A stretch of 64,000 nt of DNA from the NCBI RefSeq assembly GCF_964213995.1, contig NC_135830.1:5332001-5396000 (forward strand). Direction: 5' to 3'. Position numbers and translations under genes: made by a program. Positions 1 to 64,000 of this stretch are shown piece by piece; position 1 is the stretch's first letter, and each line of letters opens with the position of its first letter. Source of the stretch: Mustelus asterias. Taxonomy: Eukaryota. The notes under the pieces are model-generated. The model was not told the origin of the DNA. It saw only the letters and a program-made list of their open reading frames with translations, and did no database searches.

Positions 1-103
1 GTCTGAAAAAACATCGCCATTCACAACGGGAGAGACTGTACCCGTGTTCCATGTGAGATTTAACTGATTGTTTAACCTGGAGAGTCACAAGGACACCGGC
101 ACC

Positions 104-946
104 ATGGAGAAACTGTGGAAATGTGGGGACTGTGGGAAGGGATTCAGGTCCCCGTCTGAGCTGGAAACTCATCGACGCAGTCACACTGGGGAGAGACCAT
201 TCATCTGCTCCAAGTGTGGGAAGGGATTTGCTCAGTCGTCCACACTGCTGACACACCAACAGGTTCACAGTCGAGAGAGGCCATTCACCTGCTCTCAATG
301 TGGGAAGGGATTCACTAATCCATCCCTTCTGCTGAGACACCAGCGAGTTCACACTGGGGAGAGGCCGTTCATTTGCTCTGACTGTGGGAAGGGATTTAAA
401 GACTCCTCCACCCTGCTGACACACTGGCGAGTTCACACTGGGGAGCGGCCGTTCACCTGCTCAGAGTGTGAGAAGGGATTCAGTGATTTATCCACCCTGC
501 TGACACACCAGCGGGTTCACAGCGGAGAGAGACCATTCAGATGCTCCCAGTGTGGGAAGAGATTCGCTCAGTCTTCAAATCTGCAGAAACACCAGCGGGT
601 TCACTCTGGGCTGAAGCCGTTCACTTGCTTTGAGTGCGGGAAGGGATTCCGTGATTCATCTCACCTACTGAGACACCAGAGAGTTCACACGGGAGAGAGG
701 CCGTTCACCTGCTCAGAGTGTGAGAAGAGATTTACTCACTCATCCACCCTGCTGACACACCAGCGAGTTCACTCTGGGGAGAGGCCATTCACCTGCCGTG
801 ACTGTGGGAAGGGATTCACTCAATCTTCGAACCTGCTGAAACACCAGCGAGTTCACTCCGGGCAGAAACCATTCACCTGCTCCGGGTGTGGGAAGGGATT
901 CAGTGATTCATCCCACCTGCTGAGACACCAGCGAGTTCACAAGTGA
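104..946 (+). CDS. C2H2 zinc-finger protein, 10 tandem fingers, no KRAB/SCAN/BTB domain (ZNF-A)
   Basis: ATG in ACCATGG context at 104; ten CxxC-x12-HxxxH fingers with TGERP-type linkers; ends HK-TGA. Upstream in-frame TGA at 65-67. Promoter lies outside the window. Confidence 0.88.
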
Positions 947-1401
947 TGACAGGGGTTGGATTCTGCTGTTATTGCTGCTGTTAATCACATCCAGGACTGA
1001 ACCATGTTCATTCTGACAGTTGGTGAAGTGGGAGGGTCGGAGGGTTTTGCTCAGCAGGACTGGCCAGTCTTATGTCTTCCAGTGGGCTGATGCTCTTCGA
1101 GCCTGGGAGAGCACATTTCCACTGAAATGATCCACAGAAGCAGATGTGGTGTATTCATTTTATCCTGGATAGTAAATAGTCTTTCCTATCACTACAGGTG
1201 TCTTGTCTTTCTTCCATCCTCGTTCTCAGGGTTGGCCGCACTCTGAACAATCTTTCTCCACTGATTTCTCAACTGCCCTCACTGCCTATCCCATCGAGAG
1301 ACTAGTCCACATTCTGATATTATCCACCCGTGCCATCTTGGGCCTTCCTTGCACACATTTTCCAGGTGTTTTGCCTTGCAGTCCCTCTTTTTCCAAATAC
1401 T

Positions 1402-1724
1402 CATAGAGAATCATAGAATCCCTACAGTACAGAAGGAGGCCATTCAGCCCATTGAGTCTGTACCGACCACAATCCCACCCAGGTCCTATTGCCGTAACCC
1501 CACATACTTACCTGCTAATTCCCCTGACACTCGGGTCAATTTAGCATGGCCAGTCAACCTAACCCACACATCTTTGGACTGTGGGAGGAAACTGGAGCAC
1601 CCGGAGGAAACTCATACAGACACCGGGAGAAAGTGCAAACTCCACACAGGCAGTGACCCGAGGCCGGAATTGAACCCAGATCCCTGGCGCTGTGAGGCAG
1701 CAGTGCTAACCACTGTGCCATCCC
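1402..1724 (-). mobile_element. tRNA-derived V-SINE (HE1-like) with CR1-type 3' tail
   Basis: Reverse strand has a tRNA-like head (A/B boxes), the V-domain TGTGTGGAGTTTGCAC...GGTTTCCTCCCACAGTCCAAAGA and a (TTCTATG)-type tail; near-identical to the copy at 16233. Confidence 0.85.
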
Positions 1725-2300
1725 TCCCTATTTACAACACATGTCCAAAATAGGTGAGCTTCCTGGATGTCAGAGCCTCAGACAGATTCCTGTGAACACC
1801 AAAAACAAAACCCCCAAAGGAAAATTACAAATTTCAAAACAGGATGTGGTTCTGGGGAGAAATGAAGCACTCCAGCCCCCACATTGCCCACTGGTCATGG
1901 AGGATCTTAGTCATGCTGATGGACACCATGTGTTCCACTCCAGGGACACCCGACTGCGAACATCACCGTGAAAGCGGCTCAACCGCCCACTGCCTTAATC
2001 CATTCATGGCAAATACTCACTGGGTAAAGAGGTTTCTCATCAAATCTCTACTCGATTATTGAACCCCTTGAACATCTTGAACATTTCCATTGTGTCAGGG
2101 TGGCAATAATTGTGTTTTGGGTGAATCCCATGGAATCTCCTCTGGAGAAGCTTTCCTGGTAAGTGTGTCTGCCTGGTTATCATCACTCTCTTCACTAACT
2201 CCTGCTGCTGATCTACCTTCACTTTACAAATAGCAATTTGTCCCAAACACATCACACTTCCCACCCCGAGAGTCTGTGTGAACAGGGAGGAATATGTTTG

Positions 2301-2645
2301 AAACATAGAAAATAGGAGCAGGAGGAGGCCATTCGGCCCATCGAACGCACTCCACCATTCATTTGATGATGGCTGATCATCCAGTTCAATAGCCTGATCC
2401 CACCTTCTCCCCATATCCTTTGATCCCCTTCACCTCATGCGCTATATCGAACTGTTTCTTGAAAACATAAGTTTTGGCCTCGACTATTCCCTATGGTGGC
2501 GAATTCCATAGGCTGACCACTCTCTGGGTGAAGAAATTTCTGCTTATCTCCCCAAAACAGTCTACCCTGCATCGTCAGACTGTGACCCCCTGGTTCTGGG
2601 CAGCCCCACCATTAGGAACATCTTTCCTGCATCTATCCTGTCTGG
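2301..2645 (-). mobile_element. CR1-clade LINE 3' fragment
   Basis: Reverse strand encodes a degenerate RNFFTQRVV...WNS C-terminus and the GGGCCGAATGGCCTCCTCC...TTCTATG tail. Confidence 0.7.
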
Positions 2646-2652
2646 TCTCAGA

Positions 2653-2848
2653 TCTCCACCCTGGGATTCCCGGTGTGAACAGGGTGGGATGTGTTTGGAG
2701 ACAGGATGTCCCAGTTCTCCAGTCTGGAATTCTCAGTGTGAACAGGGTGGGATGTGTTTGGAGACAGGATGTCCCAGTTCTCCAGTCTGGAATTCTCAGT
2801 GTGAACAGGGGGGGAATGTGTTTGGAGATAGGATGTCCCAGTTCTCCA
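2653..2848. repeat. 63-bp tandem minisatellite, about 3 copies
   Basis: GTGTGAACAGGG recurs at 2673, 2736 and 2799; a related unit at about 2276 is separated from these by the CR1 fragment. Confidence 0.9.
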
Positions 2849-3057
2849 TCTTTAAAAGGTCAAAGAGAGGACCAGCTGGATTAAATGGTGTTGCTTTATG
2901 ACATAATTTCATTGCCTGGTAACTAACCGCCCGGAACCCAGCTCATTATGGGCTGGGAGTGTTTGGTGGGGCAATGCAGATGGAGTTTTTCTACTCACTG
3001 GCACTGTTTGGTGTGGCTGCTCTGCATGATTTCCACTTCAGAACATGAGCATTAAAT

Positions 3058-3310
3058 TTTGATTTGATTTATTATTGTCAAATATATTGGGATACAGTGA
3101 AAAGTATTATTTCCTGCACGCTATACAGACAAAACATACCTTTCATAGAGTACACGGGGAGAAGGAAAGGATAGGGTGCAAAATATAGTATTGCAGGTAC
3201 AGGTAGGGTGAAGAGAAATGTCAGCTTAATAGGACCATTCAAGAGTGTGATGACTTTTGGGAAGAAGCTGTTCTTGAGTCATTTGGTACATGTTTTCAGA
3301 CTTTTGCATA
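3058..3310 (-). mobile_element. Rex1/Babar-type LINE 3' end
   Basis: Reverse complement of the 3' UTR and (ATCAA)n tail seen at 12350-12546. Confidence 0.7.
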
Positions 3311-3319
3311 AATTTACCG

Positions 3320-3545
3320 AGAAAGTGGTGATGAGCTGCCTTCCTGAACCACTTCAGTCCATGTGGTGTAGGTATATCCATAGTGCTGTTAGGGAGGGAA
3401 TTGCAGGATTTTGATCCAGTGACAGTGAAGGAACAGCGATATATTTCCAAGTCACAATGGCATGTGGCTTGGAGGGGAATTTCCAGCAGGTGGTGTTCTC
3501 ATGTGTCTGCTGTCCTTGTCCTTCCAGATGATGGTGGTTGTGTGT
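3320..3545 (-). mobile_element. Old CR1/L2-group LINE 3' fragment
   Basis: Reverse strand gives TWKYIAVPSLSL / NSLPNS / FRKAAHHH; related fragments at about 19040-19150 and 51490-51680. Confidence 0.55.
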
Positions 3546-3919
3546 GGGGGAAGAGATTGACTCAGTCATTTATCAGCTTTGTTTATGGGAATACATTTGT
3601 TGATAATGGATCCACAGCTTTTTGGTATTTTCCTAATCCACCACAAACAAGTTGCCTCCTCATAACTTTGCGGTTACCTCTGTTTAGATTTAAGACCCTA
3701 GTTTCAGATTGAGTAACATTGTTTTCAAACTTATTGTAAAATTCTATTTTAAATTCATTGTGTCTTTCAATCTCGATAAACCTCACGAAAAACAGATTAT
3801 TTCTGATCATCATCACATTTCTGTTTGTGGAGGCTTACTGCGCATAGAGATACCCTGAGGTTGTGAAAGGCACTATATAAATAAAAATTCTTCCAACTGC
3901 AGCCCACTTGCTGTGGTTA

Positions 3920-4310
3920 TCAGCAAATTCCTTTACACACAAAGAAGAAGAATGGCCTCTCCCAGTGTGAACTCGCTGGTGTCTCAGCAGGACCAATGAA
4001 TCTCTTTTCACACACTGGGTAGGTGAACGATCTCTCTCCAGTGTGAACTTGCTGATGTGTCAGCAGGTGGGATGACTGAGTGAATCCCTTTCCGCACTGG
4101 GAGCAGGTGAAGGGTTTCTCCCTGGTGTGAACCTGCTGGTGTCGCAACATATTTGAAAATTGAGTGAATCCCTTTTCACACAGGGGGCAGGTGAATGGCC
4201 TCACACCAGTGTGACAGCATCGATGAATTTCCCGATCAGAGAGATAATAGAATCCCTTCCCGGTATCCCCACATTGTCCACACGGACTTTCCCTGTTTTG
4301 GTTACACTTT
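3920..4310 (-). pseudogene. Decayed C2H2 zinc-finger gene (about 4 fingers)
   Basis: Two intact fingers flanked by broken ones and a frameshift; the 5' end is interrupted by a Penelope remnant. Confidence 0.75.
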
Positions 4311-4338
4311 TGCCTTCCCATATCAATCGATTGAATCC

Positions 4339-4612
4339 AGATGTGTATTATCTCCAGACAGGAGACAATACGCATCTCTTTAACCTGTCTTAATGCTCTC
4401 TCCACTCACATTGTTTGTACCTTAAAGACTTGATTTGCTGTAAGTATTCGCATTCCAACCATTATTCTGTAAATTGAGTTTGTGTCTCTGTGCCCTGTTT
4501 GTGAACAGAATTCCCACTCACCTGAAGAAGGAGTTTAAGGCTACGAAAGCTTGTGTGGCTTTTGCTACCAAATAAACCTGTTGGACTTTAACCTGGTGTT
4601 GTTAAACTTCTT
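4339..4612 (+). mobile_element. Penelope-like element terminal repeat with short 5' inversion
   Basis: Homologous to 16753-16975 and 47612-47865; 4339-4361 is an inverted copy of the adjacent sequence. Confidence 0.75.
4513..4558 (+). ncRNA. Minimal hammerhead ribozyme motif, degenerate stem II
   Basis: CTGAAGA at 4522-4528, GAAA at 4545-4548, then GCTT; stem II has a mismatch and G-U pairs. Confidence 0.55.
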
Positions 4613-4839
4613 GCTCTTTCTGTACTGCAGGGTTTCTTTGATTATCCAATCTTTTGGTCATCTGTGCTAATATATCCTGATGTATCTGGATGTTCCTGTG
4701 AAATGCAGTGGGATGATTTCTGATGTTAAGGATTTTAAATAAATAGAAGTTGTTGTTGGCTGTAACCCTGACCTCCTGCTTTACAGCAACCCATTGATTT
4801 CAATCTCTGAGGCTTTGCTCCTGCGGCTTTGCAGCCTGA

Positions 4840-5290
4840 GCCTAGCATTGGCACTGCGCATGCTCCAGCTCACAATGCCCTGGGAGTGATTGACGGCGGC
4901 TCTGGACCAATAGAAAGAGAGGGCGGGACTGGATGGCCGAGCAGTAAGGCTGGTCCTCCAGCCAATCGGAGTGAACGAGGGGCGGGTCCAGACCAGAACA
5001 CTCCTGTTGTGACTGAGAACATGCGCAGTGCCGATGAGAACTCACGATCGAGGCGGTTGTGGAAATTATCAGCCGGTGAGATACCGTGGGATGGGTCATG
5101 AGGGAGGGAGGGAGCCGGCGGGTAGGTTTGGAGGCCTCATAAACATCCCGTGTGGGCCGAAGCTCCGATGCGGAGTTTGTAGCGGCGGAAGCTGCTCAGG
5201 CTTTTCTCCGAGAGAGGCCCGTGTAAACAGCCGCCATATTTACTGGGGATGGTGTGCGGTCTGGTGCATGCGCAATGAAGGAGTGCTGGG
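4840..5290. promoter_or_regulatory. Bidirectional CpG-rich promoter between ZNF pseudogene (-) and ZNF-B (+), including non-coding first exon
   Basis: NRF1-like TGCGCATG(C) at about 4855, 5020 and 5266; CCAAT at about 4907 and 4962; GGGCGG boxes; YY1-like GCCGCCATATT at 5230; splice donor CCG|GTGAG at 5076; homologous to 13230-13640, 17050-17460 and 50400-50830. Confidence 0.7.
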
Positions 5291-5490
5291 AGGTTCCAGA
5301 CGTCACAATGGAATGGGTGAGGGTCCCAGATGAGCTGAGACTGGGGGAGTCGGGCGATGTCACTGAGGTGGAAGAACAAAGAACAGCACAGGAACAGGCC
5401 CTTCGGCCCTCCAAGCCTGTGCTGACCATGATGGCCTCACTAAACTTAAAAAAAACCTTCCGCCCTTACTCGGTCTGTATCTCTCTATTC

Positions 5491-6542
5491 TGGTCAGAGT
5501 GCGAGTTAATTATTCATCATGGAGTGCGGTTACAAGTGGTGTACCTCAGGGATCTGTTTTGGGGCCACTGCTGTTTGTAATATTTATTAATGATCTGGAT
5601 GAGGGTATAGTTGGGTGGATTAGCAAATTTGCTGATGACACCAAAGTCGGTGGTGTGGTAGACAGTGAGGAAGGGTGTCGTAGTTTGCAGGAAGACTTAG
5701 ACAGGTTGCAAAGTTGGGCCGAGAGGTGGCGGATGGAGTTTAATGCGGAGAAGTGTGAGGTAATTCACTTTGGTAGGAATAACAGATGTGTTGAGTATAG
5801 GGCTAACGGGAGGACTTTGAATAGTGTGGAGGAGCAGAGGGATCTAGGTGTATGTGTGCATAGATCCCTGAAAGTTGGGAATCAAGTAGATAAGGTTGTT
5901 AAGAAGGCATATGGTGTCTTGGCGTTTATTGGTAGGGGGATTGAATTTAGGAGTCGTAGCGTTATGTTGCAACTGTACACAACTCTGGTGCGGCCGCACT
6001 TGGAGTACTGTGTGCAGTTCTGGTCCCCACATTACAGGAAGGATGTGGAGGCTTTGGAGAGGGTGCAGAGGAGGTTTACCAGGATGTTGCCTGGTATGGA
6101 GGGGAGATCCTATGAGGAGAGGCTGAGGGATTTGGGATTGTTTTCGCTGGAAAGGCGGCGGCTAAGAGGGGATCTTATTGAAACATATAAGATGATTAGA
6201 GGTTTAGATAGGGTGGATAGTGATAGCCTTTTTCCTCTGATGGAGAAATCCAGCACGAGGGGGCATGGCTTTAAATTGAGGGGGGGTAGTTATAGAACCG
6301 ATGTCAGGGGTAGGTTCTTTACCCAGAGGGTGGTGAGGGATTGGAATGCCCTGCCAGCATCAGTAGTAAATGCGCCTAGTTTGGGGGCGTTTAAGAGATC
6401 CGTAGATAGGTTCATGGACGAAAAGAAATTGGTTTAGGTTGGAGGGTCACAGTTTTTTTTTTTTTTTTTAACTGGTCGGTGCAACATCGTGGGCCGAAGG
6501 GCCTGTTCTGCGCTGTAATGTTCTATGTTCTATGTTCTATGT
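5491..6542 (+). mobile_element. Young 5'-truncated CR1 LINE (RT C-terminal half, uninterrupted frame 5499-6437)
   Basis: [15 protein letters not shown] and LVRPHLEYC motifs; (TTCTATG)n tail; flanked by TCTATTC duplication at 5484-5490 and 6543-6549. Confidence 0.93.
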
Positions 6543-6610
6543 TCTATTCCCTCCCTATTCATTATCCATCCAGATGCCTCTTAAATGTTGCTAGTGTGTG
6601 TTCCCACCAC

Positions 6611-7214
6611 AGAATATTGAATACAGGAGCTGGGACGTCTTGTTGAAGTTGTACAAGACATTGGTAAGGCCACGCTTGGAATACTGTGTGCAGTTCTGAT
6701 CATCCTGTTATAGAAAGGATATTATTAAATGAGAAAGAATGCAGAAAAGATTTACGAGGATACTACCGGGGCTTGATGGTTTGGGTTATAAGGAGAGGCT
6801 GGATAGACTGGGACTTTTTTCTCTGGAGTGTAGGAGGCTGAGAGGTGATCTTATAGAGGTCTATAAAATAATGAGGGGCACAAATCAGCGAGATAGTCAA
6901 TATCTTTTCCCAAAGGTAGGGGAGTCTAAAACTAGAGGGCATAGGTTTAAGGGGAGAGATACAAAAGTGTCCAGAGGGGCAATTTTTTCACACACAGGGT
7001 TGGGAGTGTCTGGAACAAGCTGCCAGAGGTAGTAGAGGCGGGTACAATTTTATCTTTTAAAAAGCATTCAGTTACTTACACGGGTAAGATGGTGCAGAGG
7101 GATATGGGCCAAATATGAGCAATTGGGATTGGTTTAGGGGTTTTAAAAAAAGGGCGGCATGGACAAGTTGGGCCGAATGGCCTGTTTCCATGCTGTAAAT
7201 CTCTATGACTCGAT
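6611..7214 (+). mobile_element. Degenerate CR1 3' fragment (family B)
   Basis: RT C-terminus with stops; tail GTTTCCATGCTGTAAA..TCTATGACTC is the same as at 63200-63249. Confidence 0.85.
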
Positions 7215-8062
7215 GACCTCCTCTGGTAGCGCGTTCCAGACACCCACCACTCTCTGCGTGAAAAACTTCCTCATTCACATCTCCCTGAAACTTTCCTTCT
7301 CTCACCTTGAACCTCTGTCTCCTTGGAAGTAGGCAGCCTTGATGATGATCTGAATATGTGGTTGGAAGCTCAACCTAGGGTGAAATATTTCATCCTGGTT
7401 GTGAACAGCCTAGTTCTGCCTCAGACAGTTGCCAGGAAGAGGGATAGAGTTGCTAGCGAGGGAGTGGAATTTGCAGTGGGGACTGAGCACAATGGGTTCA
7501 GTCTTCCCAGTAGTTACATTAAAAAAAAGTTCATGTTCTTTTAGTACAGGATGTCAGACAAGTCAGCATGATGTGTGAGTTGTAGGGGAACTTGGAGTTG
7601 ATGGGGTTCCTTTCTAACCTACTACCCTGGTCCTTGGTCATGGAGGTTGAGGGTTTGGGAGATTTTGTCAAAGTTCTTGTTGAGTTGTAGATGTATAAAA
7701 TCCCTCTCCTTCACCCCCGCTCTCTCCTATTTCTCTTTGTCTCCTCCCACAGTGTCCACAGTCTTGTGTAGATCCAGACTGGGTGGCAGGTTTCATTCCT
7801 TGAAGAACATTGGGGAACCAGTTGGATTTTTATGACAAGCCAGCAATGCCGGCCCCACAAATTCCCAGATTCCTTCAGCTCAATTTCACAAGCTACCTTT
7901 GTCTTTTTGTGGGTTCTCGCTCACTCCCTTTTTTCTGTTTTATATCAATTTCACAGGGTTTTAGAAAAGGATTTGGAGTTTGGAAACTGAAACCAAACAT
8001 CGTATCAGAATCTGATGGAGTCGGCCAATTTATTGTAACCTGAATATCATTGCACTTTGAAC

Positions 8063-9256
8063 ATGGAAGAAAAATGCACCATTCACATTGGAGAGAAACC
8101 ATACATGTGCTCTGTGTGTGGACAAGACTTCAACTTATCATCTGGTCTTTCAGAACATAATTGCAGTCACAACAGGGATTTAGCATGGACATGTGGGGAC
8201 TGTGGGAAAGGATTCGATTTCTCATCCCAACTGGAGATTCATCGGTGCAGTCACACTGGAGAGAAGCCATTCACCTGCTCTGAGTGTGGGAAGGGATTCA
8301 ATAGGCCATCCCACCTAGCAAGACATCAGCAAATTCACACTGGGGAGAAACCATTCACATGCCCCGAGTGTGGGAAGGGATTCAATAGACCATCCCAGTT
8401 AGCAATGCACCAGCGAGTTCACACTGGGGAGAAACCGTTCACCTGCTCCCAGTGTGGGAAGGGATTTGCTGACTCATCCAATCTGCTGAGACACGAGCAA
8501 CTTCACACTGGGGAGAGACCGTTCACCTGCTCCCAGTGCGGGAAGGGATTCACTAACCAATCTTATCTGCTGACATACCAGCGAGTTCACACTGGGGAGA
8601 GGCCTTTCATCTGTTCCCAGTGTGGGAAAGGATTCGCTCAGTTATCCACTCTGCTGTTACACCAACGGGTTCACACTGGGGAGAGACCGTTTACCTGCTC
8701 CGAGTGTGGGAAGGGATTCACTCGCTCAGCCAAACTGCTGATACACCAGCGAGATCACACTGGGGAGAGGCCGTTCACTTGCTCTGTGTGTGGGAAGGGA
8801 TTCACTCAGTCATCCAACCTGCTGACACACCAACGTGTTCATACTGGGGAGAAGCCATTCACCTGCTCTCAGTGTGGGAAGGGATTCAATAGGCCATCCC
8901 GCCTAGCAATGCACCAGCGAATTCACTCTGGGGAGAAACCGTTCACCTGCTCCCAGTGTGGGAAGGGATTTGCTGACTCTGCCAATTTACTGAGACACGA
9001 GCGTATCCACACTGGGGAGAGACCGTTCACTTGCTCTCGGTGTGGGAAGGGATTCATTAACCAATCTTACCTGCTGATACACCAGCGAATTCACACTGGG
9101 GAGAGACCATTCACCTGCTCTCAGTGTGGGAAGGGATTCACTCAGTCATCCCATCTGCTGACACACCAGCGAGTTCACACTGGGGAGAGACCTTTCATCT
9201 GCTCCCAGTGTGGGAAGGGATTCAGTACGCCATCCCACCTAGCAAGGCACCAGTGA
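8063..9256 (+). CDS. C2H2 zinc-finger protein, 13 fingers plus a truncated 14th (ZNF-B)
   Basis: Acceptor TTTCACAG ends at 7956; ATG at 8063; finger 6 has His>Tyr; premature TGA inside finger 14 with decayed finger sequence beyond. Confidence 0.85.
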
Positions 9257-9572
9257 ATTCACACTAGGGAGAAGCCGTCACCTGCTCCCAGTCTGGAAAG
9301 GGATTTGTCACCCCAGCCAATCTGCTGAGACACCAGCGAATTCACAAGTAACTATTGTGGTTGGATTTTTCCTGTTAATTTTCAGATTGAACCATGTACA
9401 TTTGGGCCTGTTTCTGCTGAATTGAAAAAAAACTCCAGCTCTGTTATAGATGTTAATATAATTGATCTTATAAAGGGAGGATCTGGGGTCAGGAAGCTCA
9501 CACAAAACATCAAATCAGCATTGGATGGAGCTGCACAATTTAAAGTAAATTGAAAAGCAGGAAACTTTGAAC

Positions 9573-10460
9573 ATGGAAGGAAGCAGCACCATTCACAACT
9601 ACAGTCACATTCGGGAGAAACCGTGGAAATCTAGAGACTGTGAGGAGACATTTCAGTTACCCGTTTGACCTTTTTATCATTTCCTAATTCAGTGCATTTC
9701 TTATTTACTAGATTAGTATCATAATAAATGTAGCGACGCTGTATCTTTCAATCAGAGTCATCACGGCACTGAAGGAATACATTCGTTTTCTCAAACCCAT
9801 TTGATTCTCTGTGGACCAGTAACACAGGCTTGAAAAACATCACACCATTCACAGCTGGGAGAAACTGTACACGTGTTGTGTGGGTGGATGAGGCTTCAAC
9901 TGAACATCCAACTTGGAGAGACACAAGACACCAGCACCATGGAGAAACTGTGGAAATGGGACTGTGGGAAGGGATTCAATTATCCATTTGCACTGGAAAC
10001 CCATCAATGCAGTCACACTGGGGAGAGGCCGTTCACTTGTGCTGACTGTGGTATGAGGTTCACTAACTCCATTCTGCAGGAAGAACAGCAAATTCACACT
10101 GGAGAGAGGCCACACACCGGCTCTGACTGTGGGAAGGGATTCACTTAGTTATCCACTCTGCAGAGACACCACAGATTTCATACGGGAGATAGGCCATTTA
10201 TCTGCCCTGACTGTGGGAAGGGATTTAGTCGATTATCCAAGCTGTGCAACCACCAGCAGGTTTGCACTGAGGGAGACATTTCACTTGCTCCGAGTATGGG
10301 AAGGGATTCACTCGGTCATCTCACCTGCTGACACCAGGAAGCTCGCACTGGGGAGAGGCCATTCACCTGCTCCAAGTGTGGGAAGGGATTCACTGAGTCA
10401 TCTTGCCTGCCTACACACCAACAAATTTACACAGAGAAAGATCATTCGTCTGCCCTGATT
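9573..10460 (+). pseudogene. Fragmented C2H2 zinc-finger pseudogene(s)
   Basis: MEG-type start fragment at 9573 and MEKLWK start at 9939; stops and frameshifts throughout. Confidence 0.8.
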
Positions 10461-10546
10461 GTGGGAGATTCCCCGAGTGATCCAACTCCTGTTTAAACAT
10501 CACGGCAATCACTCCAATTCAACCTATTATCTGCTCCAACTCTGGG

Positions 10547-11150
10547 TGTTACCTGTATAATTTGAAGTTAAAAATATATAGATGGAGGGCATTGATTAGA
10601 TGATTTTGAGTGCAACTAACTTGCTGACATAGAGTGGAGTTAGGAGTTATATACCTGCAATGCTTCACTCTGTAAATAAAACTATTCCAAGTACAGATTG
10701 GCTCCAGTTTCTTCCTTCACCATAAGACTGTCAGGATTATAACATGGAAACAGAGAATGTTTGTCTCATGGTGAAGTTTGAAAACTAAAGGAAAGTATAT
10801 TTCAGACAGAAGATTACAATCCCAGGAGCTTTTGTGGGAAATGGCTGAAAGCAAGTGGGAATTGTCAGGGTCTGATTACCTGCCGAAATCTGAACCATAT
10901 AACCAGTGGAAGAATGAAGTGGACACAGGTTACATCCCCACGAAGGAGGAAACAAGGTCTGGTCTTGGCCTTGTCACTTACTAACAAAAAGAAAATCATA
11001 AACAAAATATTTTGTGATCTGGATGTCCATCAGTTCAATACAGATGAAGTCTTGGATCTTCTGTTCAGGTTCAATGATGACATTGACAAGATAGATGATC
11101 CACTGGATGCCTATGAAGCATGGTCAGACTTAGACACATTTCAAATGAGG
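10547..11150 (+). mobile_element. LTR retrotransposon remnant, probably Ty1/Copia GalEa-type: LTR 10547-10744, PBS 10745-10762, gag fragment from 10841
   Basis: TGTTA...TAACA inverted ends; AATAAA at 10675; TGGAAACAGAGAATG resembles a tRNA-iMet PBS; frameshifted gag-like PYNQWKNEV / WTQVT..RKQGLVLALSL / DAYEAWSDLDTF. Confidence 0.62.
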
Positions 11151-11445
11151 GTAAAAATATCGTTAGCAAATTATGATATCACAACAAAAGGCAGATTTCC
11201 ACACCAACAGTCAATCAACTTCACTCCTCTGCTGGATAGTTGTGTCCCCTTGAAAATTTGAGGGTGTCTTGTTCAGGACCCCTTTCTGGAAAGGCTGACG
11301 TGAACAAAGATGCAGATTTTCACACCAATAGCCAATCAGCTTTGCTGCTGTGCTGCCCTCTGCAGGAATGCATTGAGCTCATTAGGGAGGGGTGCATTGG
11401 TGCCTGCAATTCTATATGCCTTCATTTTGTAGCCTGTTACATCTT

Positions 11446-12546
11446 TCAAAGTTGATGGGAGGCCATGTGGCTAGCCTGGGACTCTAGCTTGGTCCAGTAT
11501 TGACTCTTGGCGTCTTTGATAGCTCTCTGTAGATTGTATCTGGATTTCTTATATAGGTCAGGGTCACATGACTTGAATGCTTCAGGCTTGGACTTCAGCA
11601 TCAGTGGATATCGTTGTTCATCCATGGTTTCCAGTTGAGAAACACATGGATTTTCTTCTTTGGCACACAGTCTTCTATGCACTTACTAATAATGTCAGTT
11701 ACTGAGATGGCGTACTCATTCCAGTTCATTGCTGAGTTCTTAAATATTGACCAGTCCACAGACTCGAAGCAGTCCCATTGGCGATCACCCGATTCCTCAG
11801 ACCAACATTATCCATGAAGATTGTCATCAACATCAGGAAGCATAGTCAAGAACATGCCCCTGTCTACATCAACAGTGGTGTAGTTGAAATGGATGAGGGC
11901 TTCAAGTTCCTCAGTGTCCAGATCACCAACAACCTGTCCTGGTCCCTCCACGCTGCAGAGTTAAGAAAGCCCACCAATGCCTCTACTTTTTCAGGAGGCT
12001 AACAAAATTTGGCATGTCTGCTATGACTCTCACCAATTTTTACAGATGTATCATTGAAAGGATCCTTTCTGGATGTATCACAGCTTCGTTAGCCTCCTGC
12101 TCTGACCAAGATTGCAAGAAACTACGAAAGGTTGTGAATGTAGCCAAGTCCATCATGCAAACCAGCCTCCTATCCATTGACTCTGTCTACACTTCCCACT
12201 GCCTCGAAAAAGCAGCCAGCATGATCGAGGATCCCATGCACCCTGGACATACTCTCTTCTACCTTCTTCTGTCAGGAAAAAGATACAAAAGCCTGAGATC
12301 ACATACCAATTACTCAAGATCAGCTTCTTCCCTGCTGCCATCAGACTTTTGAATAGACTTACCATATATTAAGCTGATCTTTCCCTACACCCTAGCTATG
12401 ACTGTAACACTATATTCTACACTCTGTCCTTTCTTTCTCCCCAAGTACTGTATGAACGGTATGTTTTGTCTGTATAGCGCACAAGAAACAATATTTTTCA
12501 CTGTATCCCAATACATGTGACAATAATAAATCATATCAAATCAAAT
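11446..12546 (+). mobile_element. Rex1/Babar LINE, 3' part on + strand (11812-12546) with an upstream part inverted (11446-11810)
   Basis: Plus strand: FKFLSVQITNNLSW, LTNFYRCIIE, LLSGKRYKS; minus strand: DCFESVDW..KPW..YKKSRYNL; tail GTGACAATAATAAA(TCAAA)n. Confidence 0.8.
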
Positions 12547-12559
12547 GTTCTGTCAGGAA

Positions 12560-12830
12560 TGGTGATGGTGGAATTGGAATTCAATAAAAATATCTAGAAT
12601 TAAGAATCGACTGATGACCATGAGACTGTTGCCAATTGTCGCAAAAAACCATCTGGTTCACTAATGTCCTTTGGGAAGGAAATCTGCCGTCCTTATCTGG
12701 TCTGGCCTCTAGAGCCACAGAGGGTCCACTGAAATGGCCTAGCAAGGCACTCAGTTCAAGGGCAACTATGGATGGGCAGTAAATGCTGGAGTGCCAGCGA
12801 CACCCATGTCCCATGAATGAATAAAAGAAA
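12560..12830 (+). mobile_element. Second tRNA-derived SINE family, 5'-truncated copy
   Basis: Homologous to the fuller reverse copy at 29165-29464; ends CCCATGAATGAATAAAA. Confidence 0.6.
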
Positions 12831-13224
12831 ACTTGATCATCCCATTTACTGACATAACAACAATCATATCAGGGGGAAACCATTCAGATACATCACCTGC
12901 AAAGGGGTCCATTTAGTTTTTCCACCTGTTATCATTCCAGCTCTAAAAGTTCAAAGCAATTGATATTCACTCAGTGCATTCTTTGTGCTCAGGAGCTGTT
13001 AAAATGTTCTCTTTGAGAGAAAAAAGACACTTGTTCACACCACCTGCTGAGATTCCAGTAACTTCACACTTGACATTTAGAATGTTTTTTTGCTTTTAAT
13101 AAAATCCAAAATGGAACTATGGAGAAGGTCCCACACGTTTGGATGCTGTGTCGCTGACTTAATTTCCTGATATCTATGACTCCGTTGTAATTGGAGCAGA
13201 AAATATCACTGGTCAATGGTGGTG

Positions 13225-13640
13225 CTGGTGCCCAGCATGCACCGAGAGTGAGAATACGCCCTATCTTCAGTACGCAGAGCCGCTCTGACTGGAGCATGCG
13301 CAGTGCTGGTGATGACAGTGGCCGGACGGGGTGGTGTGGGAGTCGCAGGGAAAGCAGAGATTAATTGGAGACAGCGGGTGAGTGAGGTTAAATGGAACCG
13401 GCGGGTGAGAAAGGAGGCTTCATAAACATCCTGTGTAGGAAAGGGAAATTCATAGAAACCGGGTGTGGGCCTCAAACCGCAAATAAGAAGCCCGAGGCCC
13501 TGGGTGATTGTTCTCGAAAGATGTTGGTTGTAAAATCAATGGGCAGCGCAGCCGCCATCTTTATTGGGATCAATATCAGCCATCTTTGTCGGGAGCATTT
13601 GGGCAGCAAGGCACGTGTACGGTCGCCATCTTTGTGGGGG
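13225..13640 (+). promoter_or_regulatory. CpG-rich promoter and first exon of ZNF-C
   Basis: GCATGCGCAGTG at about 13294; donor CGG|GTGAGT at 13378; YY1-like GCCGCCATCTT at 13551 and GTCGCCATCTT at 13622; ZNF143-like CCCAGCATGCAC at about 13230. Confidence 0.65.
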
Positions 13641-14032
13641 GCGTTAGGCAGCAAGATGCATGTATTTATGGGCCTCAATGGTTTAATCTCACTCCTATTT
13701 CTTATGTTCTTATAGGGGCCGAAGTCTTGTGTAGACGAGACCAGGCAGCAGGTTCCCTTCCTTGAAGGACGTCAGTGAGCCAGTTAGGTTTTTAACAATG
13801 AACCAGCAGTGTCCATAGTCACTTTTTCTAGTTCCGGCCCCACAAGTTACCAGATTCATTCAGCTCAATTTCACAACCTGCCTTTGTGTTTTTGTGAGTT
13901 CTGTCTCACGCCTTTTTTTCTTTTTTTAATGTCAATCTTTAGATTTTGCAGTCATGAAACACAAATCAAACACATCAAAATCGGACGGAATCGCCCAATT
14001 TATTGCAGCTTGAATATCGGAGAATTTTGAAC

Positions 14033-14554
14033 ATGGAAGGAAAAAGAACTGTTCACACTGGAGAGAAACCGTGCAAATGTGGGGACTGTGAGGAGGAATT
14101 CCGATCCCCATCTGAGCTGGAAACTCATCAGCGCAGTCACGCTGAGGAGAGGCCAGTTACCTGCCCTGAGTGTGGAAAGGGATTCACTCGATCATCAGGG
14201 CTGCTAACACACCAGCGAATTCACACTGGGGAGAGGCCGTTCATTTGTTCCCAGTGTAGGAAGGGATTCACTCGATCGTCAGGGCTGATGCAACACCAGC
14301 AAATTCACACGGATGAGAGACCATTTAAATGTCAAGACTGTGGGAAGGGCTATAAAATTTCTGCAAATAAGGTGCGCCATCAGCGGGTTCACACTGATGA
14401 GAGACCATTCAGGTGCTCCCACTGTGGGATCGGGTTCAGGGGATCAGAACAACTCACTGAACACCAGCGAATTCACACCGGAGAGAGGCCATTTACCTGC
14501 TCATTTAAATTTCTAACATATCAACAAGCACTGTGTGTATGTTTGTGTGAATAG
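14033..14554 (+). CDS. C2H2 zinc-finger protein, 5 fingers, array broken in finger 6 (ZNF-C; possibly a pseudogene)
   Basis: ATG at 14033 (MEGKRTVH); homology stops abruptly after TGERPFTCS at about 14502. Confidence 0.65.
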
Positions 14555-15321
14555 AGGGCTTTTCAAAAATCCTGGGGTTAATTTTAAATTGTTGTAATGT
14601 GTCGTTTCGAAAAGCTAAACACACTCCCAGTTTTTACTGAATTATTTGCATCCCTTTAAACAAGCTCAGAAACTAGGAAACAATGAGACTTTGATTTCAT
14701 ATTTTATTTCTATTACATAGCTCATTACAGACCAAGACCATGAGATGACTGGATACTCACAGGAGGATTCATCAGTCAGAGTTTTGAGCGAATTATTCCT
14801 CATCTGGTTAGTCTGGTCGAAAGTAGACCTGGTTAAGAACCCTAAGTTTTTGTGTATTTAACCCTTTTGGTTTTAATAAGGTCTCGATAACTCGATGGTA
14901 ACATGCTAACATTTCCTGTTTTTATAAACTGAAACACCAAAACCATTAATTCATCTTGTAAAAGTAAATAGTGAGTCTGTGTGATATCATCAATTCCTTT
15001 TCTCATGCTGTCTACCTGAATGGTTCATATCTTTCTGAAAGAATTAGTGATGCCTTTGTCTTTGGTTCTTTAGCCAGTGGTTTGGAGTTGCGAACAAGCA
15101 TTGTCTATTCTTTCAGATCATTCGTCTATTCATGTTTGTATACAGGTTCTAATCTTATCTTCAATATTATCTCTTAGAACCTGATTCATTTACAAATCCT
15201 TAATTTATTGTAAGTGTGTTTACTATTGAGAAAAGTTGAATAAAGTTATTAGAATTATTTAGGTGTTCCCTGTCTGGCCTCCCTCTGTCTACATTCCCCA
15301 TCTCAAGGCTCAAGAATATTA

Positions 15322-15766
15322 TTTGATTTGATTTATTATTGTCACATGTATTCATATACAGTGAAAAGGTATTGTTTCTTGCGCGCCATACAGACAGAGC
15401 ATACTGTAGATAGAGAAGGGAAGGAGAGGCTGCAGAATGCAGTGTTACAGTCATAGCTAGGGTGTAGAGAAAGATCAACTTAATACGAGGTAGGTCCATT
15501 CAAAGTCTGACAGCAGCAGGGAAGAAGCTGTTCTTGAGTCGGTTGGTAAGTGACCTAAGACTTTTGCATCTTTTTCCCAATGGAAGAAGGTGGAAAAGAA
15601 TATGTCCGGAATGTGTGGGATCCTTGATTAGGCTGGCTGCTTTTCTGAGGCAGTGGGAAGTGTAGACAGAGTCAATGGCAGGTTTGCGTGATGAACTGGG
15701 CTCCATTCACAACCCTTTGTAGTTTATTGCGGTCTTGGACAGAGCAACAGTCATACCAAGCTGTAT
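15322..15766 (-). mobile_element. Rex1/Babar LINE 3' fragment
   Basis: Reverse strand KAASLIKDPTH..LPLGKRCKSLRS..NSFFPAAVRL plus the (ATCAA)n tail. Confidence 0.8.
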
Positions 15767-15996
15767 TGTTCCTTTTGTAGTTTCAAAACTTTTCTCTGGG
15801 TCAGTGCAAACATTGAATTGAATTTATTATTGTCACATGTATTGGTATACAGTGAAAGGTATTGGAAAAGTGCAGAATATAGTATAATTTCCTGAATTAA
15901 TCCATGCTTTCTGTGCTGAGTGAACCCATCTCAGAGACAAATGTTGAGCTGTTTGCTCCACACTGCAAGAAGACTCACAACACCAGGCTCCACAGC

Positions 15997-16128
15997 CACA
16001 GGGCTCCATCTGTTTGCCCCCACACCCACAGGGCTCCGTTTGCTCCACACCCACAGGGCTCCATCTGTTTGCTCCGCACCCACAGGGCTCCATCTGTTTG
16101 CTCCGCACCCACAGGGCTCCATCTGTTT
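15997..16128. repeat. 29-bp tandem minisatellite, about 4.5 copies
   Basis: Unit CACAGGGCTCCATCTGTTTGCTCCGCACC. Confidence 0.9.
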
Positions 16129-16232
16129 AAAGCCACAAACAGAAAGGTCCAGTTTTCTCCTGAACTTTTGACACAATAAGAAGTTTAACAACACCAGGTT
16201 AAAGTCCAACAGGTTTATTTGGTAGCAAATTT

Positions 16233-16568
16233 GGGCGGCACGGTAGCACAGTGGTTAGCACTGCTGCTTCACAGCTCCAGGGTCCCGGGTTCGATTCCCG
16301 GCTCGGGTCACTGTCTGTGTGGAGTTTGCACATTCTCCTCGTGTCTGTGTGGGTTTCCTCCGGGTGCTCCGGTTTCCTCCCACAGTCCAAAGATGTGCGG
16401 GTTAGGTTGATTGGCCAGGTTAAAAATTGCCCCTTAGAGTCCTGGGATGTGTAGGTTAGCGGGTAAATATGTGGGGGTAGGGCCTGGGTGGGATTGTGGT
16501 CGGTGCAGACTTGATGGGCCGAATGGCCTCCTTCTGCACTGTAGGGTTTCTATGATTTTTTTTCTATG
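16233..16568 (+). mobile_element. Full-length V-SINE (HE1-like)
   Basis: A box GTAGCACAGTGG, B box GGTTCGATTCC, V-domain core, CR1-like tail GGGCCGAATGGCCTCCTTCTGCACTG..TTCTATG. Confidence 0.9.
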
Positions 16569-16573
16569 AAAAG

Positions 16574-16618
16574 CCACACAAGCTTTCAGAGCTCTAAGCC
16601 CCTTCTTCAGGTGAGTGG
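16574..16618 (-). ncRNA. Minimal hammerhead ribozyme (Penelope type)
   Basis: Reverse strand CCACTCAC-CTGAAGA-A-GGGGCT TAG AGCTCT-GAAA-GC-TT-GTGTGG. Confidence 0.68.
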
Positions 16619-16874
16619 GAATTCTGTTCACAAACAGAGCTTATAAAGACATAGACTCAATTTACATGAATAATGGTTGGAATGCGAATACTTACAACTA
16701 ATCAAGTCTTTAAGAAACAAAATAATGTGAGTGGAGAGAGCATCAAGACAGGCTCTCTCCACTCACATTGTTTTGTTTCTTAAAGACTTGATTTGTTGTA
16801 AGTATTCGCATTCCAACCATTATTCATGTAAATTGAGTCTGTGTCTTTATAAGCTCTGTTTGTGAACAGAATTC

Positions 16875-16919
16875 CCACTCACCTGAAGAAGGGGCTTAGA
16901 GCTCCGAAAGCTTGTGTGG
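16875..16919 (+). ncRNA. Minimal hammerhead ribozyme (Penelope type)
   Basis: CTGAAGA at 16883-16889; stem II GGGGCT/AGCTCC; GAAA at 16906-16909; palindromic AGCT; predicted cleavage after 16913. Confidence 0.75.
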
Positions 16920-17049
16920 CTTTTGCTACCAAATAAACCTGTTGGACTTTAACCTGGTGTTGTTAAACTTCTTACTGTGTTTACCCCAGTCCAACGCCGG
17001 CATCTCCACACCTTTTGACACAAAGCAGCTTTCACAATGATGCAGAGTT

Positions 17050-17465
17050 TCAGCCAATGAGGGAGATCTGGGCTCAGCCCCGCCTCTCATTCACGCCGAT
17101 TGGTTGGAGGACCAGCCTCTCCCGCTCGGTCCTCCAGCCCCGCCCCTCATTCACTCCGATTGGTTGGAGGACCAGCCGCTCCCGATCGGTCCTCCAGCCC
17201 CCCCCCCCCTCTTCCTATTGGTCCGGAGCTGCCGTCAATCAGTGCCCGGGCATTGTGATGTGGAGCATGCGCAGTGTCATTGCTGTCCTTGGCGCTTGTT
17301 TGTCCCGGAGAAGCGGAGCCAGCGTTAGGCGGTGGCTGGGAGGATTTGGAAACACTTTGTGGATCCGCAAACCCTTCAGAATCATTGTCAGCTCCCTGGT
17401 TTGCAGCTGCGGGGCTTCTCCCTCCCTCCCTCCCGGGAACAGGCCCAGGTTAACGGCCCCATCCT
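17050..17465 (+). promoter_or_regulatory. CpG-rich promoter of ZNF-D with a duplicated 60-bp GC-box/CCAAT unit
   Basis: CAGCCCCGCC..GATTGGTTGGAGGACCAGCC repeated at about 17075 and 17135; GCATGCGCAGTG at about 17265; reverse-complement homolog of 4843-4990. Confidence 0.7.
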
Positions 17466-18101
17466 GGCTCAGCCACTGGAGGATGGTTCACATCAGAGGA
17501 TGGGGGAGGGGGACAATAAATAAGAGGTTACACTTTGGCCTCAAATCAATGAGGACTCTGATCTCTGGGAAGGAAGGAAACCCTGGGAGGTGGGCGGGGA
17601 GGATTCACAAACACCCGCTGGAGGCCCCAACACCCCCAATAAGACCCATTGGTTTTGTCAGTCTGCAGACAGGAGCTGGAGAACTGAACCCAGACAGAGG
17701 AGAGGGAGGGAGAAAACTGGGAGTGGAGGAAAGAGATGGTGAGATGGGTTTGGATTTCAGCCCAGGGAGGAGGGAGAGTGTGTGGGACGGGGATTTACTG
17801 ATTTGGGGGAACAAGAAAGGAAAAAGTGTTCCAGAGAAACTAGAACTGTCTGTTCAGAGTTTCTATCCATACTCTATATCATTTTCCTGAATTTCTTTTG
17901 CAGGGTGCTAGACTGGAAAAGCACTGAGACACACACACACACCCATCTGAGTGTTCCAGTGAACTGACTGTGGAAAGAGCTTTACACAGCCTGAAAGAAC
18001 ATCACACTATTTGCAGCTGGGAGAAACTGTACACGTGTTGTGTGTGTGGACAAGGTTTCAACTGATCATCCAACCTGGAGAGACACAAGGACATCGACAA
18101 C

Positions 18102-18776
18102 ATGGAAAAACCATGGAAATGTGAGGAATGTGGTAAAGGTTTCAAATATTCATCCCTGTTGGAAAATCATCGACGCATTCATACTAGGGAGAAGCCATTC
18201 ACCTGCTTTGTGTGTGGGAAAGGATTCACTCAGTTGTCCTGTTTCCAGTCACATCAACAAACTCACACTGAGGAGAGGCCGTTCAGCTGCGCTTCCTGTG
18301 GAAAGAGGTTCAAGTCTTCATCCAACCTCACTGCACACCAGCGAGTTCACACCGGCGAGAGACCATTCAGCTGTTCCGAGTGTGGGAAGGGATTCACTCG
18401 ATCCTCCCATCTGCTGGAACACCAGCAAACCCACAGCGAGGAGAGGCCATTCAGCTGCACCAATTGTGGAAAGAGGTTCAGGTCTTCTCCCAATCTCATT
18501 GCCCACCAGAGAGTTCATTCGGGGAAGAAACCGTTCACGTGCTCTGTGTGTGGGAAGGAATACACTCACCCATCCAACCTGCTGATACACCAGCGAACTC
18601 ACACAGGGGAGAGGCCATTCACCTGCTCCGTGTGTGGGAAAGGATTCATAAAGTCCTTTAACCTAGTGATACACCAACGCACTCACACTGGGGAGAGGCC
18701 ATTCACCTGCTCTGTGTGTGGGAAAGGATTCACTCAGCCATCTAACCTGCTGACACACCAGCGAATTCATAAGTAA
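18102..18776 (+). CDS. C2H2 zinc-finger protein, 8 fingers (ZNF-D)
   Basis: Acceptor TTTTGCAG at about 17903; MEKPWKC start; eight intact fingers; ends HK-TAA. Confidence 0.88.
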   Translation: MEKPWKCEECGKGFKYSSLLENHRRIHTREKPFTCFVCGKGFTQLSCFQSHQQTHTEERPFSCASCGKRFKSSSNLTAHQRVHTGERPFSCSECGKGFTRSSHLLEHQQTHSEERPFSCTNCGKRFRSSPNLIAHQRVHSGKKPFTCSVCGKEYTHPSNLLIHQRTHTGERPFTCSVCGKGFIKSFNLVIHQRTHTGERPFTCSVCGKGFTQPSNLLTHQRIHK

Positions 18777-19442
18777 CTGCACTAGTTGGATTGTTATTTT
18801 TGCTGTTGTTAATCACATTTAATACTGATAATCTGATAATATTTGGCCTGCTCCTGCTGATCTTAACAAACTCTATAACTGGCTGGCTCTTAAATATCTT
18901 GGCTGTGTTGCAGATTTTCAGAGCTGTAAAGTCCCTGTTTGAAAGCACCATCTGTGATGCTTTCCCTTGATCCAAGAACACCGTCTCCTGGAAGTTCACC
19001 TCCAATTCTTCACCACCCTGACTTTGAAATATTTTTGACCATCCTGCACTGTTACTGGCACAAAATCCTGAAATTTCATTCCAAATAGCACTGTTGGTGC
19101 ACCTACACCCCAGGACTGCAGCTGTTCAGGAAACTAGCTCAACACCATCATTCTTTCAAACCTGAATATCATCGGCCATTGAATGTGAAAGGAGAAATGT
19201 CCGCCTTCTGTCTGTGGGAAAAGGTTTTAAACATCAGTGTGACTGGAAAAGCACTGAGACACACACACACACTCGAGTGACAGTGTTCCACTGAAGTGAC
19301 TGTGGAAAGAGCTTTAACCAGTTACACAGTCTGAAAAAAACATCACACCATTCACAGCGGGGAGAAACCGAACACAGGTTCTGTGTGTGCACAGGTCTTC
19401 AACTGATTGTCCAACCCGGAGAGACACAAGGACATCGGCACC

Positions 19443-20198
19443 ATGGAGAAACCGTGGAAATGTGGGGATTGTGGGAAACGATACAGTTACCCTTCTGAAC
19501 TGGAAATGCATCGACGCGCTCACACTGGGGAGAGGCCGTTCACCTGCTCCACCTGTGAGAAGGGATTCAGTCAGTCATCCAGCCTGCTGACACACCAGTA
19601 TGTTCACACTGATCAGACACCTTTCAAATGTTCTGACTGTGAGAAAACATTTAAAAGCAAAAAGTATCTGCTGAGGCACCAACACATTCACAGTGAGGAG
19701 AAGCCATTCACCTGCCCCTTGTGTGGGAAGCGATTCACTGCTACATCCAACCTGCAGAAACACCAGCGAGTTCACACTGACAAGAGACCCTTTAAATGTC
19801 CAGACTGCGGGAAGTGCTTTAAAACCTCTGGTGAAGTGACTTGTCATCAACGTGTTCACACTGACGAGAGACCCTTTAGATGCTCTCACTGTGGGACTGG
19901 CTTCAGGCGATCATCTGAACTCACTGTACACCAGCGAATTCACACTGGAGAGAGACCGTACACCTGCTCTGTGTGTGGGAAGAGCTTCATTCAGTCATAC
20001 CACCTGCTGAAACACCAGCAAATTCATTCCGATATAAAACCTTTTCAATGTTTTGACTGTGAGCAGAGCTTTAAAAGCAGCAATGGTCTCATGATGCATC
20101 AACGAGTCCACACTGGGGAGAGGCCGTTCACCGGCTGTGTGTGGGAAAGGATTCACTCAGTCATACAACCTGCTGAAACATCAGCAAATTCACTCTGA
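19443..20198 (+). CDS. C2H2 zinc-finger protein, 8 intact fingers then a frameshift (ZNF-E)
   Basis: ACCATGG at 19443; frameshift at about 20133; three further decayed fingers in another frame to 20373. Confidence 0.7.
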   Translation: MEKPWKCGDCGKRYSYPSELEMHRRAHTGERPFTCSTCEKGFSQSSSLLTHQYVHTDQTPFKCSDCEKTFKSKKYLLRHQHIHSEEKPFTCPLCGKRFTATSNLQKHQRVHTDKRPFKCPDCGKCFKTSGEVTCHQRVHTDERPFRCSHCGTGFRRSSELTVHQRIHTGERPYTCSVCGKSFIQSYHLLKHQQIHSDIKPFQCFDCEQSFKSSNGLMMHQRVHTGERPFTGCVWERIHSVIQPAETSANSL

Positions 20199-20649
20199 TA
20201 TAAAACATTTTATATGTTTTGATTACGAGCAGAATTTTAAAAGCTGCAATGGTGTAATGACACACCAGCAAGTTTATACAGGGGAGAAACTGTTCACCTG
20301 TTCTGAGTGCAGGACTGGATCCACTGACTTACAGCAAATGCTGAGACACCAGCAACTTCATGAGTGTCTGTAGGGGTTGGATTCAGCTGCTTTTGCTGCT
20401 GTTAATCATATTGAGGACTAAATGTATGGGTTAATCCTAAGGTGTGTGAGAAATGTGACCCAGCCGCTCTCTTCCAAAGTTCAGAGCTCCGAGACATGGA
20501 ACAGAAGCTCCTTTACAACTGGGTTTAGAGTCAGGAAAAACAACGATGAATGCTGGAAACTAAGATTTTAGTCCAGGAGTCAGAGATTACCCAAAAAGGG
20601 GGTCGGTGTCATTGGTGATTTTGAAACATTTTATTCAGAAGCAACAGTT

Positions 20650-20915
20650 ATGAAAGCTTCAAGTTTTTGTGCCCAGATCACCAACAACCCGTCCTGGTCC
20701 CTCCAAACTGACGCTACAGTTAAGAAAGCCCACCAACACCTCTCCTTTCTCAGGAGGCTAAGGAAATTCGGCATGTCTGCTACGACTCTCACCAACATTT
20801 ACAGCTGCACCATAGAAAGCATCCTCTGTGAATGTATTACAGCTTGATATGGCTCCTGCTCTGACCGAGACTGCAATAAACTACAAAGGGTTGTGTCTGA
20901 AACCCAGCCCATCGA
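20650..20915 (+). mobile_element. Rex1/Babar LINE internal fragment
   Basis: ITNNPSWS..KKAHQHLSFLRRLRKFGMS..TIESIL. Confidence 0.75.
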
Positions 20916-21037
20916 ACATCGCTTGAGCCAGAGTCAGGGTCAGATCAGCTGAAGCAGTTAAAGGCAGTTGGATCAACAGTTAGTTCTTAACTCTGCCAGC
21001 TTCAGATGTGCCTTCAGAGAACTCACCATTCAACCTG

Positions 21038-21237
21038 NNNNNNNNNNNNNNNNNNNNNNNNNNNNNNNNNNNNNNNNNNNNNNNNNNNNNNNNNNNNNNN
21101 NNNNNNNNNNNNNNNNNNNNNNNNNNNNNNNNNNNNNNNNNNNNNNNNNNNNNNNNNNNNNNNNNNNNNNNNNNNNNNNNNNNNNNNNNNNNNNNNNNNN
21201 NNNNNNNNNNNNNNNNNNNNNNNNNNNNNNNNNNNNN
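21038..21237. other. Assembly gap (200 N)
   Basis: Run of N; the round length suggests an unsized scaffold join. Confidence 0.99.
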
Positions 21238-21387
21238 CGACTGATTGTGAAAGATTTAAATGTTTTTCCAACCCTTGCCCCGCGCTCCGTATTGTGCTCA
21301 CTTGTTACTCCCATTTACTGTGAGAGTGGGTGAGTTTGTCTGGAGTGAGGGTGCATTTCCAAACTGAATTAACTAGATATAGACTTT

Positions 21388-22427
21388 CACACGTCACACA
21401 CACTCTCACACACATAAATACACACATACACACTCTCATATACTCTCACACATGCACACACACATACATACTCACACTTACTTTCTCTCTCATACGATCT
21501 CTCACACACCCACACACATTCTCTCTCTCTCACGTTACACATGCATTCTCTCAAATACAAATACATACATCCTCTCGCTCTCTCCATCAATCTCTCACAC
21601 CCCCATACACAAAAGCAATCACATCCCCACACACCCACACATTCTCTCTTATACACAGACACACACTCTCACATAAGCACAGTCTCACACTCTCGCACAC
21701 GCACTCTCACATGCACTCTCTCCCCCACTCTCTGTCACACATGCTCAAGCTGTCTCACATTTCTTCACACGCTCTCTCACAATTCCTCTTGCACACGCAT
21801 CTCTCTCTCGCTCACAGACACGCACATATTTCTATCTCTCTTGCACACACTGTCTCACACCTCTACATTCTTGCTCTCACACACTGGCTCTCTCACAAAC
21901 ACTCTCTCACAAACATAGACACATGCACACACTCTAACACACACTCTTACACACAGACACAGTCTCTCACATAAGCACAGTCTCGCGCACACATTCTCTC
22001 TCTCACACGCACACATGCACTATCCCTCTCACATTCCCTCTTCCGTACACTCTCACTTCGTCTCACACACATTCCCATGCTCTCTCTCACTCATACGGAC
22101 ACTTGCACACGCATTCTCTCACACAGGCACATATTTCTCTCTCTTTCACACGCTCACTCCGTTACACATTATCTCACACACGCACAATCTTGCTCTCAAA
22201 CACTGTCTCTCACAAACACCCTCTCTTTCACACGCACACAATCTCGCACACAGTCTCTCCTTCTCTTACACACGAACACACATGTATATACAATGTATCT
22301 CTCTTTAAACACTCCACCTATCACAGACACATGTTCTCTCAACAGTCATTTCTCTCACACACACTCACGCATCCACTCTGTCTAAGTTTCACACTTTTTC
22401 TCGCTCACACACACTCTCCCCGCCCCT

Positions 22428-22481
<54 letters not shown>

Positions 22482-22973
22482 TCAAACAACCCACATTGCT
22501 TCTATCTCCCACACACATTGTACACATCTTTCTCACTCACACGCCATCCCATGCACAGTTTCACACACTGATGAACATATTATTTTGCTTTCCAATAGGC
22601 ACTCCCTCTCACACACACTGTCTTTCACATGAACACAACACTCTCCCACACACATACCCTCCCTCTCAGGCACACACACTCTCTTTCACAGACATCGTGT
22701 ATCTCAAATAGACACACTCCCTTTCACATCAACATACACACAATCACACACAGAAGTACTCTTTCACACAGACTCCCCACACACACTCTCCCCGCCCCTC
22801 CACACATATACATTTTCAAGAAGAGTCACACTGTCACACACAAAGAATAATTTTTCAAACACACATTCTGTCTCACACACACACATTATCTCACACATCC
22901 TTTCTCTCACGCACACTCTCTCCTCTTGCACGCACAGCCCACTGTCTCACACATGTGCAAACGCATTCCATCA
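21388..22973. repeat. Degenerate (CA)n/(CT)n low-complexity tract
   Basis: Almost G-free top strand; pure (CA)n at about 22428-22476. Confidence 0.95.
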
Positions 22974-23228
22974 NNNNNNNNNNNNNNNNNNNNNNNNNNN
23001 NNNNNNNNNNNNNNNNNNNNNNNNNNNNNNNNNNNNNNNNNNNNNNNNNNNNNNNNNNNNNNNNNNNNNNNNNNNNNNNNNNNNNNNNNNNNNNNNNNNN
23101 NNNNNNNNNNNNNNNNNNNNNNNNNNNNNNNNNNNNNNNNNNNNNNNNNNNNNNNNNNNNNNNNNNNNNNNNNNNNNNNNNNNNNNNNNNNNNNNNNNNN
23201 NNNNNNNNNNNNNNNNNNNNNNNNNNNN
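22974..23228. other. Assembly gap (255 N)
   Basis: Run of N. Confidence 0.99.
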
Positions 23229-23251
23229 GTCAGAGTGTCTGTCCTTGACAC

Positions 23252-23578
23252 CATAGAGTAGAATCATAGGATGCTACAGTGCAGAAGGAGGCCATTCAGC
23301 CCATCGAGTCTGCACCAACAGCAAACCCATCAACGCCCTATCCCCATAATCACATGTATTTACCGGAACTAGTTCGCCTGACACTAAGGGGCAATTTAGC
23401 ACGGCCAATCCACCGAACCCACATCTTTGGACTGTGGGAGGAAACAGGAGCACCCGAAGGAAACCCAAACAGACACGGGGGGAACTTGCAAACTCCACAC
23501 AGACAGTGACCCAAGTCGGGAATCCAACTCTGAGGCAGCAGCGCTAATAACTGTGCCACCGTGCCACCGCCACCGCCC
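23252..23578 (-). mobile_element. V-SINE (HE1-like)
   Basis: Same core and tail as the 16233 copy, on the reverse strand. Confidence 0.85.
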
Positions 23579-24169
23579 CCCCCCCACCCCGATACCGCCC
23601 CCCCCCCCCCCCCACCCGGTACCATTTGAATGAGGGTGGGATCAAGGGGCCCGAGTAAAACTCAAGTCAATACAAATCGGCGGGAAATTCTTCTCTGTTT
23701 GAAGTCATACTTAGCACAAAGCAACATGGTATTGGTGGTTGGAGGTCAAACATCTAAGTTCAGATTTCACTGCAGGATTTCGGCAGGGGAGTGTTCTGGG
23801 ACCAACAATCTTCTACTGCTTCAACAGTGACATTCCCTCCAACATGAGGTCAGAAGTAGGAATTTCCATGTGTTACACCGGACAAAAACACCCAAAAAAT
23901 AAGAAGGGAATTGGCTGAGACCAAGGCCGCCTGGCTCCCCAATACTGGTGTAAACTTGGTGTTTGATTCCTGTGCGACCCATCCTAGTTTTGCTGTCAGC
24001 TTCCCTACAGCTCCCTCAGTCTGACTATTTGTTCACTGGTACGTGTTTCTTAAAGAAAGACACCGACATTAAAGCAGCTGCCTGGTGATTTACACATCCC
24101 TGTTACTGAAAGCTGATCAATGTGGATAATCGGGAAAAGATCGATGGAGAGGAAGAGGTGGAGGTGGCC

Positions 24170-25690
24170 CACTGACTCTGTCACCCTCATCCACACTTAC
24201 TCACTCACCCTCAATCTCTCATCCTCACTCAAAGAACTTGACTCACTCACCCTCACTTATCCACCTTCCCTCGCTGACACACTCTCACTCATTCATCCCC
24301 ACTCACAAATCCCAACTCACTCATCCCAACTCACTCATCCCAACTCACTCACCCTTGCTCACTCATCCACCCTCACACACTCAATTTCACACACTCAATC
24401 TCATACACTCAACTTCACACACTGAATCTCACGCACTCAACCTCAGAAACTCATTGATCCTCATTCACCCTGAGTCACTCACCCTCACACCCTCACACCC
24501 TCACTCACTCAAAATCACTCACACACATTCGCTCTCTCACTCTCACCCATCCTCACTCACTCACCCTCATTCACTCACATTCACACCCTCATTCACTCAC
24601 CAGCACTCACTCACTGACTAAGACTCACTCGCCCTCGCACACCCTCACTCACTCATCCTCATTCACTCACTGTCACTCAGTCACCCACACTCACACGCTA
24701 TCACTCACTCAACCTCACTCACTAACCCTCAGTCACTCACTCAGAGCCTCAGTCACTCACCAACACTCATAGTCACCTTCGTTCACTCATCCCACTAACC
24801 CACCCTCACTCACCCAGTCTCACTCACTCAGCCCACTTACCCACTCTCACTTATCCAGTCTCACTCACTCTCACTCACCCTCACTCACCCCACTTACCCA
24901 CCTTCACTCATCCAGTCTCAATCACTCTCACTCACTCACCACACTTACCCTCCCTCACTCATCCAGTCTCAATCTCTCTCACTCATCCTCACTAACTCAC
25001 CACACTTACCCTCCCTCACACACCCAGACTAACCCCCACACACTCAAGCTCAATTACCCTCTCTCTCTCTCACGTACGCCACCTGACCCATTCAAACTCA
25101 CTGAGACTCATGCACCTACATTCACTCACCCACCCTCACATATTCACCATCACTCACGTTCACCCACCCTAACTCACAGATCCTCAATCACTCATCCTCA
25201 GTCAAACACCTTTACTCACTCACCTTCACTCATCCACCCATCCGCATTCATTCTCCCTCACACACTCTCACACACCACCCTCAATAACACACCCTGACTC
25301 ACTCACTCTCTCACCCTCATTTACTAAGTCACATTCACTCCTCACCCTCATTCACTCGCTCTCACTCACCCACCTTCACTAACCTTCACGCATCCTCACT
25401 CACTCACCCTCATTCATTCTCTCTTACCGACACTCACTCACCCACCTTCACTCACACATTAAGCCACCTTCACTCACCCACCCTCTCTCACACACCATCA
25501 TTTACTCACGCTCTCTCACCCTCACCCACACTCACTCACTCACCCTCAATCACTCATCCTCACTGAAAGAACTTCACTCACTCACCCTCACTTACCCACC
25601 TTCCGTCACTCACACACCATCACTCATCCACTCTCACTCCTTCAATCACTCACCCTCACGCACTCACATTCTCTCACTCACACTCGCTAA
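24170..25690. repeat. Degenerate (TCAC)n/(CTCACC)n tract
   Basis: About 1.5 kb of ACTCACCCTC-like units; very C-rich top strand. Confidence 0.95.
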
Positions 25691-25821
25691 ACCTGTGTGT
25701 GGAGGTCTGCAACGAGAGAGAAGAAAGATCTCAAGCGGCAGTTTGGTGTTCAAATGTGGGAGCTGCCCTGCGAATGTGGAGAACTGGGGGGAATCCCTGG
25801 GGGCTCAGGGCCAAGGACAAT

Positions 25822-26424
25822 GGCAAAGAGCCGGGGAGAACAGGAGGCGTGCTAAAGGGCAGAGAGCCAGGGGGGAAGGGCAGAGAGCCTGGGGAATGGG
25901 CCTACAGCCGGGCAACAGGGCTGAGAGCCGGGAAAGGGCAGAGAGTCAGGAGAAAGTGCAGAGAGCCAGAAGAAAGGGCAGAGAGCTAATAGAAAGGGCA
26001 GGGAGCCAGGTGAAAGGGTAGAGAATCAGGAGAAAGGGCAGAGGGACCAGGGAAAGAGGAGAGAGCCAGGATAAAGGGCAGGGAGGCCGGGGAAAGGACA
26101 GAGAGCCGAGGAAAAGGACAAGAGAGCCCAGAGGAAAGGGCAGAGAGTCAGGGGGAAAGGCAGAGAGTCAGCGGGAAAGGGCAGAGAGCCAGGGGAAAGG
26201 GGAAAGTGGATATGGAGCAGGGACACCGGGCAGAGAGCCGGGGGAAAGGGTAGGGAGCTGAGGGAAAGGGCAGGGAGCCGGGGGAGAGGGGACAGAGCTG
26301 GAGGGAAGTGTAGAGAGCCAGATGGAAGTGCGGAGAGCCGGGTGAAAGGGGAAAAGAGCCACAGGGAATAGCAGAGAGCCAGGGGAAAGCGCAGAGAGTC
26401 GGGGAAAATGGGCAGAGAGTGGGT
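25822..26424 (+). repeat. Purine-rich tandem repeat, unit about 20 bp (GGGCAGAGAGCCAGGGGAAA)
   Basis: GGCAGAGAGCC recurs throughout; top strand is very G/A-rich. Confidence 0.92.
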
Positions 26425-26745
26425 GATCGACGGGCGGAGTGAGGATGTGCAAAATAGAGCGAGCACCACAACCAGATCATCTGTAATCTCGGTGAATAAT
26501 GGAGGAGACTTCAGGGCCCGAATGGCCAACTCTTGCTATTAATGTCTGACCCTTCAATTAGTCAATGTTGCAATTATTTGAATTTGTAATCACATTTAGA
26601 GTTTCCTGGTCATTCAGTAAGTATTCATTCCGACGGTATTTCTGAAGGAAAGTCACTAATCTTCGTTTTGTGGAGTGAGGGGCAGTGAGTTGGAGAGAGG
26701 AAGGGACATCAGTTAGTTTGTACACAGGCAATATCCAAAACTACA

Positions 26746-26866
26746 ATGTGGATATGCCGACGCTAGGTTGGGGTGGGCACAGTAAGGAGTCTCACAACAC
26801 CAGGTTAAAGTACAACAGGCTTATTTGGAATCGTGAGCTTTTGGAGCTCTTTCATCAGGTGAGTGG
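26746..26866 (-). mobile_element. Penelope-like terminal-repeat fragment with decayed hammerhead
   Basis: Reverse-complement homolog of 47775-47903; CTGATGA is present but GAAA is mutated. Confidence 0.7.
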
Positions 26867-27107
26867 CTGATATGAATGAAGAGACAACTTCTTCATCACA
26901 AAGTGCTGTTGTTTGAGAAATAGCTAGTGCCTGAAGTAATGGAGAAACTCTTTACACTTTTCTGTTAATCTAATGAATGGTATGTCATTACAATGACATC
27001 AAAATGTTTTTTCTCTTTCCAATCTGATAGAGGTGGAGACAGTGATGTGAGTTTCTACAAAGATGGCGATTCTCAAATGATAGGAGTAACAGAATCTGAA
27101 AGGTGTA

Positions 27108-27310
27108 TGTAGGTCTTAATCGGGAAATATTAAGTTAAGTTCATAATTCTAGACAAATCGTGATGTAGAAACATAGAAAATAGAAGCAGGAGTAGGCCAT
27201 TCGGCCCTCTGACCCTGCTCTACCGTTCACTTTGATCACAGCTCATCAATATCCTGCCCCCGTCTACTACCCATATCCATTGATCCCTTTAGCCCCAAGA
27301 GCTATACCTA
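27108..27310 (-). mobile_element. CR1 3' end
   Basis: GAAACATAGAAAATAGAAGCAGGAGTAGGCCATTCGGCCC tail on the reverse strand. Confidence 0.7.
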
Positions 27311-27395
27311 ATATAGAAACTTACTTGTATAAATATGTTTGATTAATTAATAAACGCAAGTAAGAGTCTAACTTGAATCGACTATTCTTTCCCAG

Positions 27396-27695
27396 CGACA
27401 CCGTCTCCGCCCACTCTTTACATCCTCGTCTCTTCCTGTCAGCAACACAACTCCGCTGGCTCCATCACCTACGGCTGTTTGGCAATGGACTACTCTCCAG
27501 ATGTCTCCAAACTGACCTGGAAGAAAAATGGGCAGCTGATCACCACTGGATTTAAGACTTATCCATCAGTGAGAAACACGAAGGGAACCTATACCCTGAG
27601 CAGCCAGTTAACCATTACCCAGTCAGTGGGAGAGTGCAGCAAAATCGACTGTGAGGTTCGACACAGCGACTCCGTCAAGAGCATTGAAATGCGAT
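27396..27695 (+). CDS. IGHM: Immunoglobulin mu heavy chain constant exon CH1
   Basis: CCCAG| ... |GTAAG, phase 1; ATPSPPTLY...[10 protein letters not shown]...WKK...TYPSV...[11 protein letters not shown]...CEV, a C1-set domain matching shark C-mu-1. Confidence 0.95.
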
Positions 27696-27844
27696 GTAAG
27701 TGTTGTGGAACTTGGGCAAGACAGGAACGCTGTGATTGAACTGTATAAGGCCTTAGTTATAACTGATCTGTAGCATTCTGAAAAAAATTGAATTATGCAA
27801 AATCCAGGTAAGTGCCTACTGACTGAAAAGTTGTTCAGAACCAA

Positions 27845-28575
27845 AGAACAACAGGACTGTTACTGTGCAGAATGAGGCCATTGAGCCCATCACGTCTGTG
27901 CTGGCCAAAAGGGAGAACAAATAAACTAGCCAGACATTTTGAGCCCATTTTCCAGCCCTTGCGCCGTAGCATTGCAGGTTAAAGCACCTGAGATGCAGAC
28001 GTAATGACCTTTTAAATGACCATGCTCCCTGGTAATTGAGCCCTCCACTTGGGGAATGAATTATTTCTGCCTACGTCCCTTCTAATTTTGTGAACCACAA
28101 TTACGTCACGCCTCAGCCTCCTCTTTTTCTGAGGAGAAAAACCCCTGCCTATCCAATCTCGCCTCATGGCTGCAATTTTCAGGCCCTGACAACATTCTTG
28201 TTAACCTCATCTCTCTCCAGATTCATTACGTCATTCCTGCAACGTGGTGACCAGAACTGAACAGCAAACTCCAAACGTGGCCTAACTGGGTTTTATGCAG
28301 CTCCATCATTGCATCACTGTTTTTGCATTCAATATCTCACATAATAGAGGAACTAATCCGATATGCTTTCTTGATCAACTTGTCCAGCTGCCCTACCATC
28401 TATAAGGACATGTGGACGTGCTCTCTAAGGTCTTGCATTTCCTCAATCCCTCTTAACATTCCAGTTTATTGCCTTGCTTTGCTTTCCCTCCCCAAATGCA
28501 TTGTGTGGCACTTTTGACGGTTGAATTCCATTCGCCATTTCCCTGCCAATTCAACCAAACCATGGATATAATTCT
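27845..28575 (-). mobile_element. Old CR1 3' fragment in the CH1-CH2 intron
   Basis: Reverse-strand RT C-terminal motifs (QFWSP, RP.LE) and a CR1-like tail. Confidence 0.65.
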
Positions 28576-28668
28576 CAAATCGGCAGGTATTTTGCTCATA
28601 TAAAAGAACTAATTTTAATTGATGTCAATTGAATCTTCAAGTAACGTCTGAACATTTGTTTGTTGAAG

Positions 28669-28980
28669 GCCCAATCGTTATCACCCCAACCGTTATCCTC
28701 ACCGTGAGTTCCAGTGAAGAAATCACCAGCAGAAAATTTGCAACCATCGTCTGTTCAATCATCGATTTCCAGCCAAAGTCAATGACGGTGAAGTGGCTGA
28801 AGAATGGACAACCCATGGATTCAGGAATTATCACCTCTCCCGCCTATGAAGTGAACAGGAACTTCTCGGCCAGCAGTCGGCTGACAGTCTCCGCTCAGGA
28901 ATGGATCAGCAAAGCGGTCTATACCTGCCAGGTCACTCATCAAGGATTCACTCAGAGTCAGAACATCAGCGGATCTCTGG
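28669..28980 (+). CDS. IGHM: Immunoglobulin mu constant exon CH2
   Basis: GAAG| ... |GTAAG, phase 1; [41 protein letters not shown]...YTCQVTH. Confidence 0.95.
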
Positions 28981-29164
28981 GTAAGAGACTCAAACCGAGG
29001 ATAAAATATACCATTCCGATGTTAATCGGAATTAGGGGTCTATTAAAGTTAGTACAAAGCACAGAACAACTTCGAATTTGCTGCCATGTGGTTTGCTGCA
29101 TTAAGACAGTGCCCCATTCAGAATTTCATCACAACAGCAATTTTTGTTATTCCTTCATGAGATG

Positions 29165-29464
29165 TGCATTTATTTCCCATCCCTGAGGGCACTTAAGTGT
29201 CAACCACATTGCTGTGGATCTGGAGTCACATGCATGCCAGGCCAGATAAAGACAGCAGATTTACTTTTTTAAAGGGCATTCGTGAACCAGGTGGGTTTTT
29301 ACAACAACGGCTTCATGATGATCATTTGACTTTTAATCATAGATTTTTATTGAATTCAAATTTCACCATTTGCAGTGGTGAGATTCGAATCCGTGTCTCT
29401 TCAATTAGAGTCTTGTCCTCGGTCTCTTGGATTACAAGTCCATTGACAATACCACTGCCTCCCC
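29165..29464 (-). mobile_element. tRNA-derived SINE (second family) in the CH2-CH3 intron
   Basis: Reverse-strand head GGGGAGGCAGTGG...GGATTCGAATC (B box); body homologous to 12560-12830. Confidence 0.65.
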
Positions 29465-29898
29465 TTGAAAGAGTGTTTATTTCTGTTTTGAAGTAACATA
29501 GTGAGCGAGGCGGCCTTGATGTCAGCCTTTTTCCTGAGACGGCTGGTAAGATTTGGAGAAACAGTTGGTGTTGGACTGTTTCACAGGTCACAGCGGAGGG
29601 GTTAAATGTTGGAAAGTGCATTCACCCTAATAATAAATCAATGACAAGTACTGTGTTCCTGAGTTGGGGCATGGTTTGGAATGCTGCAATGCTGATTCAT
29701 GAGAATGATACCGCTGCTAAAATATTTTAATAAAGAGAATAGTTTCACAGATCGAGCTGGTTTTCCATCGTCTATAAAAGTTTAAAGGCGATACTTAGAG
29801 GTTGATATCTCGAAGGCGACTTTTTCTCCTTTAGGGTGAATACTACTGCCCTGCTTCTGAAGAGGGAACTTGGGTTGATTTTCATTTGTCATTCACAG

Positions 29899-30207
29899 GT
29901 CCTTGCCAGTGCCATGATTCCACAGTGACCATACAGCCACCACCAATAGAACAGGTCTTACTGGAGGCTACCGTGACCTTAACCTGCATCATTTCTCATG
30001 CTCCTTATGGAGTCAATGTGTCCTGGATCCGAGACAGGAAGTATTTGAAATCAGAGATTGCCGAAAAGCCAGGAGCCGATCCTGACAGCGTGGTCAGCAA
30101 CTTAAACATCTCGACACAAGCCTGGCTGAGTGCGGCTGTGTTTCACTGCGTGGTGAGCCATCAGGATCTGCCGACTCCTTTAAGAAAATCCATCCACAAG
30201 GAAACAG
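29899..30207 (+). CDS. IGHM: Immunoglobulin mu constant exon CH3
   Basis: CACAG| ... |GTGAG, phase 1; [41 protein letters not shown]. Confidence 0.95.
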
Positions 30208-30704
30208 GTGAGCTGAGAGATTGAAGCAATAAATGCGTCACTGTGTCTACTTCCAGTGTCAGTGTACTGGTCAATATTCAGTATTCAGTGCATTAATGGT
30301 GTCCCCTGAGTGGAAACTCTACTAACTAAAGACTCTGGTCCTGCATATATTTTTACGGGGAAATTTGATGTGTTGATGAATGAAAAGTGAACTGAAGGCG
30401 ATGTTATTGGGTTTAGATCGAATAACGAGGGAGGAGCCTGATGTGGAGCATGAAAACCAATAAAAAAAAGCAGATCAGTTGGGCCGAAGAGCCTGATTCA
30501 GTGCTGTAAACTTTCTGAAACTTTCCAGTCCAACCCGCTGAGTTATTTGAGAAAACAATTGCGTTCACCTCTCCTCCAAGCTGGAAGTCAAAAATAGAAA
30601 CATTTAAAATCGAAAGCGAAGCACATTTTTCTGATACCTAGCCAGCAGTTTCATTGTCTCCAGAATTCTCCAGTTTATTGACATCTATTGTACATTTTCT
30701 GCAG

Positions 30705-31096
30705 ATCCAAATCCGCGGGAACCGTTCGTCTCTGTCCTCTTGCCCTCGGCAGAAGAAGTCTCCGCTCAGAGATTCGTCTCCCTCAGCTGCTTAGTGAGAC
30801 GTTTCTCCCCTCGAGAGATCTTCGTCAAGTGGACCGTCAACGACAAGCCGGTGAATCCTGGGAACTACAGGAACACCGAGGTGGTCGCGGAGAGCGGGAA
30901 TAGCTCCTTCTTCATGTACAGCCTGTTATCCATTGCAGCAGAGGAGTGGTCCAGCGGCGCTTCTTACTCCTGTGTGGTGGGACATGAAGCCATCCCCTTG
31001 AAGATCATCAACAGAACAGTTGACAAATCCAGCGGTAAACCCAGTTTTGTGAACATTTCCCTTGCTCTGATGGACACCGTTAATTCATGTCAATGA
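30705..31096 (+). CDS. IGHM: Immunoglobulin mu constant exon CH4 plus secretory tailpiece
   Basis: TGCAG|; [28 protein letters not shown]; tail [20 protein letters not shown] with an NIS glycan site and penultimate Cys; internal donor AGCG|GTAAAC after 31034 for the membrane form. Confidence 0.97.
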
Positions 31097-31123
31097 GAAT
31101 CACTCGGTTACATTAAAAACTTC

Positions 31124-31138
31124 AATAAAAATAATAAA
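31124..31138 (+). terminator. Polyadenylation signals of secreted IgM
   Basis: AATAAA at 31124 and 31133, about 30 nt after the stop, followed by T-rich sequence. Confidence 0.8.
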
Positions 31139-31904
31139 ATATTTTTCCTCTAACAACAAATGAAATAGCCAAACGCTTAATTGATTGTTTTTCAGTTTTA
31201 CTTCCATTAGCTATCTTTGGTTTGACTCAGATATTTTCAGGTCTCAGGTCCAAGTCTTGTTGAACCAGTGCGCCCAGCTCAGACACACCCTGTGTTAGAG
31301 ACAGAGTGGAGCGCATTCATTACAGGATTCTGCAAAATATCTTCAGCGACTTTCCTCCCTGAGGAAAACTCCGACAATTTCAACATTTCTGACAAACAAA
31401 CACAACATTTAGATCTCGGTGTTCCTGCTTCTGTCGTTGTCCATGCCTTTACGCATTGATGTCAGCTTTAAGCTGCTTCACCACACCCACTGGGAACTGA
31501 AGTGAGGGTCACACAGAAACATGGAGCAACAATCCCCCCATCAGAGAGAGGGGAGAGTGAAATTGTTAACATACCGGATTCCTACTCACCCAACAAAGAG
31601 AGGGGAGGAGCAGTAGCTAACCCATGTACCATCACTTCCTCAACGAAAGCAGGAGGAATGGCATTATTTAATCCATTCACCACCACCTCCTCAGTGGTTA
31701 GAACCATCAGGCACATTGCTTCACCAGGTAGAGAGAGGGAAACTATGAGCTCACTCTCCTCCCTCTCCCCAAGTAGCGTGTTTGGAAGGGAACGGCTCTC
31801 GACTATAAGGACTCAGTTGTCAACAGTACAAATTAGCTTTCGGTTTACTTGCTGCAGACTTTGAAGTATCATTATCATTATCAAAGTGTCGTTGAAGTAT
31901 ATAA

Positions 31905-31914
31905 TACACATATA

Positions 31915-31951
<37 letters not shown>

Positions 31952-31995
31952 TTATATATATATATATGAATGTATACTTATATACATATATACTT
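31905..31995. repeat. (TA)n microsatellite
   Basis: Direct reading. Confidence 0.95.
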
Positions 31996-32329
31996 ATGCA
32001 ACATAATTTAAAAATGTTTCAACACTCTTGTTCCTGTTAATCATGTGCTGGCATTGATTTCCCATGATACAAATTTAAACAAATAATAGAATCCTCCCCG
32101 GTTTTCACTGTTCTGTCACTGAGGTTTCTGAGATGCATCAATGAATTATTTCATTCGCTCTCCTGATATCACCGTGCCACTCACATAAAAGAAATTTCTA
32201 CAGCAAACACTGAAAATATGCTCCATTATTCATATTGTTTGGATCACGTTCAGTTACTGATTGCCGGTGAAACTTGCAGCAACGGTTAAAAAATACACAC
32301 ACTGACAGTACCGCACAAAACTGTCACAA

Positions 32330-33720
32330 TTATAAATACACACATAGGCGTACACATACACACACACACAGACACACACACACGCACACATCGACACAAA
32401 TGCACAAATACACATACTCACAAAATGCACACAAATGCAGAAAGACACATGTAAATACACACACAAATGCATGCACATATACAGAAATACGGACAGGCAC
32501 ATTCAAATGCAGACATAGAAGCATACATACACAGCACATACACATGCACAAAAACACACAGATACATGCATACACACAGATACACTTTCACACACCATAG
32601 GTACATGCAATACTTGCGCAAACAAACACACATGCAGAGAAACAAGAATGCACACACAAATGCACTCATGGACAACACAGGCACAAACAAAAATACACAC
32701 ACAAATACACACAGACACAAATACACCCACACAAAAATACACCCATACATAAATACATCCGTACACAAATATACATCGGCACACACACACATTCTCTCTC
32801 TCTCTCTCTCTCTCCCCCCCACCCCCCCCCCCCCCCCCCGCCCTCCACACACACACACACACACACGGATACATAGACTCGCGCTTGTACAAACAGGCAC
32901 TAAAACAACAACATACGTAGATAATCAAATATGTATAAACGTACACATATACACATAAACCACACAAGTACATACACAGACACATATGTGAGTAGGTACA
33001 CAGACCCAAATACAAGCACATACATGCAGAGACACAATACAGATAGATACACACGCATGCAGAGCTACATAAATACACAAGCAAATACATAGACTCAAAT
33101 AAGTACATATATATCAGCACACATTCACGCTGACAGGAATATAGATATAAAGACGCACAATGTTATACACATTAACAAACATACATGGAAATATATATAA
33201 ACAAATTAGCAGACTGCATATAGATGAACAGACTGCAAAACATTTACACGCAAACATGTAGACGCAAACATTAACATGCTCATACAGAACAGAACACCAT
33301 AGCACACATTACTACACATCGAAACACAAACATACATCAACACACCGTTATAAAGAACTATCAACACGTATATACATGTACTGACCTGTTAACAGACATG
33401 CACACAGACACACGGAGAGACAGACGCACACAGAAAGGGAAACAAACATTACTGGAGTGACAGAAATTAACACATAGCAATAGGCATAAACACACGTGCG
33501 CCCATTAAGAATGGCATTAATACATATTCATAGACTTCACACAATAATAGTCATACATGCACAATGACAGAAGAATAAAATATACACACAGATGCAAACA
33601 ACTTCACAAATCAACAACCATAGGCAAATGAACGCGCACATTAACACTCTTGCACACATATTAACTCAGAGCCAAAGAATAATGCAGACCAGGAGATGCT
33701 CATGCACACGCACACAAACG
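32330..33720. repeat. Degenerate (CA)/(TA)-rich tract with (CT)n and poly-C core
   Basis: Direct reading; lies in the CH4-TM1 intron. Confidence 0.9.
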
Positions 33721-34287
33721 CATGATCTTAAATACAAACGGTAGGCAAATGATGAATGTAAAATTTAAAGGTGATTTTTTAATGCACATGTCCACAGATT
33801 AGCTATCCAAATGTACAATGAACAGACAAACACAGTGAGAAGCTGAATTAAGCTCATGATCTATTTCCACCATAAAGAAGCACAGATCGGAAATTACACC
33901 CCAAGACTTAAACAACAAATTTAGTTTATAGATCAGTAACCATCTGTGAAAACAATCATTGATCAGTGAACGTTCCTCGATATCAGTCATAACATTGTTC
34001 AATAAGGGATAGTGGCAAATAGTTCAAAAATGAACTGATACTCAATTAAACATCTTCAGTGTTTTCTCACATGGACTGTCCAAGGAATGTCAATAAAGAT
34101 CAGATGTGAAAATAGTTACGGAGATCGGTTACTGAGTGTCCTGAATTTAACAGTAGATATACATTGAAAATTAAATTCGAGATTAAATGAACAGCTTAAA
34201 AAGGAGAACGGGAAACATAAAAATAACAATAAGATCACCTGGATAAATAAAGTAATCTAATTTCAGTTCCTGGTCTCCATCCCCTAG

Positions 34288-34415
34288 ACTCCACCGACCG
34301 TGTCTGGATTGATGACAATGAGGATGATAACAGCAACATCTGGACAACCGCTTCTACATTCATCGTGCTGTTCTTCCTGAGCATTTTCTACAGCACTGCA
34401 GTCACTCTGGTGAAG
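34288..34415 (+). CDS. IGHM: Immunoglobulin mu transmembrane exon TM1
   Basis: CCTAG| ... |GTGAG; (D)[42 protein letters not shown], acidic spacer plus the conserved antigen-receptor TM motif. Not present in the ORF track. Confidence 0.95.
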
Positions 34416-34555
34416 GTGAGATGATTCAATTCACTCACATTTCAAACTGGCAGAATGGATTTGAAAAGATTCTCAATGTTTCGCTGATTAAAAACTCTAA
34501 CATTAACGTCCCGCATCATCAACATCTGCTTCATTATTGTATCTTTCTTTTACAG

Positions 34556-34564
34556 ATCAAATGA
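34556..34564 (+). CDS. IGHM: Immunoglobulin mu exon TM2 coding part (I-K-stop)
   Basis: Strong acceptor TCTTTCTTTTACAG|ATC AAA TGA, 140 nt after TM1; candidate AATAAA at 35018. Confidence 0.88.
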   Translation: MK

Positions 34565-36544
34565 TGGGTTGAATTTTGGAAGCTGCAGATTTCCTGCAGC
34601 TGATTATCAAGATCTCTGTATGGATCAAATGCAATATCTGCTCTCGGTGACTCTATCAGTAAAATTCTCTCAGTTTATCATTCTGAATCTGTAACTGAGG
34701 CAATCATAGACGTTAATTCAGTTTTCAGTGTGAAATGTACGAGGCATTTTTTGTTATAATGTAATTGTGGTTAATAGTTTCCCCGTAGTTTAAAGATCAT
34801 GTAGAAATAAGAAACTTTTCTCATTCCTTATTCACATTTGATAATTCCTCTTTCTATTAAGGTCCTGTTTTCTCTTTCTGGTGTATGTAACAGATGTACA
34901 GATACTGACGGATTCCCTGTGCATCTGTTCTGTTCTCAATGTGAAGCTCGATCGTTATGTTCACTTTTCTAACTTTAAAAAAATAATGTTGCTGTAAAAT
35001 ATTCTCTGAATTTTTTAAATAAATATTGAATGAAATTTTAACCAACTCTGGCTTGGCTTAATTCCGTTCTCCAAAACACATCAACTCCGCCCCATTTTCC
35101 CTATTACACGGTTTCCCCTCTTTCCCAGATAGGGATTTTCCCCAGTCATATGTGGGATGTGGTTGAACTCAATGCCCTTTCGTGAAAGAGTCACTGCGCC
35201 ACCCAGTGACCCATCCGTGTAAATACACCTTCATCTCTGCCTTTTTATGATAAAATCCAGATACAGAATGAATGAATAATGAGGAGAACCGCGGTGATTT
35301 CACGCATAAACTGGTCTGTCACTGACGAGTTTCAGGTAATTCTAAACAGCAAAAGGCTCATTCATTAGAGGCCGATGCAGGACAGTGTGTGGCAGAAGAT
35401 AGTTTCCTATACACTGTCCCTTAAAAACACTATCAGTGTCGCTGCAGCGTGGGTTAACAGAGTGTATCTCTCTATATATCGTCCGATGAAATACTTCCCA
35501 GGCAGGCAAACCACAAGCTAGATAGAGAACACATACAGAACAGATGTGCAAACCATGGGGTGAAACCAAGAGAATGAGGTGTATTTCACATAAGCACATC
35601 ATCGATTGCAAATTTCCAAATTATGACTCGTGTTGTGGGATAATTTGAGATGACCAATACTGTCGTTAACTACAGACAATATAAAGCTCACGAGGCAGGT
35701 ATCTCTGTGTGAGGAGGTCAAAATGAACATTCCCACCGGCTCATTTCCAAAACTGGATAGACACGTGATCCTGGGTCCCAGTACGATCTATTCTATGTCT
35801 AAACATTGAATGTCCCCATTCATAAAGTTGCAAAATGCGTTCCCTCGCCAGAAACTTTTAGATATTAATTCTGCAACTACTAAGGCTCCCAGGCCATTGG
35901 CTCTCAACTCTTCGATTTGTCATCATACCTTACAGTGACTTGCTTTTGCTTGAAATGAACAATAATTCATTCAATACATAAATTACATTTAAAATATGAG
36001 CATATGTTTTATAATCATAGTTATTTATTTAATTCTCTTATTGCATCCACATATTTGTAAAGTATTTGTTTCATTCCCATATTATCCTTGTTTCAAGAAT
36101 CATTTAACTCTTTGTTTGTAGTGTCTTATGTATTCTGTCAAAAACCCTGTAAATTGGTTAATAATTTTCCCCTTCAGTCGTATTTAAGATAAGCACATCA
36201 TCGAATACAAATTTTCAAATTATGACTAGATTGGGATCTTTGCGATTGACCAGGGGGAAAAAAAACACAGAAGTTTCAAAAAGCTGGGGCCAATTTGATA
36301 CAATTAACTACTTATTCTCCGAGGCTGGGGCCTTCTGATACAGATGTTTCAGCTTCACAATCAGGAAAAGTCCAGAAAAATCAAATATTTTTACTGATAA
36401 AAGTTTATTAATGAAACAGAACATGGTTAAAACAAACAGAAAATGACCTGAGGATCAAAGACAACCAGAGTAAAAGGATGTTCACAATGTTCTGGACACA
36501 AATGGTTTCTCTTCAGCCCCTCTGTAGCCTGTTCCCTGCCCTCT

Positions 36545-36935
36545 TTGTGGAACACCTCCGCTCAGTCCACAAGCATGACCCTGACCTTCCGCTTGCTTGT
36601 CGTCAGAATTCACCACCTTGCTCTCACACTCACATTACTGTCCTCGGCCTGCTGCAATGTTCCGGAGAAGCCCAACACAAGCTGGACAAACAGCCCCATA
36701 TCTTCCGATGAGGCACTTTACAGCCTTCTGGACTCAACATTGAGTTCAACAACTTCACCCCCTGAACTTGTTTTCATGGTTTTTTGTTTCAGACAGCGAT
36801 GTTCATTATTCTGTCCTGAACACTCACTTCTTTACGACAACCATTACCTCGCCTTTTGCTTCTGTTCTACAAAATTCTTCTCCACAGATGCTGCCAGACC
36901 TGCTGCATTTTTCCAGTTCTTTGTGTTCATTTTAG
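36545..36935 (+). mobile_element. Penelope-like element (second family), GIY-YIG C-terminal fragment and 3' end
   Basis: FVEHLRSV..DLPLA..ITVLGLLQC..HIFR*GTLQPSGLNIEFNNF; tail CACAGATGCTGCCAGACCTGCTG, also seen at about 51220-51330. Confidence 0.7.
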
Positions 36936-37133
36936 AGCTGCATGTAGTAGGGGAAAAACACTATTTACTCTCCTGGAGAAATTAATGTCCTTCATCAGTT
37001 GTTGTGGATCATTTCAGTGGAAATGTGCTCTGCCAGGCTCAAAGGAACCCTCCGACTCTCCCACTTTACCAACTGTCAGAATGAACATGGTTCAGTCCTG
37101 GATGTGATTAACAGCAGAATCCACCTCATGTAA

Positions 37134-37714
37134 GCAAATGTGAACTTGCTGGTGTCTCAGCAGGGAAGTTGACCGAGTGAATCCCTTCCCACACTGAGAG
37201 CAGGTGAATGGCGTCTCCCCGGTGTGAACTCGCTGGTGTGTCTGCAGGGTGGATAACTGAGTGAATCCCTTCCCACAGTCAGAGCAGGTGAACAGTCTCT
37301 CCCCGTATAAAATTGATGGTGTCTCACCTGGGTGGAGGAATCTCGGAATCGCTTCCCATAATCAAAGCAAGTGAATGGTCTTTCCCCAGTGTGAACTCTC
37401 TGGTACTTCTGCAGAGTGGATGAATCTCTGAATCCCTTTCCACACTCAGTGCAGATGAACGGCCTCTCTCCAGTGTGAACTCGCTGGTGTCCGAGCAGGT
37501 TGAATGACTGAGTGAATCCCTTCCCACATTCAGTGCAGATAAAAGGCCTCTCCTCTGTGTGAATTCACTGATGTCTCCACAGGTGGGATAACTGAGTGAC
37601 TCCCTTCCCACAATCAGAGCAAGTAAATGGCCTTTCCACAGTGCGAACGCGTCGGTGACTTTCCAGTCTTGATGGGGTAACGAATCCCTTCCCTCATTCC
37701 CAAGGTTTCTCCAT
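37134..37714 (-). pseudogene. C2H2 zinc-finger pseudogene (about 7 fingers)
   Basis: ACCATGGAGAAACCTTGG start at 37714; frameshifting deletion in finger 1; TGA at 37565-37567. Confidence 0.82.
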
Positions 37715-38137
37715 GGTGCAGGTGTCCTTGTGACTCTCCACATTCAAGAACCAACTGAGGTGTCCACAAACACAGACGACAGAGAGTGTCTTTCCCGACT
37801 CCAAAGGGTAATGTTTTGAAAAACTGTGTAACTAGTTAAAGCTGAAACATTCTCACTCGGATCTCTGTGCGTCCAGGTGCTTTTCCAGTTTAAAATTTTC
37901 TGTTGCAGACAAAATAGACAAACATTTCTCCTACATTCAAAGGCTGATGATATTCAGGTCCCGGTGAATTGAGTGACTGTCAGATATTGATGTGATGTGT
38001 GGTTTGGGATTTCTGTCTGTAAATCCTCACCTTCTGATATCCTGTAAAAGGAATTTACAAAAGTCTTCACTATCAGTACAAGATAGAAATTCAGAATAGA
38101 CAATTCTAGTTTCTATGGAACATTTTTCCCCACTCGT

Positions 38138-38428
38138 TTGGCAGAGTGGTTAGCATTGCTGTCTCACAGCACTTGGGATCTGGGTTTGATTCCCAGCATG
38201 GGTCACTGTCTGTGCAGAGCCTGCACATTCTCCCCGTGTCTGCATGGGTTTCCTTCGGGTGCCCCAGTTTCCTCCCACAATCCAAAAGACGTGCGGGTTA
38301 GGTGGATTGGTCATGCTAAATTCTCCCTCAGTGTACCCAGTGTACGCAAGTGTGGCGACTCGGGGATTTTCACAGTAACTTCATTGCAGTGTTAATGTTA
38401 GCCGGCTTGTGACACTAATACATTAAAA
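38138..38428 (+). mobile_element. V-SINE with an alternative (non-CR1) 3' tail
   Basis: tRNA head plus V-domain, then TTTTCACAGTAACTTCATTGCAGTG...TGTGACACTAATA; the isolated tail also occurs reversed at about 46895-46960. Confidence 0.75.
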
Positions 38429-39049
38429 AGATCCCAAAAGCTGTAAATCTCCGTCCCACACACTCCATTCGCACTCTGATGTGTCTAATATTCACCCTCT
38501 CAATTCTGCTGAATCAGTGAGTCATGTTGATCTATCGATACAAGGTCCTGGAGTCAGACACCCAAACATTTTAATTCAGTAAATGTACATATATCTCTTC
38601 AGATGCACAATTAACTGTCCAGAAAATGTTTGATCGAGAGTGCTGTATCTTTTAATTTGAGACAGAGTAGGGGGTGTGTGAGGAAGAACTTTATTTAGAC
38701 AGCGAGTGGGTATAATCAGAAAATCACACCAGTGGTGGAAGTGGAGAAGAATAATTTAAAATAAATTGGGTTGGGCATCTGAAGGAAATAAACTTGCAGA
38801 GGAACAGGGCTATAGAGGGGTAGTGGGACTGACTGTATTGTCCGACAGAAAGTCGGCATGGACTCGAGTTACTGAATGGACACCTGTGCTGTGAATGTAT
38901 AATGGAAATATATAATGTCGCTAAAGTACTATATTACAAAACTAGAAATAATAAATGTATTTTGTTACAGAACCAATTATGTACCATGTAACAACATTAG
39001 ACAGATGTCTGTCCTATATTTACTGTCCCCCTTAAATGTCAGCCATCTC

Positions 39050-39310
39050 TCGATGTTCCTGACGGTGGGGGAGTTGAGGATAAGGGGTCAACCTTTCAGG
39101 ACTGAAGTGAGAAATTTCTTCACCCAGAGAATGGTGAATGTGTGGAATTCACTCCCACAGAAAGTAGCTGAAGCCAAGACATTGTGTGATTTCAAGAAGA
39201 AATTAGATAGAGTTCTCGGCGCTGAAAGGATATTGGGAGGGCGGGAGGGATCAGAATATTGAATTTGATGATCGGCCATGATCATAATGGATGGTCGAGC
39301 AGGTTTCTAT
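39050..39310 (+). mobile_element. CR1 3' fragment
   Basis: FRTEVRNFFTQRMVNVWNSLP..FKKKLD. Confidence 0.75.
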
Positions 39311-39970
39311 CTCCTGGGGAAACCAGCCCGTGAACATTCGAAAAGAGACCATCCTTTTAGCCAGACAAATAAATGTGTCAAGTTGAGAGAGGAAATTATG
39401 TCAGTGTCTTTAAGAGGTAGAGAAGGAGACCTGGGCCAACCTTTCCAGAGTCGAGAGAGACCTGGGGCAAACCTTTCCAGAGTCTGCAGCCTCCCTGGAT
39501 TCACTTCCTTTCCCTTCAGTTGCTGCAAGGCCCCAATTTCCCCCAGAATGAGAAAAGAAATGGAAAGGGGGAAACATTGATTTCCTCCCAGATGTTACAC
39601 AGAGGAGGGAGTTTTAGTCTGAAGCTCATTGGGGGGGTCAACGGGAATGTGAAGTTGAGGTTACAATCAGATCAGCTGTGTATGTATTGAATGGTGGAGC
39701 AGGTGTGAGGGACGTACCCCTGTTCTGAATATGCATATTCATCTGTTATCACATCCTGTACAATAGATTGTAGCATTTTCCCTCCGGCTGATGTCAGGCT
39801 GATGGGTCTGTGGTTCCCCGTTTTCTCTCTCCCTCCTTAAACAGTGGGGTTACATTTACCACCTTCCAATCTGCAGCAACCATTCCATAGAACATAGAAC
39901 ATAGAACATTACAGCACAGAACAGGCCCTTCGGCCCACGATGTTGTGCCGACCTTCATCTGAAACCAAGA

Positions 39971-42877
39971 TCAAGCTATCCCACTCCCTACCATCCTGGT
40001 GTGCTCCATGTGCCTATCCAATAACCGCTTAAATGTTCCTAAAGTGTCTGACTCCACTATCACTGCAGGCAGTCCATTCCACACCCCAACCACTCTCTGC
40101 GTGAAGAACCTACCTCTGATATCCTTCCTATATCTCCCACCATGAACCCTATAGTTATGCCCCCTTGTAATACCTCCATCCACCCGAGGAAATAGTCTTT
40201 GAACGTTCACTCGATCTATCCCCTTCATCATTTTATAAACCTCTATTAAGTCACCCCTCAATCTCCTCCGCTCCAGAGAGAACAGCCCCAGCTCCCTCAA
40301 CCTTTCCTCATAAGACCGACACTCCAAACCAGGCAGCATCCTGGTAAATCTCCTCTGCACTCTTTCCAGCGCTTCCACATCCTTCTTATAGTGAGGTGAC
40401 CAGAACTGCACGCAATATTCCAAATGCGGTCTCACCAAGGTCCTGTACAGTTGCAGCATAACCCCACGGCTCTTAAATTCCAACCCCCTGTTAATAAAAG
40501 CTAACACACTATAGGCCTTCTTCACAGCTCTATCCACTTGAGTGGCAACCTTTAGAGATCTGTGGATATGGACCCCAAGATCTCTCTGTTCCTCCACAGT
40601 CTTCAGAACCCTACCTTTGACCCTGTAATCCACATTTAAATTAGTCCTACCAAAATGAATCACCTCACATTTATCAGGGTTAAACTCCATTTGCCATTTT
40701 TCAGCCCAGCTTTGCATCCTATCTATGTCTCTTTGCAGCCTACAACAGCCCTCCAACTCATCCACTACTCCACCAATCTTGGTGTCATCAGCAAATTTAC
40801 TGATCCACCCTTCAGCCCCCTCCTCTTAGTCATTAATAAAAATCACAAAGAGCAGAGGACCAAGCACCGATCCCTGCGGCACTCCGCTAGCAACCTGCCT
40901 CCAGTCCGAAAATTTTCCATCCACCACCACCCTCTGTCTTCGATCAGATAGCCAGTTACCTATCCAATCGGCCAACTTTCCCTCTATCCCACACCTCCTT
41001 ACTTTCATCATAAGCCGACCATGGGGGACCTTATCAAACGCCTTACTAAAATCCATGTATATGACATCAACTGCCCTACCTTCATCAACACACTTAGTTA
41101 CCTCCTCAAAAAATTCTATCAAATTTGTGAGGCACGATTTGCCCTTCACAAATCCGTGCTGACTATCCCGGATTAATCTGCATCTTTCTCAATGGTCGTA
41201 AATCCCATCCCTAAGGACCTTTTCCATCAATTTACCAACCACCGAAGTCAGACTAACCGGTCTATAATTACCAGGGTCATTTCTATTCCCTTTCTTAAAC
41301 AGAGGAACAACATTTGCCACTCTCCAGTCCTCTGGCACCATCCCCGTGGACAGCGACGACCCAAAGATCAAAGCCAAAGGCTCTGCAATCTCATCCCTCG
41401 CCTCCCAAAGAATCCTAGGATACATTTCATCAGGCCCAGGGGACTTATCGACCTTCAGTTTATTCAAAACTGCCAATACATCCTCCCTCCGAACATCTAT
41501 TTCCTCCAGCCTATTAGCCTGTAACACCTTCTCTTCCTCAAAAACATGGCCCCTCTCCTTGGTGAACACTGAAGAAAAGTATTCATTCATCACCTCGCCT
41601 ATCTCTACTGATTCCATACACAAGTTCCCACCACTGTCCTTGACCGGCCCTAACCTCACCCTGGTCATTCTTTTATTCCTCACATAAGAGTAAAAAGCCT
41701 TGGGGTTTTGCTTGATCCGACCCGCCAAGGACTTCTCATGTCCCCTCCTAGCTCTCCTCAGCCCCTTTTTCAGCTCATTCCTTGCTAACTTGTAACCCTC
41801 AATCGAGCCATCTGAACCTTGTTTCCTCATCCCTACATAAGCTTCCCTCTTCCTTTTCACAAGACATTCCACCTCTTTTGTGAACCACGGTTCCCTCACT
41901 TGGCCATTTCCTCCCTGCCTGACAGGGACATACCTATCAAGGACACCCAGTATTTGTTCCTTGAAAAAGTTCCACTTTTCATCAGTGCCTTTCCCTGACA
42001 GTTTCTGTTCCCATCTTATGCCCCCTAATTCTTGCCTAATCGCATCATAATTACCTCTCCCCCAATTGTAAGCCTTGCCCTGCCGTCCGGCCCTATCCCT
42101 CTCCATTGCAATAACAAAAGACACCGAATTGTGGTCACTATCTCCAAAGTTCTCTCCCACAACCAAATCTAACACTTGGCCCGGTTCATTTCCCAGTACC
42201 AAATCCAATGTGGCCTCACCCCTTGTCGGCCTATCCACATATTGTGTCAGGAAACCCTCCTGCACACACTGCACAAAAAGTGCCCCATCCAAACTATTTG
42301 ACCTACAAAGGTTCCAATCAATATTTGGAAAGTTAAAGTCCCCCATGACAACTACCCTGTGACCCCCACACGCATCCATAATCTGCTTTGCAATTTCTTC
42401 CTCCACATCTCTATTACTATTTGGGGGCCTATAGTAAACTCCTAGCAACGTGACCGCTCCTTTCCTGTTTCTAACTGCAGCCCATATTACCTCAGTGTGC
42501 ATATCCCCCTCAAAGTGCTTTTCCGCAGCCGTTAAACTATCCTTGATTAACAATGCTACTCCTCCACCTCTTTTACCAGCTTCCCTACACTTACTGAAAC
42601 ATCTATACCCCGGAACGTCCAACAACCATTCCTGTCCTTGTTCTACCCATGTCTCCGTAATGGCCACAACATCGTAGTCCCAAGTAGCAATCCACGCCCC
42701 AAGTTCATCCACCTTGTTCTGGATGCTCCTTGCATTGAAGTAGACACACTTCAACCCATCTTCCTGTCTACCAGTACCCACCCTTGACCTTGATACCTTC
42801 CCCAATATCTCACCACCCTCAACACTGACTTCCGGACTACAACTCCTTTTCCCACTCCCCTGACAAATTAGTTTAAA
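39971..42877 (-). pseudogene. CR1 ORF2 (APE endonuclease plus reverse transcriptase), two nonsense mutations
   Basis: YFNARS, ITETW, GDFN, SDH, KAFDKV, KFADD motifs; stops at 41189-41191 and 40826-40828, both Leu TTA in the sister copy; no frameshift. Confidence 0.92.
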
Positions 42878-43794
42878 TCCCCCTGAAGAGCCGTAGCAAA
42901 TTTCCCTCCCAGGATATTGGTGCCCCTCTGGTTCAGGTGCACCCCGTCCTGTTTGTAGAGGTCCCACCTTCCCCAGAACGTGTTCCAATTATCCACGTAT
43001 CTGAAACCCTCCCTCCTGCACCATCCCTGCAACCACATGTTTAAGTGCACTCTCTCCCTGTTCCTCAACTCGCTATCACGTGGCACCGGTAGCGTACCAG
43101 AGATGACCACATGTTTTGTCTTTGCTCTCAGCTTCCAGCCCAGCTCCCGAAATTCCTGTTTTAAATCCCCGTCCCTTCTCTTACCTATGTCGTTGGTACC
43201 AATGTGTACCACGACTTGTGACTGTTTCCCCTCCCCCTTAAGAATCCGGAAAACACGGTCCGAGACGTCACGGACCCTGCCATCCGCTAGGCAACAAACC
43301 ATCCTCGAGTCTCTTTTGCTGCCACAGAACCTCCTATCTATCCCTCTAACTAATGAGTCCCCAATAACTATTGCCCTCCCGCTCTCCTCCTTACCCTCCT
43401 GAGCCACAGGGACGGACTCAGTGCCGGAGATCCTCTCACTGCGGCTCACCACTGGTATGTCGTCCCCCTCAACCGTATCCAAAGCGGAATACTTCTTGCT
43501 AAGGGGAACGACCACAGGGGATCCCTGCACCGACTGCTTCTTCCCAGCCCCTCTCACCGTCACCCATCTATTTTCATTCCTCGGAGTAACTGTATCCCTG
43601 AAGCTTCTGTCTATGGCCATCTCTGCATCCCTAATGATCCTAAGTTCCTCCAACTCCAGCTCCAGTTCCCTTACACGGTTTTGGAGGAGCTGCAGATGGA
43701 TGCACTTCTCACAGGTATAATCAACAGGGACACTGACGTCGTCCCTCACCTCGAACATAGTGCAAGAGGAACATTGCACTGCCTTCACACCCAT
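42868..43794 (-). CDS. CR1 ORF1 protein (CxxC zinc finger/leucine zipper plus SGNH esterase)
   Basis: CSSC..CEKC, coiled coil, IVIGDSLVRG, HIGTND, DGVHLN; 308 aa intact. Confidence 0.92.
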   Translation of the reverse strand: MGVKAVQCSSCTMFEVRDDVSVPVDYTCEKCIHLQLLQNRVRELELELEELRIIRDAEMAIDRSFRDTVTPRNENRWVTVRGAGKKQSVQGSPVVVPLSKKYSALDTVEGDDIPVVSRSERISGTESVPVAQEGKEESGRAIVIGDSLVRGIDRRFCGSKRDSRMVCCLADGRVRDVSDRVFRILKGEGKQSQVVVHIGTNDIGKRRDGDLKQEFRELGWKLRAKTKHVVISGTLPVPRDSELRNRERVHLNMWLQGWCRREGFRYVDNWNTFWGRWDLYKQDGVHLNQRGTNILGGKFATALQGDLN

Positions 43795-44582
43795 CCCCTC
43801 TAGATACCTTGCCAGTACCAGGTAGAAACAGCAAAAAATGAATTAACTCACCCCTGCTCGCCCTTTCTGCCTAAGCCCTGTGAGCCAAAGTCCTACAGCA
43901 TTCACTCTGCCTCCTGCTCACTCTGCTGCCCGCTAACGACGCTGCCCGCTCAAAAGTGCGGCCTACTTTTAAACCCTCCAAAAACCTTCCCAGACTCCTG
44001 CTGGGCCCACTTCCTGTTTTAAAAAAAACCTCCGATTTTTTTACACAAATTTAACTTAAAATAAATAAATAAATGTAGTGAACACACCAACTGCCTTCTC
44101 CTCAGCCTGGTCCTGTGGAATCTATAGAATTTGGAAAGATGACCACCAATGTATCCACTATCTCCACAGCCACCTCTTCCAACACTCTGGGATGTAGATC
44201 AGCAGCTTTTTGGGGATTTATTCACTTCCAACCCCATTCATTTTCCCAGTGCTACTTTTTCACTAATACTAATCTCTTTCAGTTCCGCAGGCTCACTACT
44301 CCCTCTGCATGCTTTGTGCGCCTTCCAAATAGTATTGTGAACAAAATATCTTTGAACTTCCAAACACCCTTTCACTCTGTGATCCTTGAGAAATCCAAAG
44401 CCAGATATTCAAAACAAGGTTAAAAGATTATCAGCCCACTGGAGGCAAAGTGGTGAGACCGGCCAGTCCAGCAGAAAGAGAGCCTCCAATTCTCCCCAGT
44501 GACCAACTGTGAGAATGAACAAAATGCAGTCCTGGATGTAATTGAGAGCAGAAACAATAACAGCAGAATCCAACTCCTGGAA

Positions 44583-45173
44583 TCACTTGTGAATTCGCTG
44601 GTGTCTCCGCAGGTTGGATAACTGAGTGAATCCTTTCCCACACTGAGAGCAGGAGAACGGTCTCTCCTTGGTGTGAACTCGCTGGTGTGTCTGAAGAGTA
44701 GATAACTGAGCAAATCCCTTCTTGCACTGAGGGCAGGTGAATGGTCTCTCCCCAGTGTGAAACCGTTGGTGTGTCTTCAGATGGGATAACTGAGTGAACC
44801 CATTCCCGCATTGAGAGCAGGTGAACGGCCTCTCCCTAGTGTGAACTCGCTGGTGTGTCTGCAGGCTGGATGACTGAGTGAATCCTTTCCCACACTGAGA
44901 GCAGATGAATGGTCTCTCCTCATTGTGAACTCGCTGGTGTGTCTGCAGGGCGGATGACTGAGTGAATCTCTTCCCACAATGAAAGCAGATGAATGGCCTT
45001 TCCTCATTGTGAACTCTCTGATGTGTCTGCAGAGTGGATAATCGACTGAATCCATTCCCACACTGAGAACAGGTGAACGGTCTCTCCCCAGTGTGGCTGC
45101 GTCGATGGGTTTCCAGGTGAGAAGGGTATCTAAATCCCTTCCCACAGTCCCCACATTTCCACCGTTTCTCGAT
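44583..45173 (-). CDS. C2H2 zinc-finger gene, 7 intact fingers, start codon ATG>ATC (ZNF-F; coding status uncertain)
   Basis: ACC ATC GAG AAA at the paralogous start position (45171-45173); no in-frame ATG; acceptor TTTTACAG gives an exon start at 45535. Confidence 0.6.
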
Positions 45174-45816
45174 GGTGCAGGTGTCCTTGTGACTCTCCAG
45201 GTCGGACAATCAGTTGAACCCTCATCCATACACAGAACACGGGTACAGTCTCTCCCCGCTGTGAATGCTGCGATGTTTTTTCAGGCTGTGCAACTGAAGT
45301 GTTTTCCACATGCAATGCACTGGAACACTCTCTCCCTGGTGTTTGTGAGATTCGGTGCTTTTCCAGTCACACTGATATTTAAAATCTCCTGAAGCAGACA
45401 GAACAGAAAAACATTTCTCCTTCTCGATTCAAAGGCCGTTGATATTCAGGTCCCGTTGAATTGAGTGACTCTGTCAGATGTTGACATGATGTTTGGTTTA
45501 AGATTTCTGTCTGTAAATCCTCACCTTCTGATAGCCTGTAAAAACAATTTACAAAAGTCATCAGTCAATACAGGATAGAAATTCAGAACAGACAATTCTA
45601 GTTTCTATGGAACATTCTTTCCTCTCTCATTCCCCAAAAGCTGTGAATCTCCATCCCACACACTCTCCCTCCATTCTCACTCTGCTGTATCTAATATTCA
45701 CCCTCCCAATTCTCCTGAAGGTGCTGATTGAGGCTGATTGACAGGTCCATGCTCACTGCTTCCTGTCCTGGACACAGAGAGCTGGAAATCTCCATGCAGG
45801 CTGCCAGACAGTCTCT

Positions 45817-46672
45817 ATAGAGTCACAGAGGTTTACAGCATGGAAACAGGCCCTTCGGCCCAATTTGTCCATGCCGCCTTTTTTCTTAAACCCTTAAGCT
45901 AGTCCCAATTGCCCGCATTTGGTCCATATCCCTCTAAACCCATCTTACCCATGTAACTGTCTAAATGCTTTTTAAAAGTCAAAATTGTACCCGCCTCCAC
46001 TACTATCTCTGGCAGCTTGTTCCAGACACTCATCACCCTCTGTGTGAAAAAATTGCCCCTCTCACCTTAAACTTATGCCCTCTAGTTTTAGACTCCCCTA
46101 CTTTGGGAAAAGATATTGACTATCGAGCTGATCTGTGCCCCTCATTATTTTATAGACCTCTATAAGATCACCCCTCAGCCTCCTATGCTCCAGACAAAAA
46201 AGTCCCAGTCTATCCAGCCTTATAACTCAAACCATCAAGTCCCGGTAGCATCCTAATAATTCTTTTCTGCACTCTTTCTAGTTTAATAATATCATTTCTA
46301 TAATAGGGTGACCAGAACTGTACACAGCATTCCAAGTGTGGCCTTACCAATGTCTTGTCCAGCTTCAACAAGACGTCCCAACTCCTGTATTCAATGTTCT
46401 GACCACTGAAATCAAGCATGCCGAATGCCTTCTTCACCACTCACAAAGCCATGCTGACTGTCCCTAATCAGTACTTGCATCTCTAAATGCCTGTAGATCC
46501 TGTCTCTCAAAATACCTTCCAACAACTTACCCACCATAGATGTGAGGCTCACCGGCCTATAGTTCCCAGGCTTTTCCCTGCAGCACTTTTTAAACAAAGG
46601 CACAACATTTGCCACCCTCCAATCTTCAGGCACCTCACCTGTGACTATCGATGATACAAATATCTCTGCTAT
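45817..46672 (-). mobile_element. CR1 family B fragment with internal deletion
   Basis: [18 protein letters not shown] joined to LVRPHLEC..; tail as at 63200-63249. Confidence 0.85.
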
Positions 46673-47345
46673 GATTGAACTAAAAATATATTTAATGGAT
46701 AGGATGGCTCCAGTTGGTGAAGATACAGGGGGTTGCGATTGATGATGATCTTGAACTTGCTGCCTGTGGGGGTAGTCAAGCAGAGATGATCAATAATTTC
46801 TAAATGAGATTGGATGTGTGCTGCAGGGTTACAGAATGGGACCCACTCCAGACGGACAGAATTGCTCGACAGACAGTTTATAGTTTATTTTTGATAATTT
46901 ATTAATTAGTGTCACAAGGATGCTGACATTAACACTGCAATGAAGTCACTGTGAAAATCATGACAAACTATGAAATTACTGTGAGAGTCGGTATGGACTC
47001 GAGTTATCCAATGGACTCTTTCTGTGCTGGAATGACTCTATGACTGGAAATATATAACGTAGCTACAGGACTATATTACAAGACTGGAAATAATAAATGC
47101 ATTTATTACAGGACCAGAAGTAAATCTGTCCCATATAATAACACCAGAGACTGTCTCTGCTCAAGTTTAGCTTCTGCTCGAGTTTAAAAGAGTAAGAGGC
47201 AACTTAATTTAAACCTTCAAGATTCTGAAAGGTCTTGGATGTGGAGAGGATGTTTACTCTTATGGGAGAATCTCGGGGTCACTGTTTAAAAAAGTGTTGT
47301 AACAACACCAGGTTAAAGTCCAACAGGTTTATTTGGTAGCAAATA

Positions 47346-47382
47346 CCATAAGCTTTCGGAGCGCTGCTCCTTCGTCAGATGG
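47346..47382 (-). ncRNA. Minimal hammerhead ribozyme
   Basis: Reverse strand CCAT-CTGACGA-A-GGAGC AGC GCTCC-GAAA-GC-TT-ATGG. Confidence 0.78.
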
Positions 47383-47774
47383 AGTGGAAATCTGCTCTCA
47401 AACAGTGCACAGCAGTCACGGGCATTCAGCCTCGGATCTTCAGGTAAGCGTTCTCCAAGGCGGCCTTCACGACACACGACAGCGCAGAGTCGCTGAGCAG
47501 AAACTGATAGCCAAGTTCCACACACATGAGGACGGCCTAAACCGGAATGTTGGATTTATGTCACATTATCAGTAACCCCCACAGCTTGCTTCCTGGACTT
47601 GCAGGCTGTCCTGTCTGGAGACAATACACATCTCTTGAACCTGTGCTTAATGCTCCCTCCACCCACATTGTCTGTATCTTTAAGACCTGGCTGGCTGTAG
47701 GGATTCGCATTCTAATCAGTATTCTGTAACTTGATTTTGTGTCTCTGTGCCCTGTTTGAGAGCACATTTCCACT

Positions 47775-47811
47775 CCATCTGACGAAGGAGCAGCGCTCCG
47801 AAAGCTAATGG
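47775..47811 (+). ncRNA. Minimal hammerhead ribozyme
   Basis: CCAT-CTGACGA-A-GGAGC AGC GCTCC-GAAA-GC-TA-ATGG; predicted cleavage after 47807. Confidence 0.8.
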
Positions 47812-48260
47812 TATTTGCTACCAAATAAACCTGTTGGACTTTAACCTGGTGTTGTGAGACTTCTTACCCTGTTCACCCCAGTCCAACGCCGGCATCTCCA
47901 CATCATAAAAAAGTGTTGCCCATTGAAGACAGAGATGAGGAGATTTTTTTTCACTCAGAGAGTCTTGAATCTTTGGAACTCCCTTCCTCAAAAGTAGAAG
48001 TAGAGTCTGATTTCAATAAGGAATTAGATACATTTCTTGGGGATCAAGAGATACGGGGGGTGGGGGTGAGGGGGAGGTGGGATTACGATATTGAATTTGA
48101 TGATCAGCCATGACCATAATGAACGGCGGAGCAGGCTCGAAGGGCCGAATGGCCTACTCCCCACTTCTATTTTCTAGTATGTTTCTATGTAAACATGAGG
48201 AGCCTGGGGCTGAAGTGTAACCAAATTCTTTGCCACCGCTTCAGGCAACTTCTCTCACTG

Positions 48261-50300
48261 AAACATAGAATCTAGAAGTGGGGGTAGGTCATTCAGCCCT
48301 TCGAGCTTGCTCCGCCATTCATTATGGTCATGGTTGATCATCAAATTCAATATCCTAATCCCCCCCGCCCACCCCACTCCCGTTCCCCCATTCCCTTGAT
48401 CTATATTCTGTGGCCTTAACTACTTTCTGTGGTAGTGAATTCCACACATTCACCACTCTCTGGGTGAAGAAATTTCTCCTCACCTCAGTTCTAAAAGGTT
48501 TACCCCTTATCCTCAAACTATGACTCCGAGTTCTGGACTCCCCCCACCATTGGGAACATTCTTTCTGTATCTACCCTGTCTAACCCTGTTACAATTTTAT
48601 AAGTTTCTATGAGATCCCCTCTCTCTCTTCCAAACTCCAGTGAATATAATCTTAACCAATTTAGTTTCTCCTCATATGACAGACTTGCCATCCCAGGAAT
48701 CAGCCTGGTAAACCTTCGCTGCACTCCCTCTATAACAAGGACATCCTTCCTCAGATAAGGACACCAAAACTGTACACAATACTCCAGGTGTGGCCTCACC
48801 AACGCCCTATACAACTGCAGCAAAACATCCCTATCCCAATACTCAAATCCTCTTGCTATGAAGGCCTACATATCATTTGCCTTCTTTACTGCCTACTGTA
48901 CCTACGCACTTACTTTCAACGACTGATCCACGAGGAATCCAACATCTTGTTGAGTATACACCTCCCTCAATTTACACCTATTCAAGTAATAATCTGTCTT
49001 CCTATTATTGCTACCAAAGTGGATAATCTCACATTTATCCACATTATACTGCATCTGCAATGCTGATGCCCACACACTCAGCCTGTCCAAATCACGCTAA
49101 AGCATCTCTGCAGCCTCCTCACAGCTCACCCTCCCACCCAACTTTGTATTATCTGCAAATTTGGAAATAATACATTCAGTTTCCTCTTCCAAATCATTAA
49201 TATATAATGTGAATAGTTGGGGTCCTCGCACAGATCCCTGCCGAACCCCATTAGTTACTGACTGCCAATCAGAAAAAGACTCATTTATGCCAACTCTTCG
49301 CTTCCTATCTGCTAACCAGCTTTCTATCCATCTCAAGACATTACCAGCAATCCTACGTGCTTTAACTTTACATAGTAGTCTGTTATGTGAGACCTTGTCG
49401 AAAGCCTTCTGAAAGTCTAAATAAACCACATCCACTGGTTCTCTTCGGCCAACTCAACTACTTAGATCCTCATAAAATTCCAATAGATTCATCAAACATG
49501 ATTTCCTTTTTGTAAATTCATGCTGTCTTTGTCTGATTATACCACTGTCTTCCAAATTCTGAGTTGTGAAATCTTTGATAATAGGCACCAGCAACTTCCC
49601 CAGTACCAATGTTAGGCTCACTGGTCTATAGTTCCCTGTTTTCTCTCTCCCACCCTTTTTGAATAGTGGGCTTACACTAGCTACCCTCCAATCTGTAGGA
49701 ACTATTCCAGCGTCCAAAGAATTTTGGAAAATAACCACCAATGGATTTACTATTTCCAGGGCCACTTCCTTAAGTACTCTGGGATGAAGATTATCTGGAC
49801 CTGGAGATTTATCCACCTTCAATCCCATCAATTTCCCCAAAACTATGTCTCTACTAATGCTGATTTCCTTCAGCCCCTGACTAAAACATCTTTCTCTCAG
49901 CACTTCTGGCACATTATTCACGTCTTCCTTTGTGAAGACTGAAGCAAAGTACAAATTTAATCCCTCAGCCATTTCTTTATTCCCCGTTATGAATTCTCCC
50001 ATTTTTAACATTTGTTTTTGTTAATCTTTTACATATCTATAGAAACTTTTACAGTCAGTTTTTATGTTCCCTGCTACCTTACTTTCATACTCCATTTTTC
50101 CCTTCTTAATCAATCCCTTGGTCCTCCTTTGCTGAATTTTAAACTGCTCCCAATCCTCGGATCTATTGCTTTTTCTTGCCGATTTGTAAGCTTCTTCCTT
50201 GAATCTGATACGACCTCTAATTTCCCTTGTAAGCCATGGCTTGGCCACAATTCCCTTACCACTCTTGCGCGAAACAGGAATAAACAACTTCTGGAGTGTG
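48261..50300 (-). mobile_element. Older degenerate CR1 (RT region)
   Basis: Several frameshifted ORF2 pieces (DKSPGPD, NYRPVSL, KAFDKV, KFADN, LVRPHLEYC) and tail. Confidence 0.9.
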
Positions 50301-50399
50301 TACATGGCCCATGGATTCCTCAAGGCTGCAAACATTAGCTGCAGCCTGGGAGTGGGTGAAGCTGTTTAAAACCTGTTGCTCGGTTTGCTCTGCGTCCGG

Positions 50400-50830
50400 G
50401 CACTAGGACCCAGTTGGGAGCAGAAAACGCTGAAGCCCCACCCACTCACTGTTGCGTCACCAAGATCCCAGCGCATGCGCTCCGCTCCCTGCTGAATCAA
50501 GATGGCGGCTGTTAACCTGAGTCTTGTCCCGGGAAAAAGACCCAAAACTGCAAACACAGGACCTGCGGATTACTATTCGAGGTTTGAGACCTTCACCGGA
50601 TATTTAGAAACCCTCTCCGTCCATCTGCCGGTTCCAATCCTCCCTCCATGTGTCCGCATCCTTACCGGTTGCTGATGAGACAGAGGAATGTCTCTCCCCA
50701 TTGCCATCATCCATGCTGCGCATGCGCCAAACACTGCTTCACTGCGCATGCACAACCCTCCCGTGCTGAGGATAGGGGACATTCCCCACCGCGAAGAATG
50801 GTGGGTAAAGCGCACGCCATCGAAACTCCT
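50400..50830 (-). promoter_or_regulatory. CpG-rich promoter and non-coding first exon, probably of ZNF-F
   Basis: GCGCATGCGC at 50471 and 50718, CACTGCGCATGC at 50740, YY1 AAGATGGCGGC at 50499, minus-strand donor CCG|GTAAGG at 50665. Confidence 0.65.
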
Positions 50831-51696
50831 CATTTATGAACAGTAAGTTTTTTTGCTGCGATGTGAAAATTAGGGATAGGGTTGAAGTCAATAACATTAG
50901 GAATCAAATTATACTGTAATCTAAGTACTCAAGGCATCCATTATCCACCAGAAAATTGGAGAATGAAAATTCTCGACCAAAGTATCTGAAATTGATACAT
51001 AATGAGAGGGAAGTCGATCTGTATCTTTAATGAACATCAACACGCAAAAGTGGAACTCGACGACTTTTAAACAGCTCGCCCTCTTGACACAGAAGTGTCA
51101 TAATGGGAAATGTGTGTGATGGATAGAGCGGTTTCTGGGGCACAGGGGATTGTGGGATCCATGGCCCCATTAAACAGCAGCTATTGGTATGTGTTTTATT
51201 AGAGAAGCGTCAGTGACTGCAAACATTGACTCTGTTTCTGTCTCCATAGATGCTGTCTAACCTGATGAGTATTTACAACGTTTTTTCTTTTCATTTCAGA
51301 TTTCCAGCAGTTGCAGTGTTTTGATTTTGTTTAGTTGAAGGCATTGCTCATGGAACCGAGTCTAGAAACAAACGGACCATTTAAAACTGTGTTTCAAGTA
51401 AGGAAAAGGGATTTTCATTAAATTTTCATTTAGAAATTTTTCAAATTAATAACTGGAACATGGACATTACTAGAATTACCAGCAACTGGCTAAACCTCCT
51501 TTGACAGCAGCTTCCAAAACTGCACACCTCTTCTCCAACATGGATAAGGACAGTTTGTGCATGGAAACCCCACTACCTGCATTTACTCTTCAGAATCACA
51601 CACTATTCTGACTTGGTAGTTTACTGCTCTGCCTTCACAATCACTCGGCCAAAATCCTAAAACTTATTTCCTAGCAACACAGTACAGTGACACAAG

Positions 51697-51885
51697 GTGG
51701 CACCGTGGTAAGCACTGGCGTCTTACAACACCAGGGACCTGGCTTCAATTCCAGGTTTGGGTGACTGTGTGGAGTTTGCACATTCTCCCTGTGAGTACAT
51801 GAGGTTCCTTCGGGTACTCCGGTTTCCTCCCACACCCCAACGCTGTGCAGATTAGGTGGATTGGCCACGTTAAATTGCCTCTTAA
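51697..51885 (+). mobile_element. V-SINE, 3'-truncated
   Basis: tRNA head plus V-domain. Confidence 0.75.
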
Positions 51886-51984
51886 ATGCAGGAAGTTACA
51901 GGTTGCCTCAGTTGTCTCAGATTAGAAGCGATATTTGGAGGTGATAGTTTTCCTGCATCCTTTGAGTTGCTGAAGGTTGTGGTT

Positions 51985-52200
51985 TGGCATCACGGTGTAA
52001 ATGGTCCGTGCGTTTGGTGTCATGGTGTAGGTGGTCCCTGGATTTGGTGTCACGGTGTAGATGGTCCCTGGATTTGGTGTCACGGTGTAGGTGGTCCCTG
52101 GATTTGGTGTCACGGTGTAGGTGGTCCCTGGATTTGGTGTCTCAGTGTAAATGGTCTCTGGATTTAGTGTCTGAATTTAACTGGTCCTTAATTTAGTGTC
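51985..52200. repeat. 30-bp tandem minisatellite, about 7 copies
   Basis: Unit TGGTGTCACGGTGTAGGTGGTCCCTGGATT. Confidence 0.92.
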
Positions 52201-52302
52201 TGTGTGTAAGTGGTTGGATTGGATGTCACTGTGTATTCATGTCACAGTGGAAACGTTCTGTCCACATCTACCTGTCCATCCCATTTGAAGGTCTGTATCA
52301 GA

Positions 52303-52537
52303 AGAATCATAGAATCCCTGTAGTGTAGAAGGAGGCCATTCATCCCATCGAGTCTGCACTGACTCTGCAAAGGAGCATCTTACACACGCACACCCCCAGC
52401 AACCCCACACATTTACCTAGACATCTTTTGACAGTGGGAGGAGGCCAGAGCATCTGGAGAAAGCCTGTGCAGTTACAGGGGGAATGTGCAAACTCCACAC
52501 AGACAGTGAGGCAGCAGTGCTAACCACTCTGCCACCC
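52303..52537 (-). mobile_element. Degenerate V-SINE
   Basis: Tail GAATCATAGAATCCCTG and core CAAACTCCACACAGACAGTGA. Confidence 0.7.
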
Positions 52538-53543
52538 TGGAGAGATGAACCTTTCTTTAGTTTGAGATTGCTGCATGTAAATCCTCCCCTTCTAACCCCC
52601 AGTAAAAGGAGTTTCCAAAATCCATCCAGGATAGAAATTCACAACATTCTCTCCTCCTGCTCCAGCTTTGCCACTGGGATAATTCCCCTCGTGTCTCATT
52701 TGGGGTTTGAGGTTTACACAATATGTTTCCAGAGAATCTCCGGCCACCCACCAGATCCATTGCTCCCGCCATCCCCTCTTTTACCCATCGTGGATCCGAG
52801 AGAGAAATGTCTGTTCATAGTCATGGCTGACACTGCGGATGCTCCAAACACAGGGCAGAACCAGGCCTGCCCACTGCTCTCCTGAGCCGTGGAAAGGGGA
52901 TACTCTCAACCATGGGGAATGCTGGGTAAAAACACCATCATTGATGGTCCCAATTAAATAGCGAGAGAATCCAGAGGAAGATGCAGGTTCAGGGCCCAGA
53001 TAACAAGGAACTTTAGAGGCAATTTTTTTCTGGTGGGCTATTGAAGGTAGTAGACGTCGTTCGTTGGATGCTCTCGATCTTAAAGAAGCTCTATGAGCTG
53101 CTTACACTTGTTATTGGAAGTGAGGATGCAGGAAAGAGGGAATGGGCAGAGCACCTCAAAAATTCCTAACATACTAGACATATCAAGAAGATTGTCACTC
53201 TGCTTAACATAAAGCTGATTTATTTAACTTTTAACCAGAAGATTAAAAACATACAACTGGCCTGGAGTTTATCATCAGCAGTAGAAACAGACCCCAAAGA
53301 ATATGATTCAGTCCTGGCTGTGATTAAAAGTAAAATACAATCAATGTAGTTATTTCTGAAATCACTGGGTCTCAGGTAGATAAATCTGCGGGACCTGATG
53401 AGGTATATTCAGTGGAGTGTGTGGGAAGCAGAGTGTGAGCTATAAGACTTTGGCTCACAGGTTTTAGGCTGAAAGGGCGAGCAGGGGTGAGTTGAATTCA
53501 TTTTTGCACTTTCTACCTGGTACTGGCAAGGTATCTAGAGGGG

Positions 53544-54470
53544 ATGGGTGTGCAGGCAGTGCAATGTTCCTCTTGCACTATGTTTGAGGTGAGGGACGAC
53601 GACAGTGTCCCTACTGATTACACCTGTGGGAAGTGCACCCATCTGCAGCTCCTCCAAAACCGTGTTAGGGAACTGGAGCTGGAGTTGGATGAACTTAGGA
53701 TCATCAGGGACGCAGAGATGGCCATAGACACAAGCTTTAGGAATACAGTTACTCCGAGGATTGAAAGCAGATGGGTGACGGTGAGAGGGGCTGGGAGGAA
53801 GCAGTCCGTGCAGGGATCCCCGGTGGTCGTTCCCCTTAGCAACAAGTATTCCGCTTTGGATACGGTTGAGGGGGATGACATACCAGTGGGGAGCCGCAGT
53901 GAGAGGATCTCCAGCACTGTGTCCGTCTCTGTGGCTCGGGAGGGAAAGGGGGAGAGCGGGAGGGCGATAGTTATTGGGGACTCGTTAGTTAGAGGGATAG
54001 ATAGGAGGTTCTGTGGCAGCAAAAGAGACTCACGGATGGTATGTTGCCTACCGGATGCCAAGGTCCGTGATGTCTCAGACCGTGTTTTCCAGATTCTGAA
54101 GGGGGAGGGGAAACAGTCACAAGTCGTGGTGCACATTGGTACCAATGACATAGGTAAGAGAAGGGACGGGGATTTAAAGCAGGAATTTCTGGAGCTGGGC
54201 TGGAAGCTGAGAGCCAAGACGAAACATGTGGTCATCTCTGGTACGTTGCCGGTACCACGTGATAGCGAGTTGAGGAACAGGGAGAGAGTGCAGTTAAATA
54301 TGTGGTTGCAGGGATGGTGTAGGAGGGAGGGTTTCAGATACGTGGATAATTGGAACACGTTCTGGGGAAGGTGGGACCTGTACAAACAGGACGGGGTGCA
54401 CCTGAACCAGAGGGGCACCAATATCCTCGGAGGGAAATTTGTTACGGCTCTTCAGGGGGGTTTAAACTAA
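53544..54470 (+). CDS. CR1 ORF1 protein (zinc finger/leucine zipper plus SGNH esterase)
   Basis: 308 aa intact; GDSL, GTND and DGVH motifs. Confidence 0.92.
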   Translation: MGVQAVQCSSCTMFEVRDDDSVPTDYTCGKCTHLQLLQNRVRELELELDELRIIRDAEMAIDTSFRNTVTPRIESRWVTVRGAGRKQSVQGSPVVVPLSNKYSALDTVEGDDIPVGSRSERISSTVSVSVAREGKGESGRAIVIGDSLVRGIDRRFCGSKRDSRMVCCLPDAKVRDVSDRVFQILKGEGKQSQVVVHIGTNDIGKRRDGDLKQEFLELGWKLRAKTKHVVISGTLPVPRDSELRNRERVQLNMWLQGWCRREGFRYVDNWNTFWGRWDLYKQDGVHLNQRGTNILGGKFVTALQGGLN

Positions 54471-57364
54471 TTTGTCAGGGGAGTGGGAAAGGGAGTTGTA
54501 GTCCAGAAGTCAGTGAGGGTGGTGAGGTATTGGGGAAGGTATCAGGGTCAAGGGTGGGTACTGGTAGACAGGAAGGTGGGTTGAAGTGTGTCTACTTCAA
54601 TGCAAGGAGCATCCGGAACAAGGTAGATGAACTTGGGGCGTGGATTGGTACTTGGGACGACGATGTTGTGGCCATTACGGAGACGTGGGTAGAACAAGGA
54701 CAGGAATGGTTGTTGGACGTTCCGGGGTATAGATGTTTCACTAAGTGTAGGGAAGCTGGTAAAAGAGGTGGAGGAGTGGCATTGTTAATCAAGGATTGTT
54801 TAACGGCTGCGGAAAGGCACTTCGTGGGGGATCTGCACACTGAGGTAATATGGGCTGAAGTTAGAAATAGGAAAGGAGCGGTCACGTTGCTAGGAGTTTA
54901 CTATAGGCCCCCAAATAGTAATAGAGATGTGGAGGAAGAAATTGCTAAGCAGATTATGGATATGTGTGGGGGTCACAGGGTAGTTGTCATGGGGGACTTT
55001 AACTTTCCAAATATTGATTGGAACCTTTGTAGGTCAAATAGTTTGGATGGGGCAGTTTTTGTGCAGTGTGTGCGGGAGGGTTTCCTGACACAATATGTGG
55101 ATGGGCCGACTGGAGGTGAGGCCACATTGGATTTGGTACTGGGAAATGAACCGGGCCAAGTGTTAGTTTTGGTTGTGGAAGAGCAATTTGGAGATAGTGA
55201 CCACAATTCGGTGTCTTTTGTTATTGCAATGGAGAGGGATAGGGCCGTACGGCAGGGCAAGGTTTACAATTGGGGGAGGGGTAATTATGATGCGATTAGG
55301 CAAGAATTAGGGAGCATAAGTTGGGAACAGAAACTGTCAGAGAAAGGAACTAATGAAAAGTGGAACTTTTTCAAGGAACAAATACTGGATGTCCTTGATA
55401 GGTATGTTCCTGTCAGGCAGGGAGGAAATGGCCGAGTGAGGGAACCATGGTTCACAAAAGAGGTGGAATGTCTTGTGAAAAGGAAGAGGGAAGCTTATGT
55501 AGGGATGAGGAAACAAGGTTCAGATGGCTCGATTGAGGGTTACAAGTTAGCAAGGAATGAGCTGAAAAAGGGGCTTTGGAGAGCTAGGAGGGGACATGAG
55601 AAGTCCTTGGCGGGTCGGATCAAGGAAAACCCCAAGGCTTTTTACTCTTATGTGAGGAATAAAAGAATGACCAGGGTGAGGTTAGGGCCGGTCAAGGACA
55701 GTAGTGGGAACTTGTGTATGGAGGCAGTAGAGATAGGCGAGGTGATGAATGAATACTTTTCTTCAGTGTTCACCAAGGAGAGGGGCCATGTTTTTGAGGA
55801 AGAGAAGGTGTTACAGGCTAATAGGCTGGAGGAAATAGATGTTCGGAGGGAGGATGTCTTGGCAGTTTTGAATAAACTGAAGGTCGATAAGTCCCCTGTG
55901 CCTGATTAAATGTATCCTAGGATTCTGTGGGAGGCAAGGGATGAGATTGCAGAGCCTTTGGCGTTGATCTTTGGGTCCTCGCTGTCCACGGGGATGGTGC
56001 CAGAGGACTGGAGAATGGCGAATGTTGTTCCTCTGTTTAAGAAAGGGAATAGAAATGACCCTGGTAATTATAGGCCGGTTAGTCTTACTTCGGTGGTTGG
56101 TAAATTGATGGAAAGGGTCCTTAGGGATGGGATTTACGACCATTTAGAAAGATGCGGATTAATCCGAGATAGTCAGCACGGATTCGTGAAGGGCAAGTCG
56201 TGCCTCACAAATTTGATAGAATTTTTTGAGGAGGTAACTAAGTGTGTTGATGAAGGTAGGGCAGTTGATGTCATATACATGGATTTTAGTAAGGCGTTTG
56301 ATAAGGTCCCCCATGGTCGGCTTATGATGAAAGTGAGGAGGTGTGGGATAGAGGGAAAGTTGGCCGATTGGATAGGTAACTGGCTGTCTGACCGAAGACA
56401 GAGGGTGGTGGTCGATGGAAAATTTTCGGATTGGAGGCAGGTTGCTAGCGGTGTGCCGCAGGGATCAGTGCTTGGTCCTCTGCTCTTTGTGATTTTTATT
56501 AATGACTTAGAGGAGGGGGCTGAAGGGTGGATCAGTAAATTTGCTGATGACACCAAGATTGGTGGAGTAGTGGATGAGGTGGAGGGCTGTTGTAGGCTGC
56601 AAAGAGACATAGATAGGATGCAAAGCTGGGCTGAAAAATGGCAAATGGAGTTTAACCCTGATAAATGTGAGGTGATTCATTTTGGTAGGACTAATTTAAA
56701 TGTGGATTACAGGGTCAAAAGTAGGGTTCTGAAGACTGTGGAGGAACAGAGAGATCTTGGGGTCCATATCCACAGATCTCTAAAGGTTGCCACTCAAGTG
56801 GATAGAGCTGTGAAGAAGGCCTATAGTGTGTTAGCTTTTATTAACAGGGGGTTGGAGTTTAAGAGCCGTGGGGTTATGCTGCAACTGTACAGGACTTTGG
56901 TGAGACCACATTTGGAATATTGTGTGCAGTTCTGGTCACCTCACTATAAGAAGGATGTGGAAGCGCTGGAAAGAGTTCAGAGGAGATTTACCAGGATGCT
57001 GCCTGGTTTGGAGGGTAGGTCATATGAGGAAAGGTTGAGGGAGCTAGGGCTGTTCTCTCTGGAGCGGAGGAGGCTGAGGGGAGACTTAATAGAGGTGTAT
57101 AAAATGATGAAGGGGATAGATAGAGTGAACGTTCAAAGACTATTTCCTCGGGTGGATGGAGCTATTACAAGGGGGCATAACTATAGGGTTCGTGGTGGGA
57201 GATACAGGACGGATATCAGAGGTAGGTTCTTTACGCAGAGAGTGGTTGGGGTGTGGAATGGACTGCCTGCAGTGATAGTGGAGTCAGACACTTTAGGAAC
57301 ATTTAAGCGGTTATTGGATAGGCACATGGAGCACACCAGGATGATAGGGAGTGGGATAGCTTGA
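54461..57364 (+). pseudogene. CR1 ORF2 (APE plus RT), single nonsense codon
   Basis: One in-frame TAA at 55907-55909 (GAA in the sister copy); otherwise open. Confidence 0.92.
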
Positions 57365-59074
57365 TCTTGGTTTCAGATAAAGCTCGGCACAACATCGTGG
57401 GCCGAAGGGCCTGTTCTGTGCTGTACTGTTCTATGTTCTATGTTCTATATTCCAGGATGTTGTGGGAGGCTAGGGAGGAAATTGCGGGTCCCCCAGCCAA
57501 AATATTTGAATGATCGATAGTCACAGGTGAAGTGCCTGAAGATTGGAGGGTGGCAAATGTTGCGCCTTTGTTTAAAAAGGGCTGCAGGGAAAAGCCTGGG
57601 AACTACAGGCCAGTTAGCCTCACATCTATGGTGGGTAAATTATTGGAAGGTATTTTGAGAGACAGGATCTACAGGCATTTAGAGATGCAAGGACTGATTA
57701 GGGACAGTCAGCATGCCTTTGTGAGTGGAAAATCATGTTTCACAAATTTAATTGAGTTTTTTGAAGGGGTAACCAAGAAGGTAGATGAGGGCAGTGCAGT
57801 TGATGTTGTCTACATGGACTTTAGCAAGGCCTTTGACAAGGTACCGCATGGTAGGTTGTTGCATAAAGTTAAATCTCACAGGATCCAGGTTGAGGTATCT
57901 AAATGGATACAAAATTGGCTTCTGTTAGTTGGAGAGAGTTGTTTTTCAAACTGGAGGCCTGTGACCAGCGGTGTGCCTCAGGGATCAGTGCTGGGCCCAC
58001 TGTTATTTGTCATTTATATTAATGATTTGGATGAGAATATAGGGGGCATGGTTAGTAAGTTTGCAGATGACACCAAGATTGCTGGCATGGTGGACAGTGA
58101 GGAAGGTTATCTCCAATTGCAGCGGGATCTTGATCAATTGGGCCAGTGGGCTGACGAATGGCAGATGGAGTTTAATTTAGACAAATGCGAGGTGATGCAT
58201 TTTGGTAGATTGAACCAGGGCAGGACTTACTCAGATAATGGTAGGGCATTGGGGAGTTACAGAACAAAGAGATCGAGGGGTACATGTTCATAGCTCCTTG
58301 AAAGTTGAGTCACAGATGGACAGAGTGGTGAAGAAGGCATTCGGCACGTTTGGTTTCATCGGTCAGAACATTGAATACAGGAGTTGGGACGTCTTTTTGA
58401 AGTTATACAAGACATTGCTAAGGCCACACTTGGAATACTGTGTGCAATTCTGGTCACCCTATTATAGAAACGATATTATTAAACTAGAAAGAGTGCAGAA
58501 AAGATTTACTCGGATGCTACCGGGACTTGATGGATTGAGTTATAAGGAGAGGCTGAATAGACTGGGACTTTTTTCTCTGGAGCGTAGGAGGCTGAGGGGT
58601 GACCTTATAGAAGTCTATAAAATAATGAGGGGCATAGACAAGGTAGATAGTCAATATATTTTCCCAAAGGTAGGGGAGTCTAAAACTAGAGGGCATAGGT
58701 TTAAGGGGAGAGATACAAAAGTGTCCAGTGGGGCAATTTTTTCACACAGAGGGTGGTGAGTGTCTGGAACAAGCTACCAGGATGTCGCTAGTCGCGTCCC
58801 GGAAATCCTGAGGTGGGAGGGAGAGAAGCCTGAGGTAGCGGTACATATTGGTACCGCTGATGTGGGTAGGAAGGGAGAAGGGGTCATGAAAAGGGAGTAC
58901 AGGGAATTAGGGAGACAGCTGAGAAAGAGGAAAGCAAAGGTAGTAATCTCAGGATTACTGCCTGTGCCACGGGAAGGTGAGGGCAGGAATGGAGTGAGGT
59001 GGAGGATGAATGTGTGGCTGAGGGAGTGGTGCAGGGGGCAGGGATTCAGGTTCCTGGACCATTGGGACCTCTTT

Positions 59075-59843
59075 AAGACCATAAGACCATAAGACATAGG
59101 AGCGGAAGTAAGGCCATTCGGCCCATCGAGTCCACTCCACCATTCAATCATGGTTGATTTCAACTCCATTTACCCGCTCTCTCCCCATAGCCCTTAATTC
59201 CTCGAGAAATCAAGAATTTATCAATTTCTGTCTTGAAGACGCTCAACGTCTCGGCCTCCACAGCCCTCTGTGGCAATGAATTCCACAGACCCACCACTCT
59301 CTGGCTGAAGAAATTTCTCCTCATCTCTGTTCTAAAGTGACTCCCTTTTATTCTAAGGCTGTGCCCCCGCGTCCTAGTCTCCCCTGTTAATGGAAACAAC
59401 TTCCCTACGTCCATCCTATCTAAGCCGTTCATTACCTTGTAAGTTTCTATCAGATCTCCCCTCAACCTCCTAAACTCCAATGAATATAATCCCACGATCC
59501 TCAGACGTTCATCGTATGTCAGGCCTACCATTCCTGGGATCATCCGTGTGAATCTCCGCTGGACCCGCTCCAGTGCCAGTATGTCCTTCCTGAGGTGTGG
59601 GGCCCAAAATTGCTCACAGTACTCCAAATGGGGCCTAACCAGTGCTTTATAAAGCCTCAGAAGTACATCCCTGCTTTTGTATTCCAAGCCTCTTGAGATA
59701 AATGACAACATTACATTTGCTTTCTTAATTACGGACTCAACCTGCAAGTTTACCTTTAGAGAATCCTGGACTAGGACTCCCAAGTCCCTTTGCACTTTAG
59801 CATTATGAATTTTGTCACCGTTTAGAAAATAGTCCATGCCTCT
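59075..59843 (-). mobile_element. 5'-truncated CR1 (family D) inserted in ORF1 of family C
   Basis: Uninterrupted RT C-terminal frame on the minus strand; (TCTTATGG)n tail at 59075-59097. Confidence 0.92.
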
Positions 59844-59941
59844 AGCGGCAGGGGTGATCTGTATACAAAAAACGGGTGGAACTTGAATCACACGGGGACC
59901 AATATCCTGGCCGGTAGGTTGGCTAAGGCTACTGGGGAGAA

Positions 59942-62900
59942 TTTAAACTAGATAGGTTGGGGGGAGGGGAGCTAGAAGAGTTGACTAGGATCAAGGAACT
60001 AATTGATGGGGGGGAGGATGCAGGGGTAAGGGGAATTACAAAATTAATGGTAGAGGAGAGGGTGCAAGTGAATGAAGGCGGTAATTTAGATAAGGGAGTA
60101 GAGGGAGAGGGTGTTCGCGACTCATCAAAGCGGGTCCAGATAAAAGCTGGAATAAGGACACTTTGCCTGAATGCACGAAGCATTCGGAACAAGGTGAATG
60201 AGTTGATGGTGCAAATCAGCACAAGTGGGTACGATCTAGTGGCCATTACAGAAACATGGCTGAAAGGTGACCAGGACTGGGAGATGAATATCCAGGGGTA
60301 TCAGGCGTTTAGGAAGAATAGACAGGAAGGAAAAGGTGGTGGGGTCGCGCTATTAATAAGAGATAATATCAGGGTAGTACTGAGGGATGACATAGGCTCT
60401 GAGGAACAAAACGTGGAATCATTATGGGTAGAGATGAGGAATAGTAGAGGGAGAAAGACACTAGTAGGTGTGGTATATAGGCCCCCAAATAATAATGTTG
60501 AGGTAGGGAGGGCTATAAACAAGCAGATAAGGGATGCGTGTAAAAACGGAACGGCAATAATCATGGGGGACTTCAACATGCACATTGACTGGCAGACTCA
60601 AGTCAGTAAGGGTGGAATGGAGGAAGAGTTCTTAGAATGCTGTCGGGATAGTTTCCTTGAACAGCATGTTACGGAACCGACAAGGGAACGAGCTATTTTG
60701 GATCTGGTATTGTGTAACGAGGTAGGTAGAATTAAGGATCTTATTGTGAAGGACCCTCTTGGGTCTAGTGACCACAATATGGTCGAATTTCTGATTCAGA
60801 TGGAAGAGGAGAAAGTTTGGTCTCAAACCAGTGTCCTCTGTTTGAACAGAGGGAAATATGATAGGATGAGGGATGAATTGGCTAAGGTAGACTGGGAGAG
60901 CAGGCTGGCAGGTAGGATAGCTGAGGAACAGTGGAGGATTTTTAAGGAGATCCTTTTCAGTTCTCAGCAAAAATATATTCCAGCAAAAAACAAGGATTGT
61001 AAGAAAAGGGAGAACCAGCCGTGGATAACGAAGGAAATAAAGGAGAGTATTAAAATAAAAACAGCTGCGTACAGAGTGGCCAAAAATAGTGGAGAAACAG
61101 GTGATTGGGAAAAATTTAAGAAACAACAAAGAGAGACTAAGAAAGCGATAAAGAAAGGAAGGATAGACTATGAAGCTAGGCTAGCAATTAATATAAAAAA
61201 TGATAGTAAAAGTTTTTATAAATATATAAAAAGGAATAGAGTGGCTAGAGTGAATGTTGGACCCTTGGAGGACGAGAGGGGGGAGTTAATAGTGGGAAAT
61301 GAGGATATGGCTGAGTCTTTAAATACGTTTTTTGTGTCGGTCTTCACGGTGGAGGACACAAATAGTTTGCCAAATATTAACGATAGAGGGTTGGCAGCAG
61401 GAGAAATACTTAATACGATTAATGTTACCAGAGAGGCAGTGCTGGGTAGACTAATGGGACTGAAGGTGGACAAGTCCCCGGGTCCGGATGGAATGCATCC
61501 CAGGGTATTGAAAGAAATGTCAGAGGTAATAGTGGATGCGTTAGTGATTATTTATCAAAACTCGTTGCATTCTGGGGTAGTGCCGGTTGATTGGAAAGCG
61601 GCTAATGTTACGCCGCTGTTTAAAAAAGGAAGGAGACAAAAGGCGGGTAACTATAGGCCGGTCAGCTTAACGTCTGTAGTAGGGAAAATGCTGGAATCCA
61701 TTATTAAAGAGGAGATAGCAGGGCATCTGGATAGAAATGGTTCGATCAATCAGACGCAGCATGGATTCATGAGGGGAAAGTCGTGCTTGACGAACATGTT
61801 GGATTTTTATGAAGATGTGACTAGGGCGGTTGATGGAGGAGAACCGGTGGATGCGGTGTTTTTGGATTTCCAAAAGGCGTTTGATAAGGTGCCCCATAAA
61901 AGGCTGCTGAAGAAGATTAGGGCACACGGAGTTGGGGGTAGTGTGTTAAAGTGGATTGGGGACTGGCTATCCGACAGGAAGCAAAGAGTCGGAATAAATG
62001 GGTGTTTTTCCGGTTGGAGGAAGGTAACTAGTGGCGTGCCGCAGGGATCGGTACTCGGGCCGCAACTGTTTACCATTTATATAGATGATCTGGAGGAGGG
62101 GACGGAGTGTAGGGTAACGAAGTTTGCAGACGACACAAAGATAAGTGGAAAAGTGAATCGTGTGGAGGACGGAGAAGATCTGCAGAGAGATTTGGACAGG
62201 CTGAGTGAGTGGGCGAGGATATGGCAAATGGAGTATAACGTTGAGAAATGCGAGGTTATACACTTTGGAGGAAATAATAACAAATGGGATTACTATCTCA
62301 ATGGAAACAAATTAAAACATGCTACCGTGCAAAGGGACCTGGGGGTCCTTGTGCATGAGACGCAAAAGCCCAGTCTGCAGGTACAACAGGTGATCAAGAA
62401 GGCAAATGGGACGTTGGCCTATATTGCGAAGGGGATAGAATATAAAAGCAGGGATGTCTTGATGCACCTGTACAGGGCATTGGTGAGGCCGCAGCTGGAA
62501 TACTGTGTGCAGTATTGGTCCCCTTATATGAGGAAGGATATATTGGCATTGGAGGGAGTGCAGAGAAGGTTCACCAGGTTGATACCGGAGATGAGGGGTT
62601 TGGATTATGAGGAGAGGCTGAGGAGATTGGGTTTGTACTCGTTGGAGTTTAGAAGGATGAGGGGGGATCTTATGGAGACTTATAAGATAATGCGGGGGCT
62701 GGATAGGGTGGAGGCGGAGAGATTCTTTCCACTTAGTAAGGAAGTTAAAACTAGAGGACACAGCCTCAAAATAAAGGGGGGTCGATTTAAGACAGAGTTG
62801 AGGAGGAACTTCTTCTCCCAGAGGGTGGTGAATCTCTGGAATTCTCTGCCCACTGAGGTGGTGGAGGCTACCTCGCTGAATATGTTTAAAGCGCGGATGG

Positions 62901-62962
62901 ATGGATTCCTGATCGGTAAGGGAATTAAGGGTTATGGGGATCAGGCGGGTAAGTGGTACTGA
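59942..62962 (+). CDS. Intact CR1 ORF2: APE endonuclease plus reverse transcriptase (about 1000 aa)
   Basis: LNARS, ITETW, GDFN, SDH, KAFDKV, GVPQGS, KFADD; no stops from the ORF1 junction to 62962; first ATG at 60047. Confidence 0.93.
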   Translation, partial: FKLDRLGGGELEELTRIKELIDGGEDAGVRGITKLMVEERVQVNEGGNLDKGVEGEGVRDSSKRVQIKAGIRTLCLNARSIRNKVNELMVQISTSGYDLVAITETWLKGDQDWEMNIQGYQAFRKNRQEGKGGGVALLIRDNIRVVLRDDIGSEEQNVESLWVEMRNSRGRKTLVGVVYRPPNNNVEVGRAINKQIRDACKNGTAIIMGDFNMHIDWQTQVSKGGMEEEFLECCRDSFLEQHVTEPTRERAILDLVLCNEVGRIKDLIVKDPLGSSDHNMVEFLIQMEEEKVWSQTSVLCLNRGKYDRMRDELAKVDWESRLAGRIAEEQWRIFKEILFSSQQKYIPAKNKDCKKRENQPWITKEIKESIKIKTAAYRVAKNSGETGDWEKFKKQQRETKKAIKKGRIDYEARLAINIKNDSKSFYKYIKRNRVARVNVGPLEDERGELIVGNEDMAESLNTFFVSVFTVEDTNSLPNINDRGLAAGEILNTINVTREAVLGRLMGLKVDKSPGPDGMHPRVLKEMSEVIVDALVIIYQNSLHSGVVPVDWKAANVTPLFKKGRRQKAGNYRPVSLTSVVGKMLESIIKEEIAGHLDRNGSINQTQHGFMRGKSCLTNMLDFYEDVTRAVDGGEPVDAVFLDFQKAFDKVPHKRLLKKIRAHGVGGSVLKWIGDWLSDRKQRVGINGCFSGWRKVTSGVPQGSVLGPQLFTIYIDDLEEGTECRVTKFADDTKISGKVNRVEDGEDLQRDLDRLSEWARIWQMEYNVEKCEVIHFGGNNNKWDYYLNGNKLKHATVQRDLGVLVHETQKPSLQVQQVIKKANGTLAYIAKGIEYKSRDVLMHLYRALVRPQLEYCVQYWSPYMRKDILALEGVQRRFTRLIPEMRGLDYEERLRRLGLYSLEFRRMRGDLMETYKIMRGLDRVEAERFFPLSKEVKTRGHSLKIKGGRFKTELRRNFFSQRVVNLWNSLPTEVVEATSLNMFKARMDGFLIGKGIKGYGDQAGKWY

Positions 62963-63249
62963 TCCACGTCAGATCAGCCATGATCTTATTGAATGGCGGG
63001 GCAGGCTCGAGGGGCTAGATGGCCTACTCCTGCTCCTATTTCTGATGTTCTTATGTTCTTAGTAGTAGAGGTGGGTACAATTTTATCTTTTAAAAAGCAT
63101 TTAGATAGTTACATGGGTACGATGGGTAGAGAGGGATAGGTGCCAAATGCGGGCAATTGGGATTAGCTTTGAGGTTTAACAAAAAAGGGCGGCATGGACA
63201 AGTTGGGCCGAAGGGCCTGTTTCCATGCTGTAAACCTCTATGACTCTGA

Positions 63250-64000
63250 CTCAGCAGGTGGGACGAATGAATGACTCCCTTCCCATAGTCAGAGGGAGTG
63301 AACATTCTCTTCTCAGTTTCAATGCACTGGTGTATAATGAGATGAGATTCCCTAAACTCAGACCAAAATGGCAACACTTGAATCATCTCTAGTCAGTGTG
63401 GATTTGTTGATGGGACAGCAGTTCCCCAGAACTTTTGTTGCACTTCCCGCAGTTCAGTCTCGTCAGTGTGAACTTGCTGGTGCATCAGCAGATGGGATGA
63501 ATTAGTGAATCCCTTCCCACTCTCCGTGCAAGTGAATGGCCTCACCCCAGTGTGAACGTGTTGGTGCCTCAGCAAGTTGGATGAATTAATGAATCTCTTC
63601 CCACACTCAGGGCAGGTGAATGGTCTCTTCCCAGTGTAAATCAGCTGGTATGTCAGCAGAGTGGACATCTGAGCAAATCCCTTCCCACACTCTTTTCAGG
63701 TGAACGGCCTCTCCCCAGTGTGAATCCACTGGTGTACAGTGAGGTCAGATGATTGTGTGAACCCAGTCCCACAATGAGAGCACCTGAATGGTCTCATGTC
63801 ATTGTGAACATGTTGATGACGTATCAGTTCCCCAGAATTTTTGTAGCACTTCGCACAGTCCATGCATTTGAAAGGTCTCTCCGCAGTGTGAACTAGTTGG
63901 TGTCTCAATAGATGTGATGAATTAGTGAATCCCTTCCCACACTCGGTGCAGGTAAATGGTCTCTCCCCAGTGTGAACGCACTGATGAGTTTCCAGCATAA
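63250..64000 (-). pseudogene. C2H2 zinc-finger gene 3' part, frameshifted and decayed; continues beyond the window
   Basis: Finger frames 63696-63998 and 63393-63668 are out of phase; the last finger is split by the CR1 stack and the 3' UTR is displaced to about 53300-53375. Confidence 0.75.

Follow-up and report, generated by a model that had tools for sequence, protein, structure and literature searches.

Programmed -1 ribosomal frameshifting of the infectious bronchitis coronavirus type, like that of retroviral gag-pol genes, takes place where a structural ORF ends, in the X_XXY_YYZ register, and uses the same U_UUA_AAC heptamer that is described here at the ORF1/ORF2 junction of CR1 retrotransposons; according to the available portion of PMC5009743, U_UUA_AAC and G_GGA_AAC are among the shiftiest heptamers for mammalian ribosomes. 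The likeness extends to a polymerase ORF that lies in the -1 frame without a start of its own, as is also the case in CR1. CR1 differs from these viral systems in being a non-LTR retrotransposon for which the shift is predicted, and in having a G-run at 10 nt where no hairpin or pseudoknot was found.

Among non-LTR elements of the APE type, Dictyostelium TRE5-A and TRE3-A are stated to require a -1 frameshift for ORF2 in a review legend (PMC5911963) that, in the part available, gives neither slip site nor experiment, and the accessible text of PMC5006619 adds nothing further on -1 frameshifting in TRE elements; CR1 belongs to a different clade, in hosts of a different kingdom. Drosophila HeT-A is another non-LTR element said to require a frameshift, in sections of PMC5009743 that also mention TART and prefer unusual initiation for mammalian LINEs, but the HeT-A shift lies inside gag and HeT-A has no reverse transcriptase (RT). 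SART1 and L1 resemble the elements described here in being bicistronic LINE RNAs with an ORF2 that relies on ORF1 translation, and reinitiation has been described for both in the available parts of PMC2881922, PMC3894237, PMC10275272 and PMC1965478, with a 3' RNA element required in SART1 (PMC10275272, PMC3894237); unlike the fusion proposed for CR1, they give a separate ORF2p, and those same parts describe no slippery heptamer. The translation of LINE ORF2 is called an open question in an excerpt of PMC3894237. In synthetic G-quadruplex (G4)-stimulated -1 frameshifting (Yu et al. 2013), UUUAAAC followed by a 3' G-rich element gave up to ~7% shift, and four G3 tracts were needed, with an optimum at 6-8 nt (PMC3919603, available in part), whereas CR1 has GGGGG-N1-2-GGG at 10 nt, which is two-tier at best.

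No paper on frameshifting in CR1 was found by a search that lay mostly outside subscription works, the 1990s descriptions of CR1 and Repbase/Dfam notes; novelty is provisional, and the overlap of the two ORFs may already be remarked in those 1990s descriptions or database notes. Where CR1 and frameshifting occur together (PMC11835228), the term concerns ALV gag-pol in the part of the text available. The text of PMC8665684 holds no frameshift term, and the text part of its supplement has no match to the ORF1/ORF2 junction; the accessible part of the PMC4316615 supplement has three unrelated matches to the 3' part of ORF2 and no ORF1/ORF2 junction. The proposal concerns a known mechanism in a class of host for which no description was found, with a slip site that is real and strongly conserved and a shift that is predicted.

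CR1 elements and their ORF1/ORF2 junctions

The window, that is, the whole 64-kb stretch of DNA that was analysed, was examined for elements of this kind. The genome around it is 3.7 Gb, with IgH and zinc-finger genes that are shark-like. CR1 elements end at the 3' side in a short tandem repeat, not in poly(A), and (TTCTATG)n-like tails lie behind ORF2 in all three window copies. Their Pfam domains are Lipase_GDSL_2 (the ORF1 esterase), Exo_endo_phos (APE) and RVT_1 (RT); ORF2 of the copy designated family C is 42% identical over 933 aa to the stork gene model P0230, and the RT half of family A is 54% identical to it. By these domains, similarities and tails, the window elements are assigned to the CR1 clade of LINEs. 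A protein search found ORF1 homologues in birds, reptiles, frog and fishes, and ORF1 candidates in the element's own genome number tens of thousands; in birds, CR1 is the main LINE, making up 11.8% of the chicken assembly (PMC11835228, as far as available).

TTTAAAC occurs at 25 sites on both strands of the window, and TTTAAACTAR at three, each of which is the end of an ORF1. An earlier sequence-only reading had reported three junctions at which a stop comes directly after T TTA AAC and the -1 frame is open as ORF2, and both statements held: the stop is TAA at 54461-54470 (+) and 42877-42868 (-) and TAG at 59942-59951 (+), and in each case the TTT AAA CTA frame reaches the APE domain.

In the forward-strand copy of family A, ORF1 (53544..54470, +) encodes a zinc finger, a coiled coil and an SGNH esterase (Lipase_GDSL_2, E 5.5e-12) and ends in ...GGLN*. 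The heptamer (54461..54467, +) consists of the final two ORF1 codons and one further base, is overlapped one codon upstream by G_GGU_UUA, and is abutted by the TAA stop (54468..54470, +); the conserved 3' G-run, a candidate stimulator, starts 10 nt past it (54478..54493, +). ORF2 (54461..57364, +) continues in the -1 frame through linker, APE and RT, with a premature TAA at 55907-55909. The second copy of family A has an ORF1 (42868..43794, -) ending in ...GDLN*, a heptamer (42871..42877, -) directly followed by TAA (42870-42868), and an ORF2 in the -1 frame (39971..42877, -) with stops further on, and so a premature ORF2 stop is present in both window copies of this family. ORF2 of family A had been said to lack a Met until after the NARS and ETW motifs, and this proved correct, the first Met being codon 165 in the forward copy and codon 125 in the reverse copy, with NARS at codon 46/47.

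Family C is represented by an ORF1 remnant holding the 3' half of the esterase (58760..59951, +), which ends in ...ENLN* and is split by a reverse-strand CR1 3' fragment at ~59075-59845. Its heptamer (59942..59948, +) is followed by TAG and by a 3' G-run (59955..59969, +), and its ORF2 (59942..62962, +), with APE and RT, has 1006 open codons counted from the heptamer; here an in-frame Met (codon 35) precedes NARS (codon 76). Exo_endo_phos was matched in ORF2 of both this element and the forward-strand family A copy. Families A and C are young, since the 40 best matches to each junction are 99.8-100% identical within their own genome. A copy outside the window (L272) has 400 open ORF1 codons and 977 open codons from the heptamer.

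The junction was surveyed in 236 sequences of the same genome, gathered with two DNA and six productive protein queries (a search with protein query P0016 at E 1e-115 gave no match) together with fetched stretches, a sample that is biased to copies with a well-kept ORF1 and is uneven across families. ORF1 ends were placed by an esterase HMM that ends 12 codons short of the C-terminus, and therefore the C-terminal tail had no role in detection. Matches running to the HMM end numbered 217, or 209 once identical sequences were dropped; TTTAAAC is in exact register in 183 of these 209 distinct ends, and at 15-45 nt past the esterase model end TTTAAAC is found in 192 and TTTAAAY in 200. Twenty ten-kb stretches picked without any search held one scoreable junction (L182), and the heptamer is there.

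At a distance of 12%, the 200 copies with a single-frame esterase form 17 clusters, with a mean distance between clusters of 0.32 and a maximum of 0.45; the 14 clusters with two or more members are called families here, and, being related by descent, they are not 14 independent trials. As a synonymous control, the commonest codon per column was taken for each family. All 14 families use TTA for the penultimate Leu, without the synonymous variation that the sequence-only reading had named as evidence against itself. TTA makes up 28 of 200 Leu codons (14%) in the ORF1 body, where six invariant esterase Leu columns each use three to six codons across the 14 families; a single codon is kept in 2 of 32 amino-acid-invariant degenerate columns, and a single third base in 8 of 161 ORF1 body columns. 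The penultimate Leu is preceded by a variable residue (G, S, R, D, C or A), for which 13 families have a T-ending codon at fixed register; in the 14th an upstream G insertion displaces the register of that codon. When small register shifts are allowed, TTTAAAC is the most frequent word in 11 families and shares first place with TTTAAAT in another; a decayed family has TTTAAAT in 5 copies as against 3, an AAC to AAT change that stays slip-compatible, and in a four-copy family an A is missing from the heptamer in two copies. Thus, by this control, amino-acid constraint alone is insufficient to account for TTTAAAC.

Phase, linker and start codons of ORF2

The APE is in the -1 phase relative to the heptamer in 145 of 182 copies. 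In 13 of 14 families the most frequent slip-to-endonuclease distance divides evenly by three, with values of 120, 126, 141, 144, 171, 186, 210 and 237 nt (for one of these families the value comes from one copy out of three), the sole out-of-phase family being the one that has lost an A of the heptamer; the constancy of phase on which the earlier reading had staked its case is thus kept in all but this family. In 516 codon columns of the linker from 11 families, stop columns number 0 in the -1 frame versus 32 and 47 in the remaining frames. Codon-position counts in the linker (36/48/44, versus 33/24/51 in the APE) show no position bias, and the linker residues therefore appear to be barely constrained. 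The linker would need openness and phase, its residues being nearly free, as would be expected for a tether and equally for an N-terminal extension. No ATG precedes NARS in 103 of 131 open copies; by family, 6 of 12 have none, and the other 6 have one in some or all copies.

Upstream of the heptamer, ten of 12 representatives have a stop in the -1 frame within five codons and none of the 12 has an ATG in that frame, and because the frame is closed in this way there is no upstream start for ORF2 in those ten. This bears on the idea that protein constraint produces the heptamer incidentally, ORF1p needing a C-terminal Leu-Asn and the overlapping ORF2 needing Phe-Lys-Leu, with ORF2 started independently. 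LN is kept across vertebrate ORF1 proteins, and LN in frame 0 together with FKL in frame -1 mathematically dictates T TTA AAY, but LN alone fixes neither TTA nor the preceding T, and selection on FKL needs translation of a frame that is shut 1-5 codons upstream in those ten representatives. The closed, ATG-less frame largely refutes this explanation, and dual coding is very unlikely as the reason for the heptamer.

The main rival to frameshifting is termination-reinitiation, in which translation would terminate at UAR and resume in the -1 frame at or near the overlapping codon, with or without AUG, the G-run serving as a downstream helper and ORF2p being a separate protein. Reinitiation accounts equally well for the constant phase and for a linker free of stops, and an in-frame ATG does lie before NARS in half of the 12 families, as does a Met near the APE in the stork linker. 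There are also precedents in that the ATG of L1 ORF2 can be replaced by any sense codon (PMC1965478) and SART1 requires RNA structure 3' of the stop (PMC10275272, PMC3894237), as given in the available parts of these papers. Two of 14 families have ATG as the codon overlapping the ORF1 stop and 6 more have GTG, ATT or ATA, but in at least 5 of 14 families, the two largest included, that codon is GAT, GAA or GTT, which are not near-cognate starts; the UAAUG overlap of SART1-type coupling is therefore not a property of the families at large, being found in those two of the 14. Reinitiation moreover offers no reason for an invariant T-TTA-AAC ahead of the stop, and leaves unexplained the GN and KN ends that obey X_XXY_YYZ in other lineages. 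On balance, it is considered improbable, though to be taken seriously.

ORF2 might instead be expressed from a spliced or internally promoted RNA, the conserved word being a splice, branch-point or DNA-level signal. TAA families do hold CTAAT at the junction, a word similar to the branch-point consensus, but CTAAT is missing in TAG families, the downstream sequence is G-rich, not pyrimidine-rich, and a splicing signal would have no need of the -1 phase. One contig from a run presumed to be RNA crosses the stretch unspliced, a weak check in which the RNA status is guessed. A spliced ORF2 RNA was a further outcome that the sequence-only reading had set against itself, and no GT..AG joint is present among the 15 joints listed, out of 26, from contigs of runs guessed to be RNA; this is a single weak check, and since the RNA status of the runs is a guess the joints are uninformative on expression. 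Splicing as the source of ORF2 is very unlikely.

It is considered probable that ORF2 is made by programmed -1 ribosomal frameshifting at U_UUA_AAC, as a predicted ORF1-ORF2 fusion.

Sequence downstream of the heptamer

Four G residues from 10 nt past the heptamer, and two more three bases on, are invariant in 12 of 12 representatives, and 159 of 187 copies show the pattern. The invariant run covers a four-fold degenerate Gly position (GGG makes up 138 of 360 Gly codons elsewhere), and the G-run score at this position is in the top 0.1-5% within each element. The G-run is a conserved nucleotide element and a candidate stimulator that may have a part in frameshifting.

G-tracts 3' of the heptamer had been noted earlier, with a G-quadruplex as the suggested stimulator. 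The tracts are present, but family A has three runs of three or more G, not four, and its minus-strand copy (GGGGAGTGGGAAAAGG) has two; of the suggested G-quadruplex, the conserved G-run stands, while four G3 tracts are not conserved and a canonical G4 is unsupported. Seven of 12 representatives have a predicted two-tier G4 at 6 nt and the other 5 have none, a three-tier G4 at the site is predicted in 0 of 12, and the four G3 tracts at 6-8 nt past the heptamer that characterize G4-stimulated frameshifting were not found.

No conserved hairpin was found 3' of the heptamer in the 12 representatives (folding z-scores -2.0 to +1.5), and a local hairpin was rejected as the stimulator; no canonical 3' hairpin or pseudoknot is conserved at 5-9 nt either, the pseudoknot being judged from the C-poor sequence. 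Recurring C-rich sites at ~-650 and -430 nt, and scattered 3' sites, are possible partners for the G-run, and long-range pairing of this kind was rejected because cognate pairs were no stronger than non-cognate pairs (24 upstream windows, permutation P 0.09-0.82). The stimulator is likely to be the G-run that begins 10 nt past the heptamer, assisted by the neighbouring stop codon, rather than a hairpin or pseudoknot. Compared with the canonical -1 frameshifting cassette, the putative CR1 cassette has the heptamer in the 0-frame register and the open -1 ORF, and has no hairpin or pseudoknot.

ORF1 ends beyond this genome and the predicted fusion protein

Among 33 close homologues of ORF1 that reach the C-terminal helix, 30 end in xLN, and proteins with this end range from rays to birds. 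More distant ORF1 proteins were compared as 150 representatives (50% clustering), 108 of which reach the model end; 96 with a tail of 8-25 residues were used and 12 were dropped. The final dipeptide is compatible with X_XXY_YYZ in 62 of the 96, versus 4.7% of internal dipeptides. These 62 comprise 52 LN ends, with named sources that include swallow, snake, lizards, turtles, frog, eel and sturgeon, 9 GN ends and 1 KN end. The GN ends are all QGN, which permits G_GGA_AAC; they are known from protein alone, and no longer fused versions of these proteins turned up in a search. A residue with a codon that cannot end in T (E, Q, K, M or W) precedes 1 of the 52 LN ends, a modest test of the T-ending codon in that these residues make up 20% of the proteins and 13% of residues before internal LN.

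Ten stork gene models hold SFKLD followed by an open stretch of ~95 residues up to NARS, with a Met ~11 residues before it. Stork LIDRALN* in the 0 frame and AHRQSFKL in the -1 frame jointly force T TTA AAY, as do turtle RALN* and KSFKL, with the frame peptides coming from different copies in both cases and the turtle pair from two species.

The conserved slip site appears not to be universal in CR1 kin. No slip-compatible dipeptide ends 34 of the 96 distant ORF1 proteins. A metagenome scan with an invertebrate-type set gave 20 loci, 4 of them strong esterase matches and 16 weak or bacterial; the heptamer is absent from all four strong matches, and in two of these four (L143 and L144) ORF2 is in the +1 phase. 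A viral collection scanned with the same set gave no match, and metagenome, GTDB and viral collections scanned with vertebrate alignments gave nothing usable, two loci (L111 and L112) being without esterase.

It is conceivable, at slightly less than an even chance in our estimation, that -1 frameshifting is the ancestral route to the RT of vertebrate CR1 elements from sharks to birds, through a Gag-Pol-like fusion, that some kin have swapped the heptamer for G_GGA_AAC, and that the shark stimulator is a short G-run with the adjacent stop, neither hairpin nor pseudoknot.

Under programmed -1 frameshifting, most ribosomes would halt at UAR to give ORF1p, and a smaller share would shift their pairing from UUA AAC to UUU AAA in a tandem -1 slip and continue into ORF2. 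The predicted fusion would have the order zinc finger-esterase-linker-APE-RT, with the junction ...GGLN-LICQG... in family A and a linker of 37-70 codons that may act as a variable tether. The gag-pol-like ORF1-ORF2 fusion suggested by the sequence-only reading is supported by the conservation of the heptamer and by phase, the frameshift being predicted from sequence.

The LINE cases tested so far favour reinitiation, from which CR1 would differ if frameshifting is true. The RT of CR1 would then be a fusion with ORF1p, which would offer an easy route to cis-preference and to the stoichiometry of ORF1p and ORF2p; the annotation of ORF2 and of 'intact' CR1 copies would change, and CR1 would represent a very abundant natural frameshift site in host genomes, with an unusual stimulator.

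Sequence surrounding the heptamer and family C

A further slip-compatible word, G_GGU_UUA (window 54458-54464), overlaps the U_UUA_AAC heptamer at the end of CR1 ORF1 and is situated one codon upstream of it. In 8 of the 14 CR1 families of the same genome no form at this position is more frequent than G_GGU_UUA, although it may share first place; one additional family has G_GAU_UUA there, and a G three bases before the heptamer is present in all 12 family representatives. The ORF1 of family C (58760-59951, forward strand) is occupied in part by a reverse-strand CR1 3' fragment (59075-59845), and the junction downstream of this insertion was found to be identical at 31 genomic places. The window also contains immunoglobulin heavy-chain constant exons (27377-31096), amid zinc-finger genes and CR1 copies.

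ORF1/ORF2 junctions in other frames

Copies L226, L227, L034, L045 and L050 have one extra base immediately 5' of the heptamer, by which ORF1 and ORF2 come to share a frame (…GFKL…); several of them are located on small contigs and are nearly identical in sequence, suggesting that a decayed CR1 copy was amplified locally. At the junction of L143, an invertebrate-type CR1 (L143:940-1170), ORF1 ends in ...QRV* and ORF2 is open in the +1 frame through the ORF1 stop, with no methionine ahead of the NARS endonuclease motif, so that either recoding here uses another kind of site or this individual copy carries an indel. ORF2 is also in the +1 frame in the esterase-bearing elements L144 and L145, with an ATG shortly past the ORF1 stop, and is likely made by ordinary reinitiation.

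Other ORF1 proteins

One ORF1 homologue (P0007, 70% identical) is labelled a Pseudomonas aeruginosa SGNH hydrolase, encoded on a 4-kb contig; fish DNA has probably found its way into the bacterial assembly as a contaminant. The distant ORF1 proteins P0149, P0120, P0105, P0168, P0175, P0147 and P0136 terminate in FFR, FFH, FFN, EN or KN, ends that, known as protein only, would fit U_UUU_UUY, G_GAA_AAC or A_AAA_AAC sites.
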